Part shown: positions 1 to 62,650 of the stretch, one piece after another
How positions within the stretch are numbered: the stretch's first letter is position 1
How the letters are laid out: the number at the start of each line of letters is the position of its first letter
DNA from: an uncultured Alphaproteobacteria bacterium
Lineage (GTDB): Bacteria; Pseudomonadota; Alphaproteobacteria; Bin95
Length of the DNA: 62,650 nucleotides
Assembly (NCBI GenBank): GCA_963974445.1
Contig: CAXBDI010000005.1
Coordinates: 1-62,650 of the forward strand
Direction: 5' to 3'
The notes under the pieces: generated by a model
The model's database searches: none
The model's input: only the letters and a program-made list of their open reading frames with translations
What the model was told of the DNA's origin: nothing
Translations under genes and position numbers: made by a program

Positions 1-149
1 CCGGATGGTCCAACGACTTCGCTCGATCCATACTCGGCCAAATGCGATAGCCCTGGGCGGGTCAGGCCCGTCGCTAGACTTTTCCGCGATTTACCGGCAG
101 CATCTGCCGTCTGTCTCACTCACTCCAACTCGATAGAGGCCCGCTGCCA

Positions 150-1328
150 ATGCCCATCGTCAACCGCATCGCCGAATACCACGACCAGATGACCGGATGG
201 CGGCGCGACCTGCATCAGCATCCGGAAACGGCGTTCGAGGAGCATTGGACCTCCGACTATGTGGCGGAGCAGTTGGAAACCTTCGGCCTCGACGAAATCC
301 ACCGCGGAATTGCGAAGACCGGCATCGTCGCGGTGCTGCGCAACGGCAATAGCGGCAAGTCCATCGCCTTGCGCGCCGATATGGATGCGCTGGATATCCA
401 GGAGGCGACCGACCTGCCCTATAAAAGCCAGATCCCCGGCAAGATGCACGCCTGCGGCCATGACGGGCACACCACCATGCTACTGGGGGCGGCGAAATAT
501 CTGGCGGAGACCAAGAACTTCGACGGCACCGTCTACTTCATCTTTCAGCCGGCGGAGGAGAACGAGGGTGGCGGCCGGGTCATGGTCGAGGAGGGCTTGT
601 TCGAGCGTTTTCCGGCGCAAGCGGTCTACGGCATGCACAATTCCCCCGGCATGCCGGTCGGCCAGATCGCGATGCGCCCCGGGCCGGCGATGGCTGGCTA
701 CGATATTTTCGAGATCGTGATTGATGGCTATGGCAGCCACGCGGCGCGCCCGAACCAGGGCGTCGACCCGGTCGTGGTGCAGGCGCAGATCGTCCTCGGC
801 CTGCAAACCATCGCCAGCCGCAATGTCGATCCGGTCGATTCGGTGGTCGTCAGCGTGACACAGGTGCATGGTGGCGATACGTGGAACGTCATTCCGCCGC
901 AGGTAGTGCTGCGCGGCACGGTGCGCTGCTTCAAGACGGAGGTGCAGGACCAGACGGAAGAGCGGATGCGCTCGCTGGCCACCAATATCGCGGAAGCGCA
1001 CAACGCAACGGCCTCGGTCCGCTACGAACGCCGCTACCCGCCAACGGTGAACGATGAGGCGCATATGGAGCGTTGCGCCAGTGTCGGCCGCGCGCTGCTG
1101 GGCGAGGACAAAGTCGCCACCGATGCGCCGCAGGGCATGGGATCCGAAGACTTCTCCTTCATGCTGAACGAAAAGCCAGGCTGCTATATCCGCCTTGGCA
1201 ACGGCGCCAAAGACGAGCATGGCGGTGTTGTCGTGCACAACCCGCGCTACGATTTCAACGATGCGGCACTGCCCTATGGCGCCAGCTATTGGGCGATGCT
1301 GGTCGAACAGGAACTGGCCCGAAGCTGA
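150..1328 (+). CDS. M20 family amidohydrolase (hippurate hydrolase/aminoacylase-like)
   Basis: 392 aa; motifs RRDLHQHPE, ALRADMDAL, MHACGHDGH, FQPAEE, GSEDF, HNPRYDFND are typical of M20D amidohydrolases. Confidence 0.93.
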   Translation: MPIVNRIAEYHDQMTGWRRDLHQHPETAFEEHWTSDYVAEQLETFGLDEIHRGIAKTGIVAVLRNGNSGKSIALRADMDALDIQEATDLPYKSQIPGKMHACGHDGHTTMLLGAAKYLAETKNFDGTVYFIFQPAEENEGGGRVMVEEGLFERFPAQAVYGMHNSPGMPVGQIAMRPGPAMAGYDIFEIVIDGYGSHAARPNQGVDPVVVQAQIVLGLQTIASRNVDPVDSVVVSVTQVHGGDTWNVIPPQVVLRGTVRCFKTEVQDQTEERMRSLATNIAEAHNATASVRYERRYPPTVNDEAHMERCASVGRALLGEDKVATDAPQGMGSEDFSFMLNEKPGCYIRLGNGAKDEHGGVVVHNPRYDFNDAALPYGASYWAMLVEQELARS

Positions 1329-1353
1329 TCACCATGCAAGGCGACGGTAATTG

Positions 1354-3627
1354 ATGACGACCGCGCCCCCCCAAACGGACCGAAACGGCGAGACAACGGA
1401 CTCTCCGGGCGCTTGGTCGCGCGCGCGCTCTTTCTGGCGCCGTTGGCGGATCGGGCAGCGCCTGGGCATGGCGTCGGTGATCGCCGCCATTGCCTCGGCG
1501 ATACTGACTTACGCGGTATTCTCCGGCTGGGTCTCCTTCCTGCCGGCGACGCCGTCAGTGTTGGTGACCCTGCTCAACCTCGATTTGGTGCTGTTCCTCG
1601 TCGTTGGCATCCTGGTGGCCAGCCGCGTGGTGCGGTTGTGGGGCGAGCGCCGCCGTGGCATGGCCGCCTCCGGATTGCACGTGCGATTGGTGTTGCTGTT
1701 CAGCCTGGTTGCGGGACTGCCGGCGGTGCTGGTGACGATGTTCAGCGTCCTATTCCTGCACCACGGTCTGCAAAGCTGGTTTAGCCAGCAGATCGACAAG
1801 GCGCTGGCGGATTCGCTGACGGTGGCCGAGGCCTACCTGCAGGAGCACAGCCGGGCCGCCGCCCGCGATACGCTGGCGGTGGCCTCCGACTTGCGGCGCG
1901 ATTCCGCGGAACTGGGGTGGGAAAGCGAGGCGCTCACCGCGTTTCTGGAGCGGCAACTGCGATGGAGAAGCCTGCAAGCGGCGATCATTTTCTCCGCTAA
2001 TGGCGACGTCGCGGCGCGGGTCGGCGATCTGGCTTCTATGGCCAGCGAACTCGTCCCGGACTGGGCGATGGCAGATGCCCGCAATGGCGATGTCGCGGTC
2101 GTCATCGGCCGCGACGGTGACCAGTTGCGCGGGCTGGTGAAATTGGATGGGGAGCCGGAACGTTTCCTTTATGTGGGCCGTGCTGTCGATCAGGAGGTCT
2201 TGCGCTACATCAGCGATATCCGCGCCTCGGTCAGCCAGTTCCAGCGGCTGCAGGCCGAACGCGCCGATATCGAACTGACATTCGGCGCGATTTTCGCGAT
2301 GCTGGCCTTGCTGCTGATCGTCGCCGCTATCTGGTTTGGCTTGTCCTTTGCCGGCCGGCTGGCCCGGCCGATCGCCGCGCTGGTCGAAGCGGCGGAGCGG
2401 GTGCGGGCTGGCGACCTGGAAGTCCGCCTGAGCCGGATGGGCGAAATGGGCGAGTTCCAGATGCTGGGGCGTACCTTCAATCGCATGACCACGCAATTGC
2501 GCGCCCAGCGCCAGGAGTTGGTGGAGGCAAACCGCCAGTTGGATGAGCGCCGCCGCTTTACGGAGGCGGTGTTGTCAGGCGTCGCCGCCGGCGTCGTCGG
2601 CCTGGACAACGAAGGCCGTATCCGCTTCCCGAACAGCGCTGCCAGCCATCTGCTGGGTATCGACCTCGACCGGCGCCGCGACGAGCCGTTCGCCGATTTG
2701 GTGCCGGATTTGGCGCCGTTGATCGAGCGCGCCCACCGCTGGCCGGCGGTGACGACCGAAAGCCAGATCGCCCATCGCACCGAAGCGGGTGAGCGCACGT
2801 TTTTGGTGCGGGTCACGGTCGAAACCGGCGGCGAATCCGGCAGCGTCGTCACCTTCACCGATATCACCGACCTTTTGGACGCGCAGCGCAAGGCCGCCTG
2901 GTCGGATATCGCCCGGCGCATCGCCCATGAGATTAAGAACCCGCTGACGCCGATCCAACTGTCGGCGGAACGGTTGCGGCGGCGCTACCTGCCGCAGGTC
3001 TCCGACGATCCGAAGACGTTCGAACTGTGCACCGACACAATCATCCGCCAGGTCGACGGGCTGCGCCGGTTGGTCGATGAGTTCTCCGATTTCGCACGGT
3101 TGCCGGCGCCGCGGCTCGCACCGGCCGATCTGATCGCTATCGCGCGGGAGGCTATCGCGCTTCAGGAAACCGCGGCGTCTGGCGTCACGTTCACCCTGGA
3201 TTCCGGTGGGGTGGATCGGCTGCGGGTTGTCTGCGACGGCGGCCAGATTGCCCGCGTCTTCACCAACCTGCTGCAAAACGCGGTGGAGGCCATCGAACGG
3301 GCGGTAGAGGCGAATGAACCGGCCGCATTGGCGGGTGGAACCATTGACGTCACCATCGGCAAGGAGGACTCGCCGGCCGGCGCGATGGCCGTGATTACCA
3401 TCGCCGACAATGGCGCAGGTTTGCCGGAGCACTTGCGCGACCGGTTGGCCGATCCCTATGTGACGACAAGGGCCAAAGGTACCGGATTGGGGTTGGCCAT
3501 CGTCCGGAAAATCGTTACGGACCATGGTGGCAGCCTACAGTTTCACAACCGCCCGCATGGCGGCGCACTGGTGACGGTAACAATTGCCTTTGCACCAGTG
3601 ACACAGGGTCAAACACATGACGCATGA
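1354..3627 (+). CDS. ntrY: NtrY-type membrane sensor histidine kinase (HAMP-PAS-HisKA-HATPase)
   Basis: N-terminal TM segments, HAMP, H-box AWSDIARRIAHEIKNPLTPIQLSAERL, N/G boxes (NLLQNA, DNGAG, GTGLGL); overlaps the ntrX start. TTG at 1351 or ATG at 1354. Confidence 0.92.
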   Translation: MTTAPPQTDRNGETTDSPGAWSRARSFWRRWRIGQRLGMASVIAAIASAILTYAVFSGWVSFLPATPSVLVTLLNLDLVLFLVVGILVASRVVRLWGERRRGMAASGLHVRLVLLFSLVAGLPAVLVTMFSVLFLHHGLQSWFSQQIDKALADSLTVAEAYLQEHSRAAARDTLAVASDLRRDSAELGWESEALTAFLERQLRWRSLQAAIIFSANGDVAARVGDLASMASELVPDWAMADARNGDVAVVIGRDGDQLRGLVKLDGEPERFLYVGRAVDQEVLRYISDIRASVSQFQRLQAERADIELTFGAIFAMLALLLIVAAIWFGLSFAGRLARPIAALVEAAERVRAGDLEVRLSRMGEMGEFQMLGRTFNRMTTQLRAQRQELVEANRQLDERRRFTEAVLSGVAAGVVGLDNEGRIRFPNSAASHLLGIDLDRRRDEPFADLVPDLAPLIERAHRWPAVTTESQIAHRTEAGERTFLVRVTVETGGESGSVVTFTDITDLLDAQRKAAWSDIARRIAHEIKNPLTPIQLSAERLRRRYLPQVSDDPKTFELCTDTIIRQVDGLRRLVDEFSDFARLPAPRLAPADLIAIAREAIALQETAASGVTFTLDSGGVDRLRVVCDGGQIARVFTNLLQNAVEAIERAVEANEPAALAGGTIDVTIGKEDSPAGAMAVITIADNGAGLPEHLRDRLADPYVTTRAKGTGLGLAIVRKIVTDHGGSLQFHNRPHGGALVTVTIAFAPVTQGQTHDA

Positions 3628-4996
3628 CATTTTGGTGGTCGACGACGAAGCCGATATCCGGCTGTTGATCACCGGCTTGTTGGAAGACGAGGGGTTCGGC
3701 ACCCGGCTGGGCGCAGACGCGGACGAGGCGCTGGCGGCGGTCGCGGCCCGGCGCCCGACTCTTGTTATTCTCGACGTCTGGCTGGAGGGCAGCCGCCTGG
3801 ACGGCATCGAATTGTTGGACGAGTTGCAACGCATCGTACCGGAAGTACCGGTGGTGATGATCAGTGGCCATGGCACTATCGAGATGGCGGTTTCGGCCAT
3901 CCACGCCGGAGCCTACGACTTTATCGAGAAACCGTTCAAGCTCGACCGCTTGCTGCTGGTCATTGCCCGCGCCATCGAAGACGCGCGGCTGCGGCGAGAG
4001 GTAGCAGAGTTGCGGCTGCGTGCCGGGGCGGAGGCGACGTTGATCGGCGATTCGCCGTCGGCCAAATCCATCCGCAACGTCATCAACAAAGTGGCGCCAA
4101 CCGGCAGCCGTGTGCTGATCTCCGGGCCTTCCGGGGTCGGCAAGGAGGTGGTGGCGCGCCAGATCCACGCTGCATCCAGGCAGGCGAGCGGGCCATTCGT
4201 CGTAGTCAACTGCGCCTCTATCGCGCCTGAGACCATGGAGATCGAATTGTTTGGGGCGGAGGATGTCTCCGGGACCGGTATCCGGCGCATTGGCACCTTC
4301 GAACAGGCGCACGGCGGCACGCTGCTGTTGGACGAAGTCTCCGACATGCCGCTGGAGACCCAGGCGAAGATCCTACGGCTGTTGCAGGAACAGGCCTTCG
4401 TGCGGGTCGGCGGCGCGGCGCGGGTGCAGGTTGAGGTGCGTGTCATGGCGACCACCAGCCGCGACCTTCAGGCAGCGGTGGCCGAGGGGCGGTTCCGTGA
4501 GGAGTTGTTCTACCGGCTGGCCGTTGTCCCCATCGACGTGCCCTCGTTGAGCGCCAGGCGGGAAGATATTCCGGAACTCGCCACTTATTTCCTGGCGGGC
4601 GCCGCCCGGCTGAATGGCAGGCAGGCCGCAGAAATGACGCAGGAGGCGATGGCGCGACTCCAAGCTTACGACTGGCCGGGTAATGTCCGCCAATTGCGCA
4701 ATACGATGGAGCGCACCCTGATCATGGCCGGCGACACCACCACCATTGGCCTCGACGCATTGCCGCCCGAGGTCAACGGGCAGCTTCCCGCCAACGGCGG
4801 TCGCCGGCCAGCGGAAGTGTTGGGCTTGCCGTTGCGCGAGGCGCGTGAGCATTTCGAGCGGGATTACTTGCAAGCGCAGGTCGAGCGTTTCGGCGGGAAC
4901 ATTTCGCGCACCGCCGGTTTCGTTGGAATGGAGCGCTCGGCGCTGCACCGCAAGCTCAAGTCCCTGGGCATCAATGTCGGTAACGAGCGTGGCTGA
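3617..4996 (+). CDS. ntrX: NtrX response regulator (REC-AAA+-Fis HTH)
   Basis: REC domain (DILVVDDE, LDVWLEGS), Walker A GPSGVGKE, no GAFTGA motif (as expected for NtrX), C-terminal GNISRTAGFVGMERSALHRKLKSLG. Confidence 0.94.
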   Translation: MTHDILVVDDEADIRLLITGLLEDEGFGTRLGADADEALAAVAARRPTLVILDVWLEGSRLDGIELLDELQRIVPEVPVVMISGHGTIEMAVSAIHAGAYDFIEKPFKLDRLLLVIARAIEDARLRREVAELRLRAGAEATLIGDSPSAKSIRNVINKVAPTGSRVLISGPSGVGKEVVARQIHAASRQASGPFVVVNCASIAPETMEIELFGAEDVSGTGIRRIGTFEQAHGGTLLLDEVSDMPLETQAKILRLLQEQAFVRVGGAARVQVEVRVMATTSRDLQAAVAEGRFREELFYRLAVVPIDVPSLSARREDIPELATYFLAGAARLNGRQAAEMTQEAMARLQAYDWPGNVRQLRNTMERTLIMAGDTTTIGLDALPPEVNGQLPANGGRRPAEVLGLPLREAREHFERDYLQAQVERFGGNISRTAGFVGMERSALHRKLKSLGINVGNERG

Positions 4997-5071
4997 CGAT
5001 GTGGCGGATGAAACGGGTGAAAGCACTAGGAATGAGACAACGACTGGATGGCCACAGATGAGTAAGAGGCG

Positions 5072-6448
5072 ATGAAAGTCATTGTCTGCGGCGCCGGCCA
5101 GGTCGGAACGACGCTCGCCCGGCAGCTATCCAGCGAGGCGAACGATGTCGTCGTCATCGACCAGTCCGCAGACCTGATCCGCCGTCTTGACGACAGCTTG
5201 GATGTGCGCGGCATTGTCGGTTACGCGTCCCGGCCAAGCGTGTTGGAGCAGGCCGGCGCGGCCGACGCAGACATGATTATCGCCGCGACGGTATCAGACG
5301 AGGTCAACATGATGGCCTGCATCGTCGGGCATACCCTGTTCCACATTCCGACGAAGATCGCGCGGGTACGCGATCAGGAATATTCGGCGGAGCGCTGGTC
5401 GGCGCTGTTCGGCAAAGACGGCCTGCCCATCGACGTTATCATCTCGCCGGAGCAGGAGGTGGCGCGGGCCATCATGCGCCGCCTGCACGCGCCCGGCGCC
5501 ATCGAGATGATCGAATTGGCCGACAACGCCATTCGCCTGGTGGGCGTGCGGCTCGGCGAGAGTTGCCCGATCATCAACACACCGTTGCGCCAGTTGACAG
5601 CAGTGTTTCCCGATCTGAATGTTCAGGTGGTGGGTGTTGTCCGTGAGGGCAGACCTTTCGTGCCGGACGATCAGGACCAGTTGTTCCCGCGGGACGAGGT
5701 TTACTTCGTCGCCGATACCCTGCATGTACCGCGTGCCATGGCGGCGTTCGGGCTGGACCTGCCGGAAAGCCATCGGGTGATTATCGTTGGCGGCGGCAAT
5801 ATCGGCCGGCGGCTCGCGCGAATCATCGAGGAGGAAGACCGGGATATCTCCGCCATCATCATCGAGCGCGATCCGGAGCGGGCGCACGACATCGCCCAGC
5901 GCCTGGCGCGCACGACGATCCTGAACGGTGACGCGATGGAGCCGGAGCTTCTGGACGAAGCGAACGCCAAACATGCGGATACGATCATCGCCGTGACCGA
6001 TCATGACGAGACCAATATTCTGGCCGCACTTCTGGCAAAACGCTACGGGACGAAGCAGGCCATCGCGCTCGTCACCCGTCCTGCTTACGCCGCCTTGCTA
6101 CAGCCGCTCGATATCGATGTGGTCATAAATCCACGGGCCATCACCGCGTCGACGATCCTGCAGCATGTGCGGCGCGGCCGTGTGCGGGCGGTCTATTCCA
6201 TCGGCGACAACTTCGGCGAAATCATCGACATCGAGGCGATGGAGTCTTCCGGTATCGTCGGCAAGGCGCTGTCGGAATCCAAGCTGCCGCATGGCGCAAT
6301 GGTTGGCGCGATTGTCCGGGACGGTCAGGTGGTCATCCCGCGGCCCGATACTGTGATCAAACCAGCGGATCGTGTCATATTGTTCGCGATAGAATCCGTC
6401 ATCAAGAAGGTCGAACGCATCTTTGCCGTCAGCCTGGAACATTTTTGA
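5072..6448 (+). CDS. trkA: Trk K+ uptake system NAD-binding subunit TrkA
   Basis: 458 aa, two RCK/Rossmann modules (MKVIVCGAGQVG; IIVGGGNIG); usual position after ntrX. Confidence 0.95.
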   Translation: MKVIVCGAGQVGTTLARQLSSEANDVVVIDQSADLIRRLDDSLDVRGIVGYASRPSVLEQAGAADADMIIAATVSDEVNMMACIVGHTLFHIPTKIARVRDQEYSAERWSALFGKDGLPIDVIISPEQEVARAIMRRLHAPGAIEMIELADNAIRLVGVRLGESCPIINTPLRQLTAVFPDLNVQVVGVVREGRPFVPDDQDQLFPRDEVYFVADTLHVPRAMAAFGLDLPESHRVIIVGGGNIGRRLARIIEEEDRDISAIIIERDPERAHDIAQRLARTTILNGDAMEPELLDEANAKHADTIIAVTDHDETNILAALLAKRYGTKQAIALVTRPAYAALLQPLDIDVVINPRAITASTILQHVRRGRVRAVYSIGDNFGEIIDIEAMESSGIVGKALSESKLPHGAMVGAIVRDGQVVIPRPDTVIKPADRVILFAIESVIKKVERIFAVSLEHF

Positions 6449-6457
6449 GAGAGCCGC

Positions 6458-7324
6458 ATGAGCCGCGTCGCCTACGTCAACGGCCGCTACGTCCCGCATA
6501 AGGCCGCCCAAGTCTCCGTCGAGGACCGTGGCTTTCAGTTCGCCGACGGCATCTATGAGGTCGTGGCCATCGACCGCGGCCACTTTGTCGATGAAATTCC
6601 GCATCTGGACCGCTGGGACCGCTCGCTGGGCGCACTGCGGCTGCCGCCGGCCATGCCACGGGCGCCGATGCGCCAGATTATGGCGGAGATGCTGCGCCGC
6701 AACCGGGTGCGCGAGGGCATCCTCTACATGCAGCTCACCCGCGGCGCCGCCCGGCGCGACGCGCCATTCCCGCGCCAGGCGCACCCGACCCTGGTGATGA
6801 CCTGCCGCCCGCAAACCCTGCCAAAACCAGGGCAGGTGGAGGCGGGCGTTTCGGTGCTCAGCGTGCCGGAGATCCGCTGGCGGCGCTGCGATGTGAAATC
6901 CGTGGCGCTGCTGCCGAACGTGCTCGCCAAGCAGAAGGCGCGGGAGCATGGCGCCCACGAGGCTTGGTTCACGCGGGAGGAAGACGGAGTGGTGACGGAG
7001 GGGGGCTCAACCAACGCCTTCATCGTCTCGGCAGACGGCACTCTGATTACGCATCCGGCGACCAACGCCATTCTGGGCGGCATTACCCGCGACCGCGTCA
7101 TCAGTCTGGCGCGGGCGGCCGGGATGCAAGTCGAGGAACGGCCATTCACTCTGGACGAGGCGAAAAGCGCCCGCGAGGCGTTCATGACGTCGACCACCAC
7201 CGGGGTCTTTCCCATCGTGCAGATCGACGACGCATCGGTCGCGAACGGCAAGCCCGGCAGCCTGACGCTCGATCTGAACGCTCGCTATGGCGTGTTCTCG
7301 GCGACCGGCATGGTGCGCGAATGA
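6458..7324 (+). CDS. dat: D-amino-acid transaminase (PLP fold type IV)
   Basis: MSRVAYVNGRY, EDRGFQFADGIYEV, RCDVKSVALLPNVL, TEGGSTN, ILGGITR. Confidence 0.85.
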   Translation: MSRVAYVNGRYVPHKAAQVSVEDRGFQFADGIYEVVAIDRGHFVDEIPHLDRWDRSLGALRLPPAMPRAPMRQIMAEMLRRNRVREGILYMQLTRGAARRDAPFPRQAHPTLVMTCRPQTLPKPGQVEAGVSVLSVPEIRWRRCDVKSVALLPNVLAKQKAREHGAHEAWFTREEDGVVTEGGSTNAFIVSADGTLITHPATNAILGGITRDRVISLARAAGMQVEERPFTLDEAKSAREAFMTSTTTGVFPIVQIDDASVANGKPGSLTLDLNARYGVFSATGMVRE

Positions 7325-7992
7325 GCACCGCTCTTCTGCCGCGACCACGGGCGCTGCTGTTCGATTGGGACGGCACGCTGATCGATAACTGGGACGCCAT
7401 CGTCTCCGGCCTGAACGAGGCCCTGGTGACGTTCGGCCAGCCAGCCTGGACGCGCGGCGAGGCCATGGACCGGATCAGCGCCTCGCAGCGCGACAGCTTT
7501 CCGGTGTTGTTCGGCGACGACTGGCAGCAGGCGCGTGACATCTTCTATGCGGGCTTCGAGCGCCGCCATCTGGAACTGCTAACCGTATTGGAAGGGGCCG
7601 AGGCGCTGTTGGATGCTGTGCCGCCCGTCGTCACCAGCCTGGTCTCGAACAAGAGCGGGCGGCATTTGCGGCTGGAGGCAGCGCATCTGGGCTGGACCTC
7701 CCGATTTCACGCGCTGATCGGTGCGACCGATGCGGAGCGTGACAAGCCGGACCCCGCGCCGGTGCACCTGGCCTTGCAGGGAACCGGCATCGCCGCCGGC
7801 CCGGATGTTTGGTTCATCGGCGATTCGGCCACCGACCTCAAAACCGCCCGCGCGGCAGGGTGCACGGCGATCATGGTGCGCCATGTCGCGGCCAACCCGG
7901 CGCCATTACCGCCGGACCTTTCGCCGGATTTGAGCGTCGCGAACCTTGCTGCATTGCAGCAAGCCCTTGTGCTGAGCCTGAGCGCTTCCTAA
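7321..7992 (+). CDS. HAD-family hydrolase (phosphoglycolate phosphatase-like)
   Basis: ATG at 7321 overlaps the dat stop; motifs [24 protein letters not shown]. Confidence 0.88.
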
Positions 7993-8108
7993 TTAATCCT
8001 CTACTCAGGGTGTCCGCGAACCGTGCGGCGACTCTTTTTTTTGACGACGATCCTCCCACGTCCTCGCCGCTGTCGCGTAACGCTGGGCAACAAGAAAGGG
8101 GCTCCGTA

Positions 8109-8375
8109 ATGTCGGCCCAGAAGCAACAGAACCTGCAAGACGTTTTTCTCAACTACGTTCGTAAGAATAAGCTGCCGGTGACCGTGTTCCTGATGAACGG
8201 GGTCAAACTGCAGGGCGTGATTACGTGGTTCGACAACTTCTCGATCCTGCTGCGCCGCGATGGCCACTCACAACTGGTCTATAAGCACGCGATCTCCACC
8301 GTGATGCCGTCTCAGCCCGTAATGCTCTGGGATGGTCCGGAAGAATCGACAGTCGAGGAAGAGGCGTCCGTTTGA
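8109..8375 (+). CDS. hfq: RNA chaperone Hfq
   Basis: [30 protein letters not shown]...[13 protein letters not shown] Sm motifs; the track ORF is artificially extended upstream. Confidence 0.98.
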
Positions 8376-9685
8376 GCGAACAGCGCGGCGGCCCGCACTT
8401 CCATAATACCGAGCCGGAGCCCGAACGCGCCCTGGTCGTCCACCCGGATATCGCCGGCCAGCCGGCCTCCCGGCCCGCCGATGCCGCGCTCGAGGAGGCG
8501 GTCAGCCTGACCGCGGCCATCGCGCTAGACGTGCGCCATACCATGGTTGCGCGGGTAAAAAAGGTGCGGCCGGCGACCCTGCTCGGCGCGGGCGTGGTCG
8601 ATGAGATCAAGGCGCAGTGCGCACTGGACGAGATCGGCATCGTCATCGTCGACGCGCAATTGACGCCGGCGCAACAGCGCAATCTGGAGCGGGAGATCGA
8701 TGCCAAGGTCATCGACCGCACCGGCCTGATTTTGGAGATCTTCGGCGCGCGCGCCCGCACGTCGGAGGGCCGGTTGCAGGTGGAGTTGGCGCAACTCTCT
8801 TACCAACGCACCCGCCTGGTGCGGTCCTGGACGCACTTGGAGCGGCAGCGCGGCGGCGCTGGCTTCATGGGTGGCCCCGGCGAACGGCAGATCGAGTTGG
8901 ACCGCCGCCTGATCGACGAGCGCATCGTGCGCCTTAAGAAGGACCTGGTGGAGGTACAGCGGACCCGCGGCCTGCACCGCTCCAGCCGCAAGAAGGTGCC
9001 GTATCCGGTGGTGGCGTTGGTCGGCTATACCAACGCTGGCAAGTCGACGCTGTTCAACCGGCTGACCCATGCCGACGTCTTGGTGCAGGATCAGTTGTTC
9101 GCAACCCTCGACCCGACCATGCGCTCCGTGAAGCTGCCCGGCGGCCGCACCGTCATTCTCAGCGACACCGTGGGTTTCATCTCCGACTTGCCGACACAGT
9201 TGGTGGCGGCCTTCCGCGCGACCTTGGAGGAGGTGATGGAGGCGGATCTGCTGTTGCATGTGCGCGATGCCGCCGACCCGGATTCTGGCGCACAGAAGCG
9301 CGATGTGGAGCAGGTGTTGGCAGACCTCGGCCTCGCCGACGACAACGCCAAGCCGACCATCGAAGTGCTGAACAAGACCGACCTGATCCCGGCCGATGAA
9401 TTGGCGCTGTTGCAGGAACGGGTCGACGGCCAGCACTTTGTGCAGGCCTCGGCGCTAACCGGCGACGGTTGCGGCGACTTGATGGACGCCATCGATGCGG
9501 CCTTGGCGGCGCAGCGCACGGTCGTGGAGTTGGACGTCGCACATGCCGATGGCAAAACCCTGGCCTGGCTCTACCGCCGCGGCCAGGTGCTGAGCCGTGA
9601 GGACCGCGAAACCGGCGCTCACCTGACCGTCGCTCTGGACCCCGCCGATGTCGCGCGGCTAGAACAGGGGCTTCAGACACAATAG
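8372..9685 (+). CDS. hflX: Ribosome-splitting GTPase HflX
   Basis: G1 [26 protein letters not shown]; directly follows hfq. Confidence 0.97.
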
Positions 9686-9695
9686 GCGCGACCCA

Positions 9696-10541
9696 ATGAT
9701 CCCCGACCTTCAACGCGTCGCCGACGTGATCCGCGATGTCGCCGAGCGGGAACTGGTGCCGCATTTTGTGACACTGTCCGCCGACGACATTGGCGAGAAA
9801 TCACCAGGTGACTTCGTCACTGCGGTCGATCTGGCCATGGAAAAGGCGCTGGCTGCCGCCTTAGTGCCACTGTTGCCCGGCTCTCTCGTCGTTGGCGAGG
9901 AAGCCGTGCACGACGACCGCGGCATCCTGGCGCTGCTGGAAGGCGACGCACCCGTCTGGGTGCTCGACCCGCTCGACGGCACCGGCAACTTTACCCAAGG
10001 CCTGCCCACCGTCGCCGTGATCGTCGCCTTGGTGATCAAGGGCGAAACCGTGGCGGGCTGGATCTACGATCCGCTCAACGGTCGCATGGCGATTGCTGGC
10101 AAAGGCGAGGGCGCGTTCATGGGCTCTCACCGCCTGAAAGTGGCGCGTCCGGCGGAGGATCGTTCGCTGAATGGCTCGATCTACGGGCGGTTCGTGCGCC
10201 TGTCGGAGCCGTATCAACGCATTTGGGGCCGCGGGCGCGGCGTGCTCGGCAACGTCTTTAACACGCGCTGCGTCGGCCAGGAATATCTGGCCCGCGTTAT
10301 GGGCCGGATGCACTTTGGCGTCTACACCCGCATGAAACCCTGGGATCACGCGGCAGGCTTCTTGCTGCACCAGGAAGCCGGTGGCGTTGCACGTATGGGC
10401 GACGGCACCGATTACCGCCCGGCGGAAAGGGGGCATGTCTGCCTGCTGACTCCGGACGAAGATCTGTGGCACACGATGCACGAGCAGTTGATCAAGCCCG
10501 CGATGGCGGAAGACGCCACGCGCGCGAAAGCGAAAGCATAA
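9696..10541 (+). CDS. Inositol monophosphatase family protein
   Basis: DFVTAVD, GEE, WVLDPLDGTGNF, PWDHAAG. Confidence 0.9.
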   Translation: MIPDLQRVADVIRDVAERELVPHFVTLSADDIGEKSPGDFVTAVDLAMEKALAAALVPLLPGSLVVGEEAVHDDRGILALLEGDAPVWVLDPLDGTGNFTQGLPTVAVIVALVIKGETVAGWIYDPLNGRMAIAGKGEGAFMGSHRLKVARPAEDRSLNGSIYGRFVRLSEPYQRIWGRGRGVLGNVFNTRCVGQEYLARVMGRMHFGVYTRMKPWDHAAGFLLHQEAGGVARMGDGTDYRPAERGHVCLLTPDEDLWHTMHEQLIKPAMAEDATRAKAKA

Positions 10542-10554
10542 GGGAGAATAAGCC

Positions 10555-11427
10555 ATGGCGAATGTCGCATTTCTGGGCCTGGGCGTGATGGGCTACCCGA
10601 TGGCCGGGCATCTGGCCGCCAAAGGTGGCCACACGGTGACGGTCTACAACCGGACTGCCGCAAAGGCCGAGGAGTGGGTCGCCAAGCACGGCGGCAAGAG
10701 CGCTGCGACGCCAGCCGAGGCGGCTAAGGGCCAGGAGATCGTCTTCGCCTGCGTCGGCGCCGATGACGACGTGCGCGCGGTCTGCACCGGGCCGGACGGC
10801 GCGTTTCAGGCGATGGACACGGGCGCGATCTTCGTCGACCACACCACCGCGTCTGCCGAAGTGGCGCGGGAGATGTATGCGGCGGCGAAAGAGGCCGGCC
10901 TGCATTTCATCGATGCCCCAGTCTCCGGCGGTCAGGCCGGCGCCGAGAATGGCGCGCTCACCGTCATGTGCGGCGGCGATCGGCAGCCTTTCGACAAAGC
11001 CAAGCCGGCGATGGATTGCTACGGCCGCGCCGTCACGCTGATGGGCGAGGCCGGCAGCGGTCAACTCACCAAGATGGTCAACCAGATCTGCATTGCCGGC
11101 TTGGTGCAGGCGCTGGGTGAGGGCCTGAACTTCGGCATGAAAGCCGGCCTCGACGTCAACCAGGTGCTCGACGTGATCTCCAAGGGTGCGGCGCAATCCT
11201 GGCAGATGGAAAACCGCGGCCGCACCATGATCAAGGGCGAGTTCGAGTTCGGTTTCGCCGTCGACTGGATGCGCAAAGACCTGAACATCTGCCTCGCCGA
11301 GGCCAACCGCAACGGTGCCCGCCTGCCGGTAACGGCCCTGGTCGATCAGTTCTACGCGACTGTGCAGGCCCGCGGCGGTAACCGCTACGACACGTCTGCG
11401 CTCATCCACCTGCTGATGAATGATTGA
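10555..11427 (+). CDS. 3-hydroxyisobutyrate/tartronate-semialdehyde dehydrogenase family NAD(P)-dependent oxidoreductase
   Basis: FLGLGVMG Rossmann motif, DAPVSGG, GQLTKMVNQ; GGGAG RBS upstream. Confidence 0.92.
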   Translation: MANVAFLGLGVMGYPMAGHLAAKGGHTVTVYNRTAAKAEEWVAKHGGKSAATPAEAAKGQEIVFACVGADDDVRAVCTGPDGAFQAMDTGAIFVDHTTASAEVAREMYAAAKEAGLHFIDAPVSGGQAGAENGALTVMCGGDRQPFDKAKPAMDCYGRAVTLMGEAGSGQLTKMVNQICIAGLVQALGEGLNFGMKAGLDVNQVLDVISKGAAQSWQMENRGRTMIKGEFEFGFAVDWMRKDLNICLAEANRNGARLPVTALVDQFYATVQARGGNRYDTSALIHLLMND

Positions 11428-11455
11428 GGATGTCCAGCGAAGCTTAGGCCCGCCC

Positions 11456-11560
11456 GTTCCCCGGACGGAGTGGAGCCAGAGGCGAAACGAATATCCGGGG
11501 TCTCCTTAAGGAGGCATCTAGCAGGGAGGCCCCGGATAGCCTTTCAGGCTTCCGGGGAAC
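11456..11560. repeat. Inverted palindromic repeat doublet (REP/REPIN-like)
   Basis: Termini GTTCCCCGGA...TCCGGGGAAC are perfect inverted repeats; inner pair TATCCGGGGTCTCC / GGAGGCCCCGGATA; intergenic before trmFO. Confidence 0.75.
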
Positions 11561-11581
11561 AGTCTTTTGAGGGCTATCCAC

Positions 11582-12973
11582 ATGACCAACCCCACCCACA
11601 TCGTCGGCGGCGGCCTCGCGGGCTCGGAAGCCGCCTGGCAACTGGCGCAGGCCGGACAGCCGGTGATCCTGCACGAGATGCGGCCCGTCCGCTCCACCGA
11701 CGCGCACCAGACCGACGCGCTGGCGGAGTTGGTGTGCTCCAACTCCTTCCGCTCCGACGATCCGAACGGCAATGCGGTCGGCCTGCTGCATGAGGAGTTG
11801 CGGCGCTGCAACTCCCTGATCATGGCAGCGGCGGACAAGCACCAGGTGCCCGCCGGCTCCGCCCTGGCGGTGGATCGGGAGGGGTTTGCCGCGGAGGTCT
11901 CGCGCACGCTGGAGGCCCACCCGCTCATCACCATCGCCCGCGAGGAAGTCACCGGCCTGCCGCCTGCCGACTGGGGACCGGCCATCGTTGCCACCGGGCC
12001 GCTGACCTCGCCGTCACTGGCGGACGCCATCCGGCAGGCGTGCGGCGAGGATTCGCTGGCCTTCTTCGACGCCATCGCACCCATCGTCCACCGTGAATCG
12101 GTGGACATGACCAAGGCGTGGTTCCAGTCCCGCTATGACAAGCCCGGCCCGGGCGGTGACGCGGCTGCGTATCTGAACTGCCCGATGGACGAGGCGCAGT
12201 ATCACGCCTTCCTCGACGCCCTCAACGCCGCCGACACCACCGAATTCCGCGAGTGGGAGAAGGGCACGCCGTATTTCGAGGGCTGCCTGCCGATCGAAGT
12301 CATGGCCGCCCGCGGCCCGGAAACCCTGCGCTTCGGTCCGTTCAAGCCGGTCGGCCTGACCAATCCGCACAATCCGACGGTCAAGGCCTACGCCATCCTG
12401 CAACTGCGCCAGGACAATGCGCTGGGCACGCTGTTCAACCTGGTCGGCTGCCAGACCAAGATGCGCTATGGCCCGCAGGCCGAGGTGTTCCGCATGGTGC
12501 CGGGTCTGGAGCAGGCCGAGTTCGCCCGCTTCGGCGGCATCCACCGCAACTCGTTCCTGAATTCTCCCGTGGTGCTGGACAGCGAGCTTCGCCTGAAAGC
12601 CGCGCCGCATCTGCGCTTTGCCGGGCAGGTGACCGGCGTCGAAGGCTATGTCGAAAGCACAGCCATCGGCCTGCTGGCGGCGCGGTTCGTGCTGGCGGAA
12701 GCCGTGGGCGAGCCGGCCTTACCGCCGCCTGCGACGACGGCGCTGGGTGCGTTGCTGGCGCATGTGACCGGCGGCGCTATCGGGGCTGCGACGCCGGGTG
12801 TGTTCCAGCCGATGAACGTCAATTTCGGGCTGTTTCCGCCGGTGAAGGCGGAGCCGGCTCCTGGCCGCCGCAAGCCCGGCAAGAAGGAGCGGCGGGCGGC
12901 CTTGGCGGGCCGTGCCCGAACGGACCTGTCCGATTGGCTGTCGCAGACGGGGCCTGCCGAAATGGTTGCCTAA
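11582..12973 (+). CDS. trmFO: Methylenetetrahydrofolate-tRNA-(uracil-54)-methyltransferase TrmFO (Gid)
   Basis: [58 protein letters not shown]. Confidence 0.96.
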
Positions 12974-13033
12974 CTTCGGCGGAAATCGCAGAATATCCTT
13001 CTCACAAGAACTGATATTCAAGGAGTGGTTCCC

Positions 13034-13540
13034 ATGGGCTACAGTCTAGACCAATTCGCCGCGGACTGCCGTGCCGCCCTGAAAGCCGACCCGGGCCCGG
13101 CCGGCCGCGAGAAGGTGCGCCAGTACGTCTCCAAAGCACTGAAAGACAAGGAGCTTTGCGCCAAATACCTGAACGACGATGTCAAGGCGGAGCGCACGGT
13201 AATCTATGAGGACCCGGAGTTGGGCTTCTGCATCTGCGCCCATGTCTACAAGGACGCCAAGCAGGGCTCGCCGCACGATCACGGCCCGACCTGGGCGATC
13301 TACGGGCAGGCCGAAGGCGAAACCTCTATGACTGACTGGAAAATCGTCAGCCCGCCCGAGGGCGACAAGCCGGCCAAGGTCAAGCTCGCCCGCACCTACA
13401 GCCTGAAGCCCGGCGATGCCCACGTCTATAATGAGGGCGATGTGCACGCACCCTATCGGGACGGCCCAACCCGCCTGATCCGTATCGAGGGCGTCGACAC
13501 CATGAACGTGAAGCGCACCAAGATCGAAGTCGCTGCTTAG
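13034..13540 (+). CDS. Cupin, cysteine-dioxygenase-like metal-binding protein
   Basis: 168 aa; PHDHGPTWAIYG and GDVH three-His arrangement; AGGAG RBS. Confidence 0.7.
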   Translation: MGYSLDQFAADCRAALKADPGPAGREKVRQYVSKALKDKELCAKYLNDDVKAERTVIYEDPELGFCICAHVYKDAKQGSPHDHGPTWAIYGQAEGETSMTDWKIVSPPEGDKPAKVKLARTYSLKPGDAHVYNEGDVHAPYRDGPTRLIRIEGVDTMNVKRTKIEVAA

Positions 13541-13584
13541 TAAAAGTTACGACGCAGTAGGCGTATAGAACATCCCCCTTTCGG

Positions 13585-13680
13585 CGTCATTGCGAGCCGC
13601 CGCAGGCGGTGTGGCAATCCACCCACATCGCCACGGTGCTTTCCGCCGGTAGATTGCTTCGGTTCCGCCTCACAGTGACG
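13585..13680. repeat. CGTC-tagged inverted REP doublet (copy A)
   Basis: CGTCATTGCGAG...GGCAATCC - spacer - AGATTGCTTCGG...CACAGTGACG; its reverse complement aligns with the 22457..22548 copy over both arms. Confidence 0.85.
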
Positions 13681-13803
13681 TCAGAAGGATTGAGCCTTCT
13701 GATGCCGGTGAGCATATGTGATCGCTCGTCGGTATTTTTCGTTCCCGCGGCGCTGGCTTGGCGTATGCTCGCTGGCAAAAACATAGCCGCAGAGGAACGC
13801 CCC

Positions 13804-15153
13804 ATGGCCGAAACCGCATCCCACTCTCCCACCGCCGCCCGCCTGCCGGAGGCTGGTATCCGCGCCCTGTTCACGACGGAGGCGCGCTGGCAGGCCTGGA
13901 TGGATGTGGAGGCCGCGCTGGCCGAGGCGCAAGCCGCCATCGGCATGATTCCCGCCGATGCCGCTCCGGTGATCAGGGCAAAAGCCGACCTCAATCTGTT
14001 CGACCGCAAGCGGGTGGACGAGGGGTTCATCCGCACTGGCCACACCATCGTGCCGCTGGTGTGGGAGTTGGCGCGGCTCTGCGGCGAGCCGGCCGGCGGT
14101 TATGTGCACTGGGGCGCTACGACGGAAAATATCGTCCGCACTGGCGACACCCTGCAATTGCGCAAGGTGCACCAGATCTTCCTCGGCCTGATTGACGAGA
14201 CGCTCGACGCCATGGCGGACCTGGCCGAGCGCTCCGCCGACATGGTCATGGCCGGGCGCACCCATGGCCAGCACGCGGTGCCCATCACCTTCGGCCTGAA
14301 AGTCGCTGGCTGGATCGACGCCCTGCTGCGCACCAGGGAGCGGCTGGTCGACAGCGAAAAGCGCGTGTTCATCGGCATGCTGGGCGGCGGCGCCGGCTCG
14401 CTGGCGTCTTTCGGCAAGGATGGCCTGATCGTGCAGGCAAAGATGAGCGAAATCCTCGGCCTGACGCCGATGACCGTGCCCAGCCGGGCGTTGGTGGATT
14501 ATCAGGCTGAGTATATCGCCAACCTCGGCCTGTTCGCCGCCACCGCCGGCATGATCGGGCGCGAGTGCTATCACCTGATGCGCACGGAATACGGCGAGGC
14601 GGAGGAGCCGGTGCCGCCGGGCACCGTCGGTTCCTCGACCATGCCGCAAAAGCGCAACCCGATCCTGGCGCAGGACATCATCGCTTATGCCGCCCAGGTG
14701 CGGGCGACGGTGCCGCTGGCGCTGGAGGCGACGCAAATCGAGCACGAGGCCGACCGGACCAACTCCGTCATGATGCGCGACGCCATCAACCGCAGTTGCA
14801 CCGCAACCGGCGATATCCTGATCCGCCTGCGCGAGATCATGCGCGGCATCGACCTGAAGCCGGAGCGTATGCGCGCCAACCTCGACCTCGGCGGCGGCCT
14901 GATCATGGCGGAGGCGATGATGTTGGCGCTCGCCGAACACATCGGCCGGCAGGAAGCGCACGACGTCGTCTATGACGCTGCGCAAGCTGCGGGAACGGGG
15001 CAGGGGGCCTTCGACGCACTGTTGTCCGCCGACCCGCGGGTCACCAAGCACCTGACCGCCGACCAGATCACCGGGATGCTCGACCCTGCCGCCTACACCG
15101 GCCTATCGGGCGACCTGGCGCGGGCGGCAGCGGAGCGGGTGCGGGGCGGCTGA
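13804..15153 (+). CDS. Adenylosuccinate lyase / 3-carboxy-cis,cis-muconate cycloisomerase family lyase
   Basis: YVHWGATT, GRTHGQHAVPITFG, signature GSSTMPQKRNP; start at MAETAS behind GAGGA (the track ORF runs through the repeat). Confidence 0.85.
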   Translation: MAETASHSPTAARLPEAGIRALFTTEARWQAWMDVEAALAEAQAAIGMIPADAAPVIRAKADLNLFDRKRVDEGFIRTGHTIVPLVWELARLCGEPAGGYVHWGATTENIVRTGDTLQLRKVHQIFLGLIDETLDAMADLAERSADMVMAGRTHGQHAVPITFGLKVAGWIDALLRTRERLVDSEKRVFIGMLGGGAGSLASFGKDGLIVQAKMSEILGLTPMTVPSRALVDYQAEYIANLGLFAATAGMIGRECYHLMRTEYGEAEEPVPPGTVGSSTMPQKRNPILAQDIIAYAAQVRATVPLALEATQIEHEADRTNSVMMRDAINRSCTATGDILIRLREIMRGIDLKPERMRANLDLGGGLIMAEAMMLALAEHIGRQEAHDVVYDAAQAAGTGQGAFDALLSADPRVTKHLTADQITGMLDPAAYTGLSGDLARAAAERVRGG

Positions 15154-15155
15154 TT

Positions 15156-15296
15156 TTATTGCGCCGCGTCGTTCAGGGTGCTGTATGCCTGAGCCACACC
15201 GGCGAGGGTGGCGGTGGTGCCGCCGATGGCCCAGGCACGCAGGGATGTGGTGCCCCAGTCGATCGCGATCCAACGGGTGTATTCGCGCTTCGTCAC
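15156..15296 (-). pseudogene. dgoK: 2-dehydro-3-deoxygalactonokinase remnant with a large internal in-frame deletion (46 aa)
   Basis: Translation MTKREYTRWIAIDWGTTSLRAWAIGGTTATLAGVAQAYSTLNDAAQ*; WIAIDWGTTSLRAW is the DgoK N-terminal motif and ATLAGVAQAY resembles its C-terminal helix. Confidence 0.75.
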
Positions 15297-15303
15297 CAAC
15301 GGC

Positions 15304-16854
15304 TCACACGATCCGGCTGGTCTTGTTGCCCCAATACCGGTCCCTCAGCAGGCGTTTATACAGCTTGCCAGTCTCCAGCCGCGGCAGTTCCGCTTCGAAA
15401 TCGACCGAGCGCGGCACCTTGTAGTGGGCCAGATGCTCGCGGGCATAGGCGGTGAGGTCTTCGGCGAGCGCGTCGGACGGCTCGACCCCCGGGGCCGGCT
15501 GAACCACGGCTTTGACTTCCTCGCCGAAGTCGGGATTGGGGACGCCGAAGACCGCGACATCCGCCACCTTCGGGTGCATGACCAGCGCGTCCTCGATCTC
15601 CTGCGGGTAGATGTTGACGCCGCCGGAGATGATCATAAAGGACTCGCGGTCGGTGAGGTACAGAAAACCGTCGTCGTCCACGTAGCCGACATCGCCGAGC
15701 TTGGTCCAATTGCGGTGCACCGGGTGGCGCGCCCCCTCGGTCTTTTCCGGGTCGTTCCAGTATTGGAACGGCATTTCGTCCCGCTCGAAATAGATCGTGC
15801 CGGTCTCGCCGGGCGGCAGGTCGCAGCCGGCCTCGTCGCAGATGTGTAGGGCGCCGAGGATGGGTTTGCCGACCGTGCCTTGGTGCGCCAGCCATTCTGC
15901 CGACGTGCAGACGGTCATGCCGTTGACCTCGGTCCCACCGTAATATTCGTAGATGATCGGCCCCCACCACTCGATCATCTGGCGCTTCACTTCGATGGGG
16001 CAAGGCGCGGCGGCGTGGATCACAACCCGCTGGCTGGAGAGGTCGTGCGCCAGCCGTTCCGCCGGGTCCAGCTTCAGCATGCGGATGAACATGGTCGGCA
16101 CCCACTGGCTGTGGGTGACGCGGTGCGCCTCGATCAGCCGCAGCGACTCGGCGGCATCAAAGCGCTCCATAATGACGTTGGTGCCGCCGAGCGCATGCAC
16201 GGCAGCCGTAAACGCCAACGGGGCCGCATGGTAGAGCGGCGCGGGCGAGAGATAGATCGTCTGCGGATCGACGCCGTAAAGCTGTTGCACCAGCAGGTCG
16301 AGGTTGGAGAGTTCGGTGAAACTCTTGCCACTCAACGGCCGCTGGATGCCCTTCGGCCGGCCGGTGGTGCCGGAGGAATAGTTCATGAAATCGCCGAGCG
16401 GCTCTTGCGGCAGCGGCGTAACCGGCTGGCCGGCGATAGTGTCCTCGTAATGGCGGAAGCCGGCGACCGGCCCATCGACCGCGAGGCGCAACGGACAACC
16501 GTCCAGATGCCGGATCATGCCACTGGCAACAGGCGCCAGCGCGGCGGACGTCACCAGCGCCTTCGCGTCCGAGTCATTGACAATGTAGGCGGCTTCCTCC
16601 GCCGTCAGGTATTTGTTGACGGCGCAGAGATACATGCCAGAGCGCAGCGCGGCCCAATAGACCTCGTGGTAGCGGATATTGTTCTCCATGAACAGCGCGA
16701 CCACATCGCCGGGCCTCAATCCCTCTGCAGCGAACAGGTGGGCGAGTTGGACGCTGCGCTCGTTTAGCTCGCCATAGGTCAGGCTCTGGCCGGAGCCGGC
16801 CATGATCGTCGCGGTCTTCTCAGGGTTGGCGGCGGCGTATTCGGCGAGCGGCAT
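15304..16854 (-). CDS. Acyl-CoA synthetase (AMP-forming)
   Basis: YSSGTTGRPKG, YYGGTE, GDVGYVD, IISGGVNIYPQE, LPRLETGKL. Confidence 0.93.
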   Translation of the reverse strand: MPLAEYAAANPEKTATIMAGSGQSLTYGELNERSVQLAHLFAAEGLRPGDVVALFMENNIRYHEVYWAALRSGMYLCAVNKYLTAEEAAYIVNDSDAKALVTSAALAPVASGMIRHLDGCPLRLAVDGPVAGFRHYEDTIAGQPVTPLPQEPLGDFMNYSSGTTGRPKGIQRPLSGKSFTELSNLDLLVQQLYGVDPQTIYLSPAPLYHAAPLAFTAAVHALGGTNVIMERFDAAESLRLIEAHRVTHSQWVPTMFIRMLKLDPAERLAHDLSSQRVVIHAAAPCPIEVKRQMIEWWGPIIYEYYGGTEVNGMTVCTSAEWLAHQGTVGKPILGALHICDEAGCDLPPGETGTIYFERDEMPFQYWNDPEKTEGARHPVHRNWTKLGDVGYVDDDGFLYLTDRESFMIISGGVNIYPQEIEDALVMHPKVADVAVFGVPNPDFGEEVKAVVQPAPGVEPSDALAEDLTAYAREHLAHYKVPRSVDFEAELPRLETGKLYKRLLRDRYWGNKTSRIV

Positions 16855-16889
16855 GGACAGGGCCTCCCAGTATATGTCATGGGCCGTTG

Positions 16890-16919
16890 GCGGGGTTGAA
16901 AAGCCTATCTCAACCCCGC
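16890..16919. terminator. Hairpin between the ThDP enzyme and the acyl-CoA ligase (terminator or RNA stability element)
   Basis: GCGGGGTTGA-10 nt loop-TCAACCCCGC perfect 10-bp stem; no clear U-tract. Confidence 0.35.
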
Positions 16920-16971
16920 GGGACCGGAAAGCACCGAAGTGCTCCAGGCCGCAGGCCGCATGGAAATGGCC

Positions 16972-18672
16972 TTAAGCCACCCACTCCGACACAGGGGCGG
17001 CGGCCTCGTGCAGGGGTTGCGAGATTACATCGACCAGGGTCGGCCCGTCGTGCTCTAGTGCCTGTTTCAGTGCGCTTTTCAAGTCGGCGGGGTCGGTGAC
17101 GGTCCAGCTTTTGACGCCGAACGCTTCGGCGACGCGGGCGTGGTCGGTGCGGTCGAAATCGACATTGTAGTAACGCTGGCCGAAGCCCGAATGTTGCCCC
17201 GCCTTGATCCAGCCGAAGGTGCTGTTCGAGAACACGACCGACGTGATCGGCATCTTGTGCCGGACGATGGTCTCGAACTCGCCGCAGCAAAAGCCGAACG
17301 AGCCGTCGCCCATCATCGCCACAGTCTTGACGCTGGGATCGCCCACATGCGCACCCATCGAGGCGGCCAATGCATAGCCGAGCGCCCCATGCGCGCGGTT
17401 GCTGATAAAGCGCCGCCCGGCCTCGCGCCAGCGATAATGGGCTGAGACATACGGGCAGGGCGTGCCGGGATCGGCGACAATAATGGCGTCGTCGTCGAGC
17501 AGGCCGTGTAGCGCGCTCATCACAACCTCCGGACGGATCGGCGTCTCCCGGCTCGCAGCCAGCGGCTCGAATGCGGCGAGCTTGCCGGCCCAGGCCTTGG
17601 CGGCGCGGGAGGCGCCGTTCTGCGGGCGCAGGTCGGCTTGCGCCTCCAGTGCGGTGGCCAGCGCTTCCAACGCCAGGCGGGCGTCGGCGTTGATGGCGAC
17701 GGCGGTCTGGTAGTTCGCGCCGATCACCATCGGGTCGCTGTCGATATGGACGATGGTCTTGCCGGCCGGCGGCGAGCGCCAGCGCTCTGTCGTGACGGAG
17801 CCGGCGCGGCAGCCGATGAACAGCACCACGTCCGCCTCGTCGACCACAGCGCGGGTCGAGGGCACCCCGCCATTCGAGCCGACGACGCCAACCGCCAGCG
17901 GGTCGGTCTCGGCAATTGCGCCCTGGCCGGAGACAGTGGTGGCGACCGGCATCTCCAGCAGCCGCGCGACGCGAGCGAGCGCCTCGAACGCGCTGGCGAT
18001 CACCGGTCCACCGCCGCAGACCGCAACGGCGCGGGAGGCCTTGGCGAGAATACCCGCGGCCTCTTCAATCGCGGCGGGATCGGGTGCTGTGGGCTCTGCC
18101 GGGTAGGTGCGGTGGCGCGGGTCAGCCCAGATTTCCGCCTCATCGACGGCATTCTTCTGCGTGTCGAAGGGCAGGGCCAGATGCGCAGCACCAGGCCGAC
18201 CTGTGGTCATGGCGCGAAAGGCGGCACGGACCATCGCCGGCAGTCGGGCGGCGTCGTCGAGGCTGGTATTCCATTTGCTGACCGGGCGATACAGCGCCAC
18301 CTGGTCCAACTCCGTCAGCGGATAGCGTCCGCGCGACGCGGTAGAGACGTCCGTTGTGATCGCCAGGATCGGCACAGAGCTCTCATTCGCCTCGACCACA
18401 CCCGGCAGGATGTAGGTAGCGCCGCCGCCGGAAGGCCCCTCGCACACGCCGGGCTTGCCGGTGATGCGCGCGTACCCGTCCGCCATATAGGCCGCGTGAC
18501 GCTCGTCCCGCGTCAGGATGTGGCTGATGCCGTGATCGAGGCGGGCCAGCGCGTCATAGAAGGGCAGGGTGGTGTCGCCGCAAAGCCCGAACATGTGCTG
18601 CACGCCATGGACTTGCAGCATGCGCACCATGGCCTCCGCGCCGGTGAGGTGGTTGGGGGTGGGGGAGGTCAT
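16972..18672 (-). CDS. Thiamine diphosphate-dependent enzyme (acetolactate synthase large subunit-like)
   Basis: TGAEAMV, RDERHAAYMADGYAR, ThDP motif GDGSFGF...FSN. Confidence 0.9.
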   Translation of the reverse strand: MTSPTPNHLTGAEAMVRMLQVHGVQHMFGLCGDTTLPFYDALARLDHGISHILTRDERHAAYMADGYARITGKPGVCEGPSGGGATYILPGVVEANESSVPILAITTDVSTASRGRYPLTELDQVALYRPVSKWNTSLDDAARLPAMVRAAFRAMTTGRPGAAHLALPFDTQKNAVDEAEIWADPRHRTYPAEPTAPDPAAIEEAAGILAKASRAVAVCGGGPVIASAFEALARVARLLEMPVATTVSGQGAIAETDPLAVGVVGSNGGVPSTRAVVDEADVVLFIGCRAGSVTTERWRSPPAGKTIVHIDSDPMVIGANYQTAVAINADARLALEALATALEAQADLRPQNGASRAAKAWAGKLAAFEPLAASRETPIRPEVVMSALHGLLDDDAIIVADPGTPCPYVSAHYRWREAGRRFISNRAHGALGYALAASMGAHVGDPSVKTVAMMGDGSFGFCCGEFETIVRHKMPITSVVFSNSTFGWIKAGQHSGFGQRYYNVDFDRTDHARVAEAFGVKSWTVTDPADLKSALKQALEHDGPTLVDVISQPLHEAAAPVSEWVA

Positions 18673-18731
18673 GGCGTTTATTCCATAAAGACTAGTTCAG
18701 TTGGTGATCAGAGAGACCGCGATCCCCCACC

Positions 18732-18770
18732 TCTTCACCCTGAGCCGCCGCGCAGCGGCGAGTCGAAGGG
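18732..18770 (+). repeat. 39-bp palindromic repeat, left arm flanking the GIY-YIG gene
   Basis: TCTTCACCCTGAGCCGCCGCGCAGCGGCGAGTCGAAGGG; inverted partner at 19119..19157. Confidence 0.85.
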
Positions 18771-18798
18771 CTGGTAGAGTGAAGACAGGTGCAATTCT

Positions 18799-19108
18799 TC
18801 ACTCGCCAAGATTTTTTCGCCTCGCTCTGCCGTTGCGCGCGAGCCGATGAATAGCATCCCAGTCGCTGTCGATAAGTGCCTGCTTCTTCGCCCGACTCCA
18901 GCCATTGATTTGCCGTTCGGCTGCAAAGGCGTCTGTGTAGCTGGCGAAGACCTCTGCCCTTGCCGTTCTACCGGCCGACGTCTCGCCGTACAAGCGCCGC
19001 CATGTCCGGTATTGTGCTGGTCCAACCGGTGCGCAATGTTCGTATGTCGCGGCATCCGACATGGAAGCTACCGTCGGCGCAGCGCAGTATATAGACGGTA
19101 GCGTTCAT
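18799..19108 (-). pseudogene. GIY-YIG (UPF0213/YhbQ-like) nuclease, two frameshifts
   Basis: Three successive frames give MNATVYILRCADGSFHVG / RHTNIAHRLDQHNTGHGGACTARRRPVE / AEVFASYTDAFAAERQINGWSRAKKQALIDSDWDAIHRLAR, which together form one standard small GIY-YIG protein. Confidence 0.85.
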
Positions 19109-19118
19109 TGTGAGCAGA

Positions 19119-19157
19119 CCCTTCGACTCGGCCCTTCAGGCCGGCTCAGGGTGAAGA
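19119..19157 (-). repeat. 39-bp palindromic repeat, right arm flanking the GIY-YIG gene
   Basis: Reverse complement TCTTCACCCTGAGCCGGCCTGAAGGGCCGAGTCGAAGGG; ends identical to the left arm, inner hairpin different but still paired. Confidence 0.85.
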
Positions 19158-19200
19158 AAGAGGAGAGCGCTTTGATTTAGCGCGCTCCCGACTTCCTATC

Positions 19201-20439
19201 CTACTCCGCAGCGCGCGCTTGCCTTGGCGGCCAGTCGACCTGGCGGCGCAGTTCCAACTTGGCGATCTGCTGGCGATGCACCTCGTCCGGGCCGTCGGCG
19301 AAGCGGAGCGCGCGCATACGGCTCCACATGAAGGCCAGTTTGAACTCTTGGCTCATGCCGCCGCCGCCATGGGCCTGCATGGCGTTGTCGATGATCTTCA
19401 GCGCCATGTTCGGCGCCGCGACCTTAATCATGGCGATTTCCTGGCGGGCAGCCTTGTTGCCGACCGTGTCCATCATGTAGGCGGCTTTCAGCGTCAGCAG
19501 GCGGCACATCTCGATGTTGATGCGGGCGTCGGCGACGCGCTCCATGAAGTTGTCGCGCTCGGCCAATTGTTTGCCCCAGGTCACACGCTCCGTACCGCGT
19601 TTGCACATCATCTCCAGCGCCCGCTCGGCGACACCCATGATGCGCATGCAATGGTGGATACGGCCTGGCCCGAGCCGGCCTTGCGCGATCTCGAAACCGC
19701 GGCCTTCGCCCAGCAGCATATTCTCCTTCGGCACGCGCACATTCTCGAACAGAACCTGACCATGGCCGTGTGGGGCGTCGTCATAGCCCATGACGTGCAG
19801 CATGCGCTCGACCGTAATGCCGGGGGTGTCGCGCGGCACCAGAATCATCGATTGCTGGCGGTAGGTGGGGGCGGAGGGATCGGTCTTGCCCATCACGATC
19901 AGGATTTTGCAGCGCGGATCGCCGATGCCGCTGGTCCACCATTTGCGGCCATTGATGACGTATTCGTCGCCATCGCGCTCGATCCGGCATTCGATATTGG
20001 TGGCGTCGGAGGAGGCGACTGCCGGCTCCGTCATGGCAAAGGCAGAGCGGATTTCGCCGTTGAGCAGCGGCGTCAGCCAGCGCTTTTTGTTGTCCTCCGA
20101 GGCATAGCGCTCGAGCACTTCCATGTTGCCGGTGTCCGGGGCGGAGCAGTTGAAGGCCTCCGCCGCCCAGTTGACCCGGCCCAAAATCTCGCAGATCGGC
20201 GCGTATTCCAGATTGGTGAGGCCGGCGCCGTTGCGGGATTCCGGCAGAAACATGTTCCAGAGGCCCTCATCCTTGGCCTTCTGCTTGACCTCTTCCAGGA
20301 TGGGAATGACGGTCCAGCGGGTGTCGGCCTCGTCCAGTTGCTGATAATACAGCGCTTCGTTCGGGTAGACGTAACGGTCCATGAAATCCTGGACGCGCGC
20401 GCACAATTCCTTAGTGCGATCGTTGAACTCGAATTGCAT
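19201..20439 (-). CDS. Acyl-CoA dehydrogenase (ACAD10/11-like bacterial group)
   Basis: [61 protein letters not shown]. Confidence 0.94.
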
Positions 20440-20694
20440 GTGGTTTCCTCACCTCGTCTGATTTAAGCCGGCGGTTGGCATTAGACGGCCAGCCTAGCGC
20501 GATAGGGCGGACGGCGGAAGGGGAAAGGCGACGGGAAAATCGTCTGGATGACGGGGGACGGTGGCGGGACGATCATCTCGCCCGTCGATGGCGGGAAATC
20601 CGTCGGTTGCTCCAACGCCAGGGCTTTTCCTACCCTCTCGCCTGCCCTACCCTTTTGGCCAATCGCACCAAATCGCTAGCCGGAGGAAATCGCC

Positions 20695-22428
20695 ATGGCC
20701 AAGATCGAGAAACTGCTGACAGAAGAAGTCCGTGCCGCCGAGGGCATCGTGCGCGTGCTGGAGGAAGCCGGCATCGACATGGTGTTCGGCATTGCCGGCG
20801 GCAATATGGGCCGGCTCTACGATGCGCTCTACGATCACCAGGATACGGTCCGCGCCGTCCTGGTGCGTCACGAGCAGTTGGCGAGCGTCATGGCGGAGGT
20901 CTATGGCCGTCTCACCGGCAGGCCCGGCGTTTGCACCGGCCAGGGCATTTTCATGCTGGCCAACGGCTTCCTCGGCACGCTGGAGGCGCATTTCGGCGCC
21001 TCGCCCATGCTGTTCCTGACCGACTTTAGCGACTCCCACCCCTATACCCAGCACGCGCCCTACCAGAGCGGCACCGGTGACTATGGCGGCGTCGATACGC
21101 GCAAGGCGCTGGAGGCGATCACCAAGCAAACCATCGTCGCGCACCAGCCAGCCCAGGCCGTGCACGCAACGCAGTTGGCGATCAAGCACGCGCTGACCGG
21201 GGAGCGCGGGCCGGTGGCTGTGATCTACCATTCGGGCGTGTTCCAAGGAAATGTCGACCCGAACGCCCGCCCTTTCCTCTACCCGACCAAACACTACCTC
21301 CCCAGCCCACAACCCGCCGACCCGCCCCGCGTTGCCGCCGCGGCTCAGGCCCTGGTGCAGGCGAAGCGGCCGGTCATTATTGCCGGCAACGGCGTGCGCA
21401 TTGCCCAGGCCTACGACCAACTCGCAGCCCTGGCGCACCAGTTGGGCGCGCCGGTCGCGACCAGCGCCTCCGGCAAGGGCGTTTATGCGGAAACCGACGC
21501 CTGGGCGCTGGGCGTTTGCGGCAATTTCGGCCAGCCGACGGCCAATGCCGTTATCGCCGAGGCCGACCTGATCCTGGCCGTCGGCACTCGCCTCGGCCCC
21601 GCCGACACGGCGAACGAGAACCCGGCCCTGATCGACCCAGCCCGCCAGACGCTGGTGCAGGTCGAGGTGGAGCCAAAGAACGCTTCCTGGACCTTCCCCT
21701 GCGATCACGTGGTCATCGGCGACGCCGCCTTGGCGCTGGCGCAATTGAGCGATGCCGTCAAAGCCGCCGGGGCGCCGTCTGCGGCTACGATTGCCGAGCG
21801 CAAGTCGGCGCTGGATGCGGCTAGGGGCGAGCACAAATTCTTCCAGAACCCCGGCTATGATTCCGACGAAGCCCCGATCATGCCGCAGCGCGTGTTCAAG
21901 GAGCTGCTGGCCGCCACCGCCGACGACGCCATCTTCACCCTGGATGCCGGCGAGAACCGCCTGTTCTCGGTTCACTACTTCCAGTGTAAGAGTGCCGGCT
22001 CCATGCTGATGCCGGGCATCGGCGCGATGGGCTATGCAATACCGGCGGCTTTGGCGGCGAAACTGGTCTATCCAGAGCGGCAGGTGCTGGCGATCTCCGG
22101 CGACGGCGGCTTCTCCATGGCGATGAACGGCATCATGACGGCTCGCGACGAGAACATCCCGATTGTGTCAGTAGTCCTGAACAACTCGGCGCTGGGCTGG
22201 GTGAAGCACGGCCAGGGCAACCGCACGATTGCTTCGACCTTCGCCGAAATGGACTTCGCCGCTATCGCCAAATCCATGGGCGTCCACGGCATCCGCGTCA
22301 CCGACCCGGCGGAACTTCCCGCCGCACTGGCAGAGGCCCTCAACTGCGGCCAGCCGTGCGTAGTAGACATCGTCACCAGCTTTGAGCCTAGCTTCAAGGA
22401 CGTGACCAGCCCGCTGGCGGCGGGTTAA
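20695..22428 (+). CDS. Second ThDP-dependent enzyme (acetolactate synthase-like)
   Basis: LVRHEQLA, GAMGYAIPAA, GDGGFSM...LNN; GGAGG RBS. Confidence 0.9.
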   Translation: MAKIEKLLTEEVRAAEGIVRVLEEAGIDMVFGIAGGNMGRLYDALYDHQDTVRAVLVRHEQLASVMAEVYGRLTGRPGVCTGQGIFMLANGFLGTLEAHFGASPMLFLTDFSDSHPYTQHAPYQSGTGDYGGVDTRKALEAITKQTIVAHQPAQAVHATQLAIKHALTGERGPVAVIYHSGVFQGNVDPNARPFLYPTKHYLPSPQPADPPRVAAAAQALVQAKRPVIIAGNGVRIAQAYDQLAALAHQLGAPVATSASGKGVYAETDAWALGVCGNFGQPTANAVIAEADLILAVGTRLGPADTANENPALIDPARQTLVQVEVEPKNASWTFPCDHVVIGDAALALAQLSDAVKAAGAPSAATIAERKSALDAARGEHKFFQNPGYDSDEAPIMPQRVFKELLAATADDAIFTLDAGENRLFSVHYFQCKSAGSMLMPGIGAMGYAIPAALAAKLVYPERQVLAISGDGGFSMAMNGIMTARDENIPIVSVVLNNSALGWVKHGQGNRTIASTFAEMDFAAIAKSMGVHGIRVTDPAELPAALAEALNCGQPCVVDIVTSFEPSFKDVTSPLAAG

Positions 22429-22456
22429 AGGTTTTGGCTTTAATCGCCCCTTCCGC

Positions 22457-22548
22457 CGTCATTGCGAGGCGGAGCCGAAGCAATCTACCGATAGTGGACT
22501 TACCATACTGGTGGATTGCCGCGTCGCCTCCGGCTTCTCGCAATGACG
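22457..22548. repeat. CGTC-tagged inverted REP doublet (copy B)
   Basis: CGTCATTGCGAGGCGGAGCCGAAGCAATCTACC...GGTGGATTGCCGCGTCGCC...CTCGCAATGACG; lies between convergent genes. Confidence 0.87.
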
Positions 22549-22599
22549 CCGAGGGTAGGGGTTGGTGCCGCTGAAATGGACGCTCAGACGCAGACGTGG

Positions 22600-23532
22600 C
22601 TACAGCGTCAGCACGGCCTTACCGAAGAACTGGCGCTCGATCAGGCCTTCTGCGACGCTGGCGATCTCGCTCCAGTCTTTTTGGACAGAGATTTCTACGT
22701 TCAGCCGGCCCTGTTCGATCAGGCGCATCAGGCGGGTAAGCCCTTGTGAGGCCGACTCCTTTTCCGACTCGCGGTAGAGGTGGAACCCGTCGATACGGCC
22801 GTCGCCGGACATCAGCAGAGGGCGCAGAGGCATCGGCGTTTCGGCGCCGCCGCTGACGCCGTAGGTGACCAGCCGGCCGCTGGCGTCCATGGCCTCGATC
22901 AGTTTGGCGAATACTGGGCCACCGACGCCATCGACGATGGAGCGGAACTTGCCGTGTTGCGCCAAAACCGCGCCGTCCTCGGACACGATCACCGACGCCC
23001 CGGTCGCCTCGACGGCGGCCTTGTGCGTGGCGCTGCGGATCAGCGCCACCGGCTCCGCCCCCATCAGCTTGGCCAGTTGGCAGGCGAAATAGCCGACGCC
23101 GCCGGTGGCCCCGGTGATCAGCACCCGGTCGCCGATGATCCGCTCGCACCGCTCCAGCGCATAGAGCGCCGTCAGGCCCGCCACCGGCAGAGTGGCGGCC
23201 TGCGCGTCGCTGACGCCATCCGGGACCGCTGCCAAGTCGACGGTCGGCAGCGCCACCTTCTCCGCCCACGCCTGCTGCCGGCGGGAGAAGCCGACAACCC
23301 TGGCGCCGGCCTTCGGGCCGCTGCCGTCCGCCGCCGCCCGCTCGATCACGCCTGCAACATCCCAGCCGACCTGCGCGCCCTTCACGCCGCCGCGCGCCCG
23401 GTTGACCTCGCCACGGTTGACGGAGAATGCGGTGACGGCGACGACGGCCTCGTTTGAATCCGGCTTGGGCTCTGCGGCATCGCCGATCTCGACCCAGCCT
23501 TTCGCCTGCGGATTGGCAAGAACTGCTTTCAT
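22600..23532 (-). CDS. MDR-family (quinone oxidoreductase / zinc-binding dehydrogenase-like) oxidoreductase
   Basis: Start MKAVLAN behind GAGG; SVNRGE, GWDVAGV, AATLPVAGLTA, VLITGATGGVG. Confidence 0.88.
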   Translation of the reverse strand: MKAVLANPQAKGWVEIGDAAEPKPDSNEAVVAVTAFSVNRGEVNRARGGVKGAQVGWDVAGVIERAAADGSGPKAGARVVGFSRRQQAWAEKVALPTVDLAAVPDGVSDAQAATLPVAGLTALYALERCERIIGDRVLITGATGGVGYFACQLAKLMGAEPVALIRSATHKAAVEATGASVIVSEDGAVLAQHGKFRSIVDGVGGPVFAKLIEAMDASGRLVTYGVSGGAETPMPLRPLLMSGDGRIDGFHLYRESEKESASQGLTRLMRLIEQGRLNVEISVQKDWSEIASVAEGLIERQFFGKAVLTL

Positions 23533-23725
23533 GGCTGACCTCACGCTCTGAAATTCGAAGTGTTCGGCGGAGAATGCGGCGAACCCGAAGGCGGCGCAAC
23601 GTTCACCAGCCGTGCGACAGCAGCACAGGTGAAGTGACTCCATGCTCGCCGGCCATTCCCACATCGCGCCGCCACCGCTAGCATGGCCGCAGACACCGAC
23701 AATCATTCTCAAGGAACCTGCCCCG

Positions 23726-24631
23726 ATGGCCAAACTCCCCGCCCTCGCCATGACCGCCGTCCCACGCCGCCGCGCCCAGGTGCTTGACCTGGCGCGGGAG
23801 ATCGAAAAGCGTGGCTATGCCGGGCTCTACACCCCCTCCACCCTGGGCGGCATGGCGTTTTGCGAGGCGCTGTCGGTCACGACCAAATCGATGCCGTTCG
23901 GTATCTCCATCGCGCCAATTTACTCGCGCACCGTCGACGACTTCGCCATGAGCGCCGCCTTCATGCACGAGATGTCCGGTGGGCGGTTCACCCTCGGCAT
24001 CGGCGTCAGCCATGGGCCAAGCCTACAGCGCATGGGCGTGACGCCAGGCAAGCCGCTGGGCGATATCCGTGACTTCGTCACGCGCTACAAAGCGACCGAA
24101 GGTTATGGCGAGCTGGCGCCGGTAGTCCTGGCCGCCATGCGTCCGAAAATGATCCAACTGGCCGGCGAAGTCGGCGACGGCATGGTGTTTGCGAACGCGG
24201 CGCGCTCCGCCGCTGCGAAGTCTCTGGAGAACCTGCCGGAAGCCTGCCGCAAGGACCCGAATTGGTATATCGGCTGCATGACGCCGACCTGCATCTCCGA
24301 CGATGTCGAGGCGGCGAAGGCGGTGCATCGCAAGACGCTGTGGCGCTATGCCCAACTGCCGAACTATCGCAATTACTGGAAGTCGGTCGGCTATGAGGAG
24401 GAGATGGCCGGCGTCGAAAAGGCCATGGCCGACAAGGAGTTGGAGAAAATCCCGCACTTCCTCACCGACCGCTGGCTGGCGGACACGACCATGTTCGGCA
24501 CCGCCAACCAAGTGCGCGAGCAGGTCGAGGCCTGGTACGACACCGGCGTTAAGACGCCGATCATCGTGCCCTCAAGTGCGGCGGGCAACCAGTTGAAGGC
24601 GGCGCAAGAGGTGTTTGACGCGTTCGGGTAG
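23726..24631 (+). CDS. LLM-class flavin/F420-dependent oxidoreductase
   Basis: AAGGA RBS; GRFTLGIGVSH, LAAMRPKMIQLAGEVGDG luciferase-like TIM barrel motifs. Confidence 0.85.
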   Translation: MAKLPALAMTAVPRRRAQVLDLAREIEKRGYAGLYTPSTLGGMAFCEALSVTTKSMPFGISIAPIYSRTVDDFAMSAAFMHEMSGGRFTLGIGVSHGPSLQRMGVTPGKPLGDIRDFVTRYKATEGYGELAPVVLAAMRPKMIQLAGEVGDGMVFANAARSAAAKSLENLPEACRKDPNWYIGCMTPTCISDDVEAAKAVHRKTLWRYAQLPNYRNYWKSVGYEEEMAGVEKAMADKELEKIPHFLTDRWLADTTMFGTANQVREQVEAWYDTGVKTPIIVPSSAAGNQLKAAQEVFDAFG

Positions 24632-24658
24632 CGGCGCACGCTCGCCGGCCGGCGTGCG

Positions 24659-25795
24659 CTAACGCACGACGAACTCGGCGTGCAGGGCGCCGGCGGTCTT
24701 GATGGCGCTCAGAATATCGATCATGTCGCGCGGCCCGATACCCAACGCGTTCAGGCCCGCGACCAGTTCGGCCAAATTGGTGCCGCCCTCGACGACGGCC
24801 ATGCGGTTGTTGCTCTGCGCCACTTGAATGTTGGTGCGCGGTACGGTGATGGTCTCGCCGGCGGCAAAGGGGTTCGGCTGCGATACCTGCGGCGTTTCGG
24901 TAATGCGCACTGTCAGGTTGCCCTGGCTGACGGCGACGGTGGAAATACGCACATCCGCCCCCATGACAATCGTGCCCGACCGCTGATCGACCACGACCCG
25001 CGCCGGCTGATCCGGTCGAACGTCCAGCGCCTCGATACTGGCGATGAAGGTGGCGATCTGACCGCGGCTGCCCTCCGGCACCTGCAAATCGACCGTACCG
25101 GGGTCCAGCGCGGTCGCCACTCCCTGCCCGAGAAACTGATTGATGCGCGTCTGGATTCGGGTCGCGGTGGTGAAATCCGGGTCGCGCAGCGCCAGCCGCA
25201 CGGTCTGCAGTTGCGAGAGCTCGAACTCGACCTCCCGTTCCACCCGCCCGCCGCCCGGGATAACGCCGGCGGTTGGCACGCCTTTCGTGACCGAGCTTGC
25301 CTCGCCCGAAAATGCCTCGCCGCCGGCCAGTAGCGGACCCTGTGCCACCGCATAAATCTTGCCATCCGCCGCGTTCATCGGCGTCATCACGAGGACACCG
25401 CCCAGCAAACTTTTAGCGTCGCCAATGGCGGAGACCGATACGTCGATGCGCGAGCCGGCACGGGCGAAAGCCGGCAGGGACGCCGTGACCAGGACGGCGG
25501 CGATGTTACGTGGCCGAAAATTTTCCCCCTGCACGTTGACGCCCAGCCGCTCCAGGACGTTGGCCAGTGCTTCCTCGGTGAACGGCGCATTGCGCAGGCG
25601 GTCGCCGGTGCCGTTCAGGCCGACAATCAGGCCATAGCCGACCAGATCGTTGCCGCGGACGCCCTGGAAATCGACGAGGTCCTTGATCCGCGCCTGCGCG
25701 GCAATCGCCGGCGCCATCGCCACATAGACGGCAGCGCAGATCAAAAGAGCGTGTATGCCCCCGATCAATCCCAACTGAACTGCGATTCTTCGCAT
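24659..25795 (-). CDS. flgI: Flagellar P-ring protein FlgI
   Basis: Signal peptide then RIKDLVDFQGVRGNDLVGYGLIVGLNGTGD; C-terminal ILSAIKTAGALHAE. Confidence 0.96.
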   Translation of the reverse strand: MRRIAVQLGLIGGIHALLICAAVYVAMAPAIAAQARIKDLVDFQGVRGNDLVGYGLIVGLNGTGDRLRNAPFTEEALANVLERLGVNVQGENFRPRNIAAVLVTASLPAFARAGSRIDVSVSAIGDAKSLLGGVLVMTPMNAADGKIYAVAQGPLLAGGEAFSGEASSVTKGVPTAGVIPGGGRVEREVEFELSQLQTVRLALRDPDFTTATRIQTRINQFLGQGVATALDPGTVDLQVPEGSRGQIATFIASIEALDVRPDQPARVVVDQRSGTIVMGADVRISTVAVSQGNLTVRITETPQVSQPNPFAAGETITVPRTNIQVAQSNNRMAVVEGGTNLAELVAGLNALGIGPRDMIDILSAIKTAGALHAEFVVR

Positions 25796-25837
25796 GCCTG
25801 GGTAACCTAGTCCTTCTGGCTGGCGGTTATTGGCTGA

Positions 25838-26899
25838 CTAAAGAACGTTGGCGAGCGAAAGCCTCAAAATGCGCGACGTGGCGAGAAAGCTGGCCTGTAG
25901 CTGCGTTTCCAATTGCGCCAGCGTCGTCGCGGCCTCGGTCGGATCGACATTTTCGATACCGGTAATGCGCCCCTGCAAGATCACGAGGGAGGCTTGCTGC
26001 TCCTCACGAAACGACTCGATGTTGCGCTGGACTAGGCCCAACCGCGCCTCGATCGAGACGACCCCGGCGACTCCATCGTCGATCATATCGACCGTAGCGC
26101 CCGCGAAACGCTTGTAGGCGGCGGCGCCGAACTGCCCATCCGCCTTCTGCACGGCCGCGTACAGGTACAGACCTTGTAGCAAGGTGCGTACCCCCTCCTC
26201 GCTGGCCTTGGCGCCATAAACGAGACGGTTGCCGTTGCCGTCGCTCACCGACAGATCGGCGCTCGCATCGGGCGCGCCCTGATAGATCTGACCGGTGAAA
26301 TTGAGTGTCGGGTTGGCATTGGTGTCGTCGAACATGCTGGCGACCTCCGCCAGCAATGAGTCCACCTGGGCCGCGGTCTCGATCCGACCGCCCGCCGCCG
26401 AAACATTGCTGGCGACAACGGACTCCACGGCGGCCAACATAGTGTTCGGCTGCTTCATCGGCGGCTGATCGACAGCCTGACCGCCAAAGACATACCGGTT
26501 GTCGACCCGCGCGTTCAAGGAGCTGAGCACCCGATCGATGCCTGCCGTCGCCGCCTGGCGCGCTACCAGGCCATAGCTGGGCGTGTTGGCTGAATCATCC
26601 ATAACCCCGCGGTAGTTGAAGCTTTCTGCCACGCCGCGGCTGTTCTCCAACGAGGCTTGCATCACCGATAATCGGGTTTCGACAATCCCGATCCGGTCCA
26701 ATTGGCCTCTGGCTTGAGTGACGCTGGCCTTCAGGCCGAAAATCGCCGCCCCGGACCCGCCCAGCCGATCCGCCAAGTCGGCGCGCCTGCCCGTCGCGAC
26801 CTCGCCGACGCTATCGGCAAAGCGCGTCTGCAGGCGGGTCAGGTTGTTCTGCAACCGGCTGAACAGGACCTGGGTGGTGAGATTGATGTTGGACAGCAT
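25838..26899 (-). CDS. flgL: Flagellar hook-associated protein 3 (FlgL, flagellin-like)
   Basis: Flagellin-like termini (EVATGR..., LNARVDNRYVFGG, ENVDPTEAATTL...RLSLANVL); located between flgK and flgI. Confidence 0.82.
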   Translation of the reverse strand: MLSNINLTTQVLFSRLQNNLTRLQTRFADSVGEVATGRRADLADRLGGSGAAIFGLKASVTQARGQLDRIGIVETRLSVMQASLENSRGVAESFNYRGVMDDSANTPSYGLVARQAATAGIDRVLSSLNARVDNRYVFGGQAVDQPPMKQPNTMLAAVESVVASNVSAAGGRIETAAQVDSLLAEVASMFDDTNANPTLNFTGQIYQGAPDASADLSVSDGNGNRLVYGAKASEEGVRTLLQGLYLYAAVQKADGQFGAAAYKRFAGATVDMIDDGVAGVVSIEARLGLVQRNIESFREEQQASLVILQGRITGIENVDPTEAATTLAQLETQLQASFLATSRILRLSLANVL

Positions 26900-26911
26900 C
26901 GGCCTCTGCTC

Positions 26912-28417
26912 CTATCGGGCTATCGCCAGCAACTCATCCAGCATGCGCGAGGCAGCTTGAATGACCTGGCTGTTGGCGGCGTAGCTGCGCTCGAACAACG
27001 CCAATTTCTGCAACTCGACATCGATGCTGACACCGGCGGTCGACAGACGCAGATCGGTGATCGCCTGGAAACTGACCTCTTGCGCGGTCGCATCGCGGGT
27101 GGACGCGGTCCGGGCCTGGTGCACCAATTGCGTGAATTCGCGGGCGCCGGCCGCGATCGAATTGTCGGAAAGGTCCGAACCGCCGGTGAAGCCGGTCGGG
27201 TCGACGAACGCGCCGATGAAGCGGGAGACTTGGCCAGGGTCGCCGGGCACGCCCGGCGTAACCGCCGCTATGCCGTCCCGCAGCCGGCTGAAATCGCCGC
27301 CGGCCGCCGGATTGACCGCATCGTTGACGGCAATCCTTGCGGCAAAGCCAACAACGGCGGCGGGATCGGTTGTATCCAATTGCAGTCCGCGGTCGGTGAA
27401 CAAGCCCGCATCGCCCGGCGCCAGGCTGATGTCAACCGACGTATCCTGAAAACGCTCGGCCAGTGCGTAGGCGACGCTATCGAGCCGCTGCTGCGCCTGG
27501 ACTAAGATCTCGTCGCGGACACGGAACAGCCCGGCGATCCGTCCGTCGTCGATGGATTGCGCATCGCCGGAGCCGGGGGCGATATCCCGCCCGTTGACGC
27601 TCAGACCGGATAGCGCGTGCGAATAGCCGGGAGCCGCTAACCCATTCGGGTCATACAGCTCGGTGGCGGAGACAATCGCCCGGTTATCGAACTCGACAGT
27701 CGCGGCGCTGAGGTCAATCAGCGGCACGCCTTCAACGGTCATCAGCGTAAAGGACGTATCGTCGTTGCCGCGCACCACGCGCACCGGAATGCGCCGCGCC
27801 ACCTCGTCGATCAACTGGTCGCGCTGGTCCTCGAGGTCGCCGGTATCCGCGCCGCGGTTGGCGCGAAGGGTAAGTTCCCGGTTGACGCGCGCCAATTGCT
27901 GGAGCGAGTCGTTCAAAACCGAGACCTCGCGCTGGATCGCCGCGTCGGTATCGCTGCGCATTTTCACGAATTCATCCGACAACTCGCTGAAACCGCGGGT
28001 GAGTTGCTGCACCGCGCGCAGCGTGTCCTGCTGGCGCACCGCCGATTCCGGCGTGGTTTCCAGCGCCCGGAAGGCTTCCTCCGTCCGCTCCAGCAGTTTC
28101 GGCAGGCTGTTGATCGAATCCGAATTGCCGACCGCATCCGCCACTCGCGTATAGGCATCGGCGTTGGCGGTCGCGAACTCAAGGCGGGCCTGCTCCAGCC
28201 GCGTGTCGCGAATGAGCAGCAGATCGACCTGGCGGCGAACCGCCGTGACCCGCACGCCCTGGCCTCGACCCCCGGCCACCAGTGGGTCGACCTCCACCTC
28301 CCGCCGGGAATAGCCGGGCGTCGTTGCGTTGGCGATGTTCTGAGCGCTAACATCGGCCTGCCGCTGATTGGCCAACAGCCCGGATAGAGCGGATGAGAGC
28401 GCGCTTGAAATGGTCAT
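26912..28417 (-). CDS. flgK: Flagellar hook-associated protein 1 FlgK
   Basis: ALSGL...NIANATTPGYSRR, LEDQRDQLIDE, GVSIDVEL...YAANSQVI. Confidence 0.94.
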   Translation of the reverse strand: MTISSALSSALSGLLANQRQADVSAQNIANATTPGYSRREVEVDPLVAGGRGQGVRVTAVRRQVDLLLIRDTRLEQARLEFATANADAYTRVADAVGNSDSINSLPKLLERTEEAFRALETTPESAVRQQDTLRAVQQLTRGFSELSDEFVKMRSDTDAAIQREVSVLNDSLQQLARVNRELTLRANRGADTGDLEDQRDQLIDEVARRIPVRVVRGNDDTSFTLMTVEGVPLIDLSAATVEFDNRAIVSATELYDPNGLAAPGYSHALSGLSVNGRDIAPGSGDAQSIDDGRIAGLFRVRDEILVQAQQRLDSVAYALAERFQDTSVDISLAPGDAGLFTDRGLQLDTTDPAAVVGFAARIAVNDAVNPAAGGDFSRLRDGIAAVTPGVPGDPGQVSRFIGAFVDPTGFTGGSDLSDNSIAAGAREFTQLVHQARTASTRDATAQEVSFQAITDLRLSTAGVSIDVELQKLALFERSYAANSQVIQAASRMLDELLAIAR

Positions 28418-28463
28418 TGCCGCACGTCTCGCCTTATTGCCAACACGTTAGTCATGGAATTGG

Positions 28464-29774
28464 TTACCGTTTCAGGTTGGTCGTCTCCTGCAGCATTTCG
28501 TCCACCGTCGTAATGATCCGGGCGTTGGAGCTGTAGGAGCGCTGGGTCTGGATCAAGTCCGTCAACTCCTGCGCGATATCGACAGTGGAGTTCTCGATCG
28601 AAAAGCCTTGAGTGGTGCCTACAGGACCCTGACCGGAGTCGAACAGAAACAGGCCGCCACTATCGCGCGTCAATTGAAAGGCGTTGCCTTCCGACACTCG
28701 CAAGCCGTTGGGGTTGATCACGTCGGCGACCGGCAGCCGGTAAATCGGGCTGGTTTGGCCATTGTCGAAGATGGCGTTGACGATGCCATCGTCACCGATC
28801 TCCACACGCAGAATATTGCCGAACCCGGCGCCGTCTTTATTGATTCGCAGCGGCGCGAATTCGCCGGAAAACTGCACCAGCCCATCGCCGGCATTCGGGA
28901 CGCCGATGGTCAGGTCGATGTCGTTGCCGCCTGCCACCGTCATGGTCAGCGCACCCGTGGTTGCATCGTAGGCGCCGGTTGTCGCGGAAACGGAGGCGAG
29001 CGAACCGGCATTGGCGCCGGTCAGGTTGAACTGGATATCGAAATCGCCGATGGTCGCGCCATTGGCGCTATCGATCACCGTGACCATCCAGTTGCCGGAC
29101 TGCCCCGTGGCCGGGATGACGGGGGAGAAGGTCAGGGTCAGCGTCTCGCTCTTGCCCAACTCGTCGAAATACTCCACCGGCAGGGCGAGAGGGTCGCCAG
29201 ACGCCGTTGATTCCGTATCCTGAGCCGGCAGGTTGCCTGCGAACTCGATCAGTGTCGTCGGGCTCGCCTTGAACCCGCCCGCTGCGATATTCACCACCTC
29301 GAGTGCATCGAAGGTGTTGCGGGCAAAGGCCGGGTTGATAGGCGCGCCGGTTTGGTCGACCTTGATGCCTAACAGAAACAACCCGGAACTCGTCACCAGA
29401 TTGCCGTCGACATCCGGCCGGAACGACCCTGTGGTCGCCAGGCGGAAATTGTCCCGCGCTGCATCCAATGCGTCCGGCGTCTGGGACTGTACCACCGGAA
29501 TGAAGCCGCGGCCGTTGATCGAGATATCGGTGCTGTTGCTGCTGGCCTCGACCAAACCGCGTTGGTCGATGCTCCGCCGTACGTTCGAGGTGACGCCGCC
29601 GGCGGTGAAACCACCCGGTTGATCGGCGGACAGGACGATTGTCGAAAAATCGATCTCCGCCCGCTTGTAGCCGTTGGTGTTGTTATTGGCGATGTTCTCC
29701 GAAATTGTCGCCAATCGGGCAGCATTGGCCTGCAACCCCAATACGCCGGCATTCATCGAGGAGCCTAAGCTCAT
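28464..29774 (-). CDS. flgE: Flagellar hook protein FlgE
   Basis: MSLGSSMNAGVLGL...ISENIANNNTNGYK; C-terminal ENSTVDIAQELTDLIQTQRSYSSNA. Confidence 0.93.
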   Translation of the reverse strand: MSLGSSMNAGVLGLQANAARLATISENIANNNTNGYKRAEIDFSTIVLSADQPGGFTAGGVTSNVRRSIDQRGLVEASSNSTDISINGRGFIPVVQSQTPDALDAARDNFRLATTGSFRPDVDGNLVTSSGLFLLGIKVDQTGAPINPAFARNTFDALEVVNIAAGGFKASPTTLIEFAGNLPAQDTESTASGDPLALPVEYFDELGKSETLTLTFSPVIPATGQSGNWMVTVIDSANGATIGDFDIQFNLTGANAGSLASVSATTGAYDATTGALTMTVAGGNDIDLTIGVPNAGDGLVQFSGEFAPLRINKDGAGFGNILRVEIGDDGIVNAIFDNGQTSPIYRLPVADVINPNGLRVSEGNAFQLTRDSGGLFLFDSGQGPVGTTQGFSIENSTVDIAQELTDLIQTQRSYSSNARIITTVDEMLQETTNLKR

Positions 29775-29862
29775 AAGTTCATCCACCCTTTGACTACGAA
29801 ACCGGGACATCGCGTCGGACAAGCCGATAGCGACAGATTATCCGTACAGTGACGACAAGGAC

Positions 29863-29877
29863 TTAAATTGGCGCTAA
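29863..29877 (-). promoter_or_regulatory. CtrA-like box upstream of flgE
   Basis: Minus strand TTAG-N7-TTAA, one mismatch to TTAA-N7-TTAA, in an AT-rich gap about 90 bp upstream of flgE. Confidence 0.5.
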
Positions 29878-29923
29878 TAAAAATGTCGACAAATACAGAT
29901 GAGTAGCTGGACTACACGCGCAC

Positions 29924-30973
29924 TCAGCGGTCGCCGCGCATGATGATGATGCCAATGCGGCGGTTGCGCGGGTCGATGCTGGCGCCTTCGATCAGCGGCA
30001 CGGTGTCGGCCAGCCCCTCCACCCGGCTGATACGGTCGGCGCCGACGCCATACTGCTGCAGGATTCGGCGGGCGGTGTTGGCGCGCTCCGCCGAAAGTTC
30101 CCAATTGCTGTAGCCGCTGCGCCCGACGAAGGGGGAGGAATCGGTGTGGCCGGTCAGGGCGACTTTGTTGTCGACGTCGCGAACCACCTCGGCGATCACT
30201 TGCACAAGCGAGCGCATGCGCGGCGTCGCCTCGGTTGCGCCCGAGCGGAACATCGGCTTGCCATCCCGGTCCACGACCTCGATGCGCAGCCCTTCCTCCG
30301 TCACCCGGAAGATCAGGTGCTGGTCGAGCCCCTGAAAATCGGCACGCGCGCGCACCCGTTCGGTAATCTCGCGAGCCAGTTGCTGGCCTTCGGCCCGCTG
30401 CTCGGCGCGGGCCTTTTGCTCGTCTGTTATGTCGGAGGGTTGGTCGTACGCCTCTTGCTCGTCTGCCGTATTGGCGGGTTGGTCGTACGCCGTAGCCGGA
30501 CCTTCCAGCGCGCTGTTGCCGCCGTTCTGCCGGCGCAGTTCGCCTTGCTGCTCGCGGTCGCGCAGTTGGCCTGGCTGGCGGGTGAGGTCAATGTTATGCG
30601 CCGCCGTGTCTGGCGCATCTTGCGGCTTGTCCTCGTTGAACTTCGTGCGCGTCTCGTCGTTGCCGATTGCCTCGCTGGCCGTGCCGCCAGTGCCATTCTG
30701 CGCCAATTGCTCCTTTGCGAACATCGACGAGCCCATGAACATGTCAGAGCCGCCGCCGGACACCTTGCTGATCGGTATGCGAGGGTCGAAGTAGTCGGCA
30801 AGGCCCTTGCGCTGGCTTTCGGTGGTCGCGTTCAGCAGCCACATCAGCAGGAAAAACGCCATCATCGCCGTTACAAAGTCGGCATAGGCGACTTTCCAGG
30901 CGCCGCCATGATGCGCATGCCCATGCGCGGCTTTGATACGTTTAATGACGATGGTATCATTGGTGTTATTCAT
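29924..30973 (-). CDS. motB: Flagellar motor stator protein MotB
   Basis: GGAWKVAYADFVTAMMAFFLLMWL TM motif; OmpA-like C-terminal GHTD...NWELSAERAN...NRRI. Confidence 0.95.
   Translation of the reverse strand: MNNTNDTIVIKRIKAAHGHAHHGGAWKVAYADFVTAMMAFFLLMWLLNATTESQRKGLADYFDPRIPISKVSGGGSDMFMGSSMFAKEQLAQNGTGGTASEAIGNDETRTKFNEDKPQDAPDTAAHNIDLTRQPGQLRDREQQGELRRQNGGNSALEGPATAYDQPANTADEQEAYDQPSDITDEQKARAEQRAEGQQLAREITERVRARADFQGLDQHLIFRVTEEGLRIEVVDRDGKPMFRSGATEATPRMRSLVQVIAEVVRDVDNKVALTGHTDSSPFVGRSGYSNWELSAERANTARRILQQYGVGADRISRVEGLADTVPLIEGASIDPRNRRIGIIIMRGDR
30411..30491 (-). repeat. 39-bp in-frame tandem duplication in the motB linker
   Basis: Encodes AYDQPANTADEQE / AYDQPSDITDEQK; the DNA blocks TTGCTCGTCTG and GGGTTGGTCGTACGCC each recur at 39-bp spacing. 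Confidence 0.8.
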
Positions 30974-31052
30974 TGCGGCGATTGCCTTGCCGAAAGCTGT
31001 TGGCGCACGCCAATTTGCGCACCGGTTCAGCCTTCAGATAACGCCGTGATCC

Positions 31053-31067
31053 TTAAGACAAGCTTAC
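31053..31067 (-). promoter_or_regulatory. CtrA-like box upstream of motB
   Basis: Minus strand GTAA-N7-TTAA about 80 bp upstream of the motB start. Confidence 0.55.
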
Positions 31068-31098
31068 GTACGCACCGCCGCCGGCTGCGCAAGACGGC

Positions 31099-32679
31099 CT
31101 AAACCGTCTCACCGGCCAATGCCTCGTCGATCAGAGCAATCGTCTCGTCGATGCCGTAGAGCGCGATGAAAGAGCCCATTCGCGGGCCCTGGCTTTGACC
31201 GAGCAGCGTCTCATACAGCGCCCGGAACCAGTCGCGCAGGTTCTCGAAGCCGTGCTGCTTGCCGATTTCATAAACTTTGTTCTGCAAGGTCTCGGCCGTC
31301 GCATCCGACGGTGCATCGGCCAGCACGGTGCGCAGGTCGGCCAGTGCCGCCCGCTCCTGCTCGGTCGGCGGCCGATAGGCTTTCTCCGGCTTCACGAAGT
31401 CTTGGTAGTACCGAACCGCATAGCCGGCCAACCGGTCCAGCAAAGGCGCGGTCTGCGGCGTCGCGCTCGGCTGATAGCGGGAGATAAAACCCCACAGCAC
31501 CGCCTTGTCGTCCGCATTGGCGACGCTCGCCAAGTTCAGCAGGATGCCGAACGACAAATCGACCTCCGGCGGCGGCACCTCGCCGCCATGGATATGCCAG
31601 ACCGGGTTTTCCAGTTGTTGCGTCGGGTCCTGAGTCGGGTATTTCTGAATCCAGGTGCGGTATTCGTCGACCGCTTTCGGGATGACGTCGAAGAACAGCT
31701 TCTTCGCCGCCCGCGGCTTCTGAAACATGAACTGCGAAAGGCTCTCCGGCGGCGCGTATTTCAGCCAATCCTCGACCGCCAGGCCATTGCCTCTGGACTT
31801 GGAAATCTTCTCGCCGTTTTCGTCGAGGAACAGTTCGTAGGTGAAGCCCTCCGGCGGGCGTCCACCCAGAATGCGGCAGATCTTCGACGACAGGTTCACC
31901 GAGTCGATCAAGTCCTTGCCGCTCATCTCATAATCGACGTTCAGGGCGAACCAGCGCATCGCCCAATCGACCTTCCATTGCAGCTTGCAATGGCCGCCGG
32001 TCACCGGCACTTCGGCCAAGGTTCCGCTCTGCGGGTCGCGATAGGTCACCGTACCCGCGTCGGCGTCGTGCTGCACGATGGGCTCCTGCAAGACAATGCC
32101 GGTGCGCGGACAGATCGGCAGAAACGGGCTGTAGGTCGCCCGCCGCTCCGGCCCCAGCGTCGGCAGGATCACGTTAATGACGGCGTCGTAGTGGCGCAGC
32201 ACCTGCATCAACGCTTCGTCGAAGCGCCCGGACTTGTAGAAGTCCGTCGCGCTCTGAAAGGTATAGCTGAAGCCGAAGCTATCCAGAAACGCCCGCAGCC
32301 GCGCATTGTTGTGGTGGCCGAAGCTTTCGTGCGTGCCGAACGGGTCCGGCACTTGCGTCAATGGCTTGCCCAAATGCTCGGCCAGCATGTCCTTGTTCGG
32401 CACGTTGTCCGGCACCTTGCGCAGCCCGTCCATATCGTCGGAAAAGGCAAAGAGTTCGGTCGGAATATCCGAAATCTCCGCAAACGCCCGGCGCACCATG
32501 CTGGTCCGCGCCACCTCGCCAAAGGTCCCGATGTGCGGCAGGCCGGAGGGGCCATAGCCGGTTTCGAACAGCACATAACCCTTCGCCGGGACCGCATCGC
32601 CCACACGTTTGACGACCTTGCGTGCTTCCTCGAAAGGCCAGGCACGAGCGGTCAAACCAGCGGTGCGGCGTTCCGACAT
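31099..32679 (-). CDS. lysS: Lysine-tRNA ligase, class I
   Basis: [25 protein letters not shown] (HIGH-like), KISKSRGNG (KMSKS-like); alternative ATG at 32688. Confidence 0.96.
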
Positions 32680-32921
32680 TATTGTCATTCCTTAAACCAA
32701 ATTTGAGTAGCAAAGCGCAGTACCTAGGACGTCCGGCATCGACGATCAATCGATCCGGCGCCAAGGCCAGACGATGCGGCTATTTTTCTGTTACCGCGTC
32801 ATTGAGATAGGCCTTTCCGCCGTGTAAAGACAGCGGCTATGACAGCCGCCGCTGTTCCACTCGGCACGGAAGGTGGAGGCAGTCAGATTGCGCAAGGCGC
32901 ACGCCGCGGAGAACCATACGG

Positions 32922-33755
32922 ATGAGCCTGTTCGATAGCATTCAACCCTATGCAAGGCGGGCTTTCATCAAAGTCAAACCCGTCGTCCAGCCGATTCTCA
33001 CGCCGAGACACTCCACCGACCAGAAGGCCATCACCTTCCTGACAGGCTTTCCGCGCTCCGGCACCAACATGGTATTGGAAGTGTTCGAATGGAGCGGCAA
33101 GACAGAAGTCTTTCGCGAAGGCGACCCGCGCGTCTATGGCAATTTTCAACTCAAAGAGAATGCCAATTTGGTTTCACACGTCAAGGCGTCGCCCGCCAAG
33201 CATGTGATGGTCAAGGCGTTACTGGATAGCCATCGGCTCAAAGGATTGATGGAGTTGTTTCCAGGCAGCGGCGTCATTTGGATTTACCGGCACTATGACG
33301 ACAGCGTTAATTCCATCATGGACCTCTGGCCGGGTCACCGTAACGGCATCGACGATATCGTCGCCGGCGGCATCGATGCTGCCGGATGGCGCGGCGCCAA
33401 CATGTCGGCAGATACGCTGGCGCAGTTGCGCGCCGAGTATCAGCCGGAATGGAACGACGCGACCTGCAACGCCTGGTTTTGGTACCTGCGCCAGCAGCTC
33501 TACTACGATCAAGGTTTCCCGGAAAACGAGCGTGCGATTCTCGTACGCTATGAATCCCTCGTGACCGATCCGCTGCGGGTGATCCGGCCACTAGCCGACC
33601 TGGTCGGCGTATCGCTGACGCAGGTGATGGCGTCGGTACCGCATGCCCGTTCGGTGCGAAAACGGCCTTCGCCGGATATCGCGCCGGCGATTCGCGAGCG
33701 CTGTGAGGCCATGCTGGCTCGCCTCGACGCCACGTGGGAAGCGCAAGGCATTTAA
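32922..33755 (+). CDS. Sulfotransferase family protein
   Basis: 5'-PSB loop TGFPRSGTNM, 3'-PB-like IWIYRHYDDSVNS, VRYESLVTDP; GGAG RBS. Confidence 0.8.
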   Translation: MSLFDSIQPYARRAFIKVKPVVQPILTPRHSTDQKAITFLTGFPRSGTNMVLEVFEWSGKTEVFREGDPRVYGNFQLKENANLVSHVKASPAKHVMVKALLDSHRLKGLMELFPGSGVIWIYRHYDDSVNSIMDLWPGHRNGIDDIVAGGIDAAGWRGANMSADTLAQLRAEYQPEWNDATCNAWFWYLRQQLYYDQGFPENERAILVRYESLVTDPLRVIRPLADLVGVSLTQVMASVPHARSVRKRPSPDIAPAIRERCEAMLARLDATWEAQGI

Positions 33756-33836
33756 GGCTGGCCTCACCTAGCCATTGCGTTACCGGGGCCCGGCGCGGCA
33801 CTCTGCGGCGATGATCAGCGCCGATACGCCTTACCC

Positions 33837-36623
33837 ATGGCCCGCTCAATGACAAGCCTGCCGGAAAATGCAGCGCCGTCCGGCGAAGCGTCATCGCTGG
33901 ACCAGTTACCCGTCCTGGTCTGCGGCGTCCGCAGTGCTGCTTGGCAGCCGCCGGGCGATGCGGCGGAGATCGTGACGCTCGGCATCGCACAGAGCCGGGC
34001 TGGCGAGACGCCGCCGCTGGTCTGCCACCGCGCCACCATTGCCCAACGCCTGCGCCTGAACGACCTTCGCTGCTACGACGTGCTGGAACTCTACGCCTTC
34101 GCACGTCCAGCCCGTGCCTGCCTGCCGACACCCGCCGGTCTCGCGAGGGCACTGGGATTGCCGCATCCTCGCGCGCTGGCGGACGAGCCGACGGCACTCA
34201 AGGATGCCGCCAACGCACTGCTGCGGGAAATCCAAACGGATACCGACCCGACGCTCGGGCCGCTGGCTTGGCAGATGGCGCGGGGCGGCTGGATCTGGGG
34301 GCCGCTGGTGCTGGCCCGCACCGGCATTCCCGACGGCAGCCGCTCCGGGCGCGCCCGCCATGCCATGCAGGCCTGGGAGCGGCGGCCGACTTGGGAGGAG
34401 CGCGCGCCGGAGGGTGCGCCGGGCACCGAGCCCATCGATCCCGCCGACACCCGCCGCCGGCTGGTAGAACTGCTCGGCAACGAGGCGGAGCAACGGCCGA
34501 GCCAGGCGGACTACGCCGACGCCGTCACCGCCGCCTTTCAACCGCGCGAGCATGAGGACGAGCCGAACCTGGTGCTGGCCGAGGCCGGCACCGGTATCGG
34601 CAAGACGCTTGGCTATCTGGCGCCGGCCAGTCTTTGGTCCGAGGTGAACGGCGCGCCGGTCTGGGTTTCCACCTACACCCGCAATTTGCAGCAACAGATC
34701 GACCGGGAGTTGGACCGGCTGTTTCCCTTGCCCTCCGACAAACGCGAGCGGGTCGTGGTGCGCAAGGGGCGCGAGAATTATCTCTGCCTGCTGAATTATG
34801 AGGAGGCGACGGGCACCCTGTTCGCGCAGGGGCCGGACGCCATCGGCCTCGGCCTGATGGCGCGCTGGATCGGGGCGACCCGCGACGGCGACATGGTCGG
34901 CGGCGACCTGCCGGCATGGCTGATCGACATCGCCGGCCCGCGCCTGACTCTGGGCCTGGCGGACCGGCGCGGCGAGTGCATCTACGCCGCCTGCCCACAC
35001 TACCGCAAATGCTTCATCGAGGCGAGCGTGCGCGCCGCCCGCCGCGCCGATATCGTCATCGCCAACCACGCGCTGGTGATGGCGCAGGCGGCGCTGGGCG
35101 GCATTGACGACGGCTATCTGCCGACCCGCTATGTCTTCGACGAGGGCCATCATGTCTTCGACGCCGCCGACAGCGCCTTCGCCGCCGAACTGACCGGGCG
35201 GGAGGCATCGGAACTGCGCCGCTGGATGCTGGGGGCCGAGGGCAGCAGCAGCCGCGCCCGTGGCCTGCGCCGCCGGATCGAAGACTTGCTGCCGGCAGAA
35301 CAAGAGGCCGCGGCTCTGCTGGATGCGGTCCTGCACTCTGCGCGCGCGCTGCCGGGCGACGGCTGGCTGCAGCGCATCACCGACGACAAACCGCAAGGGC
35401 CCGCCGAAACCTTCCTCGCCCGCATCCGCCAGCAGGTGCGGGCCCGTGTCGTCAATGCCGGCGGCCCCTTCAGCCTGGAGTGCGGCACCCGCCCGCCGGT
35501 GGAGGGTCTGCTGGAGGCAGCCGCCAAGTTCTCGTTCGCGCTGGAGCAAATTCGCGAGCCGCTGGCCAAGCTCCGCCAGATCATGCTGCAACGGCTCGAC
35601 GATGAGGCCGAGGACCTCGACACCAGCACCCGCCAGCGCATCGAAAGCCTCGCCCGCACCCTGACCCGGCGCGGCGACCATCAGGTGGCGGCCTGGTCCG
35701 ACATGCTGGCCGCCCTGCAATCGGAGCCGCAGGAGCAATACGTCGACTGGTTCGCGCTCGACCGGGTCGCCGGGCAGGAGCGCGATGTCGGCATGCACCG
35801 CCACTGGCTCGATCCGGCGATCCCGTTTGCGGCGGCGGTCATGCAGCAGTCGCACGGCCTGGTCATCACATCGGCGACGCTGCGCGACACCACCGGCAAT
35901 GCGGAGACCGACTGGCTCACCGCCGAAACCCGGGTGGGCGCGCCGCACCTGCTCTCCACGCCAATGCGGGCTGCGATGGCCTCTCCGTTCAACTATGGCG
36001 CCAATACGCGCATCCTGCTGGTCAATGACGTCAACAAGAGCGATGCCGACCGGGTTGCCGCCGCCTATCGGGTGCTGTTCCTGGCCGCCCGCGGCGGCGC
36101 ATTGGGGCTATTCACCGCCATTCACCGCCTGCGCGCGGTCTATCAACGGCTGGCCGGACCGCTGGAGGCCGCGGGTATCGCGCTGCACGCCCAGCACGTC
36201 GACAAGCTGGACACCGCCAGCCTGGTCGATATCTTCCGCGCCGATCCGAACTCCTGCCTGCTGGGTACGGACGCAGTGCGCGACGGTGTCGATGTGCCGG
36301 GCAACGCGTTGCGCCTGATCGTGTTCGACCGGCTGCCCTGGCCGCGCCCCGACATCCTGCACAAGGCGCGGCGCAAGGCGTTCGGCGGCGGCCGCTACGA
36401 CGACCTGATCGCGCGGATGCGGCTGCGTCAGGCGTTCGGGCGGCTGGTGCGGCGCAACGACGACGCCGGGGTCTTTGTCCTGCTCGATTCCGCGCTGCCT
36501 TCACGCCTTGCAACCGCCTTTCCGGAAGATGTGATGATCAGCCGGGTCGGCCTGGCGGAGGCGACGCAGTTCGTCGGCCAGTTTTTGGCGTCGAAGGGCT
36601 TGATTCCGCCACCGGCGGGTTGA
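33837..36623 (+). CDS. ATP-dependent DNA helicase, DinG/YoaA family
   Basis: EAGTGIGKT, RKGRENYLC, Fe-S cysteines (ECIYAACPHYRKC), FDEGHH, TSATL, QAFGRLVR. Confidence 0.92.
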   Translation: MARSMTSLPENAAPSGEASSLDQLPVLVCGVRSAAWQPPGDAAEIVTLGIAQSRAGETPPLVCHRATIAQRLRLNDLRCYDVLELYAFARPARACLPTPAGLARALGLPHPRALADEPTALKDAANALLREIQTDTDPTLGPLAWQMARGGWIWGPLVLARTGIPDGSRSGRARHAMQAWERRPTWEERAPEGAPGTEPIDPADTRRRLVELLGNEAEQRPSQADYADAVTAAFQPREHEDEPNLVLAEAGTGIGKTLGYLAPASLWSEVNGAPVWVSTYTRNLQQQIDRELDRLFPLPSDKRERVVVRKGRENYLCLLNYEEATGTLFAQGPDAIGLGLMARWIGATRDGDMVGGDLPAWLIDIAGPRLTLGLADRRGECIYAACPHYRKCFIEASVRAARRADIVIANHALVMAQAALGGIDDGYLPTRYVFDEGHHVFDAADSAFAAELTGREASELRRWMLGAEGSSSRARGLRRRIEDLLPAEQEAAALLDAVLHSARALPGDGWLQRITDDKPQGPAETFLARIRQQVRARVVNAGGPFSLECGTRPPVEGLLEAAAKFSFALEQIREPLAKLRQIMLQRLDDEAEDLDTSTRQRIESLARTLTRRGDHQVAAWSDMLAALQSEPQEQYVDWFALDRVAGQERDVGMHRHWLDPAIPFAAAVMQQSHGLVITSATLRDTTGNAETDWLTAETRVGAPHLLSTPMRAAMASPFNYGANTRILLVNDVNKSDADRVAAAYRVLFLAARGGALGLFTAIHRLRAVYQRLAGPLEAAGIALHAQHVDKLDTASLVDIFRADPNSCLLGTDAVRDGVDVPGNALRLIVFDRLPWPRPDILHKARRKAFGGGRYDDLIARMRLRQAFGRLVRRNDDAGVFVLLDSALPSRLATAFPEDVMISRVGLAEATQFVGQFLASKGLIPPPAG

Positions 36624-36701
36624 CCTTTGCGGCACTCCACCCCTAATGCCACTAGCTTCCTGCTTTCGTTCTCTCCATTGCATAAAAAGGCGGTGCCAAC
36701 C

Positions 36702-37121
36702 GTGTCCGAAACCTCAGTCATCGATCATCACACGGCCCTTATCTACGTCATGGTTCTGATTTCGGCCTCCGATGGCGAAATGACCGATGCGGAACTCGCC
36801 CAAATCGGCAATATCGTGACACACCTGCCGGTTTTCCGAGATTTCGATGTGGAGCGGCTGTCCAGCGTCGCCGCATCCTGCAATGACATCTTACAGGACG
36901 AGGACGGCCTCGACACCGCGCTGGCGCTGGTCAATGCCGGCCTGCCGGAGAAGCTGCGCGAGACCGCCTATGCGATGGCGTGCGATGTCGCCGCCGCCGA
37001 CGGGCAGATCAAGCAGGAAGAGTTGCGGTTGCTGGAAATCATGCGCCACGAACTGCGCGTTGGCCGTCTACCGGCCGCTGCGATCGAGCGCGGCGCACGC
37101 GCCCGGCACACGGTCCTGTAA
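36702..37121 (+). CDS. TerB-family (tellurite resistance-like) protein
   Basis: ALIYVMVLISASDGEMTDAE...ETAYAMACDVAAADG...AAIERGARAR; GTG start inferred. Confidence 0.85.
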   Translation: MSETSVIDHHTALIYVMVLISASDGEMTDAELAQIGNIVTHLPVFRDFDVERLSSVAASCNDILQDEDGLDTALALVNAGLPEKLRETAYAMACDVAAADGQIKQEELRLLEIMRHELRVGRLPAAAIERGARARHTVL

Positions 37122-37169
37122 AATTCACTGCACCGGAAGCCACAATAGCGATTGAGACTGCCATCGCGC

Positions 37170-37197
37170 TTGGAATCGGCTAAGGTGCTGCTATACT
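37170..37197 (+). promoter_or_regulatory. Putative sigma70-type promoter for dnaN-recF-gyrB
   Basis: TTGGAA-N16-TATACT about 90 bp upstream of dnaN. Confidence 0.45.
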
Positions 37198-37283
37198 TCC
37201 GGTCCTTTCCCCCTCGGGGTGCGTTGACCCAGATATAGTATGCACCTGCGAGGCTAGCTCAACATGTTGGTATTGGTTCAGCG

Positions 37284-38402
37284 ATGAAAGTGACGATCGA
37301 GCGCGCAGCACTCCTGAAGGCGTTGGCGCACGCCCAAAGTGTGGTGGAGCGCCGCAATACGATCCCCATCCTGGCCAACGTTCGCCTTTCCGCTGAGGGA
37401 TCGAGTCTCTCGCTGACCGCGACCGATATGGACTTGTCGATTGTCGAGCAGACGGAAGTCGCGGTGACGTCGCCGGGTTCCACCACGGCGCCGGCCCACA
37501 TGCTCTACGACATCGCCCGCAAACTGCCGGAGGGCGCACAGGTTGAGCTGGATGCGACTACGAAGGAGGGTCAATTGACCCTGCGGGCTGGGCGTTCCAC
37601 CTTCTCCCTCGCCTCGCTGCCGGTGGATGAATTCCCGGTGTTGGCGCAGAGCGAAAGCGGGCACACGTTCACCGTGGCGGCCCGCGATCTGCGCAGCCTG
37701 ATCGACCGGGCGCGCTTTGCTATTTCGACCGAGGAAACCCGGTACTACTTGAATGGCATCTACCTGCATCCGACGGAGAACGAGGGCGTCGCCGTATTGC
37801 GCGCCGTCGCAACCGACGGCCACCGGCTCGCGCGGGTGGAAATCCCGCTGCCTGATGGGGCGGCTGGCATGCCGGGCGTCATCGTCCCGCGCAAGACCGT
37901 GGCGGAAGTCCGCAAGCTGCTTGACGATGCCAGCGACGATGTGCAGGTCACCGTGAGCGAGACCAAAATCCGCTTCGCTCTGGGGCCGGTCGAACTGACG
38001 TCGAAACTGATCGACGGCACCTTCCCGGAATATCAACGGGTAATCCCCCAGGGCAATGACAAGACGCTGGCCGTCGATTGCCAATCCTTCCGCGAGGCGG
38101 TGGATCGTGTCGCGACGATCTCCACGGAGAAATCGCGGGCGGTGAAGCTGGCCATCAATGGCAATACCGTGACGCTATCCGCCTCCAGTACCGATTCCGG
38201 TACTGCCAACGAGGAGTTGGAGGTCGAATACGGGTCGGAGGCGATGGAGATCGGCTTCAACGCGCGCTATCTTCTGGATATCGCTCAGCAGATCGAGGGC
38301 GACACAGCCGAGTTGTCGCTGGCCGATGGCGCCGCGCCGACCATCATCCGCGACCAGGCCGACGCCAGCGCGCTGTACGTGCTGATGCCGATGCGGGTCT
38401 AA
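37284..38402 (+). CDS. dnaN: DNA polymerase III beta sliding clamp
   Basis: VVERRNTIPILAN, TEETRYYLNG, VATDGHRL, SKLIDGTFPEY, YVLMPMRV. Confidence 0.98.
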   Translation: MKVTIERAALLKALAHAQSVVERRNTIPILANVRLSAEGSSLSLTATDMDLSIVEQTEVAVTSPGSTTAPAHMLYDIARKLPEGAQVELDATTKEGQLTLRAGRSTFSLASLPVDEFPVLAQSESGHTFTVAARDLRSLIDRARFAISTEETRYYLNGIYLHPTENEGVAVLRAVATDGHRLARVEIPLPDGAAGMPGVIVPRKTVAEVRKLLDDASDDVQVTVSETKIRFALGPVELTSKLIDGTFPEYQRVIPQGNDKTLAVDCQSFREAVDRVATISTEKSRAVKLAINGNTVTLSASSTDSGTANEELEVEYGSEAMEIGFNARYLLDIAQQIEGDTAELSLADGAAPTIIRDQADASALYVLMPMRV

Positions 38403-38427
38403 GCGACGACAGGCGAGGCTGCACGAT

Positions 38428-42059
<3,632 letters not shown>

Positions 42060-42110
42060 CGCCGTATCTCGGCACCATAAGCCCGCTTCCTCCCAAGGAT
42101 TTGTCCTAGC

Positions 42111-44015
42111 TTGAAAACCCATCACGCAGCCACGCCGGCCAAATTCGGAACCGTGCTCGGCCACGGTCCGGGCGGCGTGCCGGTCTACTCCTCCGATTAC
42201 GACAGTGCCGACGATGACGAATTTCCAGACCGCCAGTCCTATCGCAGCATCGAGGACGGCGTCTATATGGGCCACAAATGGCAGTGCGTGGAACTGGCCC
42301 GCCGCTGGCTCTATCGCACCCATGGCTACATTTTTGACGACATCGCGATGGCCTACGACATCTTTCGCCTGCGCCAGGTTCGCACTGTTGCGGAGGGCGA
42401 GACCTTGCCGCTGCAATCCATCCGCAACGGCGCGCCGCGGCCGCCGGAGCCCGGCGCACTGCTGATCTGGAACGAGGGCGGCGAATTCGAGGTAACCGGG
42501 CACGTCGCCGTGGTGACGGAAGTGCTGGCCGATTGCGTGCGCTGCATCGAACAGAATGTCGAGGATACAGTCTGGCCGACCGGCCAGACCTGGTCGCGGC
42601 AATTGCCGATGCGTCGCCTCGCCGACGGTGGCTATTGGGTGGATTGCACCTATGCCGATGCCAGTATTCTGGGTTGGGTGCTGCAATCAGACGACCCGAC
42701 CCACGCGGAAACAGCGCTGAAGGACGATCCGGCATTGTTCTCGATCCAACGCCGACATCTCGCTAGCCCGCCGCCGGTCGATGCCCCCTGGCTTGACCGC
42801 GACGACGCCATGCAGGCCAACTACATGGCGCTGATGGGTGGCCCGGTGCTCTCGACCGACCCCGCCGACATGCATGCCTTTTACGCGATCAGCGAGACGG
42901 CGATGCGCGAACTCAGGCGGGCGTGCAACGAACTGCACCGCATGTTCCTGCATGCGACCAACCATGTGCTGGAAAACGATGCGCTGCTGGCGCATTTCCA
43001 ACTGCCGCCGGCGCTCTGGCCACGCATCCGCCAATCCTGGAGCAATCGCCGCAACCAGATGATCACCGGGCGCTTCGACTTCGCCGTTCGTCCCGATGGC
43101 ATCAAGGCTTACGAATATAACGCTGATTCCGCCTCCTGCTATATGGAGGCCGGGTTCCTGTTCGGGCGGTGGGCGGAAGCCTTCGGTTGCACAGCCGGGC
43201 GCGATCCCGCAGTCGGCCTGCATGACGCCTTGGCCGAGGCCTGGCGGCAGAGCGGCGTCACCGGTCTGCTGCACATTATGCTGGATCACGACCTGGAGGA
43301 GAACTACCACGCCCTGTTCATGCACCGCGCGATGGAGGCCGCGGGCGTCCGCTGCAAGATCATTCATGGCGTCGAGGACCTGAAATGGGGCGAGGGCGGT
43401 CAGGTTCTGGATGCAGAAGGCGAGCCGATCCTCTGGGTATGGAAGACCTGGGCCTGGGAAACCGCGCTCGACGAAATTCGTGACGACCTGGATGACGACG
43501 CCGAGAACCTGCGCCTGCACCGCACCATCGACCGCGCCACCCAGCCGCCGCGCATCGTCGATGTGCTGCTGCGGGAGGAGGTGATGGTGTTCGAGCCCCT
43601 GTGGACGCTCGTCACCAGCAACAAGGCGATTCTGCCGGTGGTAAAGCAGATGTTTCCCTCCAGCCGCTTTCTGCTGAACACCGCTTTCGAACTGACGGAC
43701 GAGTTGCGCGGCGCCGGGTACGCTGCCAAACCGATTGTCGGGCGCTGCGGCGCCAACATCGCGCTCTACAACCGCAAAGAGGACCTGGTCGCGGAGACCG
43801 ACGGCCGCTTCGACGACCGCGATACCATCTATCAGGAACTGTTCCGGCTGCCGCAGATCGAGGGCCGCAATGCCCAGATCCAGGCGTTCTCCGTCGCAGG
43901 CAATTTCGCCGGCGCCGGCATCCGGCTCGACTCCTCGCTGATCATTACCACTGACAGCGACCTGCTGCCGCTGCGGGTGTTGCCAGACGACGAATTCCTG
44001 GCACTCGGTCCCTAA
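42111..44015 (+). CDS. gsp: Bifunctional glutathionylspermidine amidase/synthetase
   Basis: N-terminal CHAP amidase (KWQCVELARRWL, GHVAVV); C-terminal ATP-grasp synthetase (GRFDF, YEYNADSASC, WKTWAWE, FEPLW, KPIVGRCGANI); 634 aa. Confidence 0.92.
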   Translation: MKTHHAATPAKFGTVLGHGPGGVPVYSSDYDSADDDEFPDRQSYRSIEDGVYMGHKWQCVELARRWLYRTHGYIFDDIAMAYDIFRLRQVRTVAEGETLPLQSIRNGAPRPPEPGALLIWNEGGEFEVTGHVAVVTEVLADCVRCIEQNVEDTVWPTGQTWSRQLPMRRLADGGYWVDCTYADASILGWVLQSDDPTHAETALKDDPALFSIQRRHLASPPPVDAPWLDRDDAMQANYMALMGGPVLSTDPADMHAFYAISETAMRELRRACNELHRMFLHATNHVLENDALLAHFQLPPALWPRIRQSWSNRRNQMITGRFDFAVRPDGIKAYEYNADSASCYMEAGFLFGRWAEAFGCTAGRDPAVGLHDALAEAWRQSGVTGLLHIMLDHDLEENYHALFMHRAMEAAGVRCKIIHGVEDLKWGEGGQVLDAEGEPILWVWKTWAWETALDEIRDDLDDDAENLRLHRTIDRATQPPRIVDVLLREEVMVFEPLWTLVTSNKAILPVVKQMFPSSRFLLNTAFELTDELRGAGYAAKPIVGRCGANIALYNRKEDLVAETDGRFDDRDTIYQELFRLPQIEGRNAQIQAFSVAGNFAGAGIRLDSSLIITTDSDLLPLRVLPDDEFLALGP

Positions 44016-44046
44016 TCACCAACGGTATCAAATGCCCACGTCCCGC

Positions 44047-44128
44047 CGTCATCAACACAATTGCGAGGCGGCGAAGCCGCCGTGGCAATCCACGGGCACT
44101 GCAGGGATGGATTGCCTCTGGATTGCTT
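44047..44128. repeat. Degenerate CGTC-tagged REP doublet (copy C)
   Basis: CGTCAT[insert]TGCGAGGCGGCGAAGCCGCCGTGGCAATCCA...TGGATTGCC, second arm truncated. Confidence 0.7.
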
Positions 44129-44189
44129 GTCCGATGATGTTTCCGATCCATCGGGGTTATGATGGGTCGAGGCAGTTGGGTTCGGTCAT
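44120..44189 (-). pseudogene. Possible 5' remnant of hydantoinase B/oxoprolinase subunit
   Basis: GGAG RBS and ATGA overlap with the hydantoinase A stop; reads MTEPNCLDP then, after a frame break, IIGQAIQ, resembling the HyuB start 'LDPITLEII.NAL'; ends in the REP element. Confidence 0.45.
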
Positions 44190-46258
44190 GCGCTTGCTCC
44201 GCCGAGGGTTATGATCAGGCTGCCGTCTGCGGCCACAATGGCCTTGTCGGCAGGGTCCAGCGGTGTCGTGGCGTCGAGTTGCTCGGCGATAACCGGGCCG
44301 GAAAAGCCCATGCCAGGCGTCAGGACCGCCCGATCATAGACCGGCGTCTCGACCGACGCGCCCGGCGCTGTGTCGAACCAGACCGGGCGGCGTTCCCGCG
44401 GCGCCGGCAGTGCAGGCGGCTCGGCGGGCAAGGGCGGCAAGACCGGCTCTTTGTGCATCGGCGCACGGGCGGTCAGGCGGAAGGCGACGACCTCGACTAC
44501 ATCATAGGGATTGTGGAAGCCGTAGGCCTGATCGTGCGCTGCAAAGAAGCCGCGGCGGATGCTGGCCGCGTCCGGCAAGGGCACGGTCTCGCCCTGCCGG
44601 GCTTCCGCTAGCGGGACGGTCAGTTCGAAATTCTGACCCTGGTAGCGCATATCCGCGGCAAGGTTCAGCCGGCCCGCCAGCGCGTTCTGCGCTGCCAGCC
44701 AGGACTCTGCCTGAGACGCCAGATCGCCGATCAGCGCCGAGGCCGCAGCCAGCGCCGCATCGTCGACGGCCAGACGTTCGGCGGCAACGAAATCCTCCTT
44801 CAAATCGGCGACGATCAGCCCCTCGGCGCACAGGATGCCCGGCGCCGGCGGCACGACGATCCGGTCGATGCCCAACTCCACGGCAACCGCCCGCGCGTGC
44901 AAGGCCCCGGCCCCGCCGAACGCCATCAGCGCGAAGTCGCGCGGATCGTGGCCTTTCTCTACCGAGATCGTGCGGATCGAGCGCACCATGTTGGCGACCG
45001 CGATATCCAACACACCGCGCGCCACCTGCTCGATGCTCAGGCCAAGCCGCCCGGCAATCGGCTCCAGCGACTGCCGCGCCAAAGCGGGATCGAGCGCCAT
45101 GTCGCCGCCGAGCAAGCCACGGGCCGACAGCCGGCCCAGCACCAGATTGGCGTCGGTCACGGTCGGCTCGGTGCCGCCCTGGCCATAGCAGGCCGGGCCG
45201 GGCACCGCGCCGGCACTCTGCGGGCCGACTTTCATCAGGCCATCCAGATCGAACCAGGCGATAGAGCCGCCGCCCGCGCCGACCGTGTCGATATCGACCA
45301 TCGGCAGACGGATCGGGAAGTCGGCAACCGTGCGCTGATAGGCGAGCGCTGGCTCCGCATTGCGGATCAGGGCCACGTCCGCGCTGGTGCCGCCCATATC
45401 CAAGGTAATCACGTCCGGAATGCCCACCCGCCGCGCCACCGCGGCCGCGCCCATGGCGCCCGCCGCCGGGCCGGAGAGGGCGGTACGCACCGGCAGTTGC
45501 TGCGCCGTTGCCGGCGTCATCAGCCCGCCGGAGGATTGGTTGATCCCCAGGGCGGCTTTAGGTGCGAGCTTGCCGATGCCCTCTGCCAGCCGCGCGACAT
45601 AGCCGGCCATGACCGGTTGCAGATAGGCGTTGATCACGGTCGTCGAGAAGCGTTCGAACTCGCGAAACTCCGGCTGCACGGTGCTGGAAAGCGACAGGTT
45701 CAGGTCCGGCATTGCCTGCGCCAACGCCTCGCCCAGAGCTTGCTCGTGCTGCGGCGATTCGAAGGCGAACAGCAGGCAGACGGCGCAGGCATCGGCCGCC
45801 GTCGCCCGCACCGCCTCAACCACGCGGGCGATCTCGTCGGCTTCGAGGGCCTGCACGACACGGCCGCCGGCGGTGATCCGCTCAGCGACTTCCAGCCGGC
45901 GCTCCTCCGGCACCAGAGGCCGCGGCGCATCCAGTTGCAGGTCGTACATGTGCGGACGCACCTGACGGCCAATTTCCAGCAGGTCGCGAAAGCCCTTGGT
46001 CGTGACCAGCGTTACCTTGCCGCCGCGCCGCTGGATCAGAGCATTCGTCGCCACCGTCGTACCATGAGCGACACGCGCGGCGCTGCCCAAGTCCAGCGCA
46101 GTAGTGGCTGTCATCTCCTCCAGGCCGGACAGAATGGCGCGCCCCGGATCGTCGGGCGTCGATGCGCGCTTGTAGAGCGCCTGCTCACCCGTTTCCGGGT
46201 TGACGGCAAAGAAGTCCGTGAAGGTGCCGCCTACGTCAACACCGACCACCCAAACCAT
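44186..46258 (-). CDS. Hydantoinase A / 5-oxoprolinase ATP-binding subunit
   Basis: GVDVGGTFTD, HGTTVATNA, SGPAAG, DMGGTSAD, GAGGGSIA, TVTDANLVLG, MRYQGQNFE. Confidence 0.94.
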   Translation of the reverse strand: MVWVVGVDVGGTFTDFFAVNPETGEQALYKRASTPDDPGRAILSGLEEMTATTALDLGSAARVAHGTTVATNALIQRRGGKVTLVTTKGFRDLLEIGRQVRPHMYDLQLDAPRPLVPEERRLEVAERITAGGRVVQALEADEIARVVEAVRATAADACAVCLLFAFESPQHEQALGEALAQAMPDLNLSLSSTVQPEFREFERFSTTVINAYLQPVMAGYVARLAEGIGKLAPKAALGINQSSGGLMTPATAQQLPVRTALSGPAAGAMGAAAVARRVGIPDVITLDMGGTSADVALIRNAEPALAYQRTVADFPIRLPMVDIDTVGAGGGSIAWFDLDGLMKVGPQSAGAVPGPACYGQGGTEPTVTDANLVLGRLSARGLLGGDMALDPALARQSLEPIAGRLGLSIEQVARGVLDIAVANMVRSIRTISVEKGHDPRDFALMAFGGAGALHARAVAVELGIDRIVVPPAPGILCAEGLIVADLKEDFVAAERLAVDDAALAAASALIGDLASQAESWLAAQNALAGRLNLAADMRYQGQNFELTVPLAEARQGETVPLPDAASIRRGFFAAHDQAYGFHNPYDVVEVVAFRLTARAPMHKEPVLPPLPAEPPALPAPRERRPVWFDTAPGASVETPVYDRAVLTPGMGFSGPVIAEQLDATTPLDPADKAIVAADGSLIITLGGASA

Positions 46259-46302
46259 GGGGGAAACCCTTTCGAAACGCTAATGGAATTCGCCGGGCGT
46301 GC

Positions 46303-46854
46303 TTAAGCGGCCGACGCCTTGGCCTCAGCTTCGGGCTCGATCTCTAATTGCAGAACGTCATTGAAGCGGTTGAATGCGCCGCAAAGCGCAATCCGCCAAG
46401 TCAATTCCACGATTTGGTCGTTTGAGAATACGGCCCGCAACCGTTCGAAGATCGCGTCGCGGGTCCGGTTCGGGTCGAGGGTCACTTGCTTAGCGTATTC
46501 GACAACCAGCTTGTCGACATCGTCGAGTTCCGGATGGTTCTGGTAGTCCAGCAGCGATTGCACGCCGGCCTCTGACAGTCCCTGAATCGAGAGCATCGGG
46601 CCATGATGGGCAACGCAATAGTCGCACTTGTTCAACAACGAGACGGCAACCAGCGAAAGCTCCAGATAGCGGCGCGGCAGCACGCCCTCTTCCTTCAACT
46701 CGGCCAGCATCCGGGCAGCATTGCGCAGGATCGGCGCCCGGTGCGCCATCGCGCCGGCGAGGTTGGCGAACGGCCCATAGCCGGTCAGCGCATCGAACTC
46801 CGCCAAGGCGTCCGGCGCGACCTCTTCACGGGTAACATAGGGAATACGGGCCAT
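46303..46854 (-). CDS. Carboxymuconolactone decarboxylase / AhpD-like protein
   Basis: MARIPYV start, ELSLVAVSLLNKCDYCVAHH CxxC-H motif, FNRFND. Confidence 0.88.
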   Translation of the reverse strand: MARIPYVTREEVAPDALAEFDALTGYGPFANLAGAMAHRAPILRNAARMLAELKEEGVLPRRYLELSLVAVSLLNKCDYCVAHHGPMLSIQGLSEAGVQSLLDYQNHPELDDVDKLVVEYAKQVTLDPNRTRDAIFERLRAVFSNDQIVELTWRIALCGAFNRFNDVLQLEIEPEAEAKASAA

Positions 46855-46919
46855 GGTGCGGGCGCTCCTTCAGCGGCAAGTTCAGGATCGCGCCATTCTC
46901 ACCATGTTTTCGCCCGGGT

Positions 46920-47498
46920 CTAGGGGGCAGCCTGTTGCGGGTGGATCGCGCGCCAGTAAAGCGGATCGCCGGGGTACTGCCGCGCCAGCCATTTCAAGTC
47001 CACCTGATACCAGGGCGAGACGCGGCCATTGCGGTTGTCCAACACCAGATCGCCACGATTGCTGCGCACGACCAACACGACATGCGCCATGCCGTCGCGA
47101 TCCCGGCCGATGGCCAACCATAGCGCATTGCCGGGCCATCCGGCGCGAACCAGCGCCTGTCGTTTGGCCAGCGCGATGTCCTCACAATCGCCAATTCGCT
47201 TGGCGATTACCCAATAGTCACTGCGCCCGAATGCCTCCCAATCGGTGCGGTAGCGAATATGTGAATTCAACTTTTGATTGTAATTTTCCAACGCGATCCA
47301 ACCACCATCGGTCAAGTTGACAGACCGACTTCCGCCAGCGTCGTCCCGGCAGGCGAACGGCGACCGCTTGCACAGTTCGCGGAAACCCGTCGGGGCCAAA
47401 ACCTCCTTACCATATTGTAAATAGGAGATTTTAGCGATAGCACTATCAGTTATAGAGAGGAGGACTGCAAGGGCTAGCACAACGGTTTGCAAGGGCAT
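46920..47498 (-). CDS. Transglutaminase-like cysteine peptidase (BTLCP/C93, LapG-like), exported
   Basis: Signal peptide; FGRSDYW, GDCEDIALAKR, HVVLVV, DLVLDN catalytic Cys-His-Asp. Confidence 0.9.
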   Translation of the reverse strand: MPLQTVVLALAVLLSITDSAIAKISYLQYGKEVLAPTGFRELCKRSPFACRDDAGGSRSVNLTDGGWIALENYNQKLNSHIRYRTDWEAFGRSDYWVIAKRIGDCEDIALAKRQALVRAGWPGNALWLAIGRDRDGMAHVVLVVRSNRGDLVLDNRNGRVSPWYQVDLKWLARQYPGDPLYWRAIHPQQAAP

Positions 47499-47699
47499 TC
47501 TCAAGGTCTTTCCCAAAATTCGTCAATCGGAAGTTATGCAACTTTTATTAGAGTACAAATTACAATTCCAAAACGCAATCATGTTTTGTTCCTCGCTGTG
47601 TTCCGCACGGCGGGCGAGCCGCAAAACCGGGGCCTTGCAAAGCTGTAGCGACGGTGAAAGATTGCGGCCTTACGTTCCGAAACGAGACGGGTGAACTTT

Positions 47700-48275
47700 A
47701 TGCGTCGCTTATGGGTTGTAGGCGCGGTGATTTGGCTGGTGATCGCGCCCAGCCTGGCGACGGCTGTCGATCCGGCCGGGATGATCAGAAGCCTGGCTAG
47801 TCAAGCGCTGGAGGTTCTGTCCACTTCAGCGCCCCGCGATATCGAACGCCGCGCCAAGCTGGAAACTTTGTTCCGCCAATCGATGGACATCGACTTCGTT
47901 GCCCGCTTCGCCGCCGGCCGCTATTGGCGCCAGATGAGCGATCAGGAGCAGCAGGATTACCGTGACGCGTTCGAGCAATACGTGCTCAGACTCTATGCCG
48001 GACAGTTGAACGGGTATTCCGGCGAATCCTTCACAGTGCTCGGCAGCCGCGAGGTGGACGCGAACGATACCATCGTCTCGTCGCAACTTAGCCGCCCGAA
48101 CAAGGCGCCGGTCGATATCGATTGGCGGGTCCGGATGTCTGGTGGTGAGGCAAAAATTATCGACGTATCAATCGAGGGCGTCAGCATGGCATTGAACCAG
48201 CGCCAGGAGTTTTCATCTATCATGCAGCGCGAAGGCGTTGCTGGCCTGATCAAGCGCCTGCGTCAGCCAGGGTAG
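47700..48275 (+). CDS. MlaC/Ttg2D-family periplasmic phospholipid-binding protein
   Basis: Signal peptide; ARFAAGRYWR, IDWRV, IIDVSIEGVSMALNQRQEF. Confidence 0.88.
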   Translation: MRRLWVVGAVIWLVIAPSLATAVDPAGMIRSLASQALEVLSTSAPRDIERRAKLETLFRQSMDIDFVARFAAGRYWRQMSDQEQQDYRDAFEQYVLRLYAGQLNGYSGESFTVLGSREVDANDTIVSSQLSRPNKAPVDIDWRVRMSGGEAKIIDVSIEGVSMALNQRQEFSSIMQREGVAGLIKRLRQPG

Positions 48276-48308
48276 GTCGTCGCGCAAGGCCCTTCGCTTG
48301 GCTTCTCG

Positions 48309-49166
48309 TCAGGCGGCCAGCGCTGCAAGCACCAATGGATTGACTAGGTCGGGGCGCTCGTATTGCGCCCAATGCCCCGCGCCATCCACTTTATGAAAGG
48401 CGCGGCACTGCGGCAGGCTGTGGAACAGATCTTGCCGCTCGAACAGGAACCTGCCGGCGGTCGCGTCTTTCTCACCGAAAATCCCGGTCACCGGCACGCG
48501 CATCGTCTGCAGCGCCCTCCGCAGGCTATCGCCGCGCGGAATGGCGCCGCTGCGGATGCGGGCCTTGGCCGTGTTGCGGTCCTGGATATAGAGCGCCAGT
48601 GGGTCGATCCGTTCCGCGTCGCCGAACATGACGATGGCCAGGTTCTGGCGATGCACCTCGGCGCGTTGGGCTGCCGTCATGCCGCGCCGCATCTTGGCGA
48701 GCGTCGGCCGCTCGTCGCTCAGGCGCACGCCCAGCGCGTTCGAGCCTATGACGATGAAGCCATCGCAACGGTCCTGCAGCCGCAGCAGCGCCTGACCCGC
48801 GATGATACCGCCGAAGGAAAAGCCGGCGATCCGGAAGCGCTCGTCCGGTGCCAGCGCAAACGCAATCGCATCTGCGGCCAGCGCGCCGATGCTGACAATA
48901 TCCCAATCGTCAGGCGGTGAATCGCTATCGCCGAGCCCCGGCGTGTCGCCGGCGATCACCCGGTAGCCGGCGGCCACTAGGGCCGGGATATTCTTGGTCC
49001 AATGGGTCCAGGCGCCAAATGAGCCATGCATCAGAAACACCGGCGGCCCGCTGCCCCATTGCTTCCAAACCATATGGCCGCCATGCGGCATCGGTGCACG
49101 AATTTCGCGCGCATCCATCTCCAACCCGCCCATGTAGGAGGCCGGGTCCAACGGTTCCGCCATCAT
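48309..49166 (-). CDS. Alpha/beta-fold hydrolase
   Basis: HGSFG oxyanion motif, nucleophile elbow GFSFGG, GEKD, GAGHWAQYE. Confidence 0.88.
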   Translation of the reverse strand: MMAEPLDPASYMGGLEMDAREIRAPMPHGGHMVWKQWGSGPPVFLMHGSFGAWTHWTKNIPALVAAGYRVIAGDTPGLGDSDSPPDDWDIVSIGALAADAIAFALAPDERFRIAGFSFGGIIAGQALLRLQDRCDGFIVIGSNALGVRLSDERPTLAKMRRGMTAAQRAEVHRQNLAIVMFGDAERIDPLALYIQDRNTAKARIRSGAIPRGDSLRRALQTMRVPVTGIFGEKDATAGRFLFERQDLFHSLPQCRAFHKVDGAGHWAQYERPDLVNPLVLAALAA

Positions 49167-49184
49167 CGAGACTTCGGCTTTCCG

Positions 49185-49820
49185 TCAGGTGGGAACACGC
49201 GCCGGTGCGACACCGATCAGTGCATCGCGAGTCACCAGCGGTTTCAACTGGTCCTTGCTCCAGCCCTCGGTACCAGCCGGCTGCTGCGGCAACACGATAT
49301 AGCGCAGGTCGGCGGTTGAATCGTGCACCCGCACCTCGACATCGTCGCCGATCTCTGTGCCAAATTCGCTCAGCACCTGGCGAGGTCCCAGCACGACGCG
49401 AGCGCGGTAGGCCTTTTTCTTGTACCAGGCGGGCGGTATGCCCAGGACCGAGCGCGGATAGCAGGAGCAGAGGGTGCAGACGATGACGTTGTGCACATCG
49501 TCGGTGTTCTCCACCACCCGCACTTCCGGCTGGTGCTCCATGTCGATGCCCATTTCCTTGATGACGGCCATCGGCTCTGCCTTGAAGCGGGCCTTGTAGG
49601 CCGGATCGGTCCAGGCGCGGGCGATCAGCTCCTGCCCATTCTCGATGCCGCGGCTATCCATGCTGTCGATCTGACGTTGGATATCCTGAGCGGTCATCAG
49701 GCCCTTTTCGATGATCAGTTCACGGATCGCCTGCTCCAGATAATCATAGTCCGTATCCGGGTGATCCGGTTGAAAGGTCAGCGAGTGATCGTGGTCGTGG
49801 TGGTCGTGCGGATCAGCCAT
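49185..49820 (-). CDS. nthA: Nitrile hydratase alpha / thiocyanate hydrolase gamma-like subunit, cobalt-type motif
   Basis: ARAWTDPAYKAR, VENTDDVHNVIVCTLCSCYP, PPAWYK, VHDSTADLRY; His-rich N-terminus. Confidence 0.88.
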   Translation of the reverse strand: MADPHDHHDHDHSLTFQPDHPDTDYDYLEQAIRELIIEKGLMTAQDIQRQIDSMDSRGIENGQELIARAWTDPAYKARFKAEPMAVIKEMGIDMEHQPEVRVVENTDDVHNVIVCTLCSCYPRSVLGIPPAWYKKKAYRARVVLGPRQVLSEFGTEIGDDVEVRVHDSTADLRYIVLPQQPAGTEGWSKDQLKPLVTRDALIGVAPARVPT

Positions 49821-50100
49821 GGTCGGGCTCCAGCCAGTGATCGTAAATGTCGGCGAGGATCGTGTCTTTCGGCGAGCCCTGATACCCCGGCCACACCTCG
49901 GCCGGCGCGAACCTCACCTCGTAGAGCACGCGCGGCTCGCCCTTCTGGTAGTAGGCGATCTTCTCGGGATTCGGATAGTTGCCGTGGATCGACACCACTT
50001 GGCCCTTATGCCCGCGCAAATAGTGCGGCGTGCGGCAATGGCCGGTGGGCGTGTCGTTGCGGACGACCACAGCATCGCCCGGTTTCAATGTCGTTGCCAT
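49813..50100 (-). CDS. Nitrile hydratase beta C-terminal SH3-like domain as a stand-alone protein (thiocyanate hydrolase alpha-like)
   Basis: 95 aa; PGDAVVV, GHCRTPHYLRGHKG, LYEVRF...VW, DIYDHWLEP; overlaps the alpha-subunit start. Confidence 0.85.
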   Translation of the reverse strand: MATTLKPGDAVVVRNDTPTGHCRTPHYLRGHKGQVVSIHGNYPNPEKIAYYQKGEPRVLYEVRFAPAEVWPGYQGSPKDTILADIYDHWLEPDHG

Positions 50101-50183
50101 GGTAGACAGGTCCTTGGTGGCAAGAGCGGAACTCTGCGCTAGTTTAGGGGCAACGACGCCATCTGCAAAGGAAACTCCGCGCC

Positions 50184-51098
50184 ATGACCGAACGCCCGAC
50201 CGCCGCTCTGCGCCGCCTGCTCGCCGATCCGACCATCACGCAAATGCCCGGTGTTGTCGACGCGGCTTGGGCCAGGGTCGTGGCGGGCGCTGGCTTCGAT
50301 GCGCTCTATATGACGGGCGCCGGCACCAGCGCCTCCCGCCTAGGCTGGCCGGATGTGGGCCTGCTGACCATGAGCGAGATGGTGGATAACGCCGGACGCA
50401 TCGCCGATGTCGCCATCGCCCCGGACGGAAGGCAATTACCGCTGGTCGCCGACGCGGATACCGGCTATGGCGGCCCGCTCAACGTGCGCCGCACGATCCA
50501 GAGCTACGAGCGGGCCGGGGTTGCGGGCTTGCATATAGAGGACCAGGTCTGGCCGAAGCGCTGCGGCCATCTGGCCGGCAAGGCGGTGATCTCAACCGCC
50601 GATATGGTCGCTCACATCAAGGCCGCCTGCGATGCCCGGCACGACCAGGACTTCGTTGTCATCGCCCGCACCGACGCCATTGCGGTGGAAGGCTTCGAGG
50701 CCGGCCTGGACCGCGCCGCCGCCTATGCCGAAGCCGGTGCCGACGTGCTGTTCATCGAGGCGATGACCTCGCAGGAGCAGTTGGCGGAGGCCTGCCGCCG
50801 CTTCGAAGGCACGCACCTGCTCTATAACATGGCGACCAGCGGCAAGACCCCGCACCTATCGGCTGTCGAAATGCAGGCGTTGGGATTCTCCGTCTGCATC
50901 TATCCGGGTATTCTGCTGACCACCGCCATTCCGGCGGTGCAGCACATGTTGCAAATTTTGAAGGATACTGGCGACATCAAAACCGTGCTGAACCAGACGG
51001 CGACATTCCAGGAGTTCTTCGACCTGCTGGGCATGGACGAGGTCAAACGCCTGGAGGAGCGCTACGCCGTCAACGACGACCGGCGGGTGGGGTATTGA
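50184..51098 (+). CDS. Isocitrate lyase/PEP mutase family lyase (methylisocitrate/dimethylmalate lyase-like)
   Basis: ADADTGYG, HIEDQVWPKRCGH, IARTDA, GADVLFIE. Confidence 0.9.
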   Translation: MTERPTAALRRLLADPTITQMPGVVDAAWARVVAGAGFDALYMTGAGTSASRLGWPDVGLLTMSEMVDNAGRIADVAIAPDGRQLPLVADADTGYGGPLNVRRTIQSYERAGVAGLHIEDQVWPKRCGHLAGKAVISTADMVAHIKAACDARHDQDFVVIARTDAIAVEGFEAGLDRAAAYAEAGADVLFIEAMTSQEQLAEACRRFEGTHLLYNMATSGKTPHLSAVEMQALGFSVCIYPGILLTTAIPAVQHMLQILKDTGDIKTVLNQTATFQEFFDLLGMDEVKRLEERYAVNDDRRVGY

Positions 51099-51140
51099 CG
51101 GGAACCGGCGGGCGATTTCACCCTAACCCGCTGATTCAAT

Positions 51141-51226
51141 TGTCCCGGGCTTGACCCGGGATCCATGCCTGAGCGCATCTCACGCGCAACAGCCTGTCAC
51201 GCATGGGCCCCCGCTTTCGCAGGGAA
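51141..51226. repeat. Inverted palindromic repeat doublet (REP-like, different family)
   Basis: TCCCGGGCTTGACCCGGGATCCATGC ... GCATGGGCCCCCGCTTTCGCAGGGA between convergent genes. Confidence 0.65.
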
Positions 51227-51271
51227 AGGGAAGTCTCGAGACGCGGCGAATGAAACGGCGACCGCTATAGG

Positions 51272-51508
51272 CTACTCGGACGTCTCGCCCTGCCTGCGCC
51301 TAACCGCAATGTTGTAGAGAATCGCCATCATCGAAAACATCAGGCCGCCGCCGATGGCGCCAGCGATCAGATAGACGAGCAATTCGCCGTCATCGGCCAC
51401 TCCGGGCGCGTCGAACAGCAGGCTGCGGAAATACAGGATGGCGGGGCCGAGGACGACGCCCCACGACATGACATTGCGGACATTGCAGGGCTTCAGGTTG
51501 GCCAGCAT
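51272..51508 (-). CDS. Small hypothetical membrane protein (2 TM)
   Basis: 78 aa with two hydrophobic stretches; co-oriented 10 bp after the VOC gene. Confidence 0.6.
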   Translation of the reverse strand: MLANLKPCNVRNVMSWGVVLGPAILYFRSLLFDAPGVADDGELLVYLIAGAIGGGLMFSMMAILYNIAVRRRQGETSE

Positions 51509-51518
51509 GTTGGGCAGT

Positions 51519-51943
51519 CTATAACGTCACGCCGGGAACCCACAGATACCCGTCCGCATCCAGGATATAGGCCTCGCGCATGCCGTGCGGCTTGTCCATG
51601 GACCCGGCCAGCACGGTATAGCCGCCGGCTCTTGCCCGCGCCTCCGCCGCGTCGGGGTCCAGGCCCATAACGTGGAGTTCGGCCCCGACGCCGCGCACCT
51701 CAGCACTCGCCAGCGAACCGAAGAGCGGATGATCGCTATAGGTGTGGTCAGCGTGCAGGCACCATTTCGAGCCGTGCGCCTCCAGAGCGGCAAAGTCGGG
51801 ATCTTCGTAGACGATGGTCGCCTGCAACACCTCCCGCGCGAAGGCGGTGGCGTTTGGCATATCCCGCACCAGCAGGTTGACGGTGAGGCCGGTGAGTTCC
51901 TTCGAATACTCACCTGCGGGCTGCCGGTCCGGAGTTTCGTCAC
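51519..51943 (-). pseudogene. VOC/glyoxalase-family gene with an N-terminal frameshift
   Basis: AGGAAG RBS + GTG at 51943 gives MTKLRTGSP; the VOC body (AGEYSKELTGLTVNLLVRDM...HADHTY...DKPHGMREAYILDADGYLW) is in another frame with no proper start upstream of 51869. Confidence 0.65.
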
Positions 51944-51978
51944 AATGTTCTCTTCCTAGTGCTGCAGCCTCTGGGCGC

Positions 51979-52686
51979 TCAATCTGCTATCAGCAGCACA
52001 TCGCCACCAATCTGTTGCTCGCCCCACCCTTCCACCGGACGATAGCCTAGGTCGCGCAAAAAGTCTGTCATGGCCTTGACGCTGTCACCGTGGCGCGCCA
52101 AATGCGCTGGTGATATTTCGAGGAACAGCGCGGGGCGAAACCGGCGCAAAGCTCGCTCAGCACCGACCAGCATACGCAGTTCAGAGCCCTCAATATCCGC
52201 CTTGATAAGGTCCACCCGTGCCAATGCCAACTCGTCTGCCATATCGTCTAGGCGGCGGATGCTAATCGGTTCGACCAGAACCGCTCTCTTCTCTGCACTG
52301 GCGTCGCCGACAAAGCTCAGCCCAAACCCGACACTGCCGGACCGCTTGACCGGCACTATGAGGTTCAAGGTCCGCTCAGCGTCGCCCAATCCACAGGGAT
52401 GGATTGTAACATTGCGCAGGCCACGGAACGCCACAACCCGGCGCAACAACGACAGCGCATAGCTGCCAGGCTCGAAAGTGTGCACCGCGCCATCCGGTAC
52501 CATGGCGGCAAACAGTTTGGAGAACTGTCCACTATGGCCGCCGATATCCAAAACTACGCCATCAGCTGGCAGGAGTGGGCGAAAGAGTGTCCGCATTTCA
52601 CGATGATGTTGTTGCGTGAGTGCCTTCCAAAGGTGCGCAACCCATGTTAGCCGCTGACGGACGGATAGTTCATCAATTATCGCCAT
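51979..52686 (-). CDS. FkbM-family SAM-dependent methyltransferase
   Basis: VLDIGGHSG, TFEPG, LIKADIEGSE, PALFLE; ATG 4 bp after the thrS stop. Confidence 0.9.
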   Translation of the reverse strand: MAIIDELSVRQRLTWVAHLWKALTQQHHREMRTLFRPLLPADGVVLDIGGHSGQFSKLFAAMVPDGAVHTFEPGSYALSLLRRVVAFRGLRNVTIHPCGLGDAERTLNLIVPVKRSGSVGFGLSFVGDASAEKRAVLVEPISIRRLDDMADELALARVDLIKADIEGSELRMLVGAERALRRFRPALFLEISPAHLARHGDSVKAMTDFLRDLGYRPVEGWGEQQIGGDVLLIAD

Positions 52687-52690
52687 CGTC

Positions 52691-54634
52691 CTACTCTTCC
52701 CCGCCCGGCATCGTGCCCTCGGCCACCAGCGCAGCGATAGCGTCGGCGAGTGGCAGCACCTCCTGGTCGCGACCACCCAGGCGGCGGAGCGCGACAGTGC
52801 CCTCCTCCGCCTCGCGCTTGCCGACGACCAGCATGGTCGGGACCTTGGACACAGAGTGCTCGCGCACCTTGAAGTTGATCTTCTCGTTGCGCAGATCGGC
52901 CTCAACCCGCAGGCCGGCTTTCTTGCAGGCCGCCGCGACCTCCGTCGCATATTCGTCGGCATCGCTGGTGATCGTCGCGACCACCGTCTGCACCGGCGCC
53001 AGCCACAGCGGGAAGCGGCCGGCATAGTTCTCGATCAAAATGCCAAGGAAACGCTCGAACGAGCCCAGGATCGCGCGGTGCAGCATCACCGGACGGTGTT
53101 TCTCGCCATCCTCACCGACATAGTTGGCGTCGAGGCGTTCCGGCAGCACAAAGTCCACCTGGAAAGTGCCGCACTGCCATTCGCGGCCGATGGCGTCCTT
53201 CAGCACGAATTCCAGCTTCGGCCCATAGAAGGCACCCTCGCCCGGGTTCATGGTGAAGGGCAGGCCCACCGTCTTAATCGCCTGAAGCAACGCGCCTTCC
53301 GCCTTGTCCCAAGTCTCATCGGAGCCGGCGCGGATGTCCGGGCGGTCGGAGAACTTCACGGCCACTTCGTCGAAGCCGAAATCCTTGTAGACCGACAGCA
53401 GCAACTCGCAGAACGTGCGGGTTTCCTCGGGGATCTGATCCTCGGTCGAGAAGATATGCGCGTCGTCCTGTGTGAACGCCCGCACCCGCATGATGCCGTG
53501 CATCGCGCCGGAGGGCTCGTTGCGATGGCAGGAGCCGAATTCCGCCATGCGCAGCGGCAGATCGCGGAAACTCTTGATGCCTTGGTTGAAGATCTGCACG
53601 TGGCCGGGGCAGTTCATCGGCTTGACCGCCAAAGTGCGCGACTCGTCGGCCTCGGCGATGAACATCGCCTCGCGGAACTTCTCCCAATGGCCGGAGCGTT
53701 CCCACAGCACGCGGTCGATCAATTGCGGCGTCTTCACCTCGACATATCCGCCCGCCTCCAGCCGCCGGCGCATGTATTCTTCGCACAGGCGATAGACGGT
53801 CCAGCCCTTCGGGTGCCAGAAGATGCTGCCGACCGCCTCCTGCTGCAGATGGAACAGGTCCATCTCGCGCCCCAGGCGGCGGTGGTCGCGCTTGGCGGCC
53901 TCCTCCAACTGAGTGAGGTGCGCCTTCAACTCCTTGTCATTGCGCCAGGCGGTGCCGTAGATGCGTTGCAATTGCTCGCGGTTCGAATCGCCACGCCAAT
54001 AGGCGCCGGCCAGCCGTTGCAGCTTGAATGCCGTGCCAACATGGCCGGTGGAGGGCAGATGCGGGCCGCGGCACAGGTCGTGCCATTTGCCCTGGCGGTA
54101 GATCGAGATCGTTTCGCTCTCCGGCAAATCGCGGATCAGTTCGGCCTTGAACGCCTCGCCCATGGCTTCGAAGTGCCTGATCGCCTCGTCACGATCCCAT
54201 TCCTCGCGCACGAACGGTTCGTTGCGGGCGATGATCTGGCGCATCTTCGCCTCGATGGTCTCCAGGTCGTCCGGCGTGAACGGCTCGTCGCGGGCGAAGT
54301 CGTAGTAGAAGCCGTTCTCAATCGACGGCCCGATGGTGACCTGCGTGCCGGGGAAGAGCTCCTGCACCGCCTCCGCCATCACGTGCGCTGCGTCGTGGCG
54401 GATCAACTCCAAAGCCGCCTCGTCATCGCGGGAGAGAATGGCGACTTCGGCGTCCTGATTGATCGGCGTCGACAGATCGCGAACCTGACCGTCGATGCGG
54501 GCGGCAATGGCGCGCTTGGCCAGCGACTTGGAGATGCTCTCGGCAATGTCGGTCACGGTCGTACCGGTCGCATAGGTGCGCGTCGCGCCGTCGGGCAACG
54601 TGATGGTGACCTCTGCGATTTGGGTATCCGGCAT
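52691..54634 (-). CDS. thrS: Threonine-tRNA ligase
   Basis: TGS domain, [56 protein letters not shown]. Confidence 0.98.
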
Positions 54635-54697
54635 AGCTGTAGCTCCAGTTCAACTCCGCTGCTCAAAAATCAGCCAGCGTAACTTGCTGCACTGCAC

Positions 54698-55657
54698 CTA
54701 AAGGGGCAAGGGGTTCGGCGCGCGCAGGATGTCGCTTGCTGCTTGCCATACGGTTTCGACAGGCAGATCGGCCAGATCGGCGGCTTCCAGAATAACCGGC
54801 TCCGGATGACCCGCATGCGCTCGCGGGCGGGAGCGGGACGGCCTGGAATCCGGTCCGAACATTACAATGCAGGGCCGCCCGACCAGGCTGGCGATGTGCA
54901 TCGGACCGGTGTCGTTGCCGACGACCAGACGCGCGCCTCGCATCACCGACGCCAGATCAAGCAGGCTGGTTTGGCCGACGACATTACGCGCAGCCGGGCA
55001 GGCCTCGGCGATCAGACGCGCCGGCCCTGCCTCGGGCGGACCGCCGACAATGACCGGGGTGAGCCCTTGCCCAACTAAGCGCTGGGCCAAGTCCGCGAAA
55101 TGTTGCGCCGGCCAGCGCTTCTCCGGCCGATGCGCCGCACCGCCCGGCAGAAGCACAGCGTAATCCTGCGGCAACTGCAAAGCAGACACGTCGCTCCGCC
55201 AGCAGGAAAGGTCGGACAGCGGCATCGGCGCAATTCCAGCGGCCGCCAACTGCCCGGCCTGCGCCTCTACCGTGTGCAGGGTGTTACGAACCGGGTTCAA
55301 GTCGCGATGGGAGCATCTGGCGACAATGCCCGACCATTCCGGCCTGCGCCCTGGCCCGAGCAGGTTGAAATACCAACCGGTGCGGCGTGAGGTTTGCAGG
55401 TCGTACACCCGGTCGAACCCGGCACCGCGCAGCCGCCGGCGCAAGGCCAGCACTTCACCAAGGCGCCAAAGTTTCGGCCTGTCGTCCAGCCATATATGCT
55501 GAAACAGGCCCGTAGCCTTTGCCAGATCGGCAAAGCCCTTGGTGGTCAGCAGCGTGAGTTCGGCATCCGGATGCGCAGTGCGGATCGCCTGCATCGGCCC
55601 CAGCGCCAGGACGAAATCGCCCAACGCCGAAAGCTTGATCACCAAGATCCGCTCCAA
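54698..55657 (-). CDS. Glycosyltransferase family 9 (heptosyltransferase-like)
   Basis: ILVIKLSALGD, VYDLQ, KRWP, GNDTGPMHIA. Confidence 0.92.
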   Translation of the reverse strand: MERILVIKLSALGDFVLALGPMQAIRTAHPDAELTLLTTKGFADLAKATGLFQHIWLDDRPKLWRLGEVLALRRRLRGAGFDRVYDLQTSRRTGWYFNLLGPGRRPEWSGIVARCSHRDLNPVRNTLHTVEAQAGQLAAAGIAPMPLSDLSCWRSDVSALQLPQDYAVLLPGGAAHRPEKRWPAQHFADLAQRLVGQGLTPVIVGGPPEAGPARLIAEACPAARNVVGQTSLLDLASVMRGARLVVGNDTGPMHIASLVGRPCIVMFGPDSRPSRSRPRAHAGHPEPVILEAADLADLPVETVWQAASDILRAPNPLPL

Positions 55658-55684
55658 AACCTCGCTCCTGCCAGAATGCCGGTG

Positions 55685-56884
55685 TCAGGCGGGTTTGGAC
55701 AGCAATTCGCGGTAAACCTCAAGCGTGCGCTGGCACATCAGTTCACTGGAGAACAGCCGCCGGGCGCGATAGGTCGCTTTGACGGCCAGGGTGTCCCGTT
55801 CCTTCGGCGACATGGAAAAGACCTTGGCCAGCGCTTCGGCCATCGGACCTGGCTTGCCGGGTGGCACCAGCCAGCCGGTCTCGCCATCCACCACGATTTC
55901 CCCCGCCGGGCCGTGAGCAGCGGCAACGACCGGTTTGCCCATCGCCGCGGCTTCGGCCATGGTGCGGCCAAAGCCCTCCGGCTCGATCGAGGCGGAAACG
56001 ACGACATCGGCCATATGAATCGCCGCCGGAACGTCGTCGCAGTGCGAGGCAAATACCAAATGGCGCGGGTGTAAGCGCAGCGATTGCGCATATTGCTGCA
56101 ACTCGCGGCGATACTCGCCCTTGCCGTCGTCGGCGCCCACCATAACGCAAACCAGATTCGGCAGATGGCGCGAGCGCAACAGATTGGCGACGGCGCCGAT
56201 CAGGACCGCGTGCCCCTTCAAACGGGTCAACCGCGCCGGCATCAGGACGACGCGCGATTCTTCATTGAGACCCCATTGCTTCGTCAATTGGATCAGGCGA
56301 CCGCTGCCGATGGCTTCAGGATTGAACGCATTCAAATCGGTGCCTCGGTGGATCACTCGCACAACGCCCGCGGGCGTGTCGTAGCGCTGGCGGATGAGGG
56401 CGGCGATATAGTGCGAGATTGCGATGACGCGGTCGCCGCTGGCCATGACGCTGTTGTAGCGCCGCTTGAGCGGCCCATTCTCGTTGTAGGCTGCGTGATA
56501 GGTGGTGACGAAAGGCGTGCCGGTTTCGGCGGCGGCGCGCTTTGCCGACCAGGCCGGCGCACGGCTGCGGGCATGAACCAGCGACACCCTCTCGCGGCGG
56601 ATCAGGTCGGCCAGCTTGCCGCCATTGGCGCGGATGGTCAGCGGGTTCTTGCTGGCGAGGTTGAGGTCAATGTGTTCGCCGCCCAATCGCTGCAACCGCT
56701 CGACATTCGGCCCATGCTCGCACGCGACCAGGGCACGGCCGCCGGCAGCGATGATTGCGCCGGCGATTTGCAGCGTGCCGCGCTCGACGCCGCCATGGCC
56801 CAGGGCTGGCAGCACCTGCAAAATCGTCGTACCGCGCGGCAGGGCTTGCGTCGGCACGGAACCCGAGGCAATGCTAGCCTGCAT
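55685..56884 (-). CDS. Glycosyltransferase family 4
   Basis: LQVLPAL..GGVERG, HARSRAPAWS, RLTRLKG, EPEGFGR..AEA; start approximate. Confidence 0.9.
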   Translation of the reverse strand: MQASIASGSVPTQALPRGTTILQVLPALGHGGVERGTLQIAGAIIAAGGRALVACEHGPNVERLQRLGGEHIDLNLASKNPLTIRANGGKLADLIRRERVSLVHARSRAPAWSAKRAAAETGTPFVTTYHAAYNENGPLKRRYNSVMASGDRVIAISHYIAALIRQRYDTPAGVVRVIHRGTDLNAFNPEAIGSGRLIQLTKQWGLNEESRVVLMPARLTRLKGHAVLIGAVANLLRSRHLPNLVCVMVGADDGKGEYRRELQQYAQSLRLHPRHLVFASHCDDVPAAIHMADVVVSASIEPEGFGRTMAEAAAMGKPVVAAAHGPAGEIVVDGETGWLVPPGKPGPMAEALAKVFSMSPKERDTLAVKATYRARRLFSSELMCQRTLEVYRELLSKPA

Positions 56885-56913
56885 CAGATCGTTCCCGACC
56901 GACGGAGCCTGGC

Positions 56914-57702
56914 ATGGCTGACCGGCCCGCTTTCCTCGACTGCGACGGCATCGCCATCGCATACCACCACATACCGGCGCGCGGCACAGGCGCACGGCTG
57001 CCGGGGGTCGTATTCCTGGGTGGGTTCATGTCGGACATGGAGGGTGGCAAGGCACTTCATCTGGAGGCTGCGTGTCGGGCTCGCGGCCAACAGTATACCC
57101 GGCTGGACTATCGTGGCCACGGTCAATCCGGCGGCGTTTTCGCCGAGGCATGCATCTCCGACTGGGCCAGCGACGCCCGGGCCGTCATCGAGGCGGCGAC
57201 GCGCGGGCCGCAGGTGCTGGTCGGCTCCTCCATGGGCGGCTGGATCATGCTGCTGCTGGCACGGCAAATGCCGGCGCGCGTGTGCGGCCTGGCCGGCATT
57301 GCGCCCGCACCGGATTTCGTGCTGCGGATGGAGGCGGAACTGTCGCCGGAGCAGCGCGCAGACCTGGACTCCCAAGGTTATACCTCCCGCCCGACGCCCT
57401 ATTCCGACGATCCCTATATCATCTCGAAGCGCCTGATCGACGATGGCAAGCTGAACCTGGTATTGACCGGCGGGCACCCGTTCACCGGCCCGGTGCGCAT
57501 ACTGCATGGAATGGAGGACGATGCCGTGCCCTGGCAAGGCTCGCTCGACCTGATGGAGCGGCTGGCAAGCGCCGACGTGCGCGTCACCTACGTCAAAGGC
57601 GGCGATCACCGTCTGTCGGAGCCAGATCAACTGGCGCTGCTGGATGCGGCGGTCTGCGAAGTCTGTACCATTGCGATCACCACCGAACACAAAGAAGGCT
57701 GA
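56914..57702 (+). CDS. Alpha/beta hydrolase (ABHD10-like)
   Basis: FLGGFMSDMEGGKA, DYRGHG, GSSMGG, HGMEDD, GDHRLS. Confidence 0.9.
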   Translation: MADRPAFLDCDGIAIAYHHIPARGTGARLPGVVFLGGFMSDMEGGKALHLEAACRARGQQYTRLDYRGHGQSGGVFAEACISDWASDARAVIEAATRGPQVLVGSSMGGWIMLLLARQMPARVCGLAGIAPAPDFVLRMEAELSPEQRADLDSQGYTSRPTPYSDDPYIISKRLIDDGKLNLVLTGGHPFTGPVRILHGMEDDAVPWQGSLDLMERLASADVRVTYVKGGDHRLSEPDQLALLDAAVCEVCTIAITTEHKEG

Positions 57703-57706
57703 GGCG

Positions 57707-59080
57707 ATGACGAGCTTTTTGGAAGACGACGCGGGCGGCGCCATTCCGCTGCACCTGCTGGAGGCGAGCGAGTGGGACACCTGGATCGCCAACCGGCCTG
57801 AGGCGGAGCGCCACTGGGCGGAGGCCATGGGCTTCAAGGCCAAAGCCGGCAGCCTTTGCCTGATCCCCGGCGGCGCCGGCCAAATCGCCGCCGCATTGGC
57901 GGGCATGGGCGACGAGGAGCCGTTATGGGCCGCCGGTGGCCTGACGCCCAAGCTGCCGGCCGGCACATACGCGCTCGCCGATTTGTGGGACGAGAGCCAG
58001 GCGACGGACATTGCCGTCGGCTTTGCGCTCGGCGGCTATCGGTTCGACCGCTATAAGGAGAAGAAGGCACCGGCGGCGCGCCTCGCCTGGCCGATGGCGG
58101 CGGACCGCGGCGTGGCGGAGGCGATTGCCGCGGGCATCTGCCTCGCCCGCGACCTGATCAACACCCCCGCCAACGACCTGGGGCCGGAGGAATTGTGCGC
58201 GGCGGTCAAGGCGTTGGGCGACCAGTTCGGCGCAGACGTGACGGAGATCGTCGGCGACGATTTGTTGGCCCAGAACTACCCGACCATCCACATGGTCGGA
58301 CGCGCGGCGACGCGGGTGCCGCGGCTCGCCGATTTACGCTGGGGCGATCCGAAAGCGCCGAAGGTGACTTTGGTCGGCAAGGGCGTCTGCTTCGATTCCG
58401 GCGGCCTCGACCTGAAACCCGCTTCGGGCATGCTGCGGATGAAGAAGGATATGGGCGGCGCCGCCAACGTGCTCGCCCTCGCCCACATGATCATGGCGAC
58501 GGACCTGCCCGTGCGCCTGCGCGTGCTGATCCCGGCGGTGGAGAACGCCGTCAGCGGCAACGCCATGCGCCCGCTAGACGTGGTCAAGACCCGCAAGGGC
58601 CTGACGGTCGAGGTCGGCAACACCGACGCGGAAGGCCGGTTGGTCCTCTGCGATGCCCTGGCCGAAGCCGACAGCGAGAACCCGGAAATCCTGCTGGATT
58701 GCGCGACCCTGACCGGTGCGGCGCGGGTCGCGCTCGGCACCGACATGCCGGCCCTGTTCTGCAACGACGACGGCCTCGCCGCGGAACTGCTGAGCGCCGC
58801 CGAGCAGGCGATGGACCCGCTATGGCGGATGCCCCTGCATCAGCCGTATAAAAAGATGCTGGAAAGCGATGTCGCCGATCTCAACAACGTCTCAGAAGGC
58901 GGCTTCGGCGGCGCAATCACGGCGGCCCTCTATATGGAGCACTTCGTCAGCGACGGCACACCCTGGGCGCATCTGGATATGATGGCCTGGAACAACACCG
59001 CCAAGCCCGGCCGCCCGAAAGGCGGCGAGGTGCAGGGGATGCGCGGCGTGTTCCAGATGCTGCGAAAGAGGTATGCTTAA
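57707..59080 (+). CDS. Leucyl aminopeptidase family (M17, PepB-like)
   Basis: LVGKGVCFDSGG, MKKDMGG, NTDAEGRL, ATLTGA, WAHLD. Confidence 0.94.
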   Translation: MTSFLEDDAGGAIPLHLLEASEWDTWIANRPEAERHWAEAMGFKAKAGSLCLIPGGAGQIAAALAGMGDEEPLWAAGGLTPKLPAGTYALADLWDESQATDIAVGFALGGYRFDRYKEKKAPAARLAWPMAADRGVAEAIAAGICLARDLINTPANDLGPEELCAAVKALGDQFGADVTEIVGDDLLAQNYPTIHMVGRAATRVPRLADLRWGDPKAPKVTLVGKGVCFDSGGLDLKPASGMLRMKKDMGGAANVLALAHMIMATDLPVRLRVLIPAVENAVSGNAMRPLDVVKTRKGLTVEVGNTDAEGRLVLCDALAEADSENPEILLDCATLTGAARVALGTDMPALFCNDDGLAAELLSAAEQAMDPLWRMPLHQPYKKMLESDVADLNNVSEGGFGGAITAALYMEHFVSDGTPWAHLDMMAWNNTAKPGRPKGGEVQGMRGVFQMLRKRYA

Positions 59081-59236
59081 GCACCTCCACCGTTGCGCCC
59101 TCGGATTGCCATGGTTTGACGCGATGTTCTTTTCTGTCCCTCCCAACGGTTGTAGGCTGAAGGGAGCGGTCGGTGCTTGGCTGCTTCGAAGTTCCCGAAC
59201 GGGAACTGAAAAAATGAAACAACGGAGGAAATCCTG

Positions 59237-60199
59237 ATGAAACACCTAGCAAAAACGATAGGGCCGGCTGTGATAGCAGGCTGCTTCGCGCTGGCCTCCA
59301 GCGCGGCATGGTCGGCGGAATGCACCCCGTCCAAGTACGGCAAGGACGACGAGATCGGCGCCGCCAACATGATCACGCCGGCCAGCGTTTTGGCCGCGTC
59401 GAAGCTGATTGTGAAGGGTGAGAGGCATCCGCTCGGCATCGTGGTCGATCCCAATATGCCGGCGTTTCCGCCGCGCGGGATGATGTTGCAGGTCGTGCAA
59501 CCGAACCAACAGTTCGGTCGGACCCTGGAGAAAGATTTCGGTTGGGACAGTTCCTATAACGACGACGTCGTGCAGACGTGGCTGGGCATTGGGCCGCAAA
59601 TCGACGGCCTCGGCCATTTGGGCCAGGCTGGCGAATTCTACAACTGCAACAAAGGTCAGGACTTCTCCGCGCTCACCGGCCTGAAGAAACTGGGCATTCA
59701 CACCATACCTCCGCTCGTTGCCCGTGGCGTGCTGGTGAATATGGCTAAGCACTTCGGTGTCGAGACGATGAAAGCTGGCCAGGGTATCGGCAGCGACGAC
59801 ATCAAGGCAGCGGCCAAGGCACAGGGCGTGACCTTCAAGCCAGGCGATGTCATCCTGCTGCACACTGGCTGGACCGATGGCACGCTGGAAAGCGACCCGA
59901 AAGCCTGGGTCGCCGGCGAGCCGGGACTCAGCAACGAGGCCGCCGAATACCTCGCCAGCATGAACCCGGTCGCGGTTGGCGCCGATACCTGGGGCGTCGA
60001 AGCGGTGCCGCCGGTCGAAGGCGACAAGGTCTTCTACGGCCACGTCACCTTCCTGAAGAAGAACGGCATCTACATCCTGGAGACGATGAACACCGGCCGT
60101 CTCGCCGAAGAGGGCGTGAACGAGTTCATGTTCGTGCTGGGTCAGGCCCGCCTGAAGGGTGCGGTGCAGATGATCATCAACCCGGTGGCAATGTGGTAG
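59237..60199 (+). CDS. Cyclase (kynurenine formamidase-like) family protein with signal peptide
   Basis: GGAGG RBS; Sec signal ending AWS-A; GKDDEIGAAN, QIDGLGH, GDVILLHTGW, GADTWGVE, GIYILE. Confidence 0.87.
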   Translation: MKHLAKTIGPAVIAGCFALASSAAWSAECTPSKYGKDDEIGAANMITPASVLAASKLIVKGERHPLGIVVDPNMPAFPPRGMMLQVVQPNQQFGRTLEKDFGWDSSYNDDVVQTWLGIGPQIDGLGHLGQAGEFYNCNKGQDFSALTGLKKLGIHTIPPLVARGVLVNMAKHFGVETMKAGQGIGSDDIKAAAKAQGVTFKPGDVILLHTGWTDGTLESDPKAWVAGEPGLSNEAAEYLASMNPVAVGADTWGVEAVPPVEGDKVFYGHVTFLKKNGIYILETMNTGRLAEEGVNEFMFVLGQARLKGAVQMIINPVAMW

Positions 60200-60216
60200 G
60201 CAACTAACGGCCCCTG

Positions 60217-60345
60217 TCAGCCCGCGCGGTCACCATCCAGATCGCGCGGGCGCAGGATCATGAAGGCGACGCGGCCCACCAAAACCGCCACCATAGCCCA
60301 GCATGGAATGCACGGCGAGCGTGGCGTCGCGCCGAGGCGGCTGGG
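60217..60345 (-). pseudogene. Possible MFS transporter remnant
   Basis: RRDATLAVHSMLGYGGGFGGP resembles MFS TM10-11; a frame change then gives VAFMILRPRDLDGDRAG*, resembling a transporter C-terminus. Confidence 0.45.
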
Positions 60346-60478
60346 GGACATAGGGCGGAACCCTGTTCGCCGGTAGAGCAAGCTTGACACTGTAGAGGCA
60401 CGGGCTTGGCTTGTCCTGCGCGCCTGCTACGCTAAACTCATTGGCCAATTGAACCGATATGGAACACTCTCACCGCCC

Positions 60479-61612
60479 ATGTCCCAACCGCTCACCGACC
60501 TCCTCGTCATCAGCCTGGAGCAGGCTGTCGCCGCCCCGCACCTCACCTGCCGCATGGCCGATGCGGGCGCGCGGGTGATCAAACTGGAGCGGGCCGACGG
60601 CACCGGCGATTTCGCCCGCGGCTATGACCAGCACGCACACGGCATGTCCAGCTATTTCGTCTGGCTGAACCGGGGCAAGGAATCGCTCGCCATCGACATC
60701 AAGAACCTGGACGACGTGGCGCTGCTGCACCGGCTGCTGGCCAAGGCCGATGTCTGGGTGCAGAACCTGGCGCCCGGCGCGATGGAGCGGGCGGGGCTTG
60801 GCTCCGCCACTCTGCGCGAGCAATACCCGCGGCTGATTACCGTCGATATCTCTGGCTATGGCGACGCCGGCCCGCCCTATGACGAGATGAAGGCCTATGA
60901 CCTGCTGGTGCAGGCGGAAAGCGGCCTGACCTCGATCACCGGATCGCCGGAGGAGCCGGGCCGCGTCGGCGTCTCGATCTGCGACCTGACCACCGGTCTC
61001 AACGCCTATACCGCCGTGCTGGAAGCTTTGATCGAGCGGGGCATCACCGGCAAAGGCTCCGGTGTGAAGGCCTCGCTGTTCGCCTCCATGGCCGATTGGC
61101 TGGCCTCGCCGCTGATGGCTTACGAGCAGTCGGATGTGATCTGGCCGCGCAACGCGCTGCGCCATCCGTTGATGTGCCCCTATGGCGCCTTCTCCTCAAA
61201 CGACGGCTCGCGGACCCTGGTGGCGTGCCAGGCCGAGCGCGAATGGCATCGGTTCTGTGAGCATGTGCTGCGGGACAAAGACTTCGCCCTGCATCCCAAG
61301 GCCGCGACCAACATCATCCGCGTCGAGAACCGGGCATTTGTCGAGGGCAAGATCGAGGCCGTCACCAGCCAGATCAGTCGCGACGAGTTTCACGCCCGCT
61401 TGCGCAAGGCCGACATCGCGTTCGGCGCGGTCAACACCATGCCGGAGCTTTCGGTGCACGGCGCGCTGCGGCGCATCACGGTCGGCACCCCGAACGGCGA
61501 CATCTCTCACCCCGCGCCGCCTGTCATTCGCGGCGAGGCGCGCGACGATTACGGGCCAGCGCCGGCCTATAACGAACACGGACTCAAAATTCGCGAGGAG
61601 TTTTCCGCATGA
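60479..61612 (+). CDS. CaiB/BaiF family III CoA-transferase
   Basis: SLEQAVAAP, GARVIKLER, GDFARGYD, WLNRGKES, QNLAPG, AYDLLVQAESG. Confidence 0.93.
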   Translation: MSQPLTDLLVISLEQAVAAPHLTCRMADAGARVIKLERADGTGDFARGYDQHAHGMSSYFVWLNRGKESLAIDIKNLDDVALLHRLLAKADVWVQNLAPGAMERAGLGSATLREQYPRLITVDISGYGDAGPPYDEMKAYDLLVQAESGLTSITGSPEEPGRVGVSICDLTTGLNAYTAVLEALIERGITGKGSGVKASLFASMADWLASPLMAYEQSDVIWPRNALRHPLMCPYGAFSSNDGSRTLVACQAEREWHRFCEHVLRDKDFALHPKAATNIIRVENRAFVEGKIEAVTSQISRDEFHARLRKADIAFGAVNTMPELSVHGALRRITVGTPNGDISHPAPPVIRGEARDDYGPAPAYNEHGLKIREEFSA

Positions 61613-62466
61613 GCCAAGACCTGGACCATCTCAAAGACTGGATCGGCAAGACCGAGGAGATCGAGGACACGGTCACCCAGTTTCAGGTGCACGGCCTACG
61701 CGCGCTATTCGACGACCCGACCGTGCCGAAGGAAGGCGACGCCTGCGGACCGATGGACCACTGGTGCTTTTTCAACCCGCGCGTGCCGAAATCACAGATC
61801 GGCCCCGACGGCCACCCGAAGCGCGGCGGCTTCATGCCGCCAGTGCCGCTGCCGCGCCGCATGTTCGGCGGTTGCCGGGCGACGCACCACCAGCCCTTCA
61901 TCGTCGGCGAGAAAGTGCACCGCAAGAACACCATCTCCGACGTCGTGATCAAGCCGGGCCGCACCGGCACGCTGGTGATCTGCACCGTCACGGTGGAGAT
62001 GAGCGGCCAGAACGGCCTCGCCATTACGGAAGAGCAGGACATCATCTACCGCGACAACCCGCCGGCAGATGCCAAGGACGGCGCGGTCGGCAAGACCAAC
62101 CCGGCGCCTTCCGACCACGACTACATCCGCACGATCGAGCCGGACCTGGTCTCCATGTTCCGCTACAGCGCCGTGACCTTCAACGGCCACCGCATCCACT
62201 ATGACCGCAAATACGTGACCGAGGTCGAAGGCTATCCGGGCCTGATCGTGCACGGGCCGCTGACCGCCAGCTATATGTTGTATCAATCGATGGAGCAGAA
62301 CCCCGGCAAGACCGTGAAACAGTTCGACTTCCAGGCGCGCGCGCCGCTGTTCGACATCGCGCCGTTTCAGGTGGCCGGCAAGGCGAACGCCGACGGCAGC
62401 CACAGCCTCTGGTCGATCACGCCGCAGGGCACGGTCGGCACGCTGGCGACCGTGGCATTTGGGTAA
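61609..62466 (+). CDS. Double hotdog acyl-CoA hydratase (itaconyl-CoA / mesaconyl-C4-CoA hydratase-like)
   Basis: GPDGHPKRGGFMPPVPLPRRMFGG, FRYSAVTFNGHRIHYDRKY...EGYPGLIVHGPL; ATGA-coupled to the CoA-transferase. Confidence 0.88.
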   Translation: MSQDLDHLKDWIGKTEEIEDTVTQFQVHGLRALFDDPTVPKEGDACGPMDHWCFFNPRVPKSQIGPDGHPKRGGFMPPVPLPRRMFGGCRATHHQPFIVGEKVHRKNTISDVVIKPGRTGTLVICTVTVEMSGQNGLAITEEQDIIYRDNPPADAKDGAVGKTNPAPSDHDYIRTIEPDLVSMFRYSAVTFNGHRIHYDRKYVTEVEGYPGLIVHGPLTASYMLYQSMEQNPGKTVKQFDFQARAPLFDIAPFQVAGKANADGSHSLWSITPQGTVGTLATVAFG

Positions 62467-62476
62467 GGTTGCCTGC

Positions 62477-62511
62477 TTGACCTGGTGCGCGAGAGTTCTT
62501 ATCCCGGATAA
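62477..62511 (+). promoter_or_regulatory. Putative promoter with overlapping palindrome
   Basis: TTGACC-N17-TATCCC; TTATCC-C-GGATAA inverted repeat (62499..62511) covers the -10. Confidence 0.35.
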
Positions 62512-62650
62512 CCCATATGGATGCGGTCATTAACTTGGTACGAAACTCGGTTCCTCACATGGAGTCAGTGACTTAAGCGAAACGGAGCGGCGGTTCGCAC
62601 GGTACACGACTCATGCTGATTGGATCAGCGTTATGGGTCTTCGCGGGCAT

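Follow-up and report, generated by a model that had tools for sequence, protein, structure and literature searches.

The window, by which we mean the whole 62,650-nucleotide stretch of DNA analysed here, is contig C5 of an assembly (G000; 3.91 Mb, 63% G+C, 219 contigs) of an uncultured alphaproteobacterium, hereafter the host genome. Between positions 18732 and 19157 it carries a compact cassette made of two inverted copies of a 39-nt repeat, which we call arms, and a decayed gene for a small GIY-YIG nuclease. The left arm (18732-18770) stands in its forward form on the plus strand, where it reads TCTTCACCCTGAGCC-GCCGCGCAGCGGC-GAGTCGAAGGG, that is, outer box, inner hairpin and closing box; relative to the minus-strand gene it lies downstream and is reverse-oriented. 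The right arm (19119-19157) has its forward form on the minus strand, and its reverse complement reads TCTTCACCCTGAGCC-GGCCTGAAGGGCC-GAGTCGAAGGG. The first 16 and last 12 nt of the two arms are identical and their difference is confined to a 13-nt middle, which is still palindromic in both (left GCCGC-GCA-GCGGC, right GGCC-TGAAG-GGCC), confirming the two inverted 39-bp arms with compensated inner hairpins described in a first-pass annotation of this DNA. Beyond the arms proper the inverted repeat reaches 52 nt, weakly (18719-18770 / 19119-19170; 77% complementary).

The sole content of the 348 nt separating the arms is a broken minus-strand GIY-YIG reading frame, a YhbQ/UPF0213-like pseudogene (18799..19108) whose ATG (19108-19106, minus strand) lies 10 nt downstream of the right arm; that the arms enclose this gene and nothing else, with the start codon 10 bp from one of them, had been claimed before and is correct. 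Two further minus-strand genes, for an acyl-CoA dehydrogenase (19201..20439) and a ThDP-dependent enzyme (16972..18672), flank the element and lie outside it. A terminator-like hairpin of the dehydrogenase gene (19167..19183, minus strand) abuts the right arm on its outer side, so that the cassette is bounded by this hairpin on one side and by the beginning of the ThDP gene on the other.

Alignment with an intact homologue of 105 residues, found in a genome of the same genus (G004), resolves the pseudogene into three pieces in three frames and hence at least two frameshifts. Residues 1-19 lie in a first frame (19108-19052, 74% identical), residues 21-48 in a second (about 18966-19049, 64% identical, E 9e-10) and residues about 51-92 in a third (18966-18835), with a stop codon at 18799-18801; these matches confirm the earlier judgement that this copy is dead. 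The first tyrosine motif, VYIL, is present, and the second reads HVG as against Y[VIT]G in 41 homologues. Because the gene has decayed, its fragments do not reach the PF01541 cut-off (22.6) in a Pfam search, and a whole-genome scan gives E 0.58 at 18966-19046; an intact homologue (L020) scores 57.4 bits and a host paralogue 43 bits. NCBIfam held no useful family for the intact homologue or for the window fragments.

That paralogue, at C210:1908-2317, is the only one that the window gene has in the host genome. It has a reverse-oriented type III arm (see below) about 35 bp upstream, and its similarity to the clade ends after about codon 60-62, close to where its 2.3-kb contig stops; another element may have interrupted it. 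No intact member of the clade was found in the host assembly (97.4% complete, 219 contigs), though about 98 arms remain there. With the window copy frameshifted and the only paralogue truncated, the enzyme is apparently gone from the host genome, and these arms are apparently its orphans.

The ThDP and dehydrogenase genes are also adjacent in G004, about 100 bp apart, and the spacer holds a plain hairpin alone, with neither an arm nor a GIY-YIG gene; the intergenic DNA of G004 does not align with the window, so that the comparison establishes the state of the site and leaves the insertion junction unreadable. A look at this site in relatives had been suggested in the first-pass annotation, and in G004 it has yielded a same-genus counterpart free of arms and gene. 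In the other ten relatives examined the dehydrogenase gene has different neighbours. The intact G004 homologue sits at another locus in the same order as in the window, forward arm, gene, reverse arm, and there has a complete 109-nt doublet (our term for an inverted pair of arms) on each side, the two copies being in direct orientation.

Arms of the host genome and their turnover

A pattern for the window's arm finds 18 copies in the host genome, all of them on other contigs. They make up nine inverted doublets, seven clean and two degenerate, whose spacers vary from 17 to 27 nt (18-27 nt by the strict patterns described next). The gene-less inverted doublets reported previously thus exist in the same genome but not, as had been stated, elsewhere in the window, inside which no further arm or doublet of this family was found. 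Strict patterns separate three related arm subtypes that have the boxes ..CCTGAG.. and ..TCGAAGG.. in common: type III (44 arms, GAGTAG-hairpin-CGTATCGA); type II (30 arms, GAGCYTGTCGA, without an inner hairpin); and type V, the window's kind (20 arms, GAGCCG-hairpin-CGAGTCGA). In total these patterns pick out 98 unique arms in the host genome and no more than 6 in simulations, and the 20 type V arms compare with 0-1 in two Markov simulations; the arms are no chance match. Neighbouring arms form 28 convergent pairs (gaps 14-29 nt) and 7 divergent ones, and the family as a whole is mostly arranged as gene-less inverted doublets.

The inner hairpin varies in sequence and keeps its pairing. Of the 44 type III inner segments, which comprise 40 distinct sequences, 39 close with at least 4 bp; of 18 type V segments, with 16 distinct sequences, 13 do so, as against about 3% of shuffled segments. 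This is strong evidence of compensated variation, in which the structure is kept and the sequence is not. Single arms fold no more stably than shuffles (z -1.0 and -1.8), so folding energy is uninformative here, and it is the compensated variation that speaks for the hairpin. Folded doublets are predicted to form branched hairpins. Branched hairpins are the kind of substrate cut by Slx1. Rfam contains no family for the arms, the one match being to a miRNA, below threshold (E 0.4), and no direct repeat of the kind left by target-site duplication was seen beside 10 host doublets inspected by eye.

At three places in other genomes (G105:C333:56-106, G041:C22:378-428 and the arm downstream of the homologue at L060) a complete hairpin-less arm forms the inner hairpin of a larger arm. 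Such nesting of arms in the loops of other arms suggests that insertion or breakage takes place in the loop that the GAG and TCGA boxes enclose.

Two gene-less host doublets were compared with their orthologous sites in the genus. The orthologous spacers of G004, G006 and G003 lack the first. The second, a type V doublet at C6:14191-14284, corresponds to a type III doublet in G004 and G003 and to a single arm of a further, type IV-like subtype in G007 (doublets at L227:3360-3449 and L229:2302-2399, single arm at L228:2382-2425), and to nothing in G006, G001 and G005, where gaps of 2-24 bp remain. Doublets are therefore gained and lost at orthologous sites within the genus, and the C6 site reflects either repeated insertion at a hot spot or the overwriting of one subtype by another.

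Arms and gene across the class

We used the G004 protein as query against 401 genomes of the class and obtained 43 matches at E <=1.4e-19 outside the host genome. The best 40 of these 43 loci were taken with up to 8 kb on each side, leaving out the three weakest (in G028, G115 and G053), and with L020 they make a set of 41 loci, with intact homologues from about 38 genomes. The homologues are 95-112 residues long and their gene neighbourhoods are diverse, about 30 different ones among 40 loci. Arms were located with a structural motif (a 5-mer, YGAG, 3-60 nt, HCGAR and the complementary 5-mer with at most one mismatch), which is non-specific at the scale of a genome (587 matches vs 645-665 in simulations), so the flank counts rest on a matched control and on inspection of the listed arms. 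A forward arm lies within 200 bp upstream of the gene at 32 of 41 loci, a reverse arm downstream at 30, both at 24 and any arm at 40; among 282 control ORFs of at least 120 codons from the same loci, the corresponding numbers are 11 (forward), 14 (reverse) and 1 (both). The possibility, raised beforehand, that such genes are flanked by the repeats no more often than random genes is strongly contradicted by these data.

The layout is also oriented. The nearest upstream arm is forward at 28 of the 40 loci, reverse at 5 and missing at 7; the commonest arrangements are F[gene]R (8 loci) and RF[gene]RF (5 loci), where F and R are forward and reverse arms, and by eye a forward arm precedes and a reverse arm follows nearly every homologue. 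The arm-gene-arm layout proposed from the window is thus a conserved property of the gene clade. Both arms of one gene belong to the same subtype at 21 of 23 loci. On the fully resolved protein tree the subtype changes 12 times against a shuffled mean of 16.2, a modest signal, and once weakly supported branches are collapsed no clustering of subtypes is left. Within the clade, arm subtype tracks the protein tree only weakly; since the signal vanishes on the support-collapsed tree, we make no claim that arm subtype and protein co-evolve within the clade. We also dropped the idea that the upstream arm supplies a ribosome-binding site, the distance from arm to start codon varying from 9 to 104 nt.

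Several features of individual loci deserve mention. Five homologues from five families (L023, L025, L026, L038, L044) lie between pccB and pccA, each with arms; in the host genome these two genes are 15 bp apart (C51:8567-8583), with neither arm nor gene. This shared position could reflect vertical inheritance of a domesticated gene or a hot spot; the five do not form one clade on a weakly supported tree. At two loci of the window clade (L033, L048) and one of the sister clade described below (L083) the small GIY-YIG gene directly follows an ImuB-like gene, and at the former two a DnaE2-like polymerase gene comes next, so that the GIY-YIG gene lies inside an SOS mutagenesis cassette. Many homologues (among L021-L059) read through the downstream arm and acquire tails such as PHPSTSSG, SFDKLRTS, PELVEG, LLRQAQDEV and SSFET....PQDE; the arms are a likely source of such tail peptides in annotated proteins. 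Decay of the gene recurs in the clade, with frameshifts in the window, truncation in the host paralogue and stops at L060.

At the level of whole genomes, the pattern CAYCCTGAG-N(3-50)-TCGAAGGRTG was sought in the same kind of 401-genome sample, with the reversed pattern as control; it is present in 64 of 401 genomes and the control in none. Of 37 genomes in which the gene was scored as present (best E of <=1e-19, a threshold picked after the list had been seen), 27 contain arms, as do 37 of the other 364; this gives an odds ratio of about 24, not corrected for kinship. Of the arm-rich genomes (at least 10 arms), 16 of 26 have the gene and 10 have none that is detectable, five of the latter being 96-99% complete. 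The sister clade shows a much weaker link: by a hand tally it is represented in 32 of the 64 genomes that have arms and in 93 of the 337 that do not. The gene, arm and sister-clade tallies include an unpublished genome (G064), and the sister-clade tally also includes G263; none of the other results depends on these two genomes.

The exact 27-nt hairpin-less arm occurs at more than 122 places in public genomes, most of them alphaproteobacterial metagenome-assembled genomes. It is also found in MAGs labelled Dehalococcoidia/SAR202, Acidobacteriota, Chloroflexi, Planctomycetota, Elusimicrobia and Hydrogenophaga (the loci with non-alphaproteobacterial labels are L104, L105, L109, L123, L136, L161, L163 and L177), which points to spread across phyla or to contamination of bins. 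The window-clade gene lies within 400 bp at 2 of 80 such arm loci that were fetched.

Two nuclease clades and their repeats

L020 matches solved UPF0213 proteins, BH0048 (1zg2) at E 1.1e-13 and EF2693 (1ywl) at E 1.8e-11. The host genome contains in addition three small GIY-YIG genes of a sister clade, 39% identical to the intact homologue, on C8, C101 and C2, and a paralogue of that clade matches UPF0213 at E 3.6e-4 at best. The gene at C2:66863-67784 has an internal TAA and is bordered on each side by a CCCGGG-type doublet of roughly 105 bp, the two being direct copies, the one at C101:13970-14646 lies between direct copies of another GC-rich repeat, and the one at C8:51788-52706 has palindromes downstream only. 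The sister clade is represented in 125 of the 401 genomes of the class. At 40 fetched loci its genes are flanked by CGTC-type, NTS-like hairpins, one of which (L085) is the exact Neisseria NTS consensus, and the published SRM pattern occurs at 15 of 40 sister-clade loci vs 1 of 40 window-clade loci. In the host genome that pattern (HGTCWY...RNCYNB) occurs nowhere within 500 bp of 5 small GIY-YIG genes and is not enriched overall (29 vs 23-41 in simulations). A single CCCGGGCTTGACCCGGG palindrome, of the CGTC-REP or NTS-like kind, is present in the window at 51144-51160.

In a tree of 84 proteins the sister clade forms one branch (SH-aLRT 78) with the window clade outside it, and E. coli YhbQ groups with the window clade with weak support (SH-aLRT 43 and 78). 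Because of the hairpin type, the SRM counts, the UPF0213 matches and this tree, we assign the sister clade, on sequence grounds, to the published Ssn family and the window gene to the YhbQ/UPF0213 branch. The Ssn family is defined as cd10448, and we judged membership by proxy, from the separate branch that contains the proteins with NTS-like hairpins and excludes the window-type protein. In E. coli itself arms would not fit beside yhbQ, which begins 50 bp past yhbP and overlaps yhbS.

Ssn proteins, according to Chenal et al. 2025 (PMC11893778), cut single-stranded DNA site-specifically beside NTS/SRM hairpins; SsnA in Neisseria limits transformation by NTS-bearing DNA, and the unit NTS-ssnA-NTS is likened to an insertion sequence. 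That article contains no mention of UPF0213, YhbQ or cd10456. The likeness to the system described there is close: in both, the protein is a GIY-YIG domain of about 95-110 residues and little else, its gene stands in a repeat-gene-repeat arrangement, and the repeat is a hairpin scattered through the genome in tens to hundreds of copies, whose presence across genomes goes with that of the gene. Unlike Ssn, the window protein has its sequence relatives in E. coli YhbQ and in the solved UPF0213 proteins and stands apart from the NTS-bearing clade, and unlike NTS, the window arms are nested hairpins with CCTGAG and TCGAAGG boxes and no CGTC tag. The YhbQ/UPF0213 branch has been grouped with Slx1 (PMC7017083), so that the catalytic domain of the window clade comes from the same branch of structure-selective GIY-YIG nucleases as those of Slx1, YhbQ and YazA; unlike Slx1, the window clade has neither a PHD or zinc-finger tail nor an Slx4 partner.

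The arms also resemble REP/REPIN-RAYT systems as these are described by Di Nocera et al. 2013 (PMC3733652), in that short intergenic palindromes occur mostly as inverted dimers (98 arms and 28 convergent pairs in the host genome) and a single-copy enzyme gene is flanked by repeats presumed to be its targets. According to the same paper, the CGTC-tagged REPs of Alphaproteobacteria have no transposase dedicated to them. The window enzyme differs from RAYT in class, being GIY-YIG and not HUH, and the arms differ from the REPs of that paper in having neither a GTAG nor a CGTC tag, nor a stem of 8-9 bp with a loop of 4-5 nt, and in their hypervariable inner hairpin. The arms are not REPs of the gammaproteobacterial type. 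The proposal of the first-pass annotation that a GIY-YIG nuclease stands here in place of a Y1 transposase agrees with our failure to match PF01797 (Y1/RAYT) anywhere in the host genome (97.4% complete; as a control, the profile matched 6 of 14 known genomes).

The first-pass annotation regarded the locus as an under-described system. Full-text searches, outside which most subscription journals lie, returned no paper that describes the pairing of the YhbQ/UPF0213 clade with arms, and to that extent the assessment holds; repeat-gene-repeat architecture as such, on the other hand, is already published for the sister clade (PMC11893778). Full-text searches for GIY-YIG genes together with REP, REPIN, MITE or flanking palindromic or hairpin repeats gave no relevant paper, the COG2827/YhbQ/UPF0213 literature that was found has nothing on repeats, and the arm sequence searched as text met unrelated primers only.

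A decayed nuclease cassette and its alternatives

We interpret the locus as the decayed cassette of a YhbQ/UPF0213-type nuclease that would cut its own arms and thereby spread them, and we put the probability of this reading, anatomy and mechanism taken as a whole, at roughly 0.6. Its anatomical part is very secure: a forward hairpin arm, a single-domain GIY-YIG gene of YhbQ/UPF0213 type (Slx1-related) and a reverse hairpin arm form a unit that is present or absent between relatives, and gene and arms co-occur across genomes. The mechanism is a more tentative matter, which we rate slightly below an even chance. Since the kin of the window gene are sister to Ssn, where the relation between nuclease and hairpin is proven, cutting of the arms is suggested by analogy. 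The nuclease would recognise its own arm folded in single-stranded (or extruded) DNA and might nick it in, or close to, the GAG/TCGA boxes, which are conserved and unpaired. Repair of the resulting breaks from other copies would then spread and homogenise the arms, and would occasionally copy the gene-bearing form into a new site. The role of such a unit may be selfish or repeat-maintaining.

On a wider proposal, which we consider doubtful, nested-hairpin repeats (CCTGAG...TCGAAGG arms) would form a superfamily that crosses phyla and has the YhbQ/UPF0213-type nucleases as its dedicated enzymes. Repeated breakage and repair at the boxes would, on this proposal, produce inner hairpins that are hypervariable yet palindromic; arms, and now and then the gene, would insert into the loops of other arms; and one arm subtype could be overwritten by another at a fixed chromosomal site.

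The gene might instead have a domesticated host function as a chromosomal ssDNA-restriction or DNA-damage enzyme, a role of the sort put forward for SsnA in Neisseria, with the arms as its scattered recognition sites, nothing selfish or mobile by the enzyme's own action, and the gene-adjacent arms serving autoregulation or being simply the nearest sites. The limit that SsnA sets on transformation by NTS-bearing DNA (PMC11893778) speaks for such a role, as do the pccB-pccA position common to 5 of 40 homologues, the two same-genus homologues between imuB and dnaE2, E. coli yhbQ, annotated as a DNA damage response nuclease and without room for arms, and a Caulobacter COG2827 gene reported to have an SOS box (PMC1839093). 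We nevertheless think it unlikely, given about 30 different neighbourhoods among 40 loci, the presence or absence of the whole unit between close relatives and the ease with which the gene decays (broken in the window, truncated in the host paralogue, with stops at L060); moreover, the strictly oriented, symmetric layout of the arms is not explained by regulation alone. Mobility could also belong to the gene alone, which would target the centre of pre-existing doublets in the manner of a homing gene while the doublets spread by another process. All empty host doublets are indeed forward-reverse pairs with spacers of 14-29 nt and the gene lies exactly at that centre, and arms nest inside the loops of other arms, so arm centres are prone to insertion. 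Relatives at two comparable filled sites, however, have no doublet at all (ThDP-ACAD in G004, pccB-pccA in the host genome), many genomes have the gene flanked by two whole doublets and not placed inside one, and the protein, at 95-112 residues, does not carry the extra DNA-binding domain of known GIY-YIG homing enzymes; this makes a homing gene quite improbable.

The least credible alternative, and one to which we give hardly any weight, is coincidence: ordinary REP-like terminator or structural repeats with a small orphan gene among them by chance. That arms are abundant and mostly gene-less, that the gene lies within 400 bp at only 2 of 80 arm loci of other genomes, and that arm-rich genomes without the gene exist are what it would predict. 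It accounts poorly for the presence of both arms at 24 of 41 gene loci when just 1 of 282 control ORFs has them, for the orientation bias of the nearest upstream arm (28 forward, 5 reverse), for a genome-level odds ratio of about 24 with zero matches to the reversed pattern, and for the different hairpin class carried by the sister clade.

The window copy is only a relic, and its value lies in its family, which is akin to the Ssn/NTS kind described in 2025. The arms are among the commonest short repeats of alphaproteobacterial-type genomes, and they produce spurious ORF tails in annotation. To our knowledge the UPF0213/YhbQ proteins, widespread and with solved structures, have no settled role, and with a DNA hairpin of their own they would have a substrate that can be put to direct test. 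Were they the dedicated enzymes of these repeats, there would be a second, non-HUH and non-DDE, route for making and spreading REP-like DNA. If the pairing of nuclease and arm is true, the Ssn principle, a small nuclease with its own single-stranded DNA hairpin, would extend to a second clade with a different site, with consequences for the biology of repeats as well as for the tools for cutting ssDNA that have been proposed on the basis of Ssn.
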